Shown: positions 1 to 64,000 of the stretch, piece after piece
Numbering within the stretch: position 1 is the stretch's first letter
How the letters are laid out: each line of letters begins with the position of its first letter
DNA from: an uncultured virus (IMG/VR IMGVR_UViG_3300050015_000370)
Lineage: Duplodnaviria; Heunggongvirae; Uroviricota; Caudoviricetes
Length of the DNA stretch: 64,000 bases
IMG/VR virus record: IMGVR_UViG_3300050015_000370
Reading direction: 5' to 3' (one strand)
Position numbers and translations under genes: made by a program
The notes under the pieces: model-generated
What the model was told of the DNA's origin: nothing
The model's input: only the letters and a program-made list of their open reading frames with translations
Database searches by the model: none

Positions 1-1
1 A

Positions 2-523
2 TTGATAAAAGAATCTTTAGAGCAAACATTCACTCGTGGAAGTGATGATAAATTATCTAATATAGGTATAGGTAAAAAAGCGGCGATATTGAAATGGTTG
101 ACGGAATTTAATATAGAAAAATATGAATTAAATGACGATCTTTCCATAAACATCATAAAACATGATGTGTGGATAGATATGATCAATATAGGATCCTTGC
201 CCAAATATATACAATTTGATAAAATTTATGGGTCATTTAGAATGATGAATGCAAAATTAACAACATTGAGAGGATTTCCTACTTATGTTAAGGGAACACT
301 TAATTGTGAAAGTAATTTGCTAAAAACTCTAGAATTCATAACACCTGTCATAGGTAAAGATTTTTATTGTGGGTACAACCAGTTGGTTGATTTGAAAATT
401 AGACCTACATTGATAGGTGGAAGTATGTTTGTTGCAGGTAATTCGCTATTAACTACACAATATACTGATATGATTGAAAGAAAAAGAGGTTATCCAATAG
501 TAAATACAAGAGATGAAGACTAA
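2..523 (+). CDS. Variable LRR-like family protein (1 unit), probably 5'-truncated by the window edge
   Basis: Shared header FTRG..DKL.NIGIGK...KWL....I..Y.LNDDL.I, then LTTLRGFP..V.G.LNC..N.L repeats. Confidence 0.8.
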   Translation: MIKESLEQTFTRGSDDKLSNIGIGKKAAILKWLTEFNIEKYELNDDLSINIIKHDVWIDMINIGSLPKYIQFDKIYGSFRMMNAKLTTLRGFPTYVKGTLNCESNLLKTLEFITPVIGKDFYCGYNQLVDLKIRPTLIGGSMFVAGNSLLTTQYTDMIERKRGYPIVNTRDED

Positions 524-1115
524 ATTAGTTAAGGAATCGTTAGGACAAACATTCACAAGAGGAGGTGAAAATAAGTTGGCAGATATAGGCGTAGGGAAAA
601 TTGGGCAAATAAAACAGTGGCTTGACAATCATAATGTAATTAATTATAAGATCAATGATGATTTTACAATTGACACATTTACTGCCGTATTTTTAGGTAA
701 TGGGCTCGAAGAATGCGAATTTCCGATTTTTATACAATTTCGTAGATCAGAAAGATCATTTTTCTGCCAAAATAATTTTATGACATCTTTAAGAGGTTGT
801 CCTTCTCATGTAGATGGTAATTTTGATTGTAGTCATAATAATTTAAGAAATTTAATAGGTGGGCCAAAATACAATGAAGGAAGTAGCAGATCATACATGT
901 GTTCATTTAACCGATTAGAATCTCTTGAAGGTTGTCCTGAATCTGTAGATAATGATTTTATATGTAGAAAGAATCCAAATTTACATTCTTCTAAATTTTT
1001 TCCCAAATACATAGGTGGCGGATTATATATGGGCGACACATCTTTATTATATGATGATGTAAAAAAATTAATGGGATATAAACAAACAGTTATTAAGGGA
1101 GGAGTTTTTGTATGA
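513..1115 (+). CDS. Variable LRR-like family protein (1 unit)
   Basis: MKTKLVKESL leader, FTRG/IGVGK/WL header, ~22-aa SLRGCP..V.G.F.C..N repeats. Confidence 0.85.
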   Translation: MKTKLVKESLGQTFTRGGENKLADIGVGKIGQIKQWLDNHNVINYKINDDFTIDTFTAVFLGNGLEECEFPIFIQFRRSERSFFCQNNFMTSLRGCPSHVDGNFDCSHNNLRNLIGGPKYNEGSSRSYMCSFNRLESLEGCPESVDNDFICRKNPNLHSSKFFPKYIGGGLYMGDTSLLYDDVKKLMGYKQTVIKGGVFV

Positions 1116-2095
1116 AAAAACTAATAAACGAATCTATATCTAATACATTCACTAGAGGAGAAGATAAGTTATCCAATATGGGAATAGGTAAGATTCAACT
1201 AATTAAGGATTGGTTGAAAGATAATGATATTAGTAATTATAAAATAAATGCTGATTATTCTATAGATGTATACGGTAGAATTAGTAGATATAATAAAAAT
1301 ATAGGAGATTTTCCTTCATATATTCAATTTAATATAATTGATGGTAGTTTTTTATTTGGTGGGAATCATTTTACAACTTTAAGAGGTTTTCCAAGAGAAA
1401 TATATGGGTTATTTGATGTGAGTGGTGCAGAAAATACATTTGTATCTTTAGAAGACGCCCCTATTTGGGTCACTGATTCTGTAAATATTTATAGATTTAG
1501 TGATCAAATGGATACAAAAAAACAAATGATAGTACCAGCTTCTGAGATAAAAAAATATCTAAGACGTTGCACAATTGGCGGGAAATTCTATTGTGATATA
1601 AGCAAATATAATAGCAAATATGTTGTTGATATAAATTTATATGAATCATCAAACCAAACATTCACAAGAAATAACATCGACAAATTATCAAGTTTAGGAA
1701 TAGGAAAGATCGATATGATAAAGGCTTGGTTAGAAAAATACGAAATAGGAAATTATACAATAAATGATGATCTTACAATAGATACAACTGGAAATTTAAA
1801 TTTAGCTTATTCAGGAATTGAAAAATTTCCAGAGTATATTAAGTTCAGAACAATAAATGGAGATTTTTCAGTAAAAGGAAATGGGATGACATCTCTTAGA
1901 GGTTGTCCCGAATATGTTAGAGATAATTTTAATTGTTCAAATAATAAATTAACATCTTTAGAATTTGCACCAATAACTGGCGGTTCTACTTGGTATAATT
2001 TAAATCAAATTTCAAATGGTGAGATAGATAAGTATATAGAGAGGAATAACTGGCACAATAAAATAGAATATGAAATTCAAAATAAAAATAAATAA
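1112..2095 (+). CDS. Variable LRR-like family protein (2 tandem units)
   Basis: Two header+repeat units joined by INLYES. Confidence 0.85.
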   Translation: MKKLINESISNTFTRGEDKLSNMGIGKIQLIKDWLKDNDISNYKINADYSIDVYGRISRYNKNIGDFPSYIQFNIIDGSFLFGGNHFTTLRGFPREIYGLFDVSGAENTFVSLEDAPIWVTDSVNIYRFSDQMDTKKQMIVPASEIKKYLRRCTIGGKFYCDISKYNSKYVVDINLYESSNQTFTRNNIDKLSSLGIGKIDMIKAWLEKYEIGNYTINDDLTIDTTGNLNLAYSGIEKFPEYIKFRTINGDFSVKGNGMTSLRGCPEYVRDNFNCSNNKLTSLEFAPITGGSTWYNLNQISNGEIDKYIERNNWHNKIEYEIQNKNK

Positions 2096-2634
2096 TGAAA
2101 AAACTTTATAAATATATCTTAATACTCATAATTGTAATCTCATCCATTATGACAGTGGTTGAAATTTCCAATAAACAAAGGGAATTCAATAAATTCTATT
2201 TTCCAGAAACATTGATTGTCCATAACCACACAAATAATCTTAAAGCTGATACGATAACGATGATCATTCTTAATAAGATAATGAAATATGATGACTTAAC
2301 TGTGGAGATATATGTGCTTAAAAATATTTTTGATACTCATGAATTGATAGTTCTAAGTAAGATAGAAAAAAATAAATTCTATAAACATAATTACAAACTT
2401 TATATAAAGAACGAATTAAGATTTGGCACATTGGTAGATGTCATAGCACATGAAATGGTCATGATAGATCAGATGGAAACAAATAAACTTCAATTATTAG
2501 GAGATGGATATGTATGGAAACGAGATTCAGCCAAATATTCAAGGGTAGAATATTATGATAGATCATACGAAGTAGCCGCGTTTAAAAGACAGATGGATAT
2601 AGTCAAACAATTAAAAAATCTTTATATTAAATGA
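2095..2634 (+). CDS. Membrane-anchored zinc metallopeptidase-like protein with degenerate motif (HEMVM)
   Basis: N-terminal hydrophobic helix; IAHEMVMIDQM and YYDRSYEVAA; paralog of 4143..4673. Confidence 0.6.
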   Translation: MKKLYKYILILIIVISSIMTVVEISNKQREFNKFYFPETLIVHNHTNNLKADTITMIILNKIMKYDDLTVEIYVLKNIFDTHELIVLSKIEKNKFYKHNYKLYIKNELRFGTLVDVIAHEMVMIDQMETNKLQLLGDGYVWKRDSAKYSRVEYYDRSYEVAAFKRQMDIVKQLKNLYIK

Positions 2635-4127
2635 ATATTGTAAATGAAAATATAATTAAAAGTTTCACTAGAAATGAAAATAAACTTTCATCTTTGGGAG
2701 TAGGCAAACAAAAGATGATAAAGGATTGGTTGGATAAGTATGGAATAGAAAATTACAGAATAAATGATGATCTGAGGATTGACACATTCTCAAAAGTAAA
2801 TTGTGGTCATATGACTATTGTTGAATTTCCACCTTTTATACAATTTAGAAAAGCATACACACATTTCAATATAGATAATTGCGGTTTGACTTCATTAAGA
2901 GGATGTCCATATGAAATTGAGGGAACATTTGAGTGTTCCAATAATCCTTTAACTTCGTTTAAATTTTGTCCAAAGATCATAACAAGAAATTTTGCAATAG
3001 AAAATACAGAAATAACTTCATTTGATTTTGCTCCAGAATTTATAGGCAACATAATGTATATTCATCTGAATAAATTTACTCCTAAACAAATAAAGGATTA
3101 TTATGATACTGGATCAGTTAGAACAATTCATTCAAGGTTTGGTGGTTTAGGATCAGAATATCTCGATACGGATTTTATAAACTTAGATGAAAGTTTCATA
3201 AGGGGAACAGACGATAAATTAAAGTCTCTTGGAGTAGGTAAAAAAGAATTGATAAAAAAATGGTTGGAGAAACATGACATTAAATTATATACGATAAATG
3301 ATGATTTAACGATAGATGTCGGTAATGTAGATTTAGAAAATATACAAATATCTAAATTTCCTGATTATATAAAATTTGGAATGGTTAGCGGTTCAATGTG
3401 GTTAGTAAATAATGGTTTGACTTCACTTATAGGATGTCCTGATACTATCGAAGGAAGTTTTCAATGTAATAATAATCTTATAACCACTCTTAAAGGCGGG
3501 CCATCATCTGTAGGAGGAAATTATGAATGTGATCATAACCAATTAACAACATTGGTTGGTTGCGCAAAGAAAATAGGTAATGATTTTTGGTGTGGTGATA
3601 ACTATATACCTTTTGATGAACTCAAGAAAAATCTAAAAGATATTAAGGTGAAAGGAAGATTTTACACTGATTATAATGAAATAAACAGGATGAATGAATC
3701 TTTTTCAAAAACAACCAATAAGATTGAATCTCTTGGTATTGGCAAGATAGAAATGATAAAGAATTGGTTGGAGAAACATCATATACATAATTATTCTATA
3801 AATGATGATTTAACGATAGACATAGATGGTGATATCAAACATGTAAATTTAATGAAAGGGAATCTTCCTGATTATATACAATTTAATGAGGTTAGTGGTG
3901 ATTTCTTTTGTACAAATTGTGATTTAACATCTCTAAAAGGAATGCCCATAAAAGTTTATGGAATTTTTGGAATGGGATATAACCCAAATATAAAATCTTT
4001 AGAATATATGCCTGCATACATAGGTGGAAATTTTTACTGTAAAGGAGTTGGAGATAATATAAAAAATATGATACATGATCAATTTCTTGACCGTACAGTG
4101 TTAAAAGGATACATGTATCTTGATTAA
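2631..4127 (+). CDS. Variable LRR-like family protein (3 tandem units)
   Basis: Three header+repeat units joined by INLDES and RMNES. Confidence 0.85.
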   Translation: MNIVNENIIKSFTRNENKLSSLGVGKQKMIKDWLDKYGIENYRINDDLRIDTFSKVNCGHMTIVEFPPFIQFRKAYTHFNIDNCGLTSLRGCPYEIEGTFECSNNPLTSFKFCPKIITRNFAIENTEITSFDFAPEFIGNIMYIHLNKFTPKQIKDYYDTGSVRTIHSRFGGLGSEYLDTDFINLDESFIRGTDDKLKSLGVGKKELIKKWLEKHDIKLYTINDDLTIDVGNVDLENIQISKFPDYIKFGMVSGSMWLVNNGLTSLIGCPDTIEGSFQCNNNLITTLKGGPSSVGGNYECDHNQLTTLVGCAKKIGNDFWCGDNYIPFDELKKNLKDIKVKGRFYTDYNEINRMNESFSKTTNKIESLGIGKIEMIKNWLEKHHIHNYSINDDLTIDIDGDIKHVNLMKGNLPDYIQFNEVSGDFFCTNCDLTSLKGMPIKVYGIFGMGYNPNIKSLEYMPAYIGGNFYCKGVGDNIKNMIHDQFLDRTVLKGYMYLD

Positions 4128-4142
4128 AAATAATTCATTAAT

Positions 4143-4673
4143 ATGGAAAAATATTGGAAATATATATTTGGTATAATTGTTTTAGGATTTCTTATCTATA
4201 TCCTAACAGCCAACAAACCCGCATATAATAACTTTACATTTCCACAAACTATCACAGTTCATAATTATACAAGCAATCCAAAAACTGATACCGTAGCCAT
4301 GGTAATCTTAAATAAGATAATGTTGTATGATACTATGACGGTTAACATATATAAATTGAATGATATTTTTGACAACCAAGATTTTGTAATAAACGCCCAT
4401 GTTATAAAAAATGTATTTGTTCCACATACATACAACATATTTATTAGAAGTTATTTAAATCTTTATACGATAGAATATTCCTTATCACATGAATTCATAC
4501 ATATTGATCAAATGGAACGTAATAGGTTGATAATATACCAAAATACATATTCATGGAATGATACAATATATAATATGAAGGATGTTAAATATGAAAATAG
4601 ACCTTATGAAATTGAAGCTTATAATAAACAAACTTTAATATACGATAAACTTATTAACATATATAAGAAATAG
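4143..4673 (+). CDS. Membrane-anchored HExxH zinc metallopeptidase-like protein
   Basis: N-terminal TM helix; LSHEFIHIDQM and YENRPYEIEAY motifs. Confidence 0.7.
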   Translation: MEKYWKYIFGIIVLGFLIYILTANKPAYNNFTFPQTITVHNYTSNPKTDTVAMVILNKIMLYDTMTVNIYKLNDIFDNQDFVINAHVIKNVFVPHTYNIFIRSYLNLYTIEYSLSHEFIHIDQMERNRLIIYQNTYSWNDTIYNMKDVKYENRPYEIEAYNKQTLIYDKLINIYKK

Positions 4674-4703
4674 AAATATGTGATTGCAGTAGTCATTCAA
4701 AAG

Positions 4704-4711
4704 GATATATA
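4704..4711 (+). promoter_or_regulatory. Putative late promoter GATATATA
   Basis: Recurrent octamer, 14 nt before ATG 4726. Confidence 0.55.
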
Positions 4712-4725
4712 GGATAAAAGGAACT

Positions 4726-6162
4726 ATGCAATTACCTCTTTACACAAATAACACTAAATCATATAGCATTCTTGAGGTCTTAAATAACACAATGTTGGGA
4801 TTTGTTTATGAATTTTATTCATCGAAAAAACCAGAATTTATTGTAAATGATCTAGGTAAGTTAATAGGTAAAAATATTACATTAACAAGTTTTGATACAT
4901 ATACACCATCACAAACAAATGCGATCCTTATAAAGGAATACAACGCACCAAAACCAAAGTATCGTCTAAATATTGCATTTGAACGTTATAGTTCAATTAT
5001 ATCTACAATAAACAACATAAGTAAATGGATTAATGAGACAGCTGAAACATCTCATGATACACTAATGCGCGTGAATCTTATGTTTGACCATGCGAATTTA
5101 AATACCATACATACTGTTTCTAAAATGCAACCATCAAAATTATTGTTGAAATTTGATGAATCCTTTGTGTATGATAGGTTTCCTTTACAAAAAGAGTCTG
5201 CATTTGTACTTTCAACAAAAAAGATAATCCCAGTAAATACTTATATCAATGAAAATTCCATAATCACAAGTATTTCAGAGGTTACAAGTTCTCCATTTGC
5301 TGATTTTTATGGCATAAATTTTTCGGATTATACTAGAGGAATATTACAATTCAATTACATAGGTGGAAAAGATTATGCAAAGTATCCAAAAAATATTACA
5401 GATGTTTTAGAATATTATATAACTAAGGCATATCAAAGTTTAAATAGTTCAGAATTAAATAAGGATGAAATAGAAAATATAGAAAAAATATCAGAGGAAC
5501 ATCGTAAACTTCAGTACAGCTTCTATAACATAGATTATGCTTTAAATGAGTATAAGGATATTAAATTGAGCGTCAATATGTCGAAGGAACCTCAGATAAT
5601 TAGATCATATTGGCAGATGATAAGAAAACCTCTTTTTGAAGCGATATTCAATTCAAATTTAAGAAAGGGAGAATTTAACTTTGACACTGATACTGAGAGA
5701 GGTCAGATTCGCAATGCAAAATTATCAAATGTTTTGTTAAAGAATTTTGACATTGTAAAATGCGAGCTTAATGGAGTATTGGAGAATTGTAGTATATGGG
5801 CATCAAAAATTGACAAATCTAGAATATGTGAAAGTAAATTAATTTCGGGTAATAAAGTATCCAATTCATACTTAAAGAAGGTAGACGCAGAAACCGATAA
5901 TAATATAAACAAAAGTTTTATAATGAATGAAAGCGAGATAATCAATTGTAGGTTATCTGGTACTATTGTAAAATTTGGCGAACTAGGAAAAAGAGCACAG
6001 CTCGATGAAAGCTGTGTAATCATAAAAAAGGATGTTGAACCAATAAAATATACATCTGGAATAGAGGTATCAGAAGTAAGAGATCATAATTGGCTAGCAT
6101 CCTTAAGTGGTAAAAGTCCAAAGGGTTTCGCAAATGAATACAGAAACAAGTATGACAAATAA
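4726..6162 (+). CDS. Amidoligase-like protein with degenerate catalytic motifs and a C-terminal beta-helix-like region
   Basis: LGFVYEFYS ... RVNL ... FYGINF ... LQFNYIGGKDY resembles the GxExE/HxN/KYxxN/EFR pattern; repetitive I/L-x-x-S/C tail. Confidence 0.4.
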   Translation: MQLPLYTNNTKSYSILEVLNNTMLGFVYEFYSSKKPEFIVNDLGKLIGKNITLTSFDTYTPSQTNAILIKEYNAPKPKYRLNIAFERYSSIISTINNISKWINETAETSHDTLMRVNLMFDHANLNTIHTVSKMQPSKLLLKFDESFVYDRFPLQKESAFVLSTKKIIPVNTYINENSIITSISEVTSSPFADFYGINFSDYTRGILQFNYIGGKDYAKYPKNITDVLEYYITKAYQSLNSSELNKDEIENIEKISEEHRKLQYSFYNIDYALNEYKDIKLSVNMSKEPQIIRSYWQMIRKPLFEAIFNSNLRKGEFNFDTDTERGQIRNAKLSNVLLKNFDIVKCELNGVLENCSIWASKIDKSRICESKLISGNKVSNSYLKKVDAETDNNINKSFIMNESEIINCRLSGTIVKFGELGKRAQLDESCVIIKKDVEPIKYTSGIEVSEVRDHNWLASLSGKSPKGFANEYRNKYDK

Positions 6163-7147
6163 ATTAGTTAAGGAGATTTTAGGCAATACATTTTCAAGAG
6201 GAGGAGATGATAAAATATCGTCTTTAGGAATAGGAAAAATATCTTTGATTAAAAAGTGGTTAGAAGAATTAGAGATAGATGAATATAGAATAAATGATGA
6301 TTTTTCAATAGATATAGAACATACTTTAACATTTCATGTTTCAGAAGTTGATAAAAAATTTCCAGATTATATTCAATTTGGTACAATACAAGGTAATTTT
6401 ATCATTGAAAAATGTAACTTAGAAACTCTCAGAGGATGTCCATATTCTGTGTTTGGATCATTTTTTTGTGAACATAATAATCTAACATCTCTTAAATATG
6501 CACCAACACACGTTCGTACAAATTTTTATTGTTCTTACAATAAAATATCAGTGGATGAAGTCAATAGATATGAAAAAATGGGATATGTTGCAGGTTTACT
6601 TAGAAGTGATTTCGATAAATGGGTTCCTACATTTGGACTAGCTGAATCATTCACAAAAAATAATAAGACAAAATTAGAAGGTTTGGGTTTAGGTAAAAAA
6701 GCATTAATAAGAAAATGGTTAGAGGATCATAAGATATTTAATTATAAAATAAATGATGATCTTTCTATAAATGTGAAAGGCGATGTTGTAATAGTTGGAG
6801 AAATTATTGAAAAATTACCAAACTATATCCAATTCAATGAAATAGATGGTAAATTTAAAATAAAATTTTGTGAGTTAGCATCACTAAAAGGTTTTCCAAT
6901 AAAGGTATTTAACGGTTGTTCTTGTGCTGGAAATAAATTAGAATCTCTTGAATATTGCCCAAAATTTATAGGTAATGATTTTTTCTGTGATGGAAATTTA
7001 TTAAAAGATTTGAAATTTATTCCAGAAAATGTAGGTGGTGAAATGTATGTTTCTAGAAATTCATCACTATCTTTAAATGATATTTTAACGATTAATAACG
7101 AAACTTGTTATAAAATAATTAGTCATGATTATCCAGAATCGTTTTAA
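6152..7147 (+). CDS. Variable LRR-like family protein (2 tandem units)
   Basis: Start placed at ATG 6152 (MTNKLVKEIL, matches family leader); units joined by GLAES. Confidence 0.85.
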   Translation: MTNKLVKEILGNTFSRGGDDKISSLGIGKISLIKKWLEELEIDEYRINDDFSIDIEHTLTFHVSEVDKKFPDYIQFGTIQGNFIIEKCNLETLRGCPYSVFGSFFCEHNNLTSLKYAPTHVRTNFYCSYNKISVDEVNRYEKMGYVAGLLRSDFDKWVPTFGLAESFTKNNKTKLEGLGLGKKALIRKWLEDHKIFNYKINDDLSINVKGDVVIVGEIIEKLPNYIQFNEIDGKFKIKFCELASLKGFPIKVFNGCSCAGNKLESLEYCPKFIGNDFFCDGNLLKDLKFIPENVGGEMYVSRNSSLSLNDILTINNETCYKIISHDYPESF

Positions 7148-7152
7148 TTGAT

Positions 7153-7163
7153 TATATTTACCC
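7153..7163 (+). promoter_or_regulatory. Putative early promoter -7 element (TATATTTACCC)
   Basis: Matches the recurrent TATATTTR-C motif. Confidence 0.4.
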
Positions 7164-7178
7164 AATAAATATGATGTT

Positions 7179-7589
7179 ATGTTTGTTAAAAATGATGACA
7201 AATTAATTAGTCTTGAAGTAGGAAAACTTGCATTGATACAAAAATGGGTTGACCAATACCATAATCGTGTTGCCGATCCGTCACGATTGTTAATAAATGA
7301 AGATTTTTCAATAGATTCAAGAACTTCCATATTTTGTCTTAGTTCATTTTCAAAAATAATTCCATCATATATAAAATTTAGAAATATTGATGGAGCATTT
7401 GACATAGACGATATATTAAATGAAGACATGGATTATTGTCCTTTATTTATAGATGGTGCGTTACACGCACCCCGCGCTAATGTTTCTGATGATGTGTTAG
7501 ACAAGTATATTTCAAATACAATAATCAATGGAAGTATATTTAGAAAGATATCTGGGGTACCCCAGATAAATAGAAAAAAGACATCATGA
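7179..7589 (+). CDS. Divergent LRR-like family protein (1 degenerate unit)
   Basis: DKLISLEVGK...KWV, INEDFSID, PSYIKF header; repeats eroded. Confidence 0.7.
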   Translation: MFVKNDDKLISLEVGKLALIQKWVDQYHNRVADPSRLLINEDFSIDSRTSIFCLSSFSKIIPSYIKFRNIDGAFDIDDILNEDMDYCPLFIDGALHAPRANVSDDVLDKYISNTIINGSIFRKISGVPQINRKKTS

Positions 7590-8320
7590 CAAAAGATGAT
7601 TTAATTGACTACATCATAAACGACCTTACCGCATCTGGGGCTTTACCATTCCAACCTCCAAGGCAGGAAATATCTAGAATAATAGACATTGAAAGCAAAT
7701 TTCTTTATAGAGAGTATAGAGATGGATCTGAGGCAGGATGGTACATCCTGAACCATAATTATTTTAACACTATTGAATGGAAGACAACAAAAACATTCCA
7801 ACTTCCTGATTGTGTCATTTCGGTATCATTGGTACATGAAATTAAAGGTGGGATGGCTAACATTGGGATTAATGATCCAGATATGTCATTTGATAGATTG
7901 ATGGCTGCAGATCTTTTTTTACAACCTATAAGCACAGATCAACTAATGTATAGAACCATACAGATGGCTGGGTATGATCAATCTAAACAATTTATTCTTA
8001 GAGATATTAACCATAATTTTAACATAAACACACATAGGTTACAGATAACGGGTAGGACACCTCAACACTCTTTATATGTTACAACATTGAATAAGATACC
8101 GGATGAGGAATTTTATGAAGACACATTGGTAATATCTTGGATGATAGCCAAATCAAAGATTGCCCTTTCAAAAATGTTAGGTGCGTTTACATATAATCTT
8201 ATTGGTGGTGTGACAATTAACGCAGCCCAATGGAAGGAAGAAGCAAATGCTGAACTAACTGAACTAAAAGCAAAAATTATTTCAGATAACGCTCCCGACT
8301 GGTTTATATTTTTTGCGTAA
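7586..8320 (+). CDS. Neck / head-completion protein, T4 gp13-like
   Basis: N-terminal LIDYI..L...GA and C-terminal YNLIGGVTINA..WKEEA..EL resemble the gp13 LPGGVxxNG motif. Confidence 0.65.
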   Translation: MTKDDLIDYIINDLTASGALPFQPPRQEISRIIDIESKFLYREYRDGSEAGWYILNHNYFNTIEWKTTKTFQLPDCVISVSLVHEIKGGMANIGINDPDMSFDRLMAADLFLQPISTDQLMYRTIQMAGYDQSKQFILRDINHNFNINTHRLQITGRTPQHSLYVTTLNKIPDEEFYEDTLVISWMIAKSKIALSKMLGAFTYNLIGGVTINAAQWKEEANAELTELKAKIISDNAPDWFIFFA

Positions 8321-8365
8321 TTGGTTCAAAATTAAGTACATATACATTAAATTAAATATTTTATT

Positions 8366-8395
8366 ATAGAGATATATAATTAAAAATATCTCTAT
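8366..8395 (+). promoter_or_regulatory. Late promoter GATATATA (8371-8378) embedded in a 10-bp hairpin that sequesters the endonuclease start codon
   Basis: ATAGAGATAT (8366-8375) pairs perfectly with ATATCTCTAT (8386-8395), which includes the AT of ATG 8394. Confidence 0.65.
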
Positions 8396-9050
8396 GGATA
8401 ATATTAAAAAACACAATTATACATATGTAATTGTAAATTTAATAAATGGAAAATTATATATTGGAAGTAGATGTACAAATATAGAATTAGATAAATATAT
8501 GGGTTCTGGAAGATTAATAAAATTTGCTATAAAAAAATATGGAGTTAAAAATTTTAAAAGAATTAATTTAAATGATTTTGAAACGCCTCAAGAAGCAAGA
8601 AATAAAGAAGAAGAATATATAAATCTATTTAAATCATTAAGTCCTAGTGGATATAATTTGCATCCAAAAGGAGGATGTTCTTATTTTGAATATTCCGAAG
8701 AATCATTAATGAGATTCAAAAAACTTAGATTAGGCAAATCATATAATGAAATTTATGGTGTAGAAAAAGCTAAAGAAGTAAAAAACCATATTTCTGAAAA
8801 TCATGCTAGATTTTGGGAAGGGAAAACACAAAGCAAAGAAACTATAAAGAAAAAAGCTGATGCAAATAGAGGGCAATTAAGAACAGATGAATCTAAAAAT
8901 AAAATTAGACAATCTCTTTTAGGTGTTAAATTTTCAGATGAAAGATGTAAAAATATATCTAATTCTCTTAAAGGAAATTCAAATTTAGCAAAAAATTTCG
9001 GAGGACCAAAATTTGGATCTGAAAACCCTTTCTTTAAATGTGTGTCTTAA
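8394..9050 (+). CDS. Free-standing GIY-YIG homing endonuclease (Seg-like) with NUMOD3-like repeats; frame continues past the TAA to 9197
   Basis: YTYVIVNLINGKLYIGS, YMGSG, KKYG..NFKR, GYN, repeated S.E...KIS.SL.G; 48 more open codons with HTH-like character after TAA 9048-9050. Confidence 0.85.
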   Translation: MDNIKKHNYTYVIVNLINGKLYIGSRCTNIELDKYMGSGRLIKFAIKKYGVKNFKRINLNDFETPQEARNKEEEYINLFKSLSPSGYNLHPKGGCSYFEYSEESLMRFKKLRLGKSYNEIYGVEKAKEVKNHISENHARFWEGKTQSKETIKKKADANRGQLRTDESKNKIRQSLLGVKFSDERCKNISNSLKGNSNLAKNFGGPKFGSENPFFKCVS

Positions 9051-9202
9051 GAAGATCTTGAAATGATGATACATTTACATATTGATGTTAGAATGAGTCC
9101 AAGAAAAATTGAAGGGATAATGAATAAAAAGTTTTCGTGGGCAAAAATTATGAAAACTTTACGTGAAAATAATGTATTTGTTACACATATAAAATAAATG
9201 AA

Positions 9203-9700
9203 ATGTTTGTTCGTGGAAATGAAAGTAAGTTAGACACATTAAATATTGGTAAAACCGTTTTAATAAAAAGTTGGCTTAAATCAATGAATATTTATGAAGG
9301 TGATTATAAAATAAATGAAAATTTAACCATAGATCTATATGTTAATCATAATTTTAGGTTTAATAAAAATCTTATAATTGGAGGATGTCTTCCAGAATAT
9401 ATTCAATTTAATGTATGTGTTTCTGATTTTCATCTTTCTAATTTAGAGTTAACATCTTTGAAGGGATCTCCTTATAAGGTGTTAGGAACATATTTTTGTT
9501 CATACAATCCTAGGTTATTATCTCTTGAATACGCGCCTATATTTATTCAAGGAAATTTTATGTGTACAGGTAATCCAAATATAAACAGTAAAATTGTAGG
9601 AAAATATTTTGAAGAAAATACTGTAAATCATTATCAAACATCCATAGATTTTAAAACTTTAGGAGAGAACTATGATATAAAATATAAAAATAAATGGTAA
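9203..9700 (+). CDS. Variable LRR-like family protein (1 unit)
   Basis: FVRG..SKLDTLNIGK..LIKSWL header, LPEYIQFN, LTSLKGSP repeats. Confidence 0.8.
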   Translation: MFVRGNESKLDTLNIGKTVLIKSWLKSMNIYEGDYKINENLTIDLYVNHNFRFNKNLIIGGCLPEYIQFNVCVSDFHLSNLELTSLKGSPYKVLGTYFCSYNPRLLSLEYAPIFIQGNFMCTGNPNINSKIVGKYFEENTVNHYQTSIDFKTLGENYDIKYKNKW

Positions 9701-10011
9701 CACCTATAGATGTAAGAGTATCTTATAAATTAGATACTGGTTGGTCAGCAACCTATTTTGATACTGAAAGAGGAGCAAAAGCAAAGAGAGGTGAGGTTCA
9801 AGGTTTTACTGGTTTACCAACTGGTGGTTACGCTGTATGGTTAGAAAGAAAACTAGGTAATGAAGATGCTCTTAGACATGAACATAATCTTTTTGGTGGT
9901 GGATCTGTTTCGAGAAATGAAGATGGGAGGATGAACTGTGATGGTTATGGTATGAAATATAGGATCTGGTTGGAAGAAAAATATCTCGAAAGGGTTAATC
10001 AAAATGAATAG
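9694..10011 (+). CDS. Hypothetical protein
   Basis: Overlaps both neighbours; internal Y..WLE.K duplication. Confidence 0.6.
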   Translation: MVTPIDVRVSYKLDTGWSATYFDTERGAKAKRGEVQGFTGLPTGGYAVWLERKLGNEDALRHEHNLFGGGSVSRNEDGRMNCDGYGMKYRIWLEEKYLERVNQNE

Positions 10012-10696
10012 TATCCTAAACACAGTATTCGACAAGGTTGTTTGTATATCATTAATGGAAAGAGAGGACAAAAAATTCATAATTGAACAGAAATTTAAGG
10101 ATTTAAACATTGATGTTGAGTTTTTTAGACCAGTAAAATTTAATTTTATAAAAATTATACTTGAAAAATTTGCGCACGGACCAAATTCTAGTTTTTCTCT
10201 TGCAACACCATATGAATTTGGCGCATCATTATCTCATTATCAAGTTATTAAAACTGCCTTATTAGAAGGAAGAGAAAGTCTCTTCATATTTGAAGATGAT
10301 GTGATGTTTGATAAAAATTTTGATAATCGTTTAACTAGAAGTTTTTCAGAATTACCACAAGGATGGAACATGATAATGTTATATGGCTTTGCATATAATT
10401 TAGATGGGTGTTTAAGGGTAAATTCAAAGTGGATAAAGCCTAAGAATTTTTGGAGTGCGATGGCTTATGGAATGGATAGAAAAGCAATGGAAGAATATAT
10501 TAAGATGGCAGATAAATTTTGCAGCGTTGCTGATTTGCCAACAAAAGATATGCAAGAAACTCTAAATGTTTATTGTTCTGTTCCTTCGTTATGTATACCC
10601 GATATAAAATTCGGTAGCGATATAAGGGTCAATATGAATTATGCAACAACAAAAACTGTCATCAATCTTGGGTATGGAGATGAAAATTACATTTAG
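10004..10696 (+). CDS. Glycosyltransferase family 25-like
   Basis: VVCISLMEREDK, GASLSH, IFEDDV motifs. Confidence 0.8.
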   Translation: MNSILNTVFDKVVCISLMEREDKKFIIEQKFKDLNIDVEFFRPVKFNFIKIILEKFAHGPNSSFSLATPYEFGASLSHYQVIKTALLEGRESLFIFEDDVMFDKNFDNRLTRSFSELPQGWNMIMLYGFAYNLDGCLRVNSKWIKPKNFWSAMAYGMDRKAMEEYIKMADKFCSVADLPTKDMQETLNVYCSVPSLCIPDIKFGSDIRVNMNYATTKTVINLGYGDENYI

Positions 10697-10780
10697 AAAG
10701 GCACTGATGTAATTTAGATAAAAGATGAAAGAAACTTTACACATCCAAATATAAGTGCAGAAAAATCACACAGAACACAC

Positions 10781-10812
10781 AAGGAGCAGATTATTCTGCT
10801 CCTTTTTCTTTT
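10781..10812 (+). terminator. Intrinsic terminator between the convergent GT25 and integrase genes
   Basis: AAGGAGCAGA/TCTGCTCCTT stem followed by a T tract. Confidence 0.75.
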
Positions 10813-10830
10813 TCTAAATTATTCTTATAT

Positions 10831-11811
10831 CTAAATTCTGAAATATTTATCACCTGCAATTTGTCTCGCTTTATCTTCCTTTGTTGTTTTGATATAATGA
10901 AAGAAACTTTTTTCAGTTGCATGTCCTGTCATATTCATTATATCATATGTATCCATCCGTGTTGTTTGGTACATATTCGTAGCTGCACTACGACGAGCTG
11001 TGTGACTTGAAATAAGTTCCCATGTCTCTCTTTTTTCATAAATCTCCTTGCCACCCTTCGTGTAACTAAATTTTAATTCATCATCAAATCCTACACGTTT
11101 ACATATAGATTTGATACTTCTATTGAAATATTGTATAGATTTTCCGAAAAATAGATTACCTTCATATTTATTATAAATTTCACGTACGTATTCATGGATA
11201 GGGATGACAACCTTAGTTTTAGTTTTCTTTGTTGTTTTAATTATATAATCCTTTGTGAAATTATCAGGTGTTAATGTAGAAAAATCTGAAAATCTTAAAG
11301 CGGTTAAACATCCAACAACAAAAAGATCGCGTATGAATTCTTGTTTCTTTGTTAACCCTTTATAATAATAAATTCTTGTAATTTTATTCATGCTCAAAAA
11401 TATAGAAAAAGAGTTTTCATGTTTAACAAAAACATCATCATATGATGGATCGACAGCATAACCATATTTACCTGCCTTACTCACCATAGATTTAAGAAGA
11501 GATAAAATACCGGAAATATAATTTTGTCTAAGATTTTTAGATTCTAAATAACTTATAAATTCGTCCATGAAGAATTCTCCAACGGAATTAGTGTAAATAA
11601 TAGCGTTATTTTCTTTTGAGAACTGTTCAATATGAAAAATAAGGGTGTTATAATTTTTTACATACATTCCACTCATCCTTTTTGATTTTCGTAATGTAGT
11701 TGATATTACAAAATCTTTAAAAAGCACCCCTGTTTTTGGAATTGATTCAATGAGATGGTTGATGTAATCCTTCTTTTGTGGATTTTTTTCTAATTCTTAA
11801 GATGTTTCCAT
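10831..11811 (-). CDS. Tyrosine recombinase/integrase (Bacteroidota-type); ATG 11811 is followed by an in-frame TAA at codon 5, alternative GTG start at 11727
   Basis: Catalytic R (LRFSD), K, HTARR, TGH and Y all present; upstream frame reads METS*ELEKNPQKKDYINHL. Confidence 0.85.
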
Positions 11812-11833
11812 AATTAATTTTATTAAAATATAG

Positions 11834-11841
11834 CAAATATA
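11834..11841 (-). promoter_or_regulatory. Bacteroidota-type -7 promoter element TATATTTG upstream of the integrase
   Basis: TAnnTTTG consensus, 22 nt before ATG 11811. Confidence 0.5.
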
Positions 11842-11864
11842 ACAATATTTTTTAATATTTTAAT

Positions 11865-11898
11865 AAAAAGAACCATCTATTTTTTAAATAAATGGTTC
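11865..11898 (-). terminator. Terminator after the SGNH gene
   Basis: Minus strand GAACCAT...ATGGTTC stem followed by TTTTT. Confidence 0.55.
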
Positions 11899-11922
11899 AG
11901 TATGCTTCTCTATGTGAACCAT

Positions 11923-13836
11923 TTACACTTCAAAACTTTTCAAGAAAAACCAATAGCAATCGGCAATTTGCCAGTAACCTTCAGTTGATGGGTGAACATG
12001 TCCATTTGAAGCAATACTTTCAATTGTTTTCGCATTTCTGGCATTGACTGGAAGCGATTCGAGACCCATATTGTATCGGGTATCCAAATTTGTATTAACA
12101 GGAACAATATAAACACGCCCAGCCTCTTGGTTTTGAAACTGATTGGTCAATGCTTTAACAAACATCCAATTGGCCAGCTTATAATTTTCTCTTGAGTAAC
12201 TCATTCCAAATAGTTTCCCCCACGGATTATGATCGTATGATGGAGGTATCGTGAGAGCTATTCCAATCTTTATCCCTGCTCCGGCTGATTTAATACTATC
12301 AATCATTATCTGATAACGCGCCAAGATATTAGGTATTTCTGCATTTGCTTCTGGCACTCCAGAAAATCCAAACATGTCTGAAATTCCAAGATTGATAATT
12401 ACATAGTCTGGGGTTGTAATTCCATTAACTGACAAGTATTGAGCGAAATCGAATACACCTGCAAAAACAAACGGACTTCCTACTGCGACAAATTGACTGG
12501 CCGTCCATCCGCTTCTACCCTCATGCTTATTGGGCGCAGTTCCTTGCGTACCAAGAAGGGTAATATCCATAACATCGGTATCGAAGTTTGCGTTAAGTTT
12601 TGTCATACAAACACCATTTGCCGTTGTACTGTCACCTATTACCAACACTTTTTTATTTATCCCATTCCCAACGCTTGCAGCACTAACAATTAGGCTTGAA
12701 TATATGTAGTTTTTAATAAGCCTATCCTGTGCAACATTAACTAAATAAGTAAATGTTCCAGCAGCAATTGGATTTACTCTAAAGTAGTTTTCAAACTTTG
12801 CCCCAACAGGACAACTTCCACTAAAGGTGTATTTTGTATCACGATCATTACATATATTGTCATAGTAGATATTAAGCTCTTGACCTACAATGGCATATAT
12901 CTTAGGTGGCATCGTTAATTCTACAACTATATCCTTTGGTTGTGGTAATTGATCTGATAATCTATGACCGTAAGATTCGTATGGAGTTGCTACCGATCCT
13001 AATTCGATTTGAAATGAATTCACTCCAGGGCCGGAAGTCATACTACATCTGATATACGCTGCTGTTGAAGGTGACGTGATAGTTCTTGGACTTGTTCCGT
13101 TTGCTAACCCACTAATAAAAGTTTTACTGGAGTTATAAAATGCCAAATAATACCCAGTCGATTCAGTGTAATTAGTAGACGGTAAAATAGGGATATAGTC
13201 TGATGTTGAGTATGTAGCATTAACGTAAGGAACTCCTGTACCTTGGTTCATAACATATCCAACAGTTACCGTTGATTTATCAAACAAATTCTTTCCAGTT
13301 GCAATGAAATTTGTTTTTTTCAAAGTGACTGCGGAGTCTTTAATGTTTTCAGTTCCAACAGCATCCAAAGCCGTAGATGGTAAGCGGATTGGATCAACTT
13401 CTTTCCATTCTTTATACGCCTCCCATGCAGTAGCCACGCTACCATCTTCTACCTGTAATGACGCCCATCCGCTCGGTGAATCAATACGTAGGTAAGCTGC
13501 ATTAGCAGGAGCTACATGGGTTAAAGCGGTATCGGTAGTTGCCGTTCCTGAGATATAAACCTTTGCAGCGGTGTACCAAGCCATTCGAACTTTTACGGAT
13601 TGCGTATAAGTATTACCGGCAATTACAGGAATGAATCCAGAAGTATTGTATGAGGCATTGGCAGTAATGGCTCCAGTAGTGTTAATTAAATAGTAACCAA
13701 TGGCACAATCAGGGTCTGATATATTAAATAGATTTTTCCCTGTTTTTTTATAGGCTGTTACCTTTTCTGCGAGATTGAATACTATATCATCTACAAGAGT
13801 GCCAATTGTTCCATTATCGTTTTTTAGTGTTCTCAT
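11923..13836 (-). CDS. SGNH/GDSL hydrolase with two N-terminal GKNLF carbohydrate-binding-like repeats (possible virion-associated esterase)
   Basis: IGDST, EGRSGW, NLGISD, HVHP blocks; duplicated TGKNLF...S.YIP...P..AAY.R domain. Confidence 0.75.
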   Translation of the reverse strand: MRTLKNDNGTIGTLVDDIVFNLAEKVTAYKKTGKNLFNISDPDCAIGYYLINTTGAITANASYNTSGFIPVIAGNTYTQSVKVRMAWYTAAKVYISGTATTDTALTHVAPANAAYLRIDSPSGWASLQVEDGSVATAWEAYKEWKEVDPIRLPSTALDAVGTENIKDSAVTLKKTNFIATGKNLFDKSTVTVGYVMNQGTGVPYVNATYSTSDYIPILPSTNYTESTGYYLAFYNSSKTFISGLANGTSPRTITSPSTAAYIRCSMTSGPGVNSFQIELGSVATPYESYGHRLSDQLPQPKDIVVELTMPPKIYAIVGQELNIYYDNICNDRDTKYTFSGSCPVGAKFENYFRVNPIAAGTFTYLVNVAQDRLIKNYIYSSLIVSAASVGNGINKKVLVIGDSTTANGVCMTKLNANFDTDVMDITLLGTQGTAPNKHEGRSGWTASQFVAVGSPFVFAGVFDFAQYLSVNGITTPDYVIINLGISDMFGFSGVPEANAEIPNILARYQIMIDSIKSAGAGIKIGIALTIPPSYDHNPWGKLFGMSYSRENYKLANWMFVKALTNQFQNQEAGRVYIVPVNTNLDTRYNMGLESLPVNARNAKTIESIASNGHVHPSTEGYWQIADCYWFFLKSFEV

Positions 13837-13838
13837 AA

Positions 13839-14195
13839 TTAATAGGTAGTATTATAAGTATATGGTGTTGAATTTGTATAAGCCATTGACGAACTGACAT
13901 CGGTCACATTGACGGTAACCTTGTATTTCTTTCCCTTTGATGATGTAACCATCAGAATATAGTAAGATTGTGTTTCGTAATCAGGAGCAACTTTGAAAGT
14001 GATTACTCCACCCGTCGAAATATCAAATATTGATCCTCCTGAAGTGATTGTAAAACCAGTTGCAGCGGGTTCGTTTATCGTTCCGACTGCGGTCTGATTC
14101 TCCGCAACTGTGAATTGCAAAAGGTTCAACATTGCCCCTTTCTGAACCATTACACCTATACCGGTTTTAATCCCCATTTCATATCCTACTTTCAT
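13839..14195 (-). CDS. Cadherin-like domain protein
   Basis: VAENQT, F.I...G.ITF...PDYE, V.V.VTDV cadherin motifs. Confidence 0.7.
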   Translation of the reverse strand: MKVGYEMGIKTGIGVMVQKGAMLNLLQFTVAENQTAVGTINEPAATGFTITSGGSIFDISTGGVITFKVAPDYETQSYYILMVTSSKGKKYKVTVNVTDVSSSMAYTNSTPYTYNTTY

Positions 14196-14545
14196 TATGA
14201 AAATAAATATTTAAAATTAGTTAAAGTTCCTGTTCCAGCTACAGAAATAGCCGGGCGTATCCATTGATTTAAAGTAAGACCTGACATCTCTATAGAATTA
14301 CATATACTACTATCAAATGCAAATGTTAATGTAGTATAAACACCATTACTATCTACTGATTTAAGTGAGCTCCATGTTGATGCATCGATGCTTTGTTCAA
14401 AATTAAATGTGCCAGATAATCCAGTTCCATTTATTTGAATCATCATATTATTACCGCTTACTTGAACTTGTTTAAATGTAAATGGTACAGATGCTAAATT
14501 TCTACTAGAATCTATCGTTATAAATGGTATTCCATATTGTGCCAT
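14195..14545 (-). CDS. Hypothetical beta-rich protein
   Basis: ORF with a GATATATA motif upstream; coupled to the next gene. Confidence 0.65.
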   Translation of the reverse strand: MAQYGIPFITIDSSRNLASVPFTFKQVQVSGNNMMIQINGTGLSGTFNFEQSIDASTWSSLKSVDSNGVYTTLTFAFDSSICNSIEMSGLTLNQWIRPAISVAGTGTLTNFKYLFS

Positions 14546-14562
14546 AATATTTTTCTTTATCT

Positions 14563-14570
14563 TATATATC
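14563..14570 (-). promoter_or_regulatory. Putative late promoter GATATATA
   Basis: Recurrent octamer before ATG 14545. Confidence 0.55.
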
Positions 14571-14573
14571 CCC

Positions 14574-14600
14574 CGAAAGAGGAATAATATTCCTCTTTCG
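14574..14600. terminator. Hairpin immediately after the S1 stop codon
   Basis: CGAAAGAGGAATA/TATTCCTCTTTCG inverted repeat. Confidence 0.55.
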
Positions 14601-14603
14601 TTT

Positions 14604-15809
14604 TTAAAATTTAAAAGTTATTTTTTCATCTTCAAAATCGTTTATTTTAGCTTTCAACTTATCTCCGAGTTTAAATAGATTTTCATTCATCTTATTTTTG
14701 CGAAACTCTCGCACAGGTAGTGAACCTTTGATATCATCTACTTCTACTATAAATCCTGATTTTGTATAATCAACAAGTTTAACTTCAATATCTATATCCT
14801 TATTATCAAGGACCCATTTATAGATGCGAATCATCTTTTCTGCATAACTTTCCTCGCTTAATATGATCCTATTATATTTACTAATCTCAGATATGTAAAA
14901 TTCAATAGCTTCACCAGATTTAAACTCACGAGCGTTAAATCGTTCAAGTGTTTCTGGATGCATTTTTGATGTATGTAGTAATCCTGTAAAAATTTCATCA
15001 AACTCAACAAATATACCATATGCAGATGTTCCAGTTACATAACCACTGTGTTGCTTTGTTAGATCTAACTCCTTGATTTTAATAGGGATAATGTAATCCA
15101 AATATTTTTTATGAGATACAATAAATGAGGCCATATCATTAAGATAATCTTCAACCATAACTATCACTTCCTTACCGATCATAGCATTAAAATCGTAGAT
15201 CTTGTTAGGAGCTGCTAACGATCCTGGCATAAATGCTTGAATTCCTTGAACTTCACAAAAGAATCCACCTCTATTTGCATCAATTATCTTTGCTGTATAT
15301 GCCTTTGTTGGATTTGCAATCTGTTGCATAAATTCTGTGCGAAGAGTGTTTAGATAACCTTGCCATAGTGAGAATTTTAGGTTTGGTTTCGATTCGATGA
15401 TGCTAACATATAATTTGTTTGCAACAAACCCTGCGGCGAAATCTGGGTTTTTTAGTAAGTCACAAAATTCTTTTACATCGATATAACCAAATACCTGTAG
15501 AAGTTTCTTTTCATCATTGAAGTTTACCTCCAAAGTAAATCCGCTCATCAATTGGACTGTTACGCGAGAATCGACAACATTTTTGATTGCAGTTACCAAT
15601 ACTTGGTCACCACGCTCCAGGTCCTTCTTCACCACTGTGAAATTGTCATTGTTAATAAGGTCGAATAGTTGTTGGGAATAAACTTCTCTAGAGAAGCATT
15701 TAGTGTGTTCGGTTGTACCTTTGATCTTAGTGTTTGGAACTAAACGGTTACCACCTTTGAAAGAACTGTCATAAGCCGACCAGTTAAATTCTTCATTTTG
15801 TCTGAGCAT
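14604..15809 (-). CDS. Ribosomal protein S1-like protein (multiple S1/OB domains)
   Basis: NRGGFFCEVQGIQAFMPGS, YGIFVEF..IFTGLLHTS, RIILS, GFIVEV..IKGSLP are S1-domain signatures. Confidence 0.8.
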   Translation of the reverse strand: MLRQNEEFNWSAYDSSFKGGNRLVPNTKIKGTTEHTKCFSREVYSQQLFDLINNDNFTVVKKDLERGDQVLVTAIKNVVDSRVTVQLMSGFTLEVNFNDEKKLLQVFGYIDVKEFCDLLKNPDFAAGFVANKLYVSIIESKPNLKFSLWQGYLNTLRTEFMQQIANPTKAYTAKIIDANRGGFFCEVQGIQAFMPGSLAAPNKIYDFNAMIGKEVIVMVEDYLNDMASFIVSHKKYLDYIIPIKIKELDLTKQHSGYVTGTSAYGIFVEFDEIFTGLLHTSKMHPETLERFNAREFKSGEAIEFYISEISKYNRIILSEESYAEKMIRIYKWVLDNKDIDIEVKLVDYTKSGFIVEVDDIKGSLPVREFRKNKMNENLFKLGDKLKAKINDFEDEKITFKF

Positions 15810-15852
15810 TTTTCTTATTTTAAGAGTGTGAAAATATAAAAATCTTTATTAA

Positions 15853-15879
15853 TTATACTATCTATACACTACATAGTTT
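15853..15879 (-). promoter_or_regulatory. Putative middle promoter AAAC-N18-TATAA
   Basis: Same spacing as four other copies located before replication genes. Confidence 0.6.
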
Positions 15880-15916
15880 CGCCCTTTCTGTACTTGGTGC
15901 ACCACTTTTTCTATCG

Positions 15917-15928
15917 GATATATAAATA
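15917..15928 (+). promoter_or_regulatory. Putative late promoter GATATATA overlapping T4-type TATAAATA
   Basis: GATATATAAATA before ATG 15943, at the head of the structural cluster. Confidence 0.6.
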
Positions 15929-15942
15929 AAAGTCACACTATA

Positions 15943-16527
15943 ATGGATATAAAAAATCTGGGTTTGAATACATTCATCCCCGAAATGTATAAAACCATAA
16001 ATTATAATTTTGCTTCTACAAAACGATATTTAGATGTTATATACAATGAAACACTTGGTGTTGTTGTGGTTCCTATTAACACAACAGGTAGGGTAAAGGC
16101 TGCATCAGGCGAGTTCGTGAATGTAACAACAGACAATCTCATTATTCGTAACCAATTTACTAACATATATAGTAATGTCACCACAGCAAACCTAGATCTT
16201 TATAATACAATAAAAGGAGCTGAAGCAATATATCGCGACCCATCAACATGGGAGCTTCCGAATTTTAAATATATAGATGTTGTTAAACCTTATTATAAGA
16301 TAAAGGGTGGACAACAAATCGCCCTTAGATGTCCGGTTGTATCTCAAATTGTTGAACTGATATTAGATTCAGATGGCGGTAACTTTGCAGATTTTACAAT
16401 ATTATTAGAGCAAACCGGTGCATCTTATGCTGTCAACAGTAGTCAACTTGGAGATACAGTAAAATTGATATGTATGTCATATGATGTAAGCACCGGAAAT
16501 ACTTGGGTACCTTTAAAACAACGTTAA
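15943..16527 (+). CDS. Hypothetical protein, probably virion structural
   Basis: First ORF after a late-type promoter. Confidence 0.6.
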   Translation: MDIKNLGLNTFIPEMYKTINYNFASTKRYLDVIYNETLGVVVVPINTTGRVKAASGEFVNVTTDNLIIRNQFTNIYSNVTTANLDLYNTIKGAEAIYRDPSTWELPNFKYIDVVKPYYKIKGGQQIALRCPVVSQIVELILDSDGGNFADFTILLEQTGASYAVNSSQLGDTVKLICMSYDVSTGNTWVPLKQR

Positions 16528-16540
16528 AAAAATATAAACT

Positions 16541-18232
16541 ATGTCAAACACAATTACACCATTTATAAAAAGAATGCGTACTCAAGGCGGTACTATTTAC
16601 ACCTTTACCTCAGCATTAGAGGATATCGGTCTTAATATCTCTGAGAGAAGTAATAATGTTAAGATCTCGAATTTTGCATTACTCAATATACCGCCGATAG
16701 AGGCACCTTCCACAATAGATAAAAATACATTCAATGTATTTGCTCCAAACGGTGCGTTTGCAAATTTTATAGGAGATGACAGTATCAAGGATGGCCGTGT
16801 TATAATTGCGGAAAGTTTTCAAAATTACGCTCTAAATTTTGAGGCAAATCTTTTAAACAATCCAAATTATAACGCAAATTTATTAACGACTGTTTCAGAA
16901 AGAGTTTTCTGGAAATGGTTAAAGGAAACTGGAGCAATAAGATGGTCAAAAGATTCCATCGGTTATTTTACAGAAGAGAATACTTTAGATAGTTCAGTTG
17001 GATATAATTCAGTTGTAAAATATATCGGGGAATTGAGTGCTGGATCTATTCGTACGGATAAATTCGGTACTTATAATGAAACATATGTTCTTGTGCCTAC
17101 ATCTCACGGCCAAACATTTGTATTTTTTAAACAAGTTGAGGATGAAAACTACTATTCAAATCTTTCTATAGGAAATGGAGCAACGAATGTATTAGGAAGA
17201 GAAAATTATACAAAACCTCATTTTGATGGTTTAGACTATAAGGCGGTATATGATTCAACGAATTCGAGTACTGTGGTCGGAGGTTATAACACATTCTATA
17301 TGAATGATAGTTCTGTTTATACACCTGGATGGTGGTATACTTATGAATCTAAAACACCATCACCAAATTCATATTTAACTGATGATGATACATATATAGC
17401 GAATAATAAGTTAAACACTCAACTTAAATACGAAAACGGAGGATCGAGTGTAGAATTTTTACGTTCAAACCTAGATTGTATGTCAATCGAATTCAATATG
17501 GACAATTTAAAGATCCAATATGATGATCCTACATTAACCTTCGATAAATTAGCAATTGAAGATTCAATAAATAATAATTTTGATTTTAACGCCATTCTTT
17601 TATATTATACTGTTTACAATAAAGATTATACGAAGGTCTTAGCTAGAAATTTATTGGGTGTTTTATTTTTGGACACACCGTCTGGAAATACCTCAAATTT
17701 TCCAGCTACAAGTATAATCATCCCGTCAATTACAAAATTACAAAGTGGCCCGACAGGTTTCGGAACATCATACTCATTCAAAGTGAATATTAAATCTGAC
17801 AACCTTGGAGATGATACACAAGCCATCATAATTGATGAATCAACATCGGCCCAAACAGCTTTGACAGAATGGAGTGACGTTTTTGATAATTTAAGCAAAA
17901 GTTTGGATATATTGAATAAACACACCCAAACAATAAATTATATTTCACAACAATACAATCAAATTAACGATAAACAAAACCAAATACTTCAGATAGATTA
18001 TTTAAACAACGCTAGTTCTGGATTGAAAAAACTAGAGTTTTCTTTAGATATCACTGCAAATATAGATTATCCTTATGACACACAATCATCTGTTGAACCA
18101 TCTTTTGTTCAAATAATAGATGCACTAGGATTTCCTATGGGATTTAGTCTTGTTTTCAACACAACATGGTTTATAACGATAACTTCAACTATTATCAGCC
18201 AAACCGTTAAATTAAAAATTTTATACACCTAA
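16541..18232 (+). CDS. Hypothetical protein, probably virion structural (baseplate/tail region)
   Basis: 563-aa N/S/T-rich ORF in the late cluster; short C-terminal coiled coil. Confidence 0.6.
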   Translation: MSNTITPFIKRMRTQGGTIYTFTSALEDIGLNISERSNNVKISNFALLNIPPIEAPSTIDKNTFNVFAPNGAFANFIGDDSIKDGRVIIAESFQNYALNFEANLLNNPNYNANLLTTVSERVFWKWLKETGAIRWSKDSIGYFTEENTLDSSVGYNSVVKYIGELSAGSIRTDKFGTYNETYVLVPTSHGQTFVFFKQVEDENYYSNLSIGNGATNVLGRENYTKPHFDGLDYKAVYDSTNSSTVVGGYNTFYMNDSSVYTPGWWYTYESKTPSPNSYLTDDDTYIANNKLNTQLKYENGGSSVEFLRSNLDCMSIEFNMDNLKIQYDDPTLTFDKLAIEDSINNNFDFNAILLYYTVYNKDYTKVLARNLLGVLFLDTPSGNTSNFPATSIIIPSITKLQSGPTGFGTSYSFKVNIKSDNLGDDTQAIIIDESTSAQTALTEWSDVFDNLSKSLDILNKHTQTINYISQQYNQINDKQNQILQIDYLNNASSGLKKLEFSLDITANIDYPYDTQSSVEPSFVQIIDALGFPMGFSLVFNTTWFITITSTIISQTVKLKILYT

Positions 18233-18247
18233 AAAAACCAACTACTA

Positions 18248-21200
18248 ATGAAACCAAAATCTTACCTTTTAATTTTTATCTTTGTATTTTATAGTTTTTT
18301 CGGATTTTCACAAGGATATGTCACTTCTCAACAAAAACAAAATTTCAAAAACGAGGTAAAATTCGATATGCCTCCGTCGGCTCCTAACGCAACAAAACCA
18401 TTTGATTTGGTAAATCTCCAATTATTGAATCAAACAATACAGAATGCTATAATAAATTCTGGATCAGGAACAGTAAATTTTGTAGGTCTTACAACTCCAG
18501 CTGGATTAAATGTCAGCATCCCCCAAATAACAACAACAGGAACATTTAACATAACATTTGCAAATGGATATTCATTACCCACAAATGCTATGCAAGCTAA
18601 TTGGAATACAGCATTTGGGTGGGGTAATCCGGCAGGATTATATAAACCAATTTCATATGTACCTATTTGGTCTGAAATAACTTCGAATCCATTTTTATTT
18701 TCATCTCCTCTTGATAATCAAATTTTAAAATATAGTACATCATCGGGAAAATGGTTAAATTGGACACCTACATTTGAACCAGGAATTTCAGGCGGAACAG
18801 TAACACAATACTGGAGAGGTGATAAAACATGGCAAACATTGCCAACTTCATTGCCTGCATCAGATGTTTACGCTTGGGCTAAGGCAAGTGTCAAACCAAC
18901 TTATACATATAGTGAAGTTGGAGCTGCTCCTTCATCTACTGTTTCCTTTCCTGGTTTTGGTACAACAAATGTGTTAGCTGCTGCGGGAAATGATTCAAGA
19001 ATTTTAAATGGACAAACAGCATTCGAATGGGGAAATCATGCATCTGCAGGGTATGTTACCGGTACGCCATGGACCAGCATGGGTTATATAACCGGGATAA
19101 CAAGTGGTAATGTTACTACAGCTTTGGGTTTTACTCCTTACAACGCAACTAACCCTGCCGGATATACAAGTAACCTTGGTACTGTAACATCTGTCGGATC
19201 AGGATTGGGATTGACAGGTACGGTAACTACTTCAGGAACTTTAGCGTTAGATACAGCAAATGTTACAGTTTTATCTAGACAAAGAGCGTCTAACACATAT
19301 CAGTTGAAGGGAAATTATGTTACAGGGACTCCATGGACAAGTATGGGCTATCTAACATCAATATCTAGTGGAAACGTAACAACTGCATTAGGTTTTACAC
19401 CATATAATTCAACAAACCCAAATGGGTATAACACAGGTACTGTAACAAGTATAACTAAAGGTTTAGGAATGATAGCTGGCACAATTTCCACAAGTGGATC
19501 TGTCGCGTTGGACACAACAGATGTTACAGTATTGTCTAGACAAAGAGCTGCAAATACATATCAAACTAAGGGATCATTTGTTCCGACAACTAGAACCGTG
19601 AACACTTTAGCATTATCCAGCAATATAGTTTTGACACCTGATAATTTAGATGATGCAGCCACTGCGCATAAATTCGTGTCAGCTTCGGATATTATAAATT
19701 GGAATGGAAAGGGAACTGGCACAGTGAGTTCCCTTACGACAAATTATGATTATGGTGCCGCCACATTAGTAGGTGGAGTTCTAAATATACCTAATTATGG
19801 TGTAAATGGAACTACCTGGAGCGGTATTATTGGTGGATCCTCGGCACCGGTCGGGAATACAACAATAGGTACGGGTACATCCGTACAGTGGATTTATACA
19901 GATGCAACACCGTCAGTGTATACATTACCTGATGCCGCAACGAATTCAAACAGGTCAATATTTTTTAAAAATAGAGGTTCTTCAACATTAACAATACAAA
20001 GAGCCGGAACAGATAATATTTATGATAATTCCTTAGTTACTTCAATAGTATTGAATCCAGGTGAAAGTAGATTATTGATGAGTGCATTTAATATTTGGAA
20101 TGTCTATGAAAAACCAAATACAGGAACAGTTACAAACATTTCAACAGGTCTTGGATTAAGTGGTGGACCTATAAGTACATCCGGCACGGTTTTACTTGAT
20201 ACAGCAAATGTCACGGTTTTATCAAGACAACGTGCTGCAAATACATATCAAGTTAAATTACTATCTGCGACTAACATTAAAACCATCAACGGCACATCAG
20301 TTCTAGGAAGTGGTGATATATCCACTACAGGTTCTATGATATACCCATCCGTAGGTATTCCTCTTTCAACCGGTTCTGCATGGTCAACATCAATAACTAA
20401 TAATTCTGCAAATTGGAACACTGCTTTTGGATGGGGCAATCATGCCTCAGCAGGTTATGTCACAGGAACACCATGGACAGGAATGGGTTATATAACAGGG
20501 ATAACAAGCGGTAATGTTACTACAGCTTTGGGTTTTACTCCTTACAACGCGACAAACCCAAATGGATACACAAGCAACCTTGGTACGGTTACATCAGTTG
20601 GTTCTGGTCTTGGATTAACGGGTTCTGTAAGTACATCAGGTAATTTAGCGTTAGATACAACAAATGTTACAGTTTTATCTAGACAAAGAGCGTCTAACAC
20701 ATATCAGACAAAATTAGGTTTTACACCTTACAATGCTACAAACCCAAGTGGATATATTTCTTCAATTACAAGTGGTAATGTTACTACAGCTTTGGGTTTT
20801 ACTCCTTACAACGCAACTAACCCTGCCGGATATACAAGCAATTTAGGAACTGTTACTTCAGTTGGTTCAGGATTAGGTTTGACTGGTTCAGTGACAACAT
20901 CTGGTAATTTAGCATTAGACACAACAAATGTAACAGTTTTATCTAGACAAAGAGCGGCCAATACTTACCAAACAAAACTTGGATTTACACCATATAATTC
21001 AACAAACCCAAATGGGTACAACACTGGTACAGTGACAAGCATAACGAAAGGTCTTGGTATGGTAGCTGGCACAATTTCTACAACTGGGTCGGTAGCGTTA
21101 GACACAACAGACGTAACTGTATTGTCTAGACAACGTGCTGCAAATACATATCAAGTTAAATTAATATCCGCATCAAACATTAAAACTATCAACGGTACAA

Positions 21201-22708
21201 CAATTTTAGGAAGTGGTGATATTACAACAAGTGGATCTATGGTGTATCCTGGTGTAGGAATTCCTCTTTCGACTGGTTCAGCATGGGGTACGTCAATCAC
21301 AAATAATTCAGCAAATTGGAATAGCGCGTATACTAATACATTGCATTGGGACGGTAGCTCTACAGGATTAACCGCAGCAACAGGACGCACATCATTAGGT
21401 TTAGGAACTGCGGCACAGAATGCTACTGGAGATTTTGCTCCGGTTGCCCATGTTGGTTCTAGCGGTGCTTCACACGCTGCAGTAACAACATCAGTTAACG
21501 GGTTCATGATCGCCGCCGACAAATCTAAGTTGGACGGTATCGCAGCAGGTGCAACTGCGAATGTAGGTACAGTAACATCAACATCAGTTGCTTCAGCAAA
21601 TGGTTTTGCGGGAACTGTCGTCACAGCAACTACCACGCCTGCCATCACAATTTCTACTTCAATTACCGGATTGATAAAAGGCAATGGCACAGCAATTTCT
21701 GCTGCTGGTGCAGGAACAGATTATTTAACTCCATCTGGTTCAGCGGCATCCTTAACTTCATTTCCTACATTTAACCAAAATACAACTGGTTACGCGGCAA
21801 ATTTATCTGGTGGTGTTGGCGGTCAAATATTATATCAATCAGCATCAAACACCACATCTAAATTAGGTAATGGTACTGCAGGTCAAATACTTCAATCACA
21901 AGGTACAACACTTTCACCTATATGGGCAGATAATACAGGAAGTGGTGCAAATGCCGCCGGAACATATATTGTAAAAACTGCTACAAATGCGCCTGCGAAT
22001 GCTCAGATATTAGCTTCTCTTTCAACTGGTCTTGTAAAAAATACAACTTCGACAGGAGTTTTATCTATTGCTATACCACGAACAGATTATCTTGCTCCAT
22101 CAGATACACTCCCAATTAGTAATTATATTAATGGAGCCAACACTTTGGCATCTGGAAAAATTGCTGTATTAAGAGGAGATAGTTCAGTTGTTACTTTGAG
22201 TGGTGGTAGCACAGGTCAAGCTGTTATAAAACAAGCTGATGGTACAGTAGCTTTTGGTACTGTTTCAGGCGTAACCCGTTCATATGTATCTTGTACAGCT
22301 GATAGGTCAACATCTTCAACAACATTGGTAGATATACCGGATTTATCATTATCATTAGCTGCAAGTTCAACATATTATGTTGAATTTGGATTGATGGTTG
22401 CTGTAAGCGCGGATGTAAATGGCGCAGGATTTGGTATAAATCTAAGCAGCGTAACAGGAGCAACTATAGCTGGAGTATTGAGTGGTTCATGTGCAGCAAA
22501 TAGAACAACAACACAAAGACTTAATACATTCAACACTGGAGGAAATGATTTCTTTTTAATAGCGTCCCAAACCGGAGGTATAACTTTTCGTGGTTTAATC
22601 ACAACAGGAACAACCGCTCCTACATTGACTGTAAAATTTTTACATGGTCCTTCAGCTGGAACCACGACAGTTAACTTAGGATCTTTTGTAATTGCAACTA
22701 AATTTTAA
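18248..22708 (+). CDS. Repeat-rich fibre/adhesin-like protein with an N-terminal signal peptide
   Basis: G/T/S-rich; 6x LDT..VTVLSRQRA.NTYQ, 6x LGFTPYN.TNP.GY, GTVTS repeats, GFM.A.DK.KLDGI fibre motif; MKPKSYLLIFIFVFYSFFGFS-Q N-terminus. Confidence 0.7.
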   Translation: MKPKSYLLIFIFVFYSFFGFSQGYVTSQQKQNFKNEVKFDMPPSAPNATKPFDLVNLQLLNQTIQNAIINSGSGTVNFVGLTTPAGLNVSIPQITTTGTFNITFANGYSLPTNAMQANWNTAFGWGNPAGLYKPISYVPIWSEITSNPFLFSSPLDNQILKYSTSSGKWLNWTPTFEPGISGGTVTQYWRGDKTWQTLPTSLPASDVYAWAKASVKPTYTYSEVGAAPSSTVSFPGFGTTNVLAAAGNDSRILNGQTAFEWGNHASAGYVTGTPWTSMGYITGITSGNVTTALGFTPYNATNPAGYTSNLGTVTSVGSGLGLTGTVTTSGTLALDTANVTVLSRQRASNTYQLKGNYVTGTPWTSMGYLTSISSGNVTTALGFTPYNSTNPNGYNTGTVTSITKGLGMIAGTISTSGSVALDTTDVTVLSRQRAANTYQTKGSFVPTTRTVNTLALSSNIVLTPDNLDDAATAHKFVSASDIINWNGKGTGTVSSLTTNYDYGAATLVGGVLNIPNYGVNGTTWSGIIGGSSAPVGNTTIGTGTSVQWIYTDATPSVYTLPDAATNSNRSIFFKNRGSSTLTIQRAGTDNIYDNSLVTSIVLNPGESRLLMSAFNIWNVYEKPNTGTVTNISTGLGLSGGPISTSGTVLLDTANVTVLSRQRAANTYQVKLLSATNIKTINGTSVLGSGDISTTGSMIYPSVGIPLSTGSAWSTSITNNSANWNTAFGWGNHASAGYVTGTPWTGMGYITGITSGNVTTALGFTPYNATNPNGYTSNLGTVTSVGSGLGLTGSVSTSGNLALDTTNVTVLSRQRASNTYQTKLGFTPYNATNPSGYISSITSGNVTTALGFTPYNATNPAGYTSNLGTVTSVGSGLGLTGSVTTSGNLALDTTNVTVLSRQRAANTYQTKLGFTPYNSTNPNGYNTGTVTSITKGLGMVAGTISTTGSVALDTTDVTVLSRQRAANTYQVKLISASNIKTINGTTILGSGDITTSGSMVYPGVGIPLSTGSAWGTSITNNSANWNSAYTNTLHWDGSSTGLTAATGRTSLGLGTAAQNATGDFAPVAHVGSSGASHAAVTTSVNGFMIAADKSKLDGIAAGATANVGTVTSTSVASANGFAGTVVTATTTPAITISTSITGLIKGNGTAISAAGAGTDYLTPSGSAASLTSFPTFNQNTTGYAANLSGGVGGQILYQSASNTTSKLGNGTAGQILQSQGTTLSPIWADNTGSGANAAGTYIVKTATNAPANAQILASLSTGLVKNTTSTGVLSIAIPRTDYLAPSDTLPISNYINGANTLASGKIAVLRGDSSVVTLSGGSTGQAVIKQADGTVAFGTVSGVTRSYVSCTADRSTSSTTLVDIPDLSLSLAASSTYYVEFGLMVAVSADVNGAGFGINLSSVTGATIAGVLSGSCAANRTTTQRLNTFNTGGNDFFLIASQTGGITFRGLITTGTTAPTLTVKFLHGPSAGTTTVNLGSFVIATKF

Positions 22709-22714
22709 AAAATT

Positions 22715-24289
22715 ATGAAAAAATTAATTATTCTCTTAATTTTATTATTATGCTTTTCTTTAGCATATTCAACTGACTATTATGTTGCAAAAACTGGTAA
22801 TGATAGTCCAAATACTGGCACTTTAGCATCACCATTTCTAACAATAGTGAAGGGTTTATCGATGGCAACATCACCGGGTGATGTTGTATATGTAAAAGCC
22901 GGTACTTATTCCGAATACGTTCGCTTCTTTAATTCTGGCACATCTGGAAATCCTATCACATTATCCAACTACGGAACCGATATAGTGACAGTTGACGCCC
23001 TTTCTACAAATGTTTACTGTGTATATTCCTTAGCTCAAAGTTTTATAACTATTAAAGGTATAAGATGTAAAGATGCAACTAGTTACATTATAAATTTTGA
23101 AAATTGTCATGATATAATCATTGATGAATGTTGGGCAACTAATACAACAAAACAAGCATCAGTACAATGTATAATGCTTGATAATGGTTATGATGGAACT
23201 ACAAGATACAACAATTATTTAATACGGAATTGCACAACAATGAATGGTGATAGAGGTATAGCTATCTGGAACAATGTATCTTATGCAACTGTACAGGGTG
23301 GAGAACATTCTTACAATAATGTCAATGTAGCTGTTGGTGGTGGTTATCCATTAAATAATGCAACTAAACCTACATATATAACCATTGATGGAGTAACTGC
23401 ACATCATAGTGTTACATCAAATATAGGAACTGAAAACAATTCAGATGTAACAATTAAAAATTGTTGGTCTTATAATGCGGGAGCAACAGGTATCCAAATC
23501 GAAACGGATTCATCAAATGCAACAGTTGAAAATAATTTATGCGAAGACAATAGTAGGACCTGGGAATATGAAACGGGTATATGGATTTATAATTCAGCCA
23601 ATGCGATAGTTAGAAGAAATATTTTAAGAAGAAATCAAACAGGTTTGCGAATAGGAAATGCCAGTAATTTTCAAGCTTATTATAATTTAATAGTAGATAA
23701 CTTTCATCAACCTACAAGTGCACCAACCACTCATAATACCAGTGGTGTAGACTTTAAACAATCAACAGGAACTTTTTATAATAACACGCTTGTAAATAAC
23801 TGTTATCTAGGAAGTAGTTTGAGTTCAATATTTGTTTATGCAACAGGAACATGCACTGTAAATATTAAAAATAATATTGTTTATAATGATCAGTCAGATA
23901 AGGATATTGTGTTTGAACAAGCGACAACGAGTGATTATAATTTAGTCTATAATGGAAATAGGACAATAAATATAGTAAATGGAGTTACATCATATACTTG
24001 GGCAGCTTATAAATCAGCAACAGGTCAAGATTCACATTCATTAAATGTTAATCCTACATTTGTTAGTAGTTCTGATTTTCAATTACAATCAACTTCTACT
24101 GCTATAAATGCAGGTGTAAATGTAGGATTAACTACAGATATTTTAAAAAATTCTATTGTTGGTTTACCTGATATTGGTGCTTATGAGTATGGAACAGCTC
24201 CAAGTGGTAATTCAAAAGATTGGAAAAAGAATTTAAGAATTGTCACACATAAACATCCTATTGTTGCTCACGGAAAACCTATTTATTAA
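22715..24289 (+). CDS. Secreted right-handed parallel beta-helix protein (pectin-lyase fold, DUF1565-like N-terminus)
   Basis: Signal peptide, YYVAKTGND..GT...PF.TI, PGDVVYVKAGTY, N-rich helix repeats, C-terminal DIGAYE. Confidence 0.75.
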   Translation: MKKLIILLILLLCFSLAYSTDYYVAKTGNDSPNTGTLASPFLTIVKGLSMATSPGDVVYVKAGTYSEYVRFFNSGTSGNPITLSNYGTDIVTVDALSTNVYCVYSLAQSFITIKGIRCKDATSYIINFENCHDIIIDECWATNTTKQASVQCIMLDNGYDGTTRYNNYLIRNCTTMNGDRGIAIWNNVSYATVQGGEHSYNNVNVAVGGGYPLNNATKPTYITIDGVTAHHSVTSNIGTENNSDVTIKNCWSYNAGATGIQIETDSSNATVENNLCEDNSRTWEYETGIWIYNSANAIVRRNILRRNQTGLRIGNASNFQAYYNLIVDNFHQPTSAPTTHNTSGVDFKQSTGTFYNNTLVNNCYLGSSLSSIFVYATGTCTVNIKNNIVYNDQSDKDIVFEQATTSDYNLVYNGNRTINIVNGVTSYTWAAYKSATGQDSHSLNVNPTFVSSSDFQLQSTSTAINAGVNVGLTTDILKNSIVGLPDIGAYEYGTAPSGNSKDWKKNLRIVTHKHPIVAHGKPIY

Positions 24290-24306
24290 AATAAAAATAA
24301 CCTATT

Positions 24307-24618
24307 ATGAAAACAAAAGAGAATTATTTTTTAGTGCTTGGCGCTATAGTAACAGTTGGTTTCGTTTTAACTTTACTGTTTATGTTGTGGAAAGGCGGAG
24401 ATACGACCATTTTAAGCTTGATGGTTGGTGCCTTGGTAAGTAAATTTGGAACAATAATTGATTATGGGTTCGGAAGTAGCAAATCAAGTGCATCAAAGGA
24501 TGAAACTATCGGAAATCTTATACAAAATGCACCTGATCCTAATTTGACACCTCTAAATTCTGAGACTGTGTCAACAACATCATCAGCTTCAACAACAACA
24601 TCATCATCTATAAATTAA
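24307..24618 (+). CDS. Small two-TM membrane protein, holin-like
   Basis: Two hydrophobic helices followed by DY.FGSS..S..KD.TI. Confidence 0.5.
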   Translation: MKTKENYFLVLGAIVTVGFVLTLLFMLWKGGDTTILSLMVGALVSKFGTIIDYGFGSSKSSASKDETIGNLIQNAPDPNLTPLNSETVSTTSSASTTTSSSIN

Positions 24619-24672
24619 TTGTCATTATGTTGGCCAGTATTTCAAAGATATTTTAAGGCGTGTCATTTTTAA

Positions 24673-24680
24673 GATATATA
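24673..24680 (+). promoter_or_regulatory. Putative late promoter GATATATA
   Basis: Recurrent octamer upstream of ATG 24732. Confidence 0.5.
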
Positions 24681-24731
24681 ATCAAACGGTCAGTTATCTG
24701 TCCATTAAACATCTTAAAATATTTTTGAAAT

Positions 24732-27023
24732 ATGAACAACGTTAATTCTTTCACTGAGACAACCAACAATTTAGTATTAGGGATCAATAAATCTCTTGAA
24801 ACCCTTGTCGCTATTAATAAAAGTTTAACAACCCAAGAAGATACCGTTCAATTGTCTATCATGGAGGTTAATCCTTTTACAGGAGACCCTTCTCTTGTAA
24901 ATTATTCTTTACCATCATATAATAAAGTTCTATCTAAATTAGGAACATTAACAAACTCGATGGAAACTTTTATCAAAGGAGAAGGAAAGGTCCTACTTAA
25001 TGATGGAAGTTATAGAGAGGTAAAGGTCATTCCTATAGCGATTTCTCCCGAAAAGATAACTAATGTAACACCCCCTACAAAATTTAAAACAAGATCAAAT
25101 TGGTTTTTTGAATCCATGATGTTTCCACAACTCATAGTTTCATTTGATCTTAAAAATAAAATTGATGATCGTTCTGACAGGGTTGTTGTAAAAAGAGTCA
25201 TACTTGATAATACATTAGATTCTGACACAACTTGGTTTAAATTAAATATACAGAACGCAATTAAACCATTTACATATTATGATCTTATAAATTATTATAA
25301 TATTAATGGTAAAAATTACTGGGAGGATGAAGAAATCCAAGAGCTTCCACTTTACGTTGAACCTTACAATGGTTATTTTTTAATAACAAACAAACAAACA
25401 ATAGATTTTAAGGAATGGTTTTTCATTGATTCGTTAAACTACGGTGCTACTTTAGATTCTCCAACAATAAAAAATATTCAATTGAATGTAGGTAATTATT
25501 TACGTTATAATAATTCAACTTGGAAGATCGATAACATAAATGTGTCAGAGAAAAGAATATTGTTAACCCCTGTTGTAGGTTTAGATTATCCTACTATAGG
25601 AAATAGGTTCGAAATATACAATCCTCCATTTAGTTCAAAGATTTTAAACATTCCAGTTGGCTATAATGAATGTGAAAGTATATTCATAAAGGGCATCAAT
25701 GATGATTACAACATCATATCGGATGAATGGAGCGATTCAATATCATTTTTTAGTAACGAACTTACAGTTGAAGGTCAGACACCAAGTATAACTTTGGATA
25801 CATACTACAATAATTTCGTAAGTGATTTTGGCATACAGTTAGAAGGTATGGCTAGGGAAAAATATATCCCTGCGTATCTTGGTGTGATTCCAGATGCGCC
25901 CGTGTTTACTTCCTCTAACTTTAGTGTATCACAAATAAATACTCAACTCAATGCATCTCTTGATGTAAATGTAGTTAAAACTACACAAACACAGATTGAA
26001 ACAACAAAAACTATCGTAAATAGTTTGAAAAATACAATATCACAACAGAAGAAAGAATTGGTGGAATTGAGAGATAGCACCGCAAGACAATCTCTTCAGG
26101 AAAAAATAAATGTCAATATAAATGATCTTTCAAAAAGAACAGTAGAATATCAATCTTTGGTTAGATCCTTATCTACTTTAGCCTATGAAAATTCAGCTGT
26201 TTTAACATCACCAAAATATAGGATACGTGGTTTTTTTGAAATTCCATCAGGAAAGACACAAGCAAATGATTCAACATCTAAAATTCAAGAGATCATTCAA
26301 TTTGAAATTGCCTATAGGTATCTTAAATTAGATAACACCGGAACTTCTCTTAATACATATACACACACTGACGCAAGTACAGGTCAGACGGTTACAGGAG
26401 TTTTCACGGATTGGACAATTGTTTCTACACCGATAAAACAAAAAACTTATGATGCTGCTTCAAACACATATTCTTGGTCGGAACCAAGTGTGTCAGACGG
26501 GACCATAACAAATATCAATCAGTTAGACATTCCTATACAACGAGGAGAAAAAGTGCAGATTAAGATTAAATCTGTTTCAGAGGCAGGTTGGCCTTTAAAT
26601 CCTGTAAAATCTGATTGGTCAAAGGAGATCATCGTTGATTTTCCTGCAAACCTTAGTTCTAATGATCAGTTAACAAATATATTAACTGATGCTATAACTG
26701 AAGAAAATTCAATAAAGTTAACAGAAACATTGGCCGCATCAGGTATGACGTCTCATATATCTGACAGTGTTCCAAATCCTAGCGCAGCTGATGGTGTATA
26801 TTTTAAACACCAAGCAAATTTCATAGCTGTTAATAAAAAAGGTATAAATAGTGAATATACAACCGATCTACAAAGTTATATAGAAAAATTAGGAGATAAT
26901 ACGTTAGTAACAATTTCAAATGCTGGTGTAACTTACACTGTGCCTTTAAATATAGTTGTCTCTGAAATTCTTGCAAAAATACCCGGATTTGATTTTTCTG
27001 TATTTTCTATGTACACAATTTAA
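24732..27023 (+). CDS. Hypothetical structural protein with a central coiled coil
   Basis: 763-aa ORF; heptad region around TTQTQIETTKTIVNSLKNTISQQKKEL. Confidence 0.6.
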   Translation: MNNVNSFTETTNNLVLGINKSLETLVAINKSLTTQEDTVQLSIMEVNPFTGDPSLVNYSLPSYNKVLSKLGTLTNSMETFIKGEGKVLLNDGSYREVKVIPIAISPEKITNVTPPTKFKTRSNWFFESMMFPQLIVSFDLKNKIDDRSDRVVVKRVILDNTLDSDTTWFKLNIQNAIKPFTYYDLINYYNINGKNYWEDEEIQELPLYVEPYNGYFLITNKQTIDFKEWFFIDSLNYGATLDSPTIKNIQLNVGNYLRYNNSTWKIDNINVSEKRILLTPVVGLDYPTIGNRFEIYNPPFSSKILNIPVGYNECESIFIKGINDDYNIISDEWSDSISFFSNELTVEGQTPSITLDTYYNNFVSDFGIQLEGMAREKYIPAYLGVIPDAPVFTSSNFSVSQINTQLNASLDVNVVKTTQTQIETTKTIVNSLKNTISQQKKELVELRDSTARQSLQEKINVNINDLSKRTVEYQSLVRSLSTLAYENSAVLTSPKYRIRGFFEIPSGKTQANDSTSKIQEIIQFEIAYRYLKLDNTGTSLNTYTHTDASTGQTVTGVFTDWTIVSTPIKQKTYDAASNTYSWSEPSVSDGTITNINQLDIPIQRGEKVQIKIKSVSEAGWPLNPVKSDWSKEIIVDFPANLSSNDQLTNILTDAITEENSIKLTETLAASGMTSHISDSVPNPSAADGVYFKHQANFIAVNKKGINSEYTTDLQSYIEKLGDNTLVTISNAGVTYTVPLNIVVSEILAKIPGFDFSVFSMYTI

Positions 27024-27042
27024 TTAGTCTAAAATATTTAAT

Positions 27043-30000
27043 ATGATAGTAAATTTTAATAATGATCTTGTTTTAACATCACAAAATCCTGAAGCCATAA
27101 TGACATTTGAAGAATCAAATGTTACAAGATATGTTGTACCATTTTATGATAGTAATGCGTGCACTCAAAAATTATGGATAAACGGTATAAGAGATTGTAA
27201 TTTAGTACCTACTTCCCAAACATTCACAGCAGCGTTTGATTCTTCGGAAGTTAATTTAGAGGAATTTGTCATATTCAACGGTATTTTATATGCAGCAACT
27301 AGCATTCCTGGAAATATATATCGGTTCAATGGTTTAACATGGGAGGATGTTTATCCTTCAACATCTGAAGGTGAAATACGTTCACTTGCAGTTTACAACG
27401 GTGTTCTTTACGCAGGAACAGCAACTAATTGTAGAGTGATGAGTTCTGTTGATGGTGTAAATTGGACAGTATCATTTGATGGTGGAAGTTTAGATACTCA
27501 CGTTGTATCTTTATGTGTATATAATGGCCTTCTATATGCCGGTTTAGGTATGTTAGGAGAAATATATGAATTTAATGGAACAACATGGACTCAAATTGGT
27601 AGTGTATCAGGTATGCCCCTATCAATGAAAGTTTTTAACGGTCTTTTATACATTGGCACTTACAACCCTTCAGATTTATACACATTTGACGGCACTACAA
27701 TAGTGAATTTATCGATAGCAACTCTTACTTCACACCCAGTAACACATATAGGGGCTATGGAAATTTATAAAAATAATCTTTATATAGGAGCAACAGATGA
27801 AGCAACAACCACAACATATGTTTTCATGTTTGATGGAAATGTATGGACAACAGTTCGTATAGGATCTGAAAATTATATACATTCAATGGGGTTATTTGAT
27901 GGAAATTTAGTCATCGGAACCCAAACGTCCACCAATGGAACCGTTATTAAATATGATGGGACTACATGGACAGAAATATATACTGCAGGAGGGTCCGCAA
28001 TATATGGGTTATTAGCATATAGAGATAAACTTTATATTGGTACAAATGGAGTTAAAATTATCGTAGCAACAACCTCATCAAACACGAGTGTTGGAGTCAA
28101 AATAACACCAAGTAGTAAATCAGCAGCATTTCATATATTCACAAATAGCATTGAAGATTTTCAGACTACATTAAAATTTAAGATATATGATGCAAATTTT
28201 GTTGATGTCTTGGATACTTATAGCATCGATATCATAAATCGTCCATTTATAATCGATTCTTCGAAGATGAGTACATATGATAGTGATAATCAAATAATTG
28301 ATAATCAAAATTCATTCATGCTTTTGAGATCTAATCCAAAATTCGCCGGTAATATAAAGTTAGTTGTTGATTCAAGTAATAATCTTTTTCTTGACACATT
28401 TAAAGTTTCCGATATTTTATCAAATAAAAAATACCGCAAACAACAAGTATCTGCTAATTCTGGTTTTTCATCAGATATAAGGACTGTCTTTAGCTCTCTT
28501 CCCTTAGGAGAAATGTACAAGGTAGATAAGGACGATGTATTAAATGTATCCATCCCTAAATCTGAATTAGACAAACAATATTCAACAACATATAATTATG
28601 GCGCTAGAATGTTGGATGATGATCTATATGATGAAGAATATTCAATATTAGCTCCATTATGGATTGATGCTAAACTCCCAGATTATTTTTGTGTTTTTAG
28701 AATAAATGGGTCATATAATGACGAATCATACGGTGCAACTGGCTCTATTTTTGATAATTTTGCATCTAAATATATTTCAACTTCCAGTCTTTCGAAATCA
28801 TGGAGTCTAAAAAGTAATGCTGATTTAGGAGTATATTTAAAAAACCACATAGATGAATTTAAAAATGTAAAAGCACCTGTACAGCTTTCATTAGATGAAT
28901 ATATTGAAAATACTTGGTATGGAATAGCAATAGATAAGGGTATTGTAACAGGACGTTCTGAAACACCATACCTTTTCAATAAAACATTCGGTAATTTTAC
29001 AGATACAAATGCATTTGTATCTGGAGGTTTCGAAAGAAATAATTTATTGTGTGCAAATTTAATAAATCTTGAATACGCGTTTAATGATAAAGATGTAAGT
29101 ACGTATAGTATGCATAGATATTTCGGACTCTATCTCACAGAAAATCCATTATATAGCATATCTCATTATAACGAAACTCCAACAAGTGACATCCAAATAT
29201 TATCTTTGGACGGAAAGAATTCGTCAATATTCTTAAATTCTATGATTTTTAATCAATCAACAGGAGATATATCTGAAGATTTTTCAAATAGAATATTTAT
29301 TCTCAATGATGGTAAGAATTTGTCACGTATAACAAATAAATCTCAAATTTTATCAAATGAAATAACTAACCGTTCAGATACAAATATTTTTTCTGCAGTC
29401 GTTAAAAAGGAAAAAAATAACGGTTTTGTAAGTTTGACATTAGAAAATAAATTACAAAAAGGCGAACACTTAAGAGTCATAAACATTACAAAAAATATAA
29501 TATGGGAGGTTTATAGTATTGACAGTTCATTGATACATGCAGGAGAATCTTGGCCATATGCAAGCACATATTCACCAAATGGTTTAGAAATAGTATATAG
29601 AACATGTTTTTCATCTCTAGGAAGCATATCTGAACAGGTAATTGCTATATCTAAAGCATTTACATTATTTCAGGATTATGATGTTGACTGTCAATTTAGT
29701 GTAGGTATGATAAAAAATGATGGGTTTTCTATCATTACTGATAATTCTGGTGATCAATTCTTATTTCAAAGGATAACATCTCAAACTCAATCAACACCTA
29801 CATCAAATTTTAACAATGTATATGCATATACGGACATAAAATTATTCGGAGTATATTCACCACTTGAAACTGATTATGCGACCGTACCTATAGATAACAC
29901 ATATGGTCCTATTAACTTTGAACTATTTGGTGATAGGAAAACTTTATATGTTGAATTTTTAAAATTAAATAACAATATATATTCATTTAATTCTATTTTT

Positions 30001-32586
30001 AAATCAAAGACAGAACCCTTCATGTTTTATCAGGATTCAAGTGATGGTATGAATAAATTAGTCAATAAAATACAATTTACTATCGCTGATACTGTTCATG
30101 AATCTATGTATGTGGAAAATCCATTTTCAACAGTAGATGAAATAATAATAAATACCGTAACGGATATAAAAACCATCAAAAATATATGGCATGCTTTTAA
30201 CGTTCTTCCAATAAGCATATCATTGATGAGTATAAATAAGGTTAAGGATTTAGATGTAACGGTAAATACATCGGCATTTAAAAGTGATTATTGGTATAAA
30301 CGCGAAAATGATGCGTCAACAAATGTCATGATGATTAAAGATGCAACATCAACAATTATATCTAATAGAAATTCCTATGTGTTTAACACTGGTGCCGGAA
30401 TAATGAGAAGTGTTGATAACCCGTCAGAACAGATACCGTTTGGTCCGACTACAAAATTCAACACATTCAATGGACCAGTAATGATAAACGGTATGAATGT
30501 TAGTATATCTTATGACTCTTTTGACAGTTCACTTAATTTAACATCATATAATACATCAAGTGTAGAGGAATCTTTTTTAAATTATTATGAAGATGCATCA
30601 ATGATGTCTCTAAAATATAGTCTTACTGTGCCATATGTTACTAAATGGGTAGGTTTGGGAACTGATTGTAGAAATAACGAAATGCAACTTACTATAGATG
30701 GTTCTTTATTTGCCCCAAATTCATCAACCAATTTTATACCTGTAAAAGGTGGTAAATTTTCTAATGAAATATCTTTACCATCATTTAAATATTTAAGTCC
30801 TGGTGATAGAAGTTGGGAAGATTATGTATATTATGATTTAAATGATATAATAGTTGACGAAAATATCAGATATAGAATTAAAGATTTCATGTTTGACCGT
30901 CCATATGTAGATGTTTTTTCAAAGATCATCTATACTAATGACAGTATTGACAAAACAAAAACAAAAAATACAAATTTATACTTTAATTCATTTAGAAATT
31001 CTGTAGATACAATCTTTAGTGGTGTTAGTTTATCATTTACCGTATCATCAAAATTTAATAATTTGATAGATATAACCAAATATAACAATTATAGGTTTGC
31101 CATGATTTCAACTACATGTAGAAATTATTCGAATAATAAACCTATAGAAGTCATAATTAATGAGAATAAACAGACGGTATTAATGATATGGTATCAGGGT
31201 TCTGATTCGTTAAATTTTTCTAATAGAAATTCAACGAAGATGAAAGGTAAAAATATGTTATTTGGGAATGAAACATCTAAATCATTTAGATGGTTAAACA
31301 ATTTAAACAATGATGCGTCTGTTAACACATTTGCTAAAACATCATTTTTTATTCACACAGATGTTCAACTACCAAGTGTCATAAATGTTTTCAATAAAAC
31401 ATTTGACCCTTCTACGGTCACGCCATTTTCGCAATTTTCATTCAATGATAATTTAGGAATTGGCAGCATTATAACAACTTTCGGAACAAATAGTGTTGTC
31501 AACACAGTTTTTAACAACCTATCACTCTCATATGACACTTTCCCTGGTTATACACAGTATGGTTCATTTTATGATGTTACTACTTTTAATAATAGCACGG
31601 TTAATTATTCTTATATGCATTCAACTAATTTGAATAATTATAAAAATAAAACAACAAATTTTGAAAATTTTCAAGATATATTACAACGCAATGATGTCTT
31701 TTATAGTATATTAAGAGGTGATGTTGTGTATGATAATTTTACACTTAACCAGACACCTATGTCTGTTGATATTAATGCACCTAAACAATATATGGATATT
31801 TCTACTGGAATATATACATACAATGGATGGTACAAACCTAAGTTTAATAATATTTTAAATTTTTCATCAAATGAGGATATGACTCTTGTGAATATTTTGA
31901 AAAAAGATTTTATGTTCGGAAATACAAATTTAAAAAGTTTCAATTATATCGACCAGTTAGTATTTAATAAAGTTGTTCCTATCGGTGAAACTTCCCCAGG
32001 TAATGGGTTAATAGTTGGCACAGATTTTAATGTCTTTAACTCTTTGTGGGATGCAAATTACTATTCTGAAAATGTAGGTAATATAAGAATATACACAGAT
32101 GGCTATAAATCTTCAAAGGAATTGCCTTCATTTTTTGGGTCAAAATTGATAAGCATTCCAAATTCTATAAAATTAACAAATTGGAATTCTCTATACACAT
32201 CAAGTCTTTATGAAAATTCTCAGATTGTTTTAAAATTTAATCTTTCTAAAAGTATTCAGGATATTTTTCTAAACAATGATGAATTCGTATCTAATTGGAA
32301 TGGTTTAAACAACAACAATAATTATATTTTAAACTATGTTAATGATACGATATTAAATTATTATAATTTAACGTTGTCTAAAATATCTATAAATATGTTC
32401 AATAAGGTTGATGCAGTAAAAATATTTAATCTTACATATGATGATTCTATGAGTATTATGTCTGAACAGAATTTTAAATCTGAATTGGTATATGAAAATA
32501 ATGAATACACATATATTGTCACATTTAATAATGTATATAGCAACACCCAATCATATTACGCAAATATTCTTATCACCAGAAAATAA
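27043..32586 (+). CDS. Very large putative virion protein with an N-terminal beta-propeller-like repeat domain
   Basis: 1847 aa; repeated SL.VYNG.LY.GT...IY.FDG..W blades in the first ~350 aa. Confidence 0.65.
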   Translation: MIVNFNNDLVLTSQNPEAIMTFEESNVTRYVVPFYDSNACTQKLWINGIRDCNLVPTSQTFTAAFDSSEVNLEEFVIFNGILYAATSIPGNIYRFNGLTWEDVYPSTSEGEIRSLAVYNGVLYAGTATNCRVMSSVDGVNWTVSFDGGSLDTHVVSLCVYNGLLYAGLGMLGEIYEFNGTTWTQIGSVSGMPLSMKVFNGLLYIGTYNPSDLYTFDGTTIVNLSIATLTSHPVTHIGAMEIYKNNLYIGATDEATTTTYVFMFDGNVWTTVRIGSENYIHSMGLFDGNLVIGTQTSTNGTVIKYDGTTWTEIYTAGGSAIYGLLAYRDKLYIGTNGVKIIVATTSSNTSVGVKITPSSKSAAFHIFTNSIEDFQTTLKFKIYDANFVDVLDTYSIDIINRPFIIDSSKMSTYDSDNQIIDNQNSFMLLRSNPKFAGNIKLVVDSSNNLFLDTFKVSDILSNKKYRKQQVSANSGFSSDIRTVFSSLPLGEMYKVDKDDVLNVSIPKSELDKQYSTTYNYGARMLDDDLYDEEYSILAPLWIDAKLPDYFCVFRINGSYNDESYGATGSIFDNFASKYISTSSLSKSWSLKSNADLGVYLKNHIDEFKNVKAPVQLSLDEYIENTWYGIAIDKGIVTGRSETPYLFNKTFGNFTDTNAFVSGGFERNNLLCANLINLEYAFNDKDVSTYSMHRYFGLYLTENPLYSISHYNETPTSDIQILSLDGKNSSIFLNSMIFNQSTGDISEDFSNRIFILNDGKNLSRITNKSQILSNEITNRSDTNIFSAVVKKEKNNGFVSLTLENKLQKGEHLRVINITKNIIWEVYSIDSSLIHAGESWPYASTYSPNGLEIVYRTCFSSLGSISEQVIAISKAFTLFQDYDVDCQFSVGMIKNDGFSIITDNSGDQFLFQRITSQTQSTPTSNFNNVYAYTDIKLFGVYSPLETDYATVPIDNTYGPINFELFGDRKTLYVEFLKLNNNIYSFNSIFKSKTEPFMFYQDSSDGMNKLVNKIQFTIADTVHESMYVENPFSTVDEIIINTVTDIKTIKNIWHAFNVLPISISLMSINKVKDLDVTVNTSAFKSDYWYKRENDASTNVMMIKDATSTIISNRNSYVFNTGAGIMRSVDNPSEQIPFGPTTKFNTFNGPVMINGMNVSISYDSFDSSLNLTSYNTSSVEESFLNYYEDASMMSLKYSLTVPYVTKWVGLGTDCRNNEMQLTIDGSLFAPNSSTNFIPVKGGKFSNEISLPSFKYLSPGDRSWEDYVYYDLNDIIVDENIRYRIKDFMFDRPYVDVFSKIIYTNDSIDKTKTKNTNLYFNSFRNSVDTIFSGVSLSFTVSSKFNNLIDITKYNNYRFAMISTTCRNYSNNKPIEVIINENKQTVLMIWYQGSDSLNFSNRNSTKMKGKNMLFGNETSKSFRWLNNLNNDASVNTFAKTSFFIHTDVQLPSVINVFNKTFDPSTVTPFSQFSFNDNLGIGSIITTFGTNSVVNTVFNNLSLSYDTFPGYTQYGSFYDVTTFNNSTVNYSYMHSTNLNNYKNKTTNFENFQDILQRNDVFYSILRGDVVYDNFTLNQTPMSVDINAPKQYMDISTGIYTYNGWYKPKFNNILNFSSNEDMTLVNILKKDFMFGNTNLKSFNYIDQLVFNKVVPIGETSPGNGLIVGTDFNVFNSLWDANYYSENVGNIRIYTDGYKSSKELPSFFGSKLISIPNSIKLTNWNSLYTSSLYENSQIVLKFNLSKSIQDIFLNNDEFVSNWNGLNNNNNYILNYVNDTILNYYNLTLSKISINMFNKVDAVKIFNLTYDDSMSIMSEQNFKSELVYENNEYTYIVTFNNVYSNTQSYYANILITRK

Positions 32587-32617
32587 GGATAAATATTAAA
32601 AATAATACTATTTAAGT

Positions 32618-34594
32618 ATGAACAAATTTAGCATGAGCTCGGGGTTACCAGGATATGGTACATTTGGAACAGACGGATCTTCCGGTCTCAACGGTTTTTC
32701 ATTCTATACTTCAGATTTGAGTGGGGTAAATAATCAAAGTGCGTTAACTGCAAAGATTACGGCCAATCAAAGTTTATATAATGTGATCACAACACCTAGT
32801 TTGAGACCATACCAAACGGGGGATACGTTTGTTGATAATAATTCAACACTATGGAAGATTAATTTATTGACGGGATTTAAATATGAATCGACCGGAATAC
32901 AATTAGGTTCTGGAAATATATTCAATAAATTGACTATTGCGGATGGTATAATTCCTTTTGAACGATATTCCAACAATCAAACTGTTGGAAATCAAAAAAC
33001 AATCGACCTAGTTTTTACAGGTGATAATACACAAGCAAATTATGTTCAAAACACCAATAATATTTATGGAATATCACCTTTAAAATATGGTCAGATAGTT
33101 TTTAATTCATTTTTATGCCCAAACACATCTTCTGAATACATACGTCCATTTACAATTTGGAACAATGGTATAAATGAACCTATAGGTATGATGGCGTTAG
33201 TTTGTGATAGCAATTCTGTATGGCATTTAGGAAATACAGATTCATTAACTTCTGTTCCTGTTTCAAACACTAAATTTTTATTAGATTTTGAAACTGTTTC
33301 AAAAAATAAACTTGGAGTACCTTATGAACTTCTTTCAAAATTTGAAATTGAAGCGACACCGTTATTTGATGGTAATTTAAATTTAAATTCTCCATCTCTT
33401 GTTATTTCTAGAAATTCAACGGTTGTTACAGTTGTATGGGATAAACAAGCGATTTTAAACACAGTAAATGATAGTAATATTTATGGTAAACTTGTAGTGT
33501 ATAAAAAAGATACAAGTACATCATTCAGTGCATTTTCAACGGCTGATGTTTTAGTTTTAGAGGATATAAGTTCAACTGGAACAGTGAATGTAACAGGAGT
33601 AGATCCTGGATTTACATATGGTGCATATATAGAATTTACATATAACGGATGGGTAAGAAAAACAAATCCAAAAATTGCTGAGTTATTATTCATAACGTTA
33701 ACTCCTGATACTCTATCAAATTATATTGCTGCCGGCCAAACAAAGAGTGTTTATTTAACATCAAATGTCACATGGACAGCAAATTCAACGTCTTGGCTCA
33801 CAGTATCACCTAATTCAGGTGGTATAACTAGCACACCTTTGCTTGTAAACATAACAGCAAGTCAACAAGCTGATGCAGCAGCACTTAGAACATTTCCTCT
33901 TATATTCACAGGTAATGGTGGATCCGTTGTCACAAATCTTTCAATAACACAAGATTCATCTATAGCAGGTGTAGATTATGTTACTACATCATATAATGCC
34001 ATAGACTTTACTGCTCCAGGCGTTGGAACACCTTCATCTTTTAATGTAATATCTAACACAAGTTGGACATTAACTAAACCTTCATGGGTGAATGCAAATG
34101 TTACATCAGGTGCAGCAGGAACAACATTGGTAACAGTATCTGCGGTTGCAAATACTATAGCAAGTATGATGACAGGTAATATTTCTATAACGGCGGGTAC
34201 TGCAAGTGCAACGGTTTATTGTAGTCAAGCAGCTTATGTATCTAGTCAAGTCGGTATTTTACAAGTAACAGATAATAATGGTAATGTTATTCCTTTTGGA
34301 ACGCCACCTACATATAGTGTTTATTTAACACCTTGGAATTTCCAAGTACGTAACTTAAGTGCTACACAAACTCTTACAATAAACAATATATATAAGAGTT
34401 CTTATGATCCACCTTTTAGAATGACAGTTGGTAGTGCTGTACTTTACGCTCCATATACTGGAACATTGGCACCTGGAGGTGTTCTTAACTGTTCAATATG
34501 GTGTAACGGATCACCCGGTGGTTATATTCAAGCGACTGTGTGGATTAACACTTCAGACAAAAATTTAAGTTTCTCCGCGGTTTACGGTGCTTAA
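32618..34594 (+). CDS. Putative tail/receptor-binding protein with two BACON-like Ig domains
   Basis: TSNVTWTANSTSWLTVSPNSG and ISNTSWTLTKPSWV.....SG...T.VTV.A.AN. Confidence 0.65.
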   Translation: MNKFSMSSGLPGYGTFGTDGSSGLNGFSFYTSDLSGVNNQSALTAKITANQSLYNVITTPSLRPYQTGDTFVDNNSTLWKINLLTGFKYESTGIQLGSGNIFNKLTIADGIIPFERYSNNQTVGNQKTIDLVFTGDNTQANYVQNTNNIYGISPLKYGQIVFNSFLCPNTSSEYIRPFTIWNNGINEPIGMMALVCDSNSVWHLGNTDSLTSVPVSNTKFLLDFETVSKNKLGVPYELLSKFEIEATPLFDGNLNLNSPSLVISRNSTVVTVVWDKQAILNTVNDSNIYGKLVVYKKDTSTSFSAFSTADVLVLEDISSTGTVNVTGVDPGFTYGAYIEFTYNGWVRKTNPKIAELLFITLTPDTLSNYIAAGQTKSVYLTSNVTWTANSTSWLTVSPNSGGITSTPLLVNITASQQADAAALRTFPLIFTGNGGSVVTNLSITQDSSIAGVDYVTTSYNAIDFTAPGVGTPSSFNVISNTSWTLTKPSWVNANVTSGAAGTTLVTVSAVANTIASMMTGNISITAGTASATVYCSQAAYVSSQVGILQVTDNNGNVIPFGTPPTYSVYLTPWNFQVRNLSATQTLTINNIYKSSYDPPFRMTVGSAVLYAPYTGTLAPGGVLNCSIWCNGSPGGYIQATVWINTSDKNLSFSAVYGA

Positions 34595-34620
34595 ACTATA
34601 ATAATTAAAATAAAAATATC

Positions 34621-35445
34621 ATGGTAGATACTACAAAAATAACCGAAACGATAACAACAGTGAAGACAGGATATACAAATATCCTGTCTTTCATGAATGC
34701 AAATATGAAATTAATAATGGGTATAATAATCCTTGTTCTTTTCTTTGCATTAACATTCAAACAATGTCAGTTAGATTCAAAATCAAAGTCATTGATAATA
34801 ATGAATGACTCTGTAAAAGTATTAAAGAATAAAGCAGGCGAATTATATGCAAGTAACAATGCTTATGTAATTACATCTGATGATTTAAAGAAGGTCAATA
34901 AAGAATTGTATGATGAAAATGCAAAATTAAAAAGACAAAAACCATTGGTTGTAATACAAACGATCCCGAAAATAGAGTACAGAGACACTACTTTGACAAC
35001 TTTCATATCATCATATTTTGATAAGGATAAAAACAAAGTATTTAATTTAACATGGAATAAAGACACCGTTTATAGCAAATCAAATTCTTTTAAATTAAAA
35101 GGATCTACATTTGTGAAAGTAGATCCAATATTAAATGTGGTTGCATACGGCTCTAAGATAGATTCATTAGATATAAGTATGAAATTATTTCTATCTGTGA
35201 TTGAAAATGCTAAAACAAATAAGTTAGAAATAATTGCTAGAACAGATTTTCCTGGAGTTAAATTTAACGAATTGGAAGGTTATGTAATAGATCCACAAAA
35301 AATTAAATCTATAAAAGAAGTTATTCCTAAGAAAAGATGGGGTCTAGGTGTTTATGGTGGATTTGGATTTTCAGGAAACACATCATCTATGGAGATAGGT
35401 CCAAGTGTTGGTGTAGCTTTAACATATGATTTCTTGCAATGGTAA
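34621..35445 (+). CDS. Membrane-anchored protein with coiled coil and C-terminal amphipathic beta-hairpin (possible spanin-like lysis protein)
   Basis: N-terminal TM helix; ends KKRWGLGVYGGFG...VGVALTYDFLQW. Confidence 0.45.
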   Translation: MVDTTKITETITTVKTGYTNILSFMNANMKLIMGIIILVLFFALTFKQCQLDSKSKSLIIMNDSVKVLKNKAGELYASNNAYVITSDDLKKVNKELYDENAKLKRQKPLVVIQTIPKIEYRDTTLTTFISSYFDKDKNKVFNLTWNKDTVYSKSNSFKLKGSTFVKVDPILNVVAYGSKIDSLDISMKLFLSVIENAKTNKLEIIARTDFPGVKFNELEGYVIDPQKIKSIKEVIPKKRWGLGVYGGFGFSGNTSSMEIGPSVGVALTYDFLQW

Positions 35446-35454
35446 AATAAAACA

Positions 35455-35919
35455 TCATTCGAGTTCAATAAAATCTGTGTGGAGTTCTCCGGTAAATGAT
35501 ATTGAATCTATATAATCTTTAATAACTTCTTTTGATAAAGATGTATGTCTACAATAAAATTCTCTTTTAATATATTTTGGAGCAAATTCTAGTGATGTAA
35601 TATTATTTGCTTCACAATCAAATATATCATTTACACATCTTGGACATCCTCTTAATGTAGTTAAATTATTATCATCTATTCTAAAATTTCCATCAACAAT
35701 ATCAAATTGGATATATTCTGGAAGATTACCAATTGAACGTTTTTCTAAATATACGTTACTTGTGACGCCTATACTATAATCATCATTTATATAATATTTT
35801 CTTATATTGTATTTTTCTAACCATTCTTCAATAAGTTTTTTTCTACCAATTCCTAAAGATGATAGTTTTGAATCAGAAGATCCTCTTTGAAAATTCAAAT
35901 GTTCATTTATAAGTTTCAT
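35455..35919 (-). CDS. Variable LRR-like family protein (1 unit), isolated copy
   Basis: MKLINEHL leader; FQRG..SKLSSLGIG...IEEWL; LPEYIQFD; LTTLRGCP. Confidence 0.85.
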   Translation of the reverse strand: MKLINEHLNFQRGSSDSKLSSLGIGRKKLIEEWLEKYNIRKYYINDDYSIGVTSNVYLEKRSIGNLPEYIQFDIVDGNFRIDDNNLTTLRGCPRCVNDIFDCEANNITSLEFAPKYIKREFYCRHTSLSKEVIKDYIDSISFTGELHTDFIELE

Positions 35920-35920
35920 A

Positions 35921-37714
35921 CTATTTTACCTTAAGACTTGAATTTTCATCTGTTAAGGCCTTGTTTGTCGCTTGTAATTCTAAAATTTGAGCATTTAGAT
36001 CACTAACAGTTGTTAATTTATCATAATTGGCTATAACAGCGTTGTAATTACCATAACTAAAATATACACCTTCATAAAATGTATATTGAGTACCATCAGC
36101 ATTTTTTATTATGATAGAATAATTGTTATTTTTTTGCAACATCAACTTATCAATCTGAGAACTCATTATCTTAAATTCTAATTCTCCAATTACAGTGTTC
36201 ATATTAGTAGAATATGTTGGTGATAGTTCTATCTTTGAATTATCATCTAACTTAAACGTTAATGCATAATTATATGCACCTGAAAGGTCTACATTTATTT
36301 TACTATTTGATGTTGAAAATTTTTCAAATTTAAATTTATATATAGAATCGTTGGATTTCAGGAATAGAGGTCCTGTTCCCTGTGGGAAAACTTCATTGTT
36401 ATAATTTAATACAACTGTTGTTGTATCAAAATAAAGTTTTGTATATTTTGTTTGTGTAACTTTATTATTTACTAAATTCGCCGATTTTTCAGATTCTATC
36501 TTATTATAGACATTATATGGAATGATGTTGTCAACGTTCAACCTAGTAAATTTAAGCCCGTATTTTTTGGGATCCATAGAAGCAAAAGATGCCTTTCTTA
36601 TTATCTGTGTACCGTCCATTCTATTCAAAAGTCTACACACATATTGTATGATATAACTTGTGTCAAGGTCGGCATTACGTAAAACAGGTCTAAACATATT
36701 TGAACTTGCAAAATTATCCTCCTGTGTAAAAACAAATTTTTGTGTTAATAATGATGCTCCACCACCGTTTCCAATCATACTTTCATAAACATATATCTCA
36801 TGCATTAACACCCACTTGGCGGATGCTTCACCATAAATATCAGCGAATTCTTGATAATTATCGTTTGGATTATTTGATGTATATAATTTTATTCTACCGC
36901 TTTCTATATCTGCCATATGTTGTCCTATAACATCATCTGCCCAGGTTGCATAGTATTCAATAAAATCGCCATATGTAGATTCATATATGATACAATTAAA
37001 ATTATCGGCCACACTTGATACCGGTATTTGAACATTTGAATATTCATTGGCAATAAATGTATTGTTTATAACACTATCTATTTCACTATATATTATATAA
37101 ATATCACTTAACGCATTTATTAATAATGAATTTCCTAAAAGTGTAGACCTATCAGATGATAATGCTTGTACAGAAGGTATTTTAAATAGAATATATTTAT
37201 CGTAAAATTTATTACCAAGATGTAAAACATTTGATGAAAATTGTACGACTGCAGCTGAAGATAATGCGTCCGCTTGTTTTATATACGTAAAATTAGAAAG
37301 ATCAACAAGGTTGCCAGATTCGCTCATCGCTCTTATCTGACATAAAAACCCGGCAATGTCATCAAAATTATATCCTGAAACAAAATGTAATTTTATGGTG
37401 TCATGATTATATTGGCCAACACTTGATACATTTGTAGATGAATCAAATAAATTTACATATTGTGTTATATCCAAAGGATTTATCCACCATGAGGTTCTTA
37501 GAGAATTTGATGGTTCCGCATTAAATTCAAGCACATTATTTGTTATACCTAATGAATTTGGTTTATTGGTATTGAAATATTGTTTAGTTCCTAATTTAGT
37601 TGTAGCTATTTTTGCTCCTAATGTAGAAAGATTTAACGTAACATTATCACGGTTCATCTCATATTCAACCAAACAAAAATCAGATATAGCGATATATTTA
37701 CTTATATTATTCAT
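35921..37714 (-). CDS. Hypothetical protein, probably structural
   Basis: 597-aa ORF with GATATATA upstream; C-terminal coiled coil. Confidence 0.6.
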   Translation of the reverse strand: MNNISKYIAISDFCLVEYEMNRDNVTLNLSTLGAKIATTKLGTKQYFNTNKPNSLGITNNVLEFNAEPSNSLRTSWWINPLDITQYVNLFDSSTNVSSVGQYNHDTIKLHFVSGYNFDDIAGFLCQIRAMSESGNLVDLSNFTYIKQADALSSAAVVQFSSNVLHLGNKFYDKYILFKIPSVQALSSDRSTLLGNSLLINALSDIYIIYSEIDSVINNTFIANEYSNVQIPVSSVADNFNCIIYESTYGDFIEYYATWADDVIGQHMADIESGRIKLYTSNNPNDNYQEFADIYGEASAKWVLMHEIYVYESMIGNGGGASLLTQKFVFTQEDNFASSNMFRPVLRNADLDTSYIIQYVCRLLNRMDGTQIIRKASFASMDPKKYGLKFTRLNVDNIIPYNVYNKIESEKSANLVNNKVTQTKYTKLYFDTTTVVLNYNNEVFPQGTGPLFLKSNDSIYKFKFEKFSTSNSKINVDLSGAYNYALTFKLDDNSKIELSPTYSTNMNTVIGELEFKIMSSQIDKLMLQKNNNYSIIIKNADGTQYTFYEGVYFSYGNYNAVIANYDKLTTVSDLNAQILELQATNKALTDENSSLKVK

Positions 37715-37729
37715 TTAATGCTTTTATCT

Positions 37730-37737
37730 TATATATC
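37730..37737 (-). promoter_or_regulatory. Putative late promoter GATATATA
   Basis: Recurrent octamer, 15 nt before ATG 37714. Confidence 0.55.
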
Positions 37738-37755
37738 CGAGAAGATGATTTGTTT

Positions 37756-37795
37756 AAAAAATAATGCCGAAATAAACATAAAGTTACCTCGGCAT
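37756..37795 (-). terminator. Intrinsic terminator after the glycosyltransferase
   Basis: Minus strand ATGCCGAGGTAA...TTATTTCGGCAT stem, then TATTTTTT. Confidence 0.6.
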
Positions 37796-37817
37796 CAAAA
37801 ATTATCATTATAAAAAA

Positions 37818-38870
37818 CTATTTAAAATATTTAATCCATATTTTTTTAGTTTTATTAGTATAACGTGTTAATAGATATTGATTTGTTTTTACATTAAATT
37901 TTGTAAAAAAATATGTAAGCCACAATTTAAATAATATACTGTTTGTATTTGTTGGGTTTGACATAAATATCGGATTCATCCATCCAATTTCGTGTGATCC
38001 AACCAATGGAATACCTTTGCTTATTAAATCAGCACCAACAATATTAAAAGTTTCTGAGAATGATACTTGCATACCCATATCCATACTTTCACATAATTCT
38101 AAAAATTCTTCTCTTGGCATCCAAGTATGCTCAATTAATTTATGTTTTTGGTTTGATAATTCTTGGAATAGTCCGATCAAATTTTTATGAACAGAATCGC
38201 CTTTCATTTCATATCTGCCTATATTGATATGAAAATGAAGTATCTTACCGATAGATTCAGCAAACTTTATGGCTGCTATCGCTTGATTTAGATGGTTTTT
38301 AAGAGGTCTAATAGCACCAAAACATGCTATATTGATAACTTCATTTCCTTTATTAAATTTCTTAATTTTATAATTTTGTGGAAAATAGTTAGGCAAATAT
38401 ATAACCTTTTCGTCTTCATTTTCAATACAATCATTTTGAGTATTGATATAAAATTTAAAATCATTAAAAATTCTTTTTGCGTTAAAGGCTATTATAACAT
38501 TATCAAATTTTACATATTCGCTGAGCCATGTCATTGCGTTTCCTTCATTTGCAATAAATGGTATCTCACTGTGCATACGTATTATCCATTTTATGTTTGG
38601 GTGAAGTTTCTGTAATATTTGAAATTTTTCAGGAACAACCCAAAGAGCTTCAATGATAACATGAGTTGGTTTGTATTTTGTAACCTCTCTATCAATGTCA
38701 TTATTATCATTGACTACAACCATATTTGATTCGATACCCGCAAAATAAAGCATTTGATCCACAAATTTTGCAGAGTTATATAAACCTGTACTTAAACTCT
38801 CATTATAATTTTTTGTAAGATCATAATCACTTCTTTTCTTTAAAATAAATAGAACTTTATTTGTTGTCAT
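37818..38870 (-). CDS. GT-B fold glycosyltransferase (family 4-like)
   Basis: FGAIRPLKN and SFSETFNIVGAD...GIPLVGS motifs. Confidence 0.75.
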   Translation of the reverse strand: MTTNKVLFILKKRSDYDLTKNYNESLSTGLYNSAKFVDQMLYFAGIESNMVVVNDNNDIDREVTKYKPTHVIIEALWVVPEKFQILQKLHPNIKWIIRMHSEIPFIANEGNAMTWLSEYVKFDNVIIAFNAKRIFNDFKFYINTQNDCIENEDEKVIYLPNYFPQNYKIKKFNKGNEVINIACFGAIRPLKNHLNQAIAAIKFAESIGKILHFHINIGRYEMKGDSVHKNLIGLFQELSNQKHKLIEHTWMPREEFLELCESMDMGMQVSFSETFNIVGADLISKGIPLVGSHEIGWMNPIFMSNPTNTNSILFKLWLTYFFTKFNVKTNQYLLTRYTNKTKKIWIKYFK

Positions 38871-38921
38871 TTGTTTTTATTTTATATATACAAAAATGCC
38901 ATGAAAAATTGGTCTATTATG

Positions 38922-39013
38922 TTAACATTTTTTAACTAAATTAAACGAAACCTTTCTCGTGGCAGGAGTATAAGTAGTAACTTCATCCCCATTTAAAAAA
39001 CTTAAGGGAGCTG
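38922..39013 (+). repeat. 92-bp direct repeat, copy 1 (contains AAAC-N17-TATAA)
   Basis: 91 of 92 nt identical to 39158..39249. Confidence 0.95.
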
Positions 39014-39157
39014 GTGAGAAATTTATACTTTAAATCATATATTTTATCAATTATCCGTTTCACCTCGAATAACCCATGTGTATCCAAATTCATTTGTTGG
39101 TGTAACTTATTAAACACTTCTAATCATTAAAAAATCACCCTGGATCACTATAAAAAT

Positions 39158-39249
39158 TTAACATTTTTTAACTAAATTAAACGAAACCTTTCTCGTGGCA
39201 GGAGTATAAGTAGTAACTTCATCCCCCTTTAAAAAACTTAAGGGAGCTG
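39158..39249 (+). repeat. 92-bp direct repeat, copy 2
   Basis: Single difference from copy 1: CCCCATTT vs CCCCCTTT. Confidence 0.95.
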
Positions 39250-39284
39250 AAATAAAAACATATGGGTTTTGTTCGAATTTTAAT

Positions 39285-39326
39285 TATATTTGCATATCAA
39301 AACATATATTGGTTTACATCATATAA
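39285..39326 (+). promoter_or_regulatory. TATATTTG (-7 type, 39285-39292) plus AAAC-N18-TATAA (39300-39326) upstream of the polymerase C-half
   Basis: Both motifs recur elsewhere in the window. Confidence 0.6.
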
Positions 39327-39341
39327 CATATAAAAAGAATA

Positions 39342-39482
39342 ATGGAGCAAGGAAAAAAATACATAATTGAAGATATCGAAAGTTGTGAGCAAATAGGAGA
39401 ATTTTCCAATGAATTTGTATATGATATAGAGGTAGATGATGAATCACATACCTTTATAGTAAATGATATTTTGGTGCATAAT
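39342..39482 (+). mobile_element. Split intein C-fragment (IntC) in PolB, Ser+1
   Basis: Ends His-Asn before Ser; has no block A or B. Confidence 0.9.
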
Positions 39483-40307
39483 TCTTCATATGTAACATTT
39501 AAACCTGTAATGGATTCGTGTGGATTTGTACCATCAGAGAAAGTAGATGGTGTTGCTTTCATATTGAAAATAAAGGAATATCGATTAGATGGAATGTTGG
39601 ATGAAAAATTTGATGAATACGCAAAGAAATTCAACACTGAGAATTTACAAGTATTGGAACTCGAAAAAATATCACACTCTGTTATGATGATCGCAAAGAA
39701 AAAATATATATTGGATCTTGCATGGAAAGACCCAGGTATGAGATTCCCGCCACAAACAAAGATAAAATGTGTAGGTATAGAAATTGCCCAAGGTTCTACA
39801 CCAAAATTTGCAAAGAAGGTACTCAACGAACTTATCATTCAACTTTTAAGGGAACAAAAAACTATCAGATATGTTGATCTTGTGCGTAAATTAAAGGAAT
39901 ATAAAAAGGATTTTATAATGCAAAGTCCTGAGGACATAAGTAAGGTGATGAGTCTTGGAGATTATGAAAAATTTGTTCTTGATGATAAGAATTCTGTTAA
40001 ACTTGCAAGTAAATGTCCTTATCATGTAAGAGGAGGTGCTAATTATAACTACCAATTGAATAATTCAAAATGGAAGGGAAAATACAGACATATACGAACA
40101 TCTGATAAGGTAAAATTTTATGCAACTTCTGCAGAATGCGAGGTATTCGCTTATCTACCAGGAGATCTTCCATATGAATTTGCACCACCAATAAATTACG
40201 ATGCTCAGTTTGCAAAGGTAATTGTTGAACCTTTCAATAGGTATATCAAAACAATGGGTTTTCAGGAAATACCTTCCAATTTAATTTATGCAAAAAACCT
40301 ATTTTGA
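39342..40307 (+). CDS. Family-B DNA polymerase (gp43-like), C-terminal half fused to a 47-aa split-intein C-fragment
   Basis: VYDIEV...HTFIVNDILVHN|S intein blocks F/G; then S.YV (end of DTDS motif), LELE, AKKKY, GIEIAQGSTP, CPYHVRG PolB motifs. Confidence 0.9.
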   Translation: MEQGKKYIIEDIESCEQIGEFSNEFVYDIEVDDESHTFIVNDILVHNSSYVTFKPVMDSCGFVPSEKVDGVAFILKIKEYRLDGMLDEKFDEYAKKFNTENLQVLELEKISHSVMMIAKKKYILDLAWKDPGMRFPPQTKIKCVGIEIAQGSTPKFAKKVLNELIIQLLREQKTIRYVDLVRKLKEYKKDFIMQSPEDISKVMSLGDYEKFVLDDKNSVKLASKCPYHVRGGANYNYQLNNSKWKGKYRHIRTSDKVKFYATSAECEVFAYLPGDLPYEFAPPINYDAQFAKVIVEPFNRYIKTMGFQEIPSNLIYAKNLF

Positions 40308-40432
40308 TGCCGTATAACGATTATGATAATTTTATAAGGCACTATCATTTTATGTTAAGGGTTGTGTTTTACTTCATTATTTTATTTTTATTTTTGTTGT
40401 GTAGTTTTATTTATTTGGAATATAAATGTTAA
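40307..40432 (+). CDS. Small 41-aa membrane protein (below the ORF-track cutoff)
   Basis: ATG overlaps the pol TGA; MPYNDYDNFIRHYHFMLRVVFYFIILFLFLLCSFIYLEYKC. Confidence 0.45.
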   Translation: MPYNDYDNFIRHYHFMLRVVFYFIILFLFLLCSFIYLEYKC

Positions 40433-40449
40433 TAATTAATTTTTAAAAA

Positions 40450-40686
40450 ATGGGAAAGATAAAAGCTTATCTGATGGATATATCAGAGGAAATATCAACC
40501 GTAATAACTGAAACATCACAATTAGATCTTGAATACATAGCTGATGTTGATCTTGAAATAGTTGTTGATTACGCAATTAAGAAATATGTTTCAAAATTAG
40601 AGGATCTTAAGAAGGCTGAATTTATTGAAGATAACAAAACCTATATAAGGGATTTTGTGATAGCAAATATAAAATTTGAACGTTGA
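40450..40686 (+). CDS. Hypothetical protein
   Basis: ORF in operon. Confidence 0.6.
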   Translation: MGKIKAYLMDISEEISTVITETSQLDLEYIADVDLEIVVDYAIKKYVSKLEDLKKAEFIEDNKTYIRDFVIANIKFER

Positions 40687-41234
40687 CAATGGATAGTATA
40701 AGATCAAAATATGAAAAATATGGTGTAGATACTTTTTATGAAAATTATTTTGAGGAATATGAAAACCCCCATGAACCTATCATACACAAATCTATAGAAG
40801 TTGCCGAAAAATTATGGGAGGTTGATTTCAGTAAAGCTTTGGATTTAGCCTGTGGCACAGGCGAAATAACTAAGATTCTTTTGAAATTGGGGTATGAAAA
40901 CATTGATGCTGTTGATGCGTATTCACGTAAATATTATGAAAGAAATATCAAACGTAAGTGTGAAACTTTAACATTTGATGACATAATAAAAGGAAAATTA
41001 GATGATAGACAATATTCGATAGTAATATGTAGTTTTGCTATGCATCTATTAGAGAAATCAAAAATGCCTATATTGCTATATAAATTATCTCAAATATCTG
41101 ACCAGTTATTAATAATATCTCCACATAAAAGGCCGATAGTTAAAGATGAGTGGGGATGGCTTATAAAAAATGAAATGAGCCTTGATAAGGTTAGGACACG
41201 ATTATTTACAAATTTTTATAGAATAAAGGAATGA
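40683..41234 (+). CDS. Class I SAM-dependent methyltransferase
   Basis: ALDLACGTGE motif I; IVICSFAMHL. Confidence 0.8.
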   Translation: MTMDSIRSKYEKYGVDTFYENYFEEYENPHEPIIHKSIEVAEKLWEVDFSKALDLACGTGEITKILLKLGYENIDAVDAYSRKYYERNIKRKCETLTFDDIIKGKLDDRQYSIVICSFAMHLLEKSKMPILLYKLSQISDQLLIISPHKRPIVKDEWGWLIKNEMSLDKVRTRLFTNFYRIKE

Positions 41235-41380
41235 ACAAAGACGAAGTTGAAAAATTAGAATGGATCTATCTTAGGATGATAAATCTTCATGATGAAAATC
41301 AAAATATGGATTATATGATTACTCTTAAAAAAATAATTGAAAAATATAAGGTAAAAAATGTTACCATATCAAGAAAATAG
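41231..41380 (+). CDS. Small hypothetical protein (49 aa)
   Basis: ATGA overlap with the upstream gene; fills the gap. Confidence 0.5.
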   Translation: MNKDEVEKLEWIYLRMINLHDENQNMDYMITLKKIIEKYKVKNVTISRK

Positions 41381-41382
41381 TT

Positions 41383-41400
41383 TATATTTGCCTTATAAAA
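41383..41400 (+). promoter_or_regulatory. Early promoter TATATTTGCCTTATAAAA (Bacteroidota -7 type)
   Basis: Identical 18-mer at 49128; 1-nt variant at 46291. Confidence 0.7.
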
Positions 41401-41409
41401 TTATTAGAT

Positions 41410-41814
41410 ATGGAAACGAAATATGAATCATTCTCAGAAGCTAACATTAAAAAGTTTAGGACAATCTTTGAAAAAGCTGTCCAGGGTATTTTTGAAGAAA
41501 CTGGCGTAAAGGTAAGTTTAGGAAATGTTCGTTTTTCTGGCAAATCATTTCACGGAAAACTAACAGCTGTTATAGATGATGTTTCAAATCCATCAGAAAA
41601 TCCAATGGAAATTAAATATCATGAAGATTTTTTAAGGTATGCATTCCAATATGGTTTGAAGAAAACTGATTTGACAACAACAAAGAATATAATGGGCACG
41701 AAGTATACTTTAATTGGATGTGCACCAAGAAGTTCAAGATATCCATTGATTGTAAAAAATCCTAAAGGAGAATTAACAAAGATCACAGTTTCATATTGGA
41801 ATGTCGGAGTATGA
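41410..41814 (+). CDS. Hypothetical protein
   Basis: ORF directly after an early promoter. Confidence 0.7.
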   Translation: METKYESFSEANIKKFRTIFEKAVQGIFEETGVKVSLGNVRFSGKSFHGKLTAVIDDVSNPSENPMEIKYHEDFLRYAFQYGLKKTDLTTTKNIMGTKYTLIGCAPRSSRYPLIVKNPKGELTKITVSYWNVGV

Positions 41815-41969
41815 AAACAATAACAAACATATTTGTTGAAATTGATGGAGAACATGTCAACATCGTTGATCTTGAAAAGGAGGATTATGAAGGATTTCTA
41901 AGAAAAATGGAACTTTTAAGAAATGTTTACAATCTAGTAATTGCCAAAGAAACCCAAAGAAAAAAATAA
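41811..41969 (+). CDS. Small hypothetical protein (52 aa)
   Basis: ATGA overlap; fills the gap. Confidence 0.5.
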   Translation: MKTITNIFVEIDGEHVNIVDLEKEDYEGFLRKMELLRNVYNLVIAKETQRKK

Positions 41970-41974
41970 AAGTT

Positions 41975-42244
41975 ATGGAAATTAAAATGAATTCAAGTTA
42001 CGCAGTACTATATGATAGAGCTGCAATTTTAAAAACTACACCTGAAGAACGCGCTGAGATGGATGAAGCAGCTCGCAAGGATTTTATCGCAAACATCAAT
42101 AAAAGTTTAGATGATGCGAAGGAACTTAAAAAACTCTTGGAAACGAGTTACGGAATGCATAGCAATAGAAATATAAGTGATGCAATCACAACAATAAGCG
42201 AAACTATCAAATCAATTTCGGTTTTTAAATCATCTCTTCAATAA
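41975..42244 (+). CDS. Hypothetical protein
   Basis: ORF in operon. Confidence 0.6.
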   Translation: MEIKMNSSYAVLYDRAAILKTTPEERAEMDEAARKDFIANINKSLDDAKELKKLLETSYGMHSNRNISDAITTISETIKSISVFKSSLQ

Positions 42245-42249
42245 ATTTT

Positions 42250-42432
42250 ATGGATGAATTTATTGAAAATGAGATTGTTGTAATGAAATATCTCAACGGT
42301 TCTACAACAAAAATGATATTCATAGGTTATGATACAGATGGTTTTGTTAAATTAAAGCCTCTGTATTTTTCATGTGCGTACCCTTTTTTAATTCATAAAG
42401 ATAAAATATCAAAATATAATGATAAAGCTTAA
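42250..42432 (+). CDS. Hypothetical protein
   Basis: ORF in operon. Confidence 0.5.
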   Translation: MDEFIENEIVVMKYLNGSTTKMIFIGYDTDGFVKLKPLYFSCAYPFLIHKDKISKYNDKA

Positions 42433-43039
42433 AGAAACTGACGATATCTGGTTTACTTCAGACCCTCACGTTTCACATAATAATATGTGTCGTGGTGTAA
42501 GTGTTTGGACAAATCTTGAAAGTACTAGAGATTTTCCCACCGTCCATGATATGAATAAGATGATCACGGCAAATATAAATAAATGTGCAAGCAAGACTTC
42601 ACATCTATTTCTTTTAGGTGATTTAATGTTTGGCGATAAGCATTATGACAGATTTTTTGATCTTATTGATTGTGAAAATATTTATGTTATTTATGGAAAC
42701 CATGATAATATTAATCTCTTAAAAGAATGCACACATCCTAAATTAAAATTTCAAGGTTATTATGAAAAATTAATGGTAGGAAAAAAGGAGATCATTCTGT
42801 CTCATTATCCTATTTTTTCTTGGGAAAATTCACAAAGAGGTTCATGGATGTTATTTGGTCATTGTCATAATACACTTAAGGATTTAACATATCTAAAAAG
42901 GCGTTGTTTTGATGTAGGTATTGATTGGGCTGAATTTAGACCTTATAATTATTTTGAGATTAAGGAGATAATGAGATTGAAGGAAATTTTAGTTGTTGAT
43001 CACCATGATCCAAATGATAATGGACACACAAATCAATAG
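42419..43039 (+). CDS. Calcineurin-like metallophosphoesterase
   Basis: SDPH, LGD, GNHD, SHYP, FGHCH motifs. Confidence 0.85.
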   Translation: MIKLKETDDIWFTSDPHVSHNNMCRGVSVWTNLESTRDFPTVHDMNKMITANINKCASKTSHLFLLGDLMFGDKHYDRFFDLIDCENIYVIYGNHDNINLLKECTHPKLKFQGYYEKLMVGKKEIILSHYPIFSWENSQRGSWMLFGHCHNTLKDLTYLKRRCFDVGIDWAEFRPYNYFEIKEIMRLKEILVVDHHDPNDNGHTNQ

Positions 43040-43316
43040 TAAAAAAATTCCGTTTAAGGACACACCTGTTCTCTATGGTGAAGATGCTAAAAAATTTTTA
43101 AAGGCTATAGATAACCAACCGCCAATTTCCGATGATGTAAAAGAAAGGATGATTGAAAACTTTAATAAATTTCAATCAATAAACAATTCGAGTTTGTCTC
43201 CTTTAGAATTTGATCTTTTCAAATTATTGATTTTATCTATTGACAACATGTCAGATTTAAATCCTGTTAAATATTTAGATACTTATTTATATTTCAAGAA
43301 AAAATTTAATTTATAA
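43020..43316 (+). CDS. Hypothetical protein (start uncertain)
   Basis: DTPVLYGEDAKKF segment; ORF in operon. Confidence 0.5.
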   Translation: MDTQINSKKIPFKDTPVLYGEDAKKFLKAIDNQPPISDDVKERMIENFNKFQSINNSSLSPLEFDLFKLLILSIDNMSDLNPVKYLDTYLYFKKKFNL

Positions 43317-43320
43317 AAAA

Positions 43321-43665
43321 ATGAAAGTAATAGTTGATGGTTATGAAGTAGATACGAAAAAAATAGATCGTATAGGGGAAATATATTCTGATGATAATTT
43401 TCATTTTTTTAAATCAGAGCAAATTAATCCATATCAACCTAAAACGAGTTTTGTTATACATTTTTTCAATAGAAAAGATATTGAAATTTTTATGACTTAT
43501 AATAGATATTTGCAAAAATATAAGTTAGATCATGTTGAACAGAAATCTGATGAAGAATTTCAAAAAATCATTAATATAATGAAACATGATTTAAGAATTT
43601 TAAGGGAGAATGTTAAGGAATTATGGCTTTCTGATCCTTGTAAACTTGAAAAAATTAATTTTTAA
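43321..43665 (+). CDS. Hypothetical protein
   Basis: ORF in operon. Confidence 0.6.
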   Translation: MKVIVDGYEVDTKKIDRIGEIYSDDNFHFFKSEQINPYQPKTSFVIHFFNRKDIEIFMTYNRYLQKYKLDHVEQKSDEEFQKIINIMKHDLRILRENVKELWLSDPCKLEKINF

Positions 43666-43726
43666 AGGTTGTTTTTTATTAAAAACATATAAACAAAAAG
43701 CTTATAATAATAATACATATTTATTT

Positions 43727-44137
43727 ATGGAGATTGTAATTGATTTTGATGGGACAGTTGTAACACATGACTACCCCCGTGTAGGTAAAGATATTGGTGC
43801 GGTTCCAGTTTTAAAAAAACTTATTGCTGCAGGTCATAATTTGATATTATTCACAATGAGATGTGATGGGATACTTCCTAATAATGGTGATAAGGAAGTT
43901 ACGTTTTTAACTGACGCTGTGAATTGGTTTAAGGATAATGAAATTCCATTATATGGAGTTCAAAAAAATCCTACTCAACATGAATGGACAACTTCACCAA
44001 AGGCGTATGGCCAACTTATCATTGATGATGCTGCAGCTGGATGTCCTCTAATATATAATCCATTACTTTCAAATAGACAGTTTGTGAATTGGGTAAGGAT
44101 GGAAGAAATTTTACGTTTAAAATTACTAATAAAATAA
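43727..44137 (+). CDS. HAD-superfamily hydrolase
   Basis: IDFDGTV, FTMR, K..G.LIIDD; start moved to ATG 43727. Confidence 0.8.
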   Translation: MEIVIDFDGTVVTHDYPRVGKDIGAVPVLKKLIAAGHNLILFTMRCDGILPNNGDKEVTFLTDAVNWFKDNEIPLYGVQKNPTQHEWTTSPKAYGQLIIDDAAAGCPLIYNPLLSNRQFVNWVRMEEILRLKLLIK

Positions 44138-44139
44138 TT

Positions 44140-44529
44140 ATGGATAATAAATTATTTGAACATTTAAATGATCTTTCTGCAGAAATTCATAAAGATCAAG
44201 TTGCTAAAGGATTTTATGATAATCAAAGAGAAGATGGAACTCTTCTTATGTTGGTTAATTCTGAATTGTGTGAGGCTATGGAAGCTTTGCGTCATGATAA
44301 ATTTGCATATATACCCCAATTTGAATATTATTATAAACATTCAGAAGATAAAGATTTTAAAACTCTCTTCGAAAATAATATAAAGGATACCCATGAGGAC
44401 GAGATTGCAGATGCTTTTATACGTTTACTTGATTATGCTGCGTATAAAAATATAGATTTGGCATGGCATGCTTCAAATAAATTGAAATATAATGCGTTAA
44501 GACCACACAAACACGATAAAAAATTCTAA
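44140..44529 (+). CDS. MazG-like nucleotide pyrophosphohydrolase
   Basis: SELCEAMEALR, EDEIADAFIRLLD, K..YN..R..KH.K. Confidence 0.8.
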   Translation: MDNKLFEHLNDLSAEIHKDQVAKGFYDNQREDGTLLMLVNSELCEAMEALRHDKFAYIPQFEYYYKHSEDKDFKTLFENNIKDTHEDEIADAFIRLLDYAAYKNIDLAWHASNKLKYNALRPHKHDKKF

Positions 44530-44530
44530 A

Positions 44531-44809
44531 ATGGATATAATTTTACACGGTTCCGAAAGAACCAGGGTCGAAACAAAGTATTCTTCAGATATTCATAATT
44601 TTGTTGATATTTCTTCATTGAAGGATTGTGCGGGATTATGTATATCAAACTGGAGTTTATCACAACAATATATAGAGATCCGTAAGAAAAATAATCAATT
44701 AGCAATGTTTGTTTTCAATAGTAAGGGTATCAAACATCAAGTTGATCTTGAATATTGGGCTGACGCGGAGGTTGTTTTTTCTATCAATGAAGTAACACAT
44801 AACAAATGA
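44531..44809 (+). CDS. Hypothetical protein
   Basis: ORF in operon. Confidence 0.55.
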   Translation: MDIILHGSERTRVETKYSSDIHNFVDISSLKDCAGLCISNWSLSQQYIEIRKKNNQLAMFVFNSKGIKHQVDLEYWADAEVVFSINEVTHNK

Positions 44810-45021
44810 AATTAACCTTAAATCAACAGAATGCTTTATACATTCTAAATGAAGAAAGAATCATTGAACTTGGATCCAAGAAAGTGAATGGTAATACTAT
44901 GAATTCTCTATATTTTAAAAATCTCGTAACAACAAGGTGGTATGCAAATGGAGAATTCTGGGAACTTACAGATAAAGGTGTAGATGAAATCGAATTTATA
45001 AACAAACAAAATAAATTATAA
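44806..45021 (+). CDS. Hypothetical protein, possible winged helix
   Basis: LT..Q...L ... L...LV ... WELTDKG pattern. Confidence 0.5.
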   Translation: MKLTLNQQNALYILNEERIIELGSKKVNGNTMNSLYFKNLVTTRWYANGEFWELTDKGVDEIEFINKQNKL

Positions 45022-45023
45022 AA

Positions 45024-45278
45024 ATGTATAAAGATGCGTATTCCGAAAAAATAACGAAAATAGTATCAAAGTGTACTAAACCTAATGGTTGGGCTTCCTT
45101 TTCCGATATTGGTAATCTTTTTCGTAAGAAAAGGGTGAATTATAAGTTTTTTGCGGGCAATCATAAAATACGTATTACTGGATATGATGATTTAACAGAA
45201 TGTCTTTTAGATAATGTTAAGGATATTGAAATTGTTACATCAGCTAGATGTTGTAAAATAAATACAAATTATAAATGA
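45024..45278 (+). CDS. OST-HTH/LOTUS-like domain protein
   Basis: GWASFSDIGNLF ... GYDDLTECL resembles the GW..L..VG..L...GY.KL..L pattern. Confidence 0.5.
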   Translation: MYKDAYSEKITKIVSKCTKPNGWASFSDIGNLFRKKRVNYKFFAGNHKIRITGYDDLTECLLDNVKDIEIVTSARCCKINTNYK

Positions 45279-45451
45279 ACGTAAAGAAGGATGTATACGA
45301 AAAAATGAAAGGTATTCTAAACAATGAAATTAGAGTAGCCTATGGTAAATTAAATAGAAATAGGGATGCCATAAATAATCTTGCGAAAGAACAACGTGTC
45401 CTTAAATCAACAATCGGAGAATTACAAAAAACAAAACATTTATTCAAATAA
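45275..45451 (+). CDS. Small coiled-coil protein (58 aa)
   Basis: ATGA overlap; MNVKKDVYEKMKGILNNEIR... Confidence 0.5.
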   Translation: MNVKKDVYEKMKGILNNEIRVAYGKLNRNRDAINNLAKEQRVLKSTIGELQKTKHLFK

Positions 45452-45452
45452 T

Positions 45453-46268
45453 ATGAAAAGTCTAAGAAAAATTATTTTTAAGTTTTTAACAGGAATGGAT
45501 TCAGATAAATTACCTAATAATGTAGAAAATGCAGGGATTTATGGAGAGGTAACACTAGGAGTTAATTCGGAGTTATATACAGACAATTATCTTTTTGATT
45601 TTAAAAATTATCAATCTCAGTATAATAATATTGGCGGAAATGGTATCTTTTTTACTAATCCATCAATTGTAGTTCCAACAATAGGAATGTCTGATCCCAC
45701 AGTAGGAATGTCTGATGATAATTCACCATCCTCAGAAGTAAACATACCTCAAAAGATAAAGGTTAAACCTATTGATGTGTTAAACGAACTTGAGACAGTT
45801 CCCACGCCCTTTAATCTTACATTGATAGATGAAAAGATTTCAATATTAAAAGATAAATCAAAATTAATTACTCAGTCTTATGCGAAAAGAGAAGTTGACG
45901 CTTTGATTGAACGGATGGAAAATAGGAAAAAATATTTTGAATCTAAGGAATTTTTTGAAAGATTTTCAAATACAACCGACGAAAAAATCGATAACTTATT
46001 GAAAAAGTATGAGTTGGTTATGAAAACATCAGATATTTTTGTGCCTGAATTTCCAGTTGAAGCAATAAAGATTATGACAGAATACACTGAAGAAGTTGCA
46101 AAAATTTGCGATAAGAAACCGTATTTTTATGTTATCGCTGATGAAGACCTCTTCAGAAAATCATATGATAAAAGAGATCCAATTCTTTTAGTACAAAGCC
46201 CATTTGGATTTTATTGGCAGATTTTAGGAGCATGGGATAAAGAAATGTTAATATTATCAGAATTATAG
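45453..46268 (+). CDS. Hypothetical protein
   Basis: Start moved to ATG 45453; tandem PTIGMSD/PTVGMSD; C-terminal DPILLVQSPFGFYWQILGAWD. Confidence 0.7.
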   Translation: MKSLRKIIFKFLTGMDSDKLPNNVENAGIYGEVTLGVNSELYTDNYLFDFKNYQSQYNNIGGNGIFFTNPSIVVPTIGMSDPTVGMSDDNSPSSEVNIPQKIKVKPIDVLNELETVPTPFNLTLIDEKISILKDKSKLITQSYAKREVDALIERMENRKKYFESKEFFERFSNTTDEKIDNLLKKYELVMKTSDIFVPEFPVEAIKIMTEYTEEVAKICDKKPYFYVIADEDLFRKSYDKRDPILLVQSPFGFYWQILGAWDKEMLILSEL

Positions 46269-46290
46269 TATAATATTGAAAAATATTTGT

Positions 46291-46308
46291 TATATTTACC
46301 TTATAAAA
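46291..46308 (+). promoter_or_regulatory. Early promoter variant TATATTTACCTTATAAAA
   Basis: 1-nt variant of the motif at 41383 and 49128. Confidence 0.65.
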
Positions 46309-46314
46309 TAAAAA

Positions 46315-46575
46315 ATGAAAGTAAGAGGATATTCACTAGTTGATGTAGATGTCGATCCATCAAATGTTTTGTTAGAACTTATGAAAACTATAGTTCATGA
46401 TAAAGAATGGTTGGACATTCAAACTATAGGAAATGATAACGTTTATGTTATCATGGGAATGGTTGATGCTGGTAACCATTCATATGAAAAGGTATTAAGA
46501 GTTATTTCAGAAGAAGAATGGGAATTTTATGGTAATTTAAAGGCCGCATATGAATATTTAAAAGAAAAAAAATAA
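46315..46575 (+). CDS. Hypothetical protein
   Basis: ORF after promoter. Confidence 0.6.
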   Translation: MKVRGYSLVDVDVDPSNVLLELMKTIVHDKEWLDIQTIGNDNVYVIMGMVDAGNHSYEKVLRVISEEEWEFYGNLKAAYEYLKEKK

Positions 46576-46576
46576 A

Positions 46577-46885
46577 ATGATAGAAAGAAGCGAAACAAAA
46601 AAAACTATAATTGAATGTGAATGTGGCGTTCACCTATTACAGATTCAAAGTGAAACAGATTTTTTTAAAGAAGATGATAATCCTGAAAGATATAATCAAC
46701 AATTTTATCTTTCAATGTTTTCTTATGGTGAATACAGGGAACAACCAACATTTTTTGAAAAACTTAAAATTGCTTGGAGGTATATGAAATTTGGTAAGAT
46801 GCATGATGATCAACTTATCATGAATCCTGATGAAGCTAATAAACTTGCAAATTTCATTCATGATAATTTGCAATCAGAAAAATAA
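46577..46885 (+). CDS. Hypothetical protein
   Basis: ECECGVH, EKLKIAWRY. Confidence 0.6.
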   Translation: MIERSETKKTIIECECGVHLLQIQSETDFFKEDDNPERYNQQFYLSMFSYGEYREQPTFFEKLKIAWRYMKFGKMHDDQLIMNPDEANKLANFIHDNLQSEK

Positions 46886-46889
46886 AGAT

Positions 46890-47443
46890 ATGAAAAATAC
46901 TGTGAAACAAACGTATGCAGAAATATTTAAAGTATTGAAAAACATAAAGATATCTGTAATATTGATATTGAAGTTTTAGAAAGAAGAGCAAATTGCCATA
47001 TATTTGGAATAGATTTGAAAGAAAAATATGGTTTAAATATTAATCCTATAAATGTAGATTCTACAGATTGGGTTAGATTTGGCGATCATGTTGCCATTGG
47101 AATGTGGGGAGAAAAATTTCGCAGGACAATATCTTGGCCTGATAATGGCAAACAACCAAAAAATGAATTATTACTACAATATAGTTTTTCTGTTGGCGCC
47201 TATATATTTGGTGAACATTATCCTGTAGAATTATTCCAAAAATTATTCCAAGAATTAAAAACATATAATCCTAAATATGTAGATAGCCATAATTCTGCTT
47301 TATATTTTTCTATGGATAATGCAAAGGATATTTTTAATATTTTTGATGATATAATGAAAAAATACTTTGTTTTAAATAAAGAAGATTATAAGGAAAGACA
47401 AATTAAAAAATTGGAGGATGAATTATTAAAACTTAAGTCATGA
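46890..47443 (+). pseudogene. Hypothetical gene with a frameshift in the A-run at 46938-46942 (or an assembly indel)
   Basis: One extra A joins MKNTVKQTYAEIFKVLK to KHKDICNID...LKEKYG (ORF 47015..47443). Confidence 0.6.
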
Positions 47444-47643
47444 AGAAAGAATTAACTCTATCTGAACAGATAGAAATACTTAATGAACTTACACAATATC
47501 AGATGTGTTATATGTGGAGATTTCATGTTGGCAACCCAGATTATTTCGATAATACGAAGGAAATCTCAAAATCCTTTTCACATAGATTGTTCAATCATTT
47601 TGGTGGTTTTACACCAGAAATTTCAAAACAATTAGGATGGTAA
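47440..47643 (+). CDS. Hypothetical protein
   Basis: WRF...G ... GGFTPEISKQLGW. Confidence 0.6.
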   Translation: MKKELTLSEQIEILNELTQYQMCYMWRFHVGNPDYFDNTKEISKSFSHRLFNHFGGFTPEISKQLGW

Positions 47644-47885
47644 GGATATTTTTAAAATGGTTATTTGATTTTTTAAAAGGGTTTATAATTTTTATACTCC
47701 TTTTGGGATTTTTTATGATAAATTTTCTTAACATATTATGTGTTTGGGAAATTCATCTTTTTTGGTCAGGATTGTGGTCAGCAGGAATATTATTTATTGA
47801 TGCTATAATATTTTTTATACTTTTATTAATAAAGGAAAACAAAAATGAAATCGAAAGAAGAAATTGCTCAATGGATCATAGATAA
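47637..47885 (+). CDS. Small membrane protein
   Basis: Two hydrophobic segments. Confidence 0.5.
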   Translation: MVRIFLKWLFDFLKGFIIFILLLGFFMINFLNILCVWEIHLFWSGLWSAGILFIDAIIFFILLLIKENKNEIERRNCSMDHR

Positions 47886-48282
47886 TAGATATCCGAAATC
47901 TGAGAATGAAAAAACAAGTGATTTTGAAATGTATCATTTTATTATAGATGAAATAGAAAAATTATTAGAAAATAATAAATCAAAAATGATAAAGTTAAAT
48001 AAAAAAACATATACAAATCTTATAACTGCCGATATTTTAAAAATCGATACAGAAATGAAAGATTCCTTAGAAAAAGAACATATAAAGGAAATTCTTAATT
48101 GGAGTATTGATAAAATTTATAAAGAAGATGGTGAGATGACTCAAGAGCCAAAACCATTTATATGTACATGTATTGGAACATTTGAACATCACAGAAAACT
48201 AAATTGTTTTCCGTATGGAGATAATTGTGAATGGGATGAATGCACTGTGTGCGGAAAACAATTGAATTATAGAGTATATTAA
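47845..48282 (+). CDS. Hypothetical protein with C-terminal Cys cluster
   Basis: CTC...C...C...CTVC. Confidence 0.55.
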   Translation: MKSKEEIAQWIIDNRYPKSENEKTSDFEMYHFIIDEIEKLLENNKSKMIKLNKKTYTNLITADILKIDTEMKDSLEKEHIKEILNWSIDKIYKEDGEMTQEPKPFICTCIGTFEHHRKLNCFPYGDNCEWDECTVCGKQLNYRVY

Positions 48283-48359
48283 TAAAACAATAAAAGTAGC
48301 TTTTTATCAATATTTAATAAAAAGTAGCTCAAATTATTATTTTATCAATACTTCAAATA

Positions 48360-48425
48360 AAAATTTTAAAACTTATGAAGAAGCATTAGAAGAAGCATTA
48401 CAAGAAACATTAAAACTTTTATAAT
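48360..48425 (+). pseudogene. 3' remnant of a paralog of 48427..48801
   Basis: Reads NFKTYEEALEEALQETLKLL* vs RFKTYEEALEKGLKNAL; no start codon. Confidence 0.55.
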
Positions 48426-48426
48426 T

Positions 48427-48801
48427 ATGAAAGAACAATTAATAAGTTTTGACACAGCTAAATTATTAACACATACTGATTTTTATCAAAAGGATTGTAA
48501 TAATGGTTATCTAATATCTTCAGGTGAATTATCTTTTGATTATTTGCTTGATTATTGTAATAAAAAAGCAATTGCATCAGTTACTCAATCTCTTCTCCAG
48601 AAATGGTTAAGAGAAAAACATGAAATTTCTGTTGAAGTAACTTCTTCATACTATTATTCAGATCCTCATTATGTGTCATGGATGTATAGAATTAATACAA
48701 AGATTGGTGAAGATTGTGGTGATATTGCAACTAGATTTAAAACTTATGAAGAAGCACTTGAAAAAGGATTGAAAAATGCATTAATAATTTTATCTTTATA
48801 A
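48427..48801 (+). CDS. Hypothetical protein (common phage family)
   Basis: ISFDTAKLL, TQSLLQKWLREKH, TYEEALE. Confidence 0.65.
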   Translation: MKEQLISFDTAKLLTHTDFYQKDCNNGYLISSGELSFDYLLDYCNKKAIASVTQSLLQKWLREKHEISVEVTSSYYYSDPHYVSWMYRINTKIGEDCGDIATRFKTYEEALEKGLKNALIILSL

Positions 48802-48805
48802 AATT

Positions 48806-49090
48806 ATGGATATATTTAAAATATTTAAGAGAGAAAAACATATCGAATCTATCGTACCTATTCCTGATTTTTCAGATAATTGGAGACAATCTGCGTATGA
48901 TAAAAATCTATTAGAGGGTGTTAATGCATTACAAAAAGGACAGAGTATTGAAATATTTGATGATGGTAGAGGATATGAATTGGCTCTTGAGATAAAACAT
49001 ACTTTCATGTTAGAATATCAAAAACAATTATCAGAAAAAATATCAATTGATAATAGTTCAGGAACAATAAAAATAACATTAAAGTCATAA
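48806..49090 (+). CDS. Hypothetical protein
   Basis: ORF in operon. Confidence 0.55.
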   Translation: MDIFKIFKREKHIESIVPIPDFSDNWRQSAYDKNLLEGVNALQKGQSIEIFDDGRGYELALEIKHTFMLEYQKQLSEKISIDNSSGTIKITLKS

Positions 49091-49127
49091 AAACTCGCTT
49101 TTATTTTTATGGATCAGATATTTTAGT

Positions 49128-49145
49128 TATATTTGCCTTATAAAA
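49128..49145 (+). promoter_or_regulatory. Early promoter TATATTTGCCTTATAAAA
   Basis: Identical to 41383..41400; 10 nt before ATG 49156. Confidence 0.7.
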
Positions 49146-49155
49146 TAATGCAGAT

Positions 49156-49704
49156 ATGAAAAAACTTAACATTTCATAAGTTCGTAAAAATTTACCATTT
49201 AAAATACAGGTAGGAGGATTAGATATTTTAGATCTTAAAACAGGTCATTACGGAGATGTTGTCGATTTTGATGTATTTCTTCCTTCAAAGGGAAAGAATC
49301 TTCAAAGAGGATTTGTTTGGACACTATCTCAAAAACAAGAGCTTATCCTTTCAATACTTAAGGGTCTTGAGGTTCCGCCAGTATCCATCATCCAATTTAG
49401 AGATGATACTGTTCAACCAAATATTCGTATCATCAAAATCATTGATGGCAAACAAAGAATATCTGCCGTTATGTCTTTCTTTGATAACCAATTTCCTATA
49501 ATCGTTGATGGTGAAGAATATTTTTTCAATGATTTAGATTCAGAATCTCAATATGTTTTCAATTCATTGATGTTTAGGTGTCAACGAGTTTATGAATACC
49601 CTGATCAGATGATATCAGATGATGATAAGATCGTTTGGTTTGAAATGATTAACTTCGCCGGCACTCCACAAGATATTGAACATCTTAATAATTTAAAATC
49701 ATAA
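49156..49704 (+). pseudogene. DUF262 (GmrSD N-terminal / ParB-Srx-like) protein with an in-frame TAA at codon 8
   Basis: MKKLNIS*VRKNLPF...NLQRGFVW...ELILSIL.G..VP...IIDGKQRI...FEMINFAGTP; the ORF track shows only the last 77 aa. Confidence 0.8.
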
Positions 49705-49706
49705 TT

Positions 49707-50168
49707 ATGCCATCTAGAAGATTGAATAGATTTTGGTGTACAAAGTGTCAGGAATACACATTACATGAAGTAGGTGAAGATGGAGGTTGTACAATTTGCG
49801 GAACAGTAACATCTGAATATTTTTTAAAAGATGTCCCTCTTGAAAAATTAATGGAACAAAGAGAAAGATACAAGAGAGCAAAATCCAAAAAAATGATGGG
49901 TTTTTATCAGAGTATGTTAACTCTTTCAAATTCAAATATAGATATTTTGGCGGAAAATCCTAATGTTGAAATTCATGAAACAGATGCAGGACAGAAGGCA
50001 ATTGATCAACGCAGGAAAGATCTTTTAAATAAAAAAATAGAGGAGCACAAAGAACTTAAACGTGAATACAAGGAAAAATTCTTTAACACTGATAGAAATG
50101 AGACTTGTCCTTGTGGTAGTGGTAAGAAATACAAAAAATGTTGTTTAAATAGATTTTTACATGTTTAG
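49707..50168 (+). CDS. Zn-ribbon and SEC-C motif protein
   Basis: CTKC...CTICG at the N-terminus; RNETCPCGSGKKYKKCC at the C-terminus. Confidence 0.8.
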   Translation: MPSRRLNRFWCTKCQEYTLHEVGEDGGCTICGTVTSEYFLKDVPLEKLMEQRERYKRAKSKKMMGFYQSMLTLSNSNIDILAENPNVEIHETDAGQKAIDQRRKDLLNKKIEEHKELKREYKEKFFNTDRNETCPCGSGKKYKKCCLNRFLHV

Positions 50169-50171
50169 TAT

Positions 50172-50528
50172 ATGAAAAAAGTAAATACATTCTTCATTAT
50201 AATTTTATTATTCATTGCTTACGGATGTTCTTCAAATCATTCTGAATATGAAATTGTAGAAAATATAAACACTAATTGTTATATAACAAAAGTATCAACA
50301 TTTAAGTATTCAAAGGTTCAGGGGTATATTTATTATAAAGTAATAAAATTAGAAATAAATAATGGCAATAGTGGTTATTATTATAAAAAATATAATCTTA
50401 AATCCGGTGATGTAATTATTACCAACATCACCATATATAAGAGATTATATTACGCAATGGATCCTTATAAAAATGATCTTATTTTATCAACATCTGATAT
50501 AGATGTAACAAATTACGAAATAAATTAA
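50172..50528 (+). CDS. Putative lipoprotein
   Basis: MKK + hydrophobic stretch + AYGC lipobox-like. Confidence 0.5.
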   Translation: MKKVNTFFIIILLFIAYGCSSNHSEYEIVENINTNCYITKVSTFKYSKVQGYIYYKVIKLEINNGNSGYYYKKYNLKSGDVIITNITIYKRLYYAMDPYKNDLILSTSDIDVTNYEIN

Positions 50529-50530
50529 AG

Positions 50531-50824
50531 ATGAATAGCCCAATTGTACCTGTTGAAATAGCTAGAAAATTAAATGAATTAGGTTTTAATGAACCATGTT
50601 ATGGGTTTTATAATCTAGAAGGAAAATATAATCAAAGTTATAAACACGGTATGATATTAAAAAATTCATCTATTACTATACCAAATTGTGTTGCTGCTCC
50701 ACTATACCAAAGCGTATGTTGGTGGTTATTGGAAAATTATCATTGCCGTATAAAATTTGACTATGATTATCTTATGGATATTTCAATTATTGAAATTTTA
50801 AATAGAATTCACTTAAAAAATTAA
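50531..50824 (+). CDS. Hypothetical protein (related to the 48427 family)
   Basis: VPVEIARKLNELGFNEPC...AAPLYQ..WW. Confidence 0.6.
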   Translation: MNSPIVPVEIARKLNELGFNEPCYGFYNLEGKYNQSYKHGMILKNSSITIPNCVAAPLYQSVCWWLLENYHCRIKFDYDYLMDISIIEILNRIHLKN

Positions 50825-50827
50825 AAA

Positions 50828-51046
50828 ATGAAATTAATAATGTTTTTAATTAATCTTGTTATTTATTTTTTGTTGGTTTTCGCACCACTTATGATTATTG
50901 CTCCATTAATAAAAAATATTAACGGTTGGCTTTTAATTTTTTTGGTTATTTGGTTTATTATCATATCATTGGAAGTTATTGAAAAGATAAAAATTTTTAA
51001 TAAATGGTTTTTAAACAACATTAAAAAGAATGAAGAAATTAATTAA
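50828..51046 (+). CDS. Small membrane protein
   Basis: Two hydrophobic helices. Confidence 0.5.
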   Translation: MKLIMFLINLVIYFLLVFAPLMIIAPLIKNINGWLLIFLVIWFIIISLEVIEKIKIFNKWFLNNIKKNEEIN

Positions 51047-51674
51047 AATAAATGCAATACCAAGGAAAAACACCTTATATAAAGGAAATATTGTTAATGT
51101 ATATGATAATTTTCTATTTTTAGATGATGATAAAGATGCAAAAACATATACAACTAAGGCACGTTATAATAGTTTTTGTAACTATCAATATGTCCAATTA
51201 ATAGTTACACACCAAGGAACAATTAAATGTGGAGATTATTGGTTAACTGGGTTTGATAATACAATAATGAAATCTGAACGGTCAGATTATATTTCCAATG
51301 ATAAAATAATTGGTGTTTACCCAGAATTTTCAGGGATCCCAACTTTAAATGTTGATTTTGTTAAAGAATGGATTAAAGAGCATAATCCATTTATATATGT
51401 TGATTTTGAAATAAATCAATGTGATGGATGTTATGTGAATGTACCAAATATATATGGAATTCATGAAATGCCATATCCATCTGGAAGTATGGTGTGTTGT
51501 AAGGAAAAATATAATTTTCCTATAGTCAAGGATAACACCTTAATATGTTCTTTGGTTGAAAAAACAAATATGATCAAGGAGGCTACAATAAAGAGAATTG
51601 ATCCGCCAAATCCCGTTATGATATATTGGTATTCTAAATTTATAAAAGATATTGATAATTTATTCATCGACTAA
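51030..51674 (+). CDS. Hypothetical protein
   Basis: ORF in operon. Confidence 0.55.
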   Translation: MKKLIKINAIPRKNTLYKGNIVNVYDNFLFLDDDKDAKTYTTKARYNSFCNYQYVQLIVTHQGTIKCGDYWLTGFDNTIMKSERSDYISNDKIIGVYPEFSGIPTLNVDFVKEWIKEHNPFIYVDFEINQCDGCYVNVPNIYGIHEMPYPSGSMVCCKEKYNFPIVKDNTLICSLVEKTNMIKEATIKRIDPPNPVMIYWYSKFIKDIDNLFID

Positions 51675-51690
51675 AAACTTTATTAAAACA

Positions 51691-52152
51691 ATGGTATATA
51701 AAATTAAAATTGATTATCAGACAGGTGATAGCGAACATAATTATGATACCTCTGATCTTTTAGAAATAGAATGGGAAGATATTAATTTAGCGAAGGTCAA
51801 TCTTCAAAGAATTAAAGAGCATCATGAAATGTATAATAGATTGCATTCTTGGGAATATAGAAAGAAAAATTACGATATAATTAAAGAATATCTTAATAAG
51901 GAATGGTTCGTAAATGTCCCAAGATTATTTTGTATTAGTTCCGGTAACGCAATAGATGAAAAAGATAAAGCTAGGGTATGTGAAGGAAATTGGGAATACC
52001 GACCAGACTTACAAGATGCAGAATTGGAATTAAAATTCGTGCTCGATAATGGTAACGAATATCGGATGATGGCGTTTTGGATAGGATATTTTGAAACATT
52101 AAGAAAAGCAAGTATTGTAGTTGACACATCAGATATGGAAATAACTTTTTAA
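51691..52152 (+). CDS. Hypothetical protein
   Basis: Start at ATG 51691; Y.TGDS ... FWIGYFETL. Confidence 0.65.
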   Translation: MVYKIKIDYQTGDSEHNYDTSDLLEIEWEDINLAKVNLQRIKEHHEMYNRLHSWEYRKKNYDIIKEYLNKEWFVNVPRLFCISSGNAIDEKDKARVCEGNWEYRPDLQDAELELKFVLDNGNEYRMMAFWIGYFETLRKASIVVDTSDMEITF

Positions 52153-52161
52153 AAATATACT

Positions 52162-52563
52162 ATGAAAGATTTTAGAAGACCAACAAGTGAAATGGAAACA
52201 AAAATGGGATGTCAAGAATACAGTTGCAAAAGTAAATCTGGTGATTTTTTAACACCATCAGGATATGAAAAAGAAAATGAAAAGATGTTGGACGAACCTG
52301 TAAGATTTGATTCTGAATTTTTGAAAATTGTATCTATTTTAGGCGAAGAAATATATACAATGAAAAATTCAGTTGATAAAATTGAATTGTTAATAGGACA
52401 TATTGATTCAAGATATATTAAAGATGACAAAAATGAAAAATCTCTACCAGCAACAGATTCACCAGATTTTGTTTCTATGATGTCAAATATCATATCAAGA
52501 TTTAAAGAGTTGAATCTTAAATTAGAATATCAATCTGACGCATTAAGAGAATTGGTAGGATAA
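52162..52563 (+). CDS. Hypothetical protein
   Basis: ORF followed by a terminator. Confidence 0.6.
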   Translation: MKDFRRPTSEMETKMGCQEYSCKSKSGDFLTPSGYEKENEKMLDEPVRFDSEFLKIVSILGEEIYTMKNSVDKIELLIGHIDSRYIKDDKNEKSLPATDSPDFVSMMSNIISRFKELNLKLEYQSDALRELVG

Positions 52564-52592
52564 TTGAAATCCTACATAAACTAACCCAACCC

Positions 52593-52624
52593 AACGGGCA
52601 TCTAACCAAGATGCCCGTTTTTTT
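52593..52624 (+). terminator. Intrinsic terminator
   Basis: AACGGGCATCT/AGATGCCCGTT stem plus T tract. Confidence 0.85.
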
Positions 52625-52629
52625 GTTTA

Positions 52630-52656
52630 AAACCTTTTCAGTTTTCAGACATATAA
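52630..52656 (+). promoter_or_regulatory. Putative middle promoter AAAC-N18-TATAA
   Basis: Exact spacing; upstream of the UvsX N-half. Confidence 0.6.
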
Positions 52657-52675
52657 AATTAAACATTTTAAACAC

Positions 52676-52978
52676 ATGGCAAAAAAAGTTGCAGCAACAA
52701 GTCAGTCGAGTTTTTCAGATTTGAATGAGATACTCAATAAGGTGAGTCCTAATGGGGATATGCTTATAGATTCCCCTTTCTGTAAAATAGATGAATATAT
52801 TGGCACCGGTAGTTATATTTTAAATGCGGCTTTGAGCGGCAGCTTATTTGGAGGATTACCAAACCGTAGGTCTTTGGCGCTTGCTGGAGAGGAAGGATGT
52901 TTGGTTGGCGATGAATTTGTACGAATATACGAATTAAAATCTGATTTAACTCAAAATCATAAAATAATTAAATCATAA
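52676..52978 (+). CDS. uvsX: UvsX/RecA-like recombinase N-terminal part (74 aa) plus a 26-aa split-intein N-fragment
   Basis: IGTGSYILNAALSG...GGLP..R...LAGEEG, then CLVGDEFVRI (intein block A). Confidence 0.88.
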   Translation: MAKKVAATSQSSFSDLNEILNKVSPNGDMLIDSPFCKIDEYIGTGSYILNAALSGSLFGGLPNRRSLALAGEEGCLVGDEFVRIYELKSDLTQNHKIIKS

Positions 52979-53476
52979 TTTATGGAAATCGAAAAAATTA
53001 AAAAGGAACTCGAATATGTTTTTAATGCTAATGAACTTAAAACATTTTTAGGAAAACCTATTTCTGAATCTTCAGAAGAAATCATTAGGATGAAATTTAA
53101 TGAGTACGCATCAACAAACTCAAAGAAAATTAAAATTAAGGATTTAATTGAAAATTATCAAGAAAAGTCATTCCTTATTGCTACACCTGATGGTTATAAT
53201 GAAGTAGGGGATTTTTATATTAAACACTCGCGCCCTATTTATGATATTACCACAGAATTCGATTTTAAAACTAAATGTTCTGAGGATCATAAATTTGAAA
53301 CGATGACAGAATGGAAGTTTGCAAAAGAATTGACACAAGAAGATTTTTTGTTAACACTTTCAGGGTATCAAAGAGTTGTAAATATCACAAAATGTATAAA
53401 TGAGGTGGTTTATGATTTTGAGGTAAAACATGATAACCACAGATATTGGTCAGGCACTGGAATAAGCAGCCATAAT
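52898..53476 (+). mobile_element. Atypically split intein in the UvsX P-loop (IntN 26 aa; IntC 165 aa; Cys1, Thr+1)
   Basis: C1 at 52898; CSEDH block B, VYDFEV block F, SHN|T block G; removing it restores GEEGTGKT. Confidence 0.9.
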
Positions 53477-54604
53477 ACAGGCAAGACATTCATTGCTTTA
53501 AGTATATGTCGCGAAGCTCAGATGATGGGGTATACCCCAATCTATTTTGATACAGAAGGTGCAATAGATTTAAAGTTTGTATCTAAAATTGGTGTTGATC
53601 CTGCCAAACTTCGACATGAACCTATAGCAACAATAGAGGAGTTTGCTACGTATATGGCAAAGTTAAATGAAACCTTCTTCAATATGAAAAAGGAAGGTAA
53701 AATTCCGCCGAAGGTAATTGTGGTTCTTGACTCATTGGGTAACCTTTCTTCAAATAAAGAAAAAACAGATACTACTGAAGGAAATGATAAACGAGATATG
53801 ACCAAACAACAGGCTATTCGTAGAACCTTTAGAGTTGTCGGTAATGATTGTGCAATGAATGGTATCCCATGTATCTATTTGGCTCATACGTATGCAGTTA
53901 TAGGTGGTTATTTTCCTTCAAACACGATCGCAGGTGGCGGAGGTCTTAAATATAATGCTTCAATCATATTCATGTTATCTAAATCAAAGATGGAAGATAA
54001 GGAAGCTGAAGAAATTGCAAAATCAAAAAATGTTGAAAAGGCAAAAGTTGGCATCATTGTAACAGTTACTCCAAATAAAAATCGTTTTGCAAAACCAATT
54101 AAAGTACAATTTCATATTCCATTTTATAAACCAATCAATAAATATGTTGGATTAGAAAATTTTGTATCTTGGGAGAATTGTGGAGTTGTGAGAGGAAAGG
54201 CGTTAACAGAGAAGGAACATTCTAAACTCTCTCCAGTTGAACAAAAAACTTGTCATGAATTTTCTAGTCTAGATGGTAAATTACTTTTCGCTCTTCCAAA
54301 GGAAACAGCAAGAACGTTAGTATGTAAACATCTTGGTGGAGAAATTCCTCTGATAGAACTTTTTACTGCAAAGGTATTCACAGATGAAGTATTGAGAGAA
54401 CTTGATGATAAAGTGATAAAGAAAACTTTTGAACTACCTGATGTTAACAGTCATGATGATATACTCGAAATGACAGAGGAACTTGAAAGAGCTTCAATGA
54501 AAGATGATACTGATAATGATGCTCCAATGGTTACAAACGCTGAAATTGATACATCATTTATTGATGCGTTAGAAGGAAATTCAATCGAACATTTTAAAGA
54601 TTGA
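52982..54604 (+). CDS. uvsX: Split-intein C-fragment plus UvsX/RecA-like recombinase C-terminal part
   Basis: HN|TGKT, FDTEGA, VLDSLGNL, DMT, GGGGLKYNAS, KNRF. Confidence 0.9.
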   Translation: MEIEKIKKELEYVFNANELKTFLGKPISESSEEIIRMKFNEYASTNSKKIKIKDLIENYQEKSFLIATPDGYNEVGDFYIKHSRPIYDITTEFDFKTKCSEDHKFETMTEWKFAKELTQEDFLLTLSGYQRVVNITKCINEVVYDFEVKHDNHRYWSGTGISSHNTGKTFIALSICREAQMMGYTPIYFDTEGAIDLKFVSKIGVDPAKLRHEPIATIEEFATYMAKLNETFFNMKKEGKIPPKVIVVLDSLGNLSSNKEKTDTTEGNDKRDMTKQQAIRRTFRVVGNDCAMNGIPCIYLAHTYAVIGGYFPSNTIAGGGGLKYNASIIFMLSKSKMEDKEAEEIAKSKNVEKAKVGIIVTVTPNKNRFAKPIKVQFHIPFYKPINKYVGLENFVSWENCGVVRGKALTEKEHSKLSPVEQKTCHEFSSLDGKLLFALPKETARTLVCKHLGGEIPLIELFTAKVFTDEVLRELDDKVIKKTFELPDVNSHDDILEMTEELERASMKDDTDNDAPMVTNAEIDTSFIDALEGNSIEHFKD

Positions 54605-54882
54605 TGACACCTATAAATTTTAACATTGTTAAAATCAAAAACTTGATAGGAATTATAGAGACACCTCAAATAGAAGACCTTCTATTTGAGATTGTCTTTA
54701 TGCTTGATCAAGAGAAAAGATACGATGGTGAGTTTAAAACTAGAGATGTATCTTTGAAAACTAGAGTACGTATAGCTAAATCAGGGGAATTGGATGATGA
54801 TCTAGCGGAATTAGAAAAACTCGGTTATATTAAAAAACTGAAATATTCGAGTTATGAAGTTATAAAACATTTATGGGTATGA
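54601..54882 (+). CDS. Hypothetical protein, winged-helix-like
   Basis: L.ELEKLGYIKK. Confidence 0.55.
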   Translation: MMTPINFNIVKIKNLIGIIETPQIEDLLFEIVFMLDQEKRYDGEFKTRDVSLKTRVRIAKSGELDDDLAELEKLGYIKKLKYSSYEVIKHLWV

Positions 54883-55160
54883 AAATAGAAACGAATGAGT
54901 TTGGAAGGTTCCAATTAACAGAAGTATTTGAACCTCTTGTTTTAATATCGGAAAGAAATGAAGAGTTTATAATATGTATGAGAGATAGCGGGTTTGAATT
55001 TGCCTACAATGGTGTTAAATATTCTGCACAAGAAGGAACATTGAAAAAAATGAAACCGACTTTGCCAGTGTATGTCGATTCTGTTAATTTAGATGATTCG
55101 GAACCTCAAATAACACGGTCAAATGATGAAAATCTAAAAAGGTTATTTTTAAAGTTATAA
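54873..55160 (+). CDS. Hypothetical protein
   Basis: ICMRDSGFEF.Y. Confidence 0.6.
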   Translation: MGMKIETNEFGRFQLTEVFEPLVLISERNEEFIICMRDSGFEFAYNGVKYSAQEGTLKKMKPTLPVYVDSVNLDDSEPQITRSNDENLKRLFLKL

Positions 55161-55177
55161 ATTAAACATTTTTAAAT

Positions 55178-55227
55178 ATACAAATGAAAGGCCGTTAACT
55201 ATTTAAGTAACGGCCTTTCATTTGTAT
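55178..55227. terminator. 20-bp perfect inverted repeat (terminator or RNA-processing hairpin)
   Basis: ATACAAATGAAAGGCCGTTA / TAACGGCCTTTCATTTGTAT with a 10-nt loop. Confidence 0.7.
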
Positions 55228-55233
55228 GGATCA

Positions 55234-55260
55234 AAACAAAACGGCTATATCTTAATATAA
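55234..55260 (+). promoter_or_regulatory. Putative middle promoter AAAC-N18-TATAA
   Basis: Exact spacing; upstream of the helicase. Confidence 0.6.
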
Positions 55261-55279
55261 AATTAAATCAATAATCAAT

Positions 55280-56755
55280 ATGAGTTCAGAAGTAGGCATA
55301 AATAGTTATCAAGAGATAGTATTCTATCATTATATCCTGGGTGATATGATGTTAACATCTAACACAAAGTCAGAATATTTTTCATCTCCTATATTAAAGG
55401 AGCTATTTGATATTTCAAAGGAACATACATTGAAATATAAAAGTCCTCCTTCTAAGGAACAATTATCTGAAATAGTAAGAATAAAGGGTGCAGCTTCGAA
55501 GATCAATGAAGATATCATAACCACAATTTATAATACAAAGGAAAAACTCGCAGAGTATGATAGTGAATGGTTAGATAATAATGTCAAACCTTGGTTACAG
55601 GTAAGAAATCTTGACAGTGTTATGCGTAAGGCCATTTCATATATGAAGATGACTAAAATAACACCCGAAAATGCAAGTGAAACTGTCGAAACTATAAGGG
55701 GAATGTTATTGACAGAAACCGCTTTGAATTTTGATTTTAATATAGGTTCTGACTTTTTTAATCCTGCATCACATCTTCAAACAAGGTTAGATAGAACATC
55801 CACAGGATATTCATATATGGATACATGTTTAAAGGGTGGTTTTTGGAAAGGATCGTTAATAGTGATATTATCAGGGCCTAAGGCAGGAAAATCTACGTTT
55901 TTAGGTAACCTTGCGGCAAACTCAGTTCAATTAGGTCACAACACTGCATATATTTCATTTGAATTACAAGAGGAATTAGTAAATATGAGATTAGGTTCTA
56001 ACCTTTTAAATATCAAATTGGATACATATGAGGAAACAGCAAAGGATCAAGTTTTCCTAAGAGAACGCATGACATCGGTTAAACAAAATAGCATTGTACC
56101 TCTTGGTGCTTTGCATGTCAAAGAGTTCGCTGCTTCAACATGTTCAACTGTTGATCTTCGTAACTATTTAAAGAAAACAGAGGAAATTTTAGGGATCCAT
56201 TTTGACACTGTGTTTGTTGACTATATCAACATTATGAAAAACTGGAGAAATCCTAATACTGAAAATTCATATATGAAGATCAAACAGATTGCAGAGGATT
56301 TGAGGGCAATGGCCATAGAAGGACAGTGGGCCATAGTATCTGCAACACAAACTGGTAAACAAGCATGGGATACGAATGATTTGGTTATTAGTAATGTTTC
56401 CGAATCTGCAGCATTATTACATACAGTAGATGCTTTATTTGGTTTGATAACTAACCCAGAGATGAAAGCCAGAAATGAATATTTTGTAAAATGTTTAGCC
56501 AACCGTGTTGCCGGTTTTGAAAATACAAGGAAGAGGTATACAATTGATTGGAATTATGCAAGGATAGATGAGGATAGAAACTCACCAATTCAAGATATGG
56601 ATTTCAGTATACCACAATTTGGAAATCATAACCAAAATCATACATCATATGGAAATAACCCCGGAAGCAGTACATATGGTCAATCAATTCAACCCGAGGA
56701 AACAGATGAGTATAAAAAAATAGCCGAATCGATAGATTTATTTAAAACAAATTAA
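55280..56755 (+). CDS. Replicative DnaB-like helicase (T4 gp41-like)
   Basis: GPKAGKS, ISFEL, VDYINIM, IAEDLR, SATQ, SES motifs. Confidence 0.9.
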   Translation: MSSEVGINSYQEIVFYHYILGDMMLTSNTKSEYFSSPILKELFDISKEHTLKYKSPPSKEQLSEIVRIKGAASKINEDIITTIYNTKEKLAEYDSEWLDNNVKPWLQVRNLDSVMRKAISYMKMTKITPENASETVETIRGMLLTETALNFDFNIGSDFFNPASHLQTRLDRTSTGYSYMDTCLKGGFWKGSLIVILSGPKAGKSTFLGNLAANSVQLGHNTAYISFELQEELVNMRLGSNLLNIKLDTYEETAKDQVFLRERMTSVKQNSIVPLGALHVKEFAASTCSTVDLRNYLKKTEEILGIHFDTVFVDYINIMKNWRNPNTENSYMKIKQIAEDLRAMAIEGQWAIVSATQTGKQAWDTNDLVISNVSESAALLHTVDALFGLITNPEMKARNEYFVKCLANRVAGFENTRKRYTIDWNYARIDEDRNSPIQDMDFSIPQFGNHNQNHTSYGNNPGSSTYGQSIQPEETDEYKKIAESIDLFKTN

Positions 56756-56759
56756 AATT

Positions 56760-57059
56760 ATGACACAAAAATTAATATTAGCTGAAGATGTATTTGATGA
56801 ACTTGATGGTAATAAAAGATGCACTATAAGAAAGGGCCGCAGAGACATACAATTAGGGGAACTCAACTTTGAATCAGAAATAGAAAAAAGAATAATGAAT
56901 GTAAATGTATATATGATCATGTATTGTAAACTTGAGGATATACCCGCTGAATTTGTAGAAAACGATGGGTTTACAGATTACGAAGATATGTTGATTAAAA
57001 TGAAAAGATTTTATCCAGATATTGAGATGACAACAGAATGTACATCTATATTATTTTAA
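56760..57059 (+). CDS. ASCH domain protein
   Basis: G.KRCTIRKG ... DGF ... MKRFYP. Confidence 0.75.
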   Translation: MTQKLILAEDVFDELDGNKRCTIRKGRRDIQLGELNFESEIEKRIMNVNVYMIMYCKLEDIPAEFVENDGFTDYEDMLIKMKRFYPDIEMTTECTSILF

Positions 57060-57082
57060 ATTAATAACATAAAAACAAAAAT

Positions 57083-57328
57083 ATGGCAGAGATGAAATTA
57101 ACAAATAACACAGACTTGGTATTCACAGATATAAGTTCCGAAATTTATCGAGAATACAATTTTCCAAATGGTACGAAGATGAGAATAGAAGACCCAATGT
57201 ATCTTAATGTAAATAATGGCGGCCATCGTGTAAAGGATATGCAAGGAAACTGTTATTATATAAACATAAAAGATTCATGGTGGATAACTTGGCAATCATA
57301 TAGTGATAAACCTGACTTTGTAAAATAA
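57083..57328 (+). CDS. Hypothetical protein
   Basis: F.DISSE.YREY.F, GHRV.D..G. Confidence 0.65.
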   Translation: MAEMKLTNNTDLVFTDISSEIYREYNFPNGTKMRIEDPMYLNVNNGGHRVKDMQGNCYYINIKDSWWITWQSYSDKPDFVK

Positions 57329-57335
57329 AAGAACC

Positions 57336-57788
57336 ATGGCAGCAGACAGAAACACATTTATAAATAGCTTCAATTCCGGTGAGATCGTTTTTGAAGATTT
57401 ATCAAGAGAAATAAGAGTACATTCAGATGTAGAAGACCAATATTCAGATATCATAAGTGAAAAAATCCTTGATGTTAGAATGAATAAAGCGTTAGAGGAG
57501 GATTTATATGATATATTTATTGTATCACCTTTCTATGAAAAATATAGGACATTAAGAAAATTGGATAAGAATGAACTTTTAAAAATTTATTATCATTTTA
57601 AACATGAAATAGTCAAATTAAACAAATATTCAACCGCTGAAGTTTTTATGGCATTTGCAGAATTCTTTCAAGTTAATTACGATGTTTTTTATGGAGAATT
57701 AGGTGTATTGGATAAGGAAGAATTACTCAAGGAAGTATCTGAAAAATATGGGCTTCAGAAAAAAATAAAGACAAAAAAATTATTCTAA
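57336..57788 (+). CDS. Hypothetical protein; C-terminus weakly resembles the T4 gp33 late co-activator
   Basis: EVFMAFAEFFQVNYDVFYGEL...KEELLKE helical pattern. Confidence 0.35.
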   Translation: MAADRNTFINSFNSGEIVFEDLSREIRVHSDVEDQYSDIISEKILDVRMNKALEEDLYDIFIVSPFYEKYRTLRKLDKNELLKIYYHFKHEIVKLNKYSTAEVFMAFAEFFQVNYDVFYGELGVLDKEELLKEVSEKYGLQKKIKTKKLF

Positions 57789-57803
57789 ATAGAATTTTTT
57801 GAT

Positions 57804-57813
57804 TATATTTACC
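57804..57813 (+). promoter_or_regulatory. Early promoter variant TATATTTACC
   Basis: Directly before ATG 57816. Confidence 0.4.
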
Positions 57814-57815
57814 AC

Positions 57816-58061
57816 ATGGAAAGTATAGTAAATTTTTTAACACTGAATGGGTTTTTTGCTGTTTCATTCCCATCGGATAACATTCTTAAGAATGATAAAT
57901 GTATCGTAGAAATAAGCATAGACGATGATTGTTATGGTGTTACGACACCAACCGGTACAACCTATAGTAATGGTTTATCTATTTATTGGTTAATAGGTTT
58001 TTTGACATATAATGATTTAATGAATAAGAATTATAGGATGATTAAAAAACGTAAAAAATAA
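57816..58061 (+). CDS. Hypothetical protein
   Basis: IYWLIGFLTY. Confidence 0.6.
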   Translation: MESIVNFLTLNGFFAVSFPSDNILKNDKCIVEISIDDDCYGVTTPTGTTYSNGLSIYWLIGFLTYNDLMNKNYRMIKKRKK

Positions 58062-58063
58062 TC

Positions 58064-58330
58064 ATGAAAGCAAATCAGTTAGCCGAAGTTATGAGTAAAT
58101 TAGACCCCACCAAACGCATTAAATTTAAAAATAGCGCTGGGTGGGGTTCATCTACAATGGCTATTAATGCCATAATAGAGCAAGGAAACACATATATTTT
58201 AATCTGGGCATGTCATCCATATTGTATACAACAAGATTTAGTAGAAGGTCAGAAATTAGTATGGTATAATCCAAATAATCACGCTTCAGAACTTGTTAAA
58301 AAATTCTTCCCAGATTATGTAAGTATCTAA
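58064..58330 (+). CDS. Hypothetical protein
   Basis: ORF in operon. Confidence 0.55.
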   Translation: MKANQLAEVMSKLDPTKRIKFKNSAGWGSSTMAINAIIEQGNTYILIWACHPYCIQQDLVEGQKLVWYNPNNHASELVKKFFPDYVSI

Positions 58331-58512
58331 ATTCTTACATTACTTAAAAAGTTAAAAAGGCCAAATACCTTAAACAACCATATCACGATAATAATTACCG
58401 TTACAATGTTTAATATTTGTTTTATTTTAACATCCATCGGTATGTATGTGTTTATAACCCATAGTAAAACACCGATGATTATCAACACGATTAATATTTG
58501 AAGTAGTGCCAT
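58327..58512 (-). CDS. Small two-TM membrane protein (Thivi_2564-like)
   Basis: LIIIGVLLWVINTYIPMD.KIK.ILNIV..IIIVIWL. Confidence 0.7.
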   Translation of the reverse strand: MALLQILIVLIIIGVLLWVINTYIPMDVKIKQILNIVTVIIIVIWLFKVFGLFNFLSNVRI

Positions 58513-58540
58513 ATTTTATATAATTATTTTTATACTATAC

Positions 58541-58548
58541 TATATATC
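58541..58548 (-). promoter_or_regulatory. Putative late promoter GATATATA
   Basis: Recurrent octamer upstream of ATG 58512. Confidence 0.5.
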
Positions 58549-58643
58549 TACATTTATATATTCTTTAAATAATAAATTTTCAGTTTTTATAATTATTTTT
58601 CGGGTTTTTCAATTAAAAAATGTTTAGATTCGGATTTTTTAGT

Positions 58644-58654
58644 TATATTTACCC
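58644..58654 (+). promoter_or_regulatory. Early promoter variant TATATTTACCC
   Basis: Upstream of ATG 58671. Confidence 0.5.
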
Positions 58655-58670
58655 TATCAAAATATACGCC

Positions 58671-59228
58671 ATGAAAACAGAAAGAAAGGAAATTTTAACC
58701 CAACTCGAATTACTTCTCAAAACCCATGATTGGAATTATGTACGTTCAAATGTTGGTACTGTTTTTAATAAAGGAATACACGAGGAACGCACAATAGATG
58801 AATTTTTGCGAATGCTTGGTCTTACCCGTAGTTGTGATCTATACAAAAAATATTCTTTTGTATATAATGAAACAGAAAAACCTCGAATTTCAATGTTCAA
58901 AAGAGGAGATATAGTGATGTTTAATTGTAATTATGAAGGTAAACATTTTCACGGTATTGGGGAAATCTATTCAATATTAAGTAATATCAAGGATAACACC
59001 CAATATGAAACTAATTTTATCCACCCGTTGGTTTTATCCAAAAGTGCTTCAACACCGCCTTCAAAATTTGAGGTAGAATCTGCACACCTAAGCAAACTCC
59101 CAAAGGCATTTACATCACCATGTGTTCTTCAGGAATCTGGATGGGTTTTATTGGAAGGCGCAGAAAAACACGGTTATAAGGTAGGAAGCTATTCTGAATG
59201 GAAGCAGTTTTTAGAAACAATCAAATAA
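58671..59228 (+). CDS. Hypothetical protein
   Basis: Start moved to ATG 58671, downstream of the promoter; HDW.Y..S. Confidence 0.6.
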   Translation: MKTERKEILTQLELLLKTHDWNYVRSNVGTVFNKGIHEERTIDEFLRMLGLTRSCDLYKKYSFVYNETEKPRISMFKRGDIVMFNCNYEGKHFHGIGEIYSILSNIKDNTQYETNFIHPLVLSKSASTPPSKFEVESAHLSKLPKAFTSPCVLQESGWVLLEGAEKHGYKVGSYSEWKQFLETIK

Positions 59229-59230
59229 AA

Positions 59231-59238
59231 GATATATA
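59231..59238 (+). promoter_or_regulatory. Putative late promoter GATATATA
   Basis: 14 nt before ATG 59253. Confidence 0.55.
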
Positions 59239-59252
59239 AAATAAAATCTTTT

Positions 59253-59981
59253 ATGATTGTAAAAGAATCTTTAATTGAAGACACAAAGGCTAGTATGTTA
59301 GCCCAAATACTATTAAATGAAGGCATAAAGGCTAACATAGTAGCCTATACATCATCTAATAAACCTATATATGATGTTCCTTGGCATTCTTCTTATGAAT
59401 CATTTAATGAGACTGAACACGGAGAGGCAGCAAATTATCATTTTGGAAAATATATGGCAAAATGGGATGAACTCGAGAACAAATATGGTGATAGTTGGCA
59501 GGCTAAAAGAAAATATGAAAACAATAGGGAATTAAATAAACATGATGCTAACTGGAAAATTAGTGAAGATAAAAAAAGCAAACTAAGAGAGATAAGAGAA
59601 AAAGCAGAAAAGGCACAAAGAAGGATAGACAAAGCAAAGATTCCTTTAACAAAATGGGAACAACGTGATAAAGATCAGAAAAACGCTGAATCTAGAGAAA
59701 GAAGGATAAAGATGGCTAGTCTTTCACCAGAAAAAAAAGCTGCTGTAGAACGTTTAAAAAATTCAATTGATAGATTATCAGGTCATCATCCACAAGATGA
59801 CGCAGGTTCAGGAGAGACTGTTTCAGAAAAAAGATACCATTTAAGAGCTCAGATTAATAAAATTTTAGATGCTGTTGATTATGACAAGATATTGGATGTA
59901 ATCAATAGCGGCATTTATGATGTTAAAAGTTTAGATCCAGAAGACCTCGAAATCTTCAAAAAAGTTAAAAATATTAAATAG
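59253..59981 (+). CDS. Charged protein with IVKES/LLNEG leader, candidate internal head protein
   Basis: Late promoter; leader resembles that of the LRR-like family; K/E/R-rich. Confidence 0.5.
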   Translation: MIVKESLIEDTKASMLAQILLNEGIKANIVAYTSSNKPIYDVPWHSSYESFNETEHGEAANYHFGKYMAKWDELENKYGDSWQAKRKYENNRELNKHDANWKISEDKKSKLREIREKAEKAQRRIDKAKIPLTKWEQRDKDQKNAESRERRIKMASLSPEKKAAVERLKNSIDRLSGHHPQDDAGSGETVSEKRYHLRAQINKILDAVDYDKILDVINSGIYDVKSLDPEDLEIFKKVKNIK

Positions 59982-59983
59982 GT

Positions 59984-60202
59984 ATGGAACGAAAATTGGT
60001 ACGTGAACATTTAAATGAATCTATAGATTATAAGATTGAAAAATCAAAAACTTATAAAAGAAATCATAGTAAGGAACTTGTGATTGTAACATTTATAGAT
60101 GCCCACATCGTTGAATTTACTCCATTGAATGGAAAAAGAAAAGATATAAATTGTATAGGTATCAAAGATGAATTTATAAAAGATTATTCCCCAATTGATT
60201 AA
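59984..60202 (+). CDS. Small protein with LVREHLNES leader, candidate internal head protein
   Basis: Same leader motif. Confidence 0.5.
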   Translation: MERKLVREHLNESIDYKIEKSKTYKRNHSKELVIVTFIDAHIVEFTPLNGKRKDINCIGIKDEFIKDYSPID

Positions 60203-60213
60203 AAAATTTAATT

Positions 60214-61029
60214 ATGAAAATTAAGGTACCGTTCATTTTACCTACACTCGATTTCAAAAAATCAGAATCTAAAGAATTAAATGTTGAAATGCACATTTCA
60301 GATTCAATGATAGTTAATGGTAATATTGAATATAGTATGGCTATACCCGATTATATATTTAAAGAACTTGCCGATACCGAAGACCAATTTAAAACAGAAT
60401 ATGACCAGAATAATCGGGCGAGAGTAAGTGGGCTATTTTCTGAAAAAACCCTCACCAGAAAATTTAAAAAGACTCAAACTTCAATGCTTATTGGAAATTT
60501 ACAAGATTATATTTTTTCGCTTACACAATTTTTGAATGATAAACATAGTATAGAAACTTCAACCATGAAAAAGAAATTGTTTATTTCTTTTAATCATTCT
60601 GATACACACACAACTAATGGTTTAAATTGTGCATATACTGGTAAGCAAATTAGTCAAAGTTTTAAGTATTTTACTGGTTATGAAGTAATAACGTCAAAGT
60701 TTTCATGTTTAAATAAAGTAGAAAAAAAACAATATATTTCAAAGATATTTTATTCTGCGCCTGGTTCTGCTCTCCGAAAAAACGACACCGGATTTCAAGA
60801 AAAAGAAGATTTATTTTTACAACTTAAAAGGTACAACCAATCAGATCTATCTTTTGAGGATGAATATTCTATCATTGATTGGACAGAAGAAAGGGAGAAT
60901 TTTTGTAAAAAAATTCAAGAAAAATTTATAAAAGTAAATGCCGAGCTTGATATTTTCCTAAAAAATATTGATAATGATAAAATGGAGATATTAATGACAG
61001 ATAGTGGTTTAAAATATCTAAGTGTGTGA
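60214..61029 (+). CDS. Hypothetical protein
   Basis: 271-aa ORF; IDWTEERENF. Confidence 0.65.
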   Translation: MKIKVPFILPTLDFKKSESKELNVEMHISDSMIVNGNIEYSMAIPDYIFKELADTEDQFKTEYDQNNRARVSGLFSEKTLTRKFKKTQTSMLIGNLQDYIFSLTQFLNDKHSIETSTMKKKLFISFNHSDTHTTNGLNCAYTGKQISQSFKYFTGYEVITSKFSCLNKVEKKQYISKIFYSAPGSALRKNDTGFQEKEDLFLQLKRYNQSDLSFEDEYSIIDWTEERENFCKKIQEKFIKVNAELDIFLKNIDNDKMEILMTDSGLKYLSV

Positions 61030-61065
61030 TGTTAGATCTAAAAATTCTAACATTTTAATTTTCTA

Positions 61066-61092
61066 AAACAAATCACAACTATCATAGTATAA
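61066..61092 (+). promoter_or_regulatory. Putative middle promoter AAAC-N18-TATAA
   Basis: Exact spacing; upstream of gp47. Confidence 0.6.
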
Positions 61093-61118
61093 TAAATAGT
61101 TAAATTAACAAACTGTTT

Positions 61119-62234
61119 ATGAGTGATTCTGGAGAATTTCAAGTAAAAACACAATATATTGATTTCAACAAGATATTTTTAGTTTCAGATACACATTGGG
61201 GAGTAAGATCCAACTCATTGGAGTGGATTCAAAATCAGCAAGCATATTTTATCAATTTTTTCATCCCTTACGTAAAATCTAAGTTAGAAACAGGTGACAT
61301 ACTTTGTATACTTGGAGATTGGTTCGATAGTAGACAACTTCTAGATATTCATGTGATGAATATTTCCATAGATATTATAATGGAACTTGCAACTATATTA
61401 CCAATCTATATGATGACAGGTAACCATGATATCTATAAGAAAAATGACACGGACGTCAATTCACTGGCCGCTTTTAGACATATACCCAATGTCACTATTT
61501 ACGAAAAGCCAATCATTATAACTAACAACACATCAAATATCCTGCTGATGCCTTGGATAGGTTCTAAAGAACTTGAGGAATCCTACTTAGAGGATAATAA
61601 GGTAGAATATGTTTTTGCCCACACAACAATCGAAGGATTTAAATATGACAATGGAAGAGACATAACAACAGGCGGGGTTTCAGTTAATAAATTCTCTCAT
61701 ATTAAAAGATTATTTTCAGGACATATACATAAAAGACAAGAAGTTAAAAACTTAATATACTTAGGATCCCCATATCACACAAAACGTTCCGATATCGGTA
61801 ATTCAAAAGGAATATATACATTTATCCCTGATGAAAATGAAATTGTTTTCGAAAAAAATACATTATCTCCAGTTTTCCAAAGGATCAAACTAGAAAATCT
61901 TCTTGACCTAACATTAGATCATTGTAAATATATCTTTCATAATAATTATACAGACGTAATCATCCCAGACAAATACATACACATTTTCCATCTTACAAAA
62001 TTTATAGATTTGCTTGAAGATTGTAAGTATAAAAAGATTGAAACAATCGGAGAGGGTAGAGTCATAGATAATGCCGTCACAATAGCTGATAAGATAGACA
62101 TAAAGGATATCTTATCTTTAATAGAACTTGCCATAGAGGAGTTAGGATTGAATATGGAAACATTGGTTAAATTGAAACTGCTGAACCGAGATTATTACGA
62201 AAAGGCATATAAGGGAGATTCAGATTTAATATAA
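61119..62234 (+). CDS. Recombination nuclease subunit (T4 gp47 / Mre11 / SbcD-like)
   Basis: SDTHWG, LGDWFD, GNHD, SGHIH, YLGSP. Confidence 0.9.
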   Translation: MSDSGEFQVKTQYIDFNKIFLVSDTHWGVRSNSLEWIQNQQAYFINFFIPYVKSKLETGDILCILGDWFDSRQLLDIHVMNISIDIIMELATILPIYMMTGNHDIYKKNDTDVNSLAAFRHIPNVTIYEKPIIITNNTSNILLMPWIGSKELEESYLEDNKVEYVFAHTTIEGFKYDNGRDITTGGVSVNKFSHIKRLFSGHIHKRQEVKNLIYLGSPYHTKRSDIGNSKGIYTFIPDENEIVFEKNTLSPVFQRIKLENLLDLTLDHCKYIFHNNYTDVIIPDKYIHIFHLTKFIDLLEDCKYKKIETIGEGRVIDNAVTIADKIDIKDILSLIELAIEELGLNMETLVKLKLLNRDYYEKAYKGDSDLI

Positions 62235-62244
62235 AAATTATATA

Positions 62245-63936
62245 ATGAGATTAAAATCAATAAGTTATAAAAATATAGGTTGTTTCGGAAATAAAGTACA
62301 AACAGTTATTTATGGTGATGAAGGTGGAATGACACTACTTGCAGCGAAGAATGGATCAGGAAAAACAACATTCTTGAATTTGCCAAAATTACTATTCTAT
62401 GGTAAGATAGAAAAAATAAAGAAGACAGAGATTGCTAATCGTATAAACCAAAACGGATGGATGTTGGGTGTTGTTGAAACGGCACCAGGTGTTTTGGTTA
62501 CAATAGAAAGAAAATTTGCGCCTTCTGATCTTATTGTTTATAAAAACACATCAGGAGATGGAACTCGAGGAGAAGACATCGGAAAGGCAGGAATCTCAAA
62601 TTACCAAGATTATATCGATAACGAGGTCATAGGTTTACCATATAGCATCTATTCAAACATTATCTCACTATCCGTAAACGATTTCAAATCGTTGATGACA
62701 ATGACCCCAAATGATAAAAGGATTATCATTGATAAACTTTTTAACACCGAGATACTGAATAAGATGAATGAACTCATCAAGAAGGATTCAAGGGATATTA
62801 AGATCAATATGGATCTGTTTGACAGGGAGATTGTGTCTATGAAAAGAAACATTGAATCTTCCGTAAAGGAACTAGAAAGATTGAAGGAGAGAATTGATAA
62901 GAACAAAACTGTAAAGGTTGGTGACATCACCTCTAAACTTACAGATTACAAACCTAAGTTAGAAGAAGGTTATGCAAAGCTTGAACAATTCAACAATGCA
63001 AAGAATGACATCATCAAATCCAATACTTTGTTTCTCCAACAGAAGGCAAAGATAACCCATGATATGACACATATCAATTCTCAATTGAAACTATTCGCCC
63101 AAGATATGTGCCCTACATGTGCGACGCCATTTACTGACACGAGATTTGATATAATAAAGGAGAAGTTAAATGATGATATAGTGGAAAAGAAGGAAGAATT
63201 GGAAAAATTAAAAATAACTGAACATAAATTCAACCAAACTTTAACACAATTAAATGCGGGGATAACCAAGATAAATGATTTTATCATAAAATTGAGATCT
63301 GCTTGTAATTCATTGGAATCTGAATTGAAAAAACTAAATTTAGAGAAACCGGAGGAACTTCAAAGTATTCAACGATTGATATCCCAGAATAGCACTAGAC
63401 TTTCATCTCGTCAAGATGAAAAGATGAAATATGATACAGATTATAAGTATCTCGCAATACTTGAACAGCTTTATTCAGATTCTGGAATAAAGAAAAGAAT
63501 TCTAGAAAATTACATTCCTACGATAAATCTTGAGATAGAATACGCTCTAAATGAGCTTCATTTTCCTTATAGATTAAATTTCACAAATGACTTTGAACCA
63601 GAATTAAGACATCTAGGATATGAAATATCTGTTGATACCTTGAGCACAGGTGAAAAGAAAAGGGTTGATATTGCGATATTGATTTCAATAATGCGAATGT
63701 TAAAACGTAAATATCCACAATTAAACCTATTCATGTTAGATGAGATATTAAGTTCAATTGATGCCGATGGTAGGTTTGACTTTTGCCAGATATTGTTTAA
63801 ACTTTCAAAGGAACTAAAATTGAACATATTCATAGTCGACCATTCAGTATTACCATCAGAATATTTTACACAGAGAATAGACATATTCAAAGATAATGGG
63901 TTTAGTGATTACACAATAGAGAGTTTTGTCGATTAA
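62245..63936 (+). CDS. Recombination ATPase subunit (T4 gp46 / Rad50 / SbcC-like)
   Basis: KNGSGKT, CPTC zinc hook, LSTGEKKR, LDE, IVDH. Confidence 0.92.
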   Translation: MRLKSISYKNIGCFGNKVQTVIYGDEGGMTLLAAKNGSGKTTFLNLPKLLFYGKIEKIKKTEIANRINQNGWMLGVVETAPGVLVTIERKFAPSDLIVYKNTSGDGTRGEDIGKAGISNYQDYIDNEVIGLPYSIYSNIISLSVNDFKSLMTMTPNDKRIIIDKLFNTEILNKMNELIKKDSRDIKINMDLFDREIVSMKRNIESSVKELERLKERIDKNKTVKVGDITSKLTDYKPKLEEGYAKLEQFNNAKNDIIKSNTLFLQQKAKITHDMTHINSQLKLFAQDMCPTCATPFTDTRFDIIKEKLNDDIVEKKEELEKLKITEHKFNQTLTQLNAGITKINDFIIKLRSACNSLESELKKLNLEKPEELQSIQRLISQNSTRLSSRQDEKMKYDTDYKYLAILEQLYSDSGIKKRILENYIPTINLEIEYALNELHFPYRLNFTNDFEPELRHLGYEISVDTLSTGEKKRVDIAILISIMRMLKRKYPQLNLFMLDEILSSIDADGRFDFCQILFKLSKELKLNIFIVDHSVLPSEYFTQRIDIFKDNGFSDYTIESFVD

Positions 63937-63961
63937 AATAACTTAAAATGAAAATATTAAA

Positions 63962-64000
63962 ATGAAAACGGATGAATTAAGTGAATTGATAGAATTATCT
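63962..64000 (+). CDS. Start of an ORF running off the window
   Basis: MKTDELSELIELS... Confidence 0.3.
   Translation, partial: MKTDELSELIELS

Follow-up and report, generated by a model that had tools for sequence, protein, structure and literature searches.

How does a phage assemble a B-family DNA polymerase when the gene for the part that follows the catalytic DTD motif opens with one piece of a split intein, and the matching piece is not beside it? Such a gene lies at positions 39342–40307 of the window, by which we mean the whole 64,000-nucleotide stretch of DNA analysed here. The window is bases 1–64000 of one linear virus record of 74,852 bp, which is rated 18% complete and would therefore belong to a genome of roughly 400 kb. 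All 15 of the 15 runs listed as holding some of its DNA are labelled peat metagenome; of four runs compared with the window, the best match may be its source. We consider it likely that constitutive trans-splicing to a distant partner gene rebuilds the DTDS motif, and the evidence for this, together with the alternatives, is set out below.

The gene encodes the last of three polymerase pieces

The gene and its two parts are as follows:

39342–40307, + strand: gp43B2-like gene, IntC plus C-terminal PolB piece (rest of palm, thumb), 321 aa; layout as in Aes123 gp43B2
39342–39482, + strand: IntC, 47 aa, 13 D/E vs 2 K, C-terminal V-H-N
39483–40304, + strand: C-extein, 274 aa, first residue Ser+1, equivalent to RB69 residue 624

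The original prediction of a 47-aa acidic IntC ending in VHN, followed by Ser and the PolB sequence that comes after DTD, was confirmed by the reading frame and by alignment to RB69 gp43. N47 and S48 of the window protein stand opposite RB69 residues 623 and 624 (D-S; C-extein alignment E 4e-10), which supports the proposal that this is a genuine IntC of Aes123 PolB1 type, placed at DTD|S. The insertion site is PolB motif C, DTD|S; DTD-S is also found at the IntN start in contiguous relatives and in the metagenomic locus L295, discussed below. In a motif scan the C-extein lacked the catalytic Asp residues of both motif A and motif C. Pfam placed DNA_pol_B at residues 94–216 and Intein_splicing at residues 9–47, the latter under the cut-off (E 0.009), and residues 4–50 aligned to the PolB16 intein (E 7e-6). 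The IntC has a net charge of −11, is 58% identical to Aes123 IntC (38 columns) and 72% identical to PTm1 IntC, and in the Aes123 alignment retains the Asp of block F (YDIEV). When a contiguous relative was used as the query, the best solved-structure match of the intein was PDB 9HTH (E 8e-23), which PMC11923092 describes as the Aes123 intein.

The homologues (best 120 of 566) indicate how such a polymerase is built. Among these 120, intein-free B subunits of ~390 aa (387–395 aa) begin with the second fingers helix and include DTDS; contiguous-intein forms (n=10, 546–561 aa) carry a mini-intein of 156–169 aa at DTD|S; and IntC-led forms (n=43, 312–325 aa) resemble the window protein. Most of the corresponding N pieces measure ~235 aa and consist of a ~119-aa extein that ends in DTD and a ~117-aa IntN with Ser first. 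The exonuclease and motif A reside in a separate ~490-aa A gene, 24–58 kb from the B gene, in 5/5 intein-free relatives (one of the five records is complete, 405,016 bp), and this A subunit stops after motif A and the first fingers helix. One further locus, L052 (8663–11170), has a B-subunit frame with two tandem intein-like blocks near DTD and another insertion in its C part.

The gene at 39342–40307 is the gp43B2 of a three-gene polymerase (gp43A, gp43B1-IntN, IntC-gp43B2), and is thus the last of three pieces, not a C-half. The earlier description as a C-half was right about the C-terminal PolB piece but wrong about the half, since in the intein-free relatives a third gene, gp43A, carries the exonuclease and motif A. 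Similarly, a partner is indeed missing, but it is a middle piece of ~240 aa rather than an N-half.

The splicing residues are strongly conserved. Ser1 and block B TxxH are invariant in 39/39 N proteins, as is the His of R-H-x-V-x-K, which aligns with a His of Aes123 and is probably the motif NX histidine of PMC10189870. On the C side D28, H46, N47 and S48 are invariant in 33/33 proteins, and a full-length ORF with intact HN|S was found in 5/5 members of the window's cluster and in a relative at 87–88% identity. The split, judged from the window IntC and the L295 IntN, is of the typical kind, with a short IntC (47 aa), a long IntN (117 aa) and opposite local charges. Judged by its sequence, the gene looks functional and mostly of a known kind, the Aes123 type.

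Could the intein halves instead merely dock, keeping the polymerase pieces in contact without any splicing? In its fingers this polymerase already copes with a non-covalent split (PMC3061061), and docking domains of this sort are described in a fragmented ribonucleotide reductase (PMC3045599). However, the invariance of Ser1, TxxH, His-Asn and Ser+1 over the 39 N and 33 C proteins, the position of the intein directly on the catalytic DTD, and the in vitro splicing of the Aes123 intein from the same site (PMC11923092) make docking without splicing extremely unlikely.

The partner gene is absent from the contig

No ExtN, IntN or gp43A was found in the whole 74,852-bp contig by tblastn (13 queries), four HMMs made from relatives or a search of the genome record, and the ORF list and HMMs gave no endonuclease ORF upstream of the IntC gene in the window. 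Partner-free DNA extends at least 39.3 kb upstream and at least 34.5 kb downstream of the gene, so the original statement that no partner lies within 39 kb upstream or 23 kb downstream holds, with a longer downstream span. Just upstream of the gene lies a repeated element:

38922–39013, + strand: direct repeat copy 1, 92 nt, holding a promoter-like motif variant; candidate recombination point
39158–39249, + strand: direct repeat copy 2, 92 nt; a 90% identical copy is present in L295 (947–1034)

This repeat is where an assembler might have made a chimeric join, in which case the IntN gene would truly be adjacent. Logan contigs of run X1 stop at both repeat copies without bridging them, and repeat depth in that run is ~2.6–3.7 times that of the flanks (24–33 vs 9), so further copies may exist. 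In L295, moreover, an IntN gene is followed by the same element. Against such a join, the independent assembly L001 has the same order across 4,008 nt at 93.5% identity, and its own two repeat copies are only 88–98% alike to those of the window. The genes after the element in L295 are unrelated, and depth on the two flanks is even (9.09, 8.73). The misassembly near 39.0–39.3 kb that had been raised as a caveat is, given the shared gene order in L001, very unlikely. L001 (a 93% identical relative) also has a 182-aa ORF between the IntC gene and a methyltransferase (3997–4545) that is missing in the window.

With 82% of the genome missing from the record and no partner on the contig, the gene could also be a leftover, with its role taken over by an intact B subunit or a different polymerase encoded outside the record. 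The intact full-length ORF with HN|S in all five cluster members and in the 87–88% relative speaks against decay, as does the existence of a matching orphan IntN gene in L295. Furthermore, no single-chain or second intact PolB was found in 5/5 split-intein records scanned, three of which are 96–100% complete (the PF00136 scan overlooks some C pieces, with zero in G001, and was used solely for long intact frames). Just one match (563 aa) occurred among longer proteins at E<=1e-20, which is weak evidence on the same side. We therefore regard a non-functional remnant as very unlikely and retain the reading that the gene works with a distant partner.

Uncoupling of the two genes in relatives

The frequency of such separation was measured on 110 loci that form 51 clusters at 90% identity, with C genes that were truncated or had a C-extein score <=100 left out. 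The IntN gene lies 76–2,624 nt upstream of the IntC gene in 47/51 clusters. In the remaining 4/51 the partner is not near the IntC gene: the window's cluster, L037, L051 and a lineage that reads TAG as Gln. Together with the contig-wide search, this bears out the earlier claim that the partner gene is not adjacent. L037 and L051 are whole 44-kb records without an N gene. In the TAG=Gln lineage the IntN gene is on the same contig, 59–62 kb downstream of the IntC gene, in three contigs.

In this lineage (L072 7199–10927, L131 9989–11915; L041/L130, L047/L127) gp43A and the IntC gene are 1.1 kb apart, and an endonuclease-like ORF follows the distant IntN gene. Assignment of the lineage to the Jug group was considered and dropped; Jug phages are without recoding according to PMC12880540. 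Two other loci are of a related kind: in L113 (9887–12072) an endonuclease-like ORF comes after an IntN gene, in L051 (9135–10711) a different endonuclease-like ORF comes before an IntC gene, and neither record holds the partner. These two are possibly one more uncoupled phage, as their contig names share a sample number.

Where the N and C genes are adjacent, the spacer in most cases contains an ORF of ~380 aa with homology to the VSR endonuclease of Aes123; that of a close relative is 36% identical to it (E 2e-41). Spacers of close relatives range from 58 to 1,206 nt and pass from the full ORF through remnants (412, 202 and 154 nt) to a bare 58 nt.

To place the window's layout in this series, it was compared with a complete relative, G003, for which two features matter:

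35921–37714, − strand: gene inverted relative to G003; marks a rearrangement upstream of the IntC gene (synteny)
42419–43039, + strand: metallophosphoesterase, ancestral downstream neighbour of the polymerase B gene (Pfam, synteny)

The downstream block is kept (metallophosphoesterase, UvsX and further ORFs, read as a putative helicase, Mre11 and Rad50), while the block that is the upstream neighbour of the window gene sits ~88 kb away in G003. With the downstream side kept and the upstream side broken, it would be the N gene that left and the C gene that stayed. The window layout would have required at least two rearrangements.

L295 as the likely partner

A scan of metagenomes, in which 80 of 483 matches were kept, yielded L295 (1,971 bp). 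It carries an ExtN-IntN gene of 242 aa, made up of a 125-aa ExtN ending in DTD and a 117-aa IntN with Ser first, an SVDG start and TADH as block B; the IntN is 35% identical to that of Aes123. The gene is not succeeded by an IntC. A copy of the 92-nt element, 90% identical to the window's, lies ~150 nt past its stop and is followed by unrelated ORFs. A search of 353 loci (5.55 Mb) found the element nowhere but in the window, the L001 contig and L295; in viral contigs it was confined to the L001 contig, apart from three chance matches of 18–19 nt. L295 also shares a 64-nt motif stretch with the window at 58616 (E 4e-8). The other uncoupled lineages yielded no shared element of this sort, and neither the viral-contig scans nor a GTDB scan revealed an orphan N gene of the close group. 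The element may, however, be a multi-copy promoter, in which case it is a lineage marker and need not mark the breakpoint.

Phylogeny neither joins nor separates the pair. The L295 protein falls in a small divergent group (P0169, P0171, P0173; 82–99%), and the window protein groups with P0002; the stems of the two lineages are long and of similar length (0.54 and 0.51). A joint clade of the two was not rejected (p-AU 0.51, 0.84), in trees that place neither lineage firmly, and one quick tree put the L295 clade elsewhere. In a pairing of distance profiles, L295 ranked 34/60 for the window C piece and 40/60 for P0002, whereas 7/7 true adjacent pairs ranked 2–13. The power of the tree test is low, as the pair P0164/P0052, probable from the equal length of their longest contigs, was not joined either. 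On balance, an L295-type gene is probably the partner of the window's gene in its phage.

Charge of the intein fragments

The acidic IntC had been put forward as a reversal of charge complementarity; comparison with the family shows that this is not new. IntC is acidic in 51/51 split clusters (9–16 D/E vs 0–5 K/R), as it is in Aes123 (11 D/E, 0 K/R) and PTm1 (14 D/E, 0 K/R), and the last 43 residues are already acidic in 10/10 contiguous inteins. By these alignments an acidic IntC is typical of the family and nothing new. The polarity varies from intein to intein (PMC12707363), that of DnaE being a negative IntN and a positive IntC (PMC2677866).

The accompanying expectation that the partner IntN would be basic holds for the family: the last 60 residues are net positive in 119/119 split N proteins (one frameshifted row excluded). 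In Aes123, IntN and IntC measure 120 and 39 aa, with net charges of +8 for the IntN tail and −11 for the IntC. The last 60 residues of the L295 IntN have 13 K/R vs 7 D/E (net +6). Taken whole, it has a net charge of −2, the least basic of the set; its cluster has values of −2, −1 and +1 vs a median of +8 (n=119). Cysteines number none in the L295 IntN and one in the window IntC.

Promoter-like motifs and regulation

Two short motifs precede the IntC gene:

39284–39293, + strand: TTATATTTGC motif
39299–39326, + strand: promoter-like motif AAAAC-N17-ATATAA, 15 nt before the start codon

The TTATATTTGC motif is one that we take to resemble the Bacteroidota −7 element TAnnTTTG. The form TTATATTT[AG]C, including the copy at 39284, occurs 12 times in the contig vs 1.95 expected. 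AAAAC-N17-ATATAA occurs five times in the window vs 0.48 expected and 0/100 shuffles reached five, for a motif that was spotted by eye before counting. In G003 a spacer of 17 gave 29 motif matches, compared with 1–14 for spacers of 12–22. The original prediction gave the gene promoters of its own; this gains no support from a sigma-70 scan, which was at chance level (15 sites vs 13.9 expected), but is supported by the enrichment of AAAAC-N17-ATATAA and TTATATTT[AG]C. The named relatives and the TTATATTT[AG]C motif suggest a Bacteroidota host.

AAAAC-N17-ATATAA is also found before uvsX (52629), the ORF at 55280 (55233), the IntN gene of L295 and G003's intact B gene. It precedes 12/15 N genes, allowing a spacer of 16–18 or one variant base, but only 7/17 intact B genes and 2/8 adjacent C genes. 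The L001 counterpart is off by one base. The 92-nt element holds a variant of the motif, and such a repeated promoter element may have served as the recombination point. A structured RNA at the repeat was considered and is not claimed (fold of five copies −3.3 kcal/mol, 0/9 pairs covarying); Rfam gave a single chance match (E 0.8) on 38700–39500.

Might the two genes be under different control, so that trans-splicing gates the onset of phage DNA replication? The genes are unlinked, the IntC gene has an extra TTATATTTGC motif that is missing from the 65 nt of L295 sequence ahead of its gene, and the likely partner IntN is unusually weakly basic. Yet the IntC gene, the L295 gene and uvsX have AAAAC-N17-ATATAA in common, which counts against such a switch. 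The genes are adjacent in 47/51 clusters, and the A and B genes are 24–58 kb apart even without an intein, which makes dispersal part of the common genome shuffling in the group. A regulatory switch is thus very unlikely, and the post-translational switch of the original prediction gains no support from two genes that share a promoter-like motif with uvsX. The simplest reading is that both polymerase pieces are ordinary co-expressed replication genes.

A second split intein and other genes of the window

The window holds one more split intein:

52676–54604, + strand: UvsX/RecA, encoded as two ORFs that a second, atypically split intein links; halves 3 nt apart

The ORFs are 52676–52978 and 52982–54604 (both +), with an IntN of 26 aa (Cys1) and an IntC of 165 aa (Thr+1). 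Relatives share the position of the stop, and in most of them ~1.2 kb separates the halves; some forms are contiguous (L003). Because the break in this intein is close to its N-terminus (26 + 165 aa), cross-reaction of the polymerase IntC with it appears improbable, and in a mixed pair most of the fold would be either missing or present twice.

A GIY-YIG endonuclease is encoded at 8394–9050 (+) and an S1-domain protein at 14604–15809 (−). The contig also holds a family of paralogues with an N-terminal leader like MK-x-I-x-E...F-x-RG...KL...LGIG, most with 9–38 matches in G003, at 2–523, 513–1115, 1112–2095, 2631–4127, 6107–7147, 9203–9700, 35455–35919 and 64751–65785, with more up to contig position 74787.

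Proposed history and mechanism

From the forms present in relatives, we infer the following history. A mini-intein would have invaded the B gene at DTD|S, and a Vsr-like homing endonuclease gene would then have split the intein and later decayed. A rearrangement, possibly at the promoter-bearing ~90-nt element, would have carried the IntN gene off, leaving the IntC gene beside its old downstream neighbours.

The partner would be a piece of ~240 aa, running from the fingers helix to DTD and followed by a Ser1 IntN, and is likely to lie far off in the same incompletely assembled genome. The acidic IntC would capture the basic IntN tail, as is known for Aes123 and DnaE types (PMC11923092, PMC12707363). 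Oxyester chemistry of Ser1 and Ser+1 would then join D-T-D to Ser and restore the DTDS active-site motif. The spliced B subunit would be ~400 aa (125 + 274 aa), like the intein-free forms of 387–395 aa, and would dock non-covalently on gp43A through the split fingertip, in the manner known for T4-like bicistronic gp43 (PMC3061061). An IntC at DTD|S whose partner is not adjacent thus supports the earlier proposal that trans-splicing between distant genes is likely to be needed.

Discussion

The closest described system is Aes123 (GenBank JN377899.1), with gp43A, gp43B1 carrying the N-intein, a VSR endonuclease and gp43B2 carrying the C-intein, the same three-gene PolB. The likeness extends to the DTD|S site, Ser1/Ser+1, an IntN of ~120 aa with a basic tail, an acidic IntC and, in the window's relatives, a Vsr-like spacer gene. 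The Aes123 genes, however, are contiguous within 4.4 kb, whereas the window has no endonuclease and no partner within 34 kb.

Tenacibaculum phage PTm1 and the Prevotella Lak phages are the nearest named records (34–41% to the C piece). They too have an ExtN-IntN gene, an IntC-ExtC gene and a separate gp43A-like gene (Lak by tblastn), but their N and C genes are ~0.3–2.1 kb apart. In Lak only gp43A is remote, by ~6 kb in Lak-B6 and ~222 kb in Lak-A1, and in 15/15 Lak records listed the IntN and IntC genes of the polymerase are near neighbours, with the gp43A-like gene at another locus. The Lak taxonomy paper (PMC11165621) nowhere uses the words polymerase, intein or split in its main text.

In T4-like phages with bicistronic gp43A/gp43B the fingertip is split non-covalently, as in the window's relatives (PMC3061061); the spacing there is 2 bp to 3 kb vs 24–58 kb in those relatives. 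The intein split of the window's polymerase comes on top of this one. Nanoarchaeum equitans PolB and cyanobacterial DnaE are likewise replicative polymerases encoded in separate loci and joined by trans-splicing, and Neq Pol is likewise cysteine-less. They differ in being cellular and two-piece, and DnaE has the opposite charge polarity.

The fractured-gene model of Dassa et al. 2009 (PMC2677866) orders these states. Its steps I–III (intein, endonuclease invasion, endonuclease loss) are all present in relatives, and its step IV, uncoupling, corresponds to the window locus; for that step the paper cites only cyanobacterial DnaE and N. equitans PolB. The arrangement of two gene parts flanking a free-standing endonuclease gene, by which that paper recognises fractured genes, is present in relatives and absent in the window. 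Parts in separate loci of one genome are seen on a single contig only in the TAG=Gln lineage, and for the window would follow from its pairing with L295.

Neither the intein nor its charge nor the three-gene polymerase is new. What is new is that a phage has its split-intein polymerase genes uncoupled, a state found in up to four lineages; we found no report of it in the open-access literature, including the accessible text of PMC8861304, PMC12619734 and PMC12880540. A far broader reading would be that large Bacteroidota-type phages repeatedly scattered their polymerase over three distant genes, that obligatory active-site trans-splicing acts both as a replication-timing gate and as a means of exchanging polymerase pieces at the protein level between co-infecting phages, and that the weakly basic IntN drifted into an orthogonal, nearly cysteine-free ligation pair. 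We hold this to be unlikely.

According to PMC12707363, only a few natural split inteins of such kind are efficient as tools, and the family described here is a pool of more than 100 natural Ser1/Ser+1 split-intein candidates. Orphan IntC-PolB genes on large-phage contigs are to be read as gp43B2. The locus offers a phage example of the last, uncoupled step in the fractured-gene model, its predicted step IV, and since every earlier step occurs at the same insertion site in close relatives, the model can be traced within one allele.
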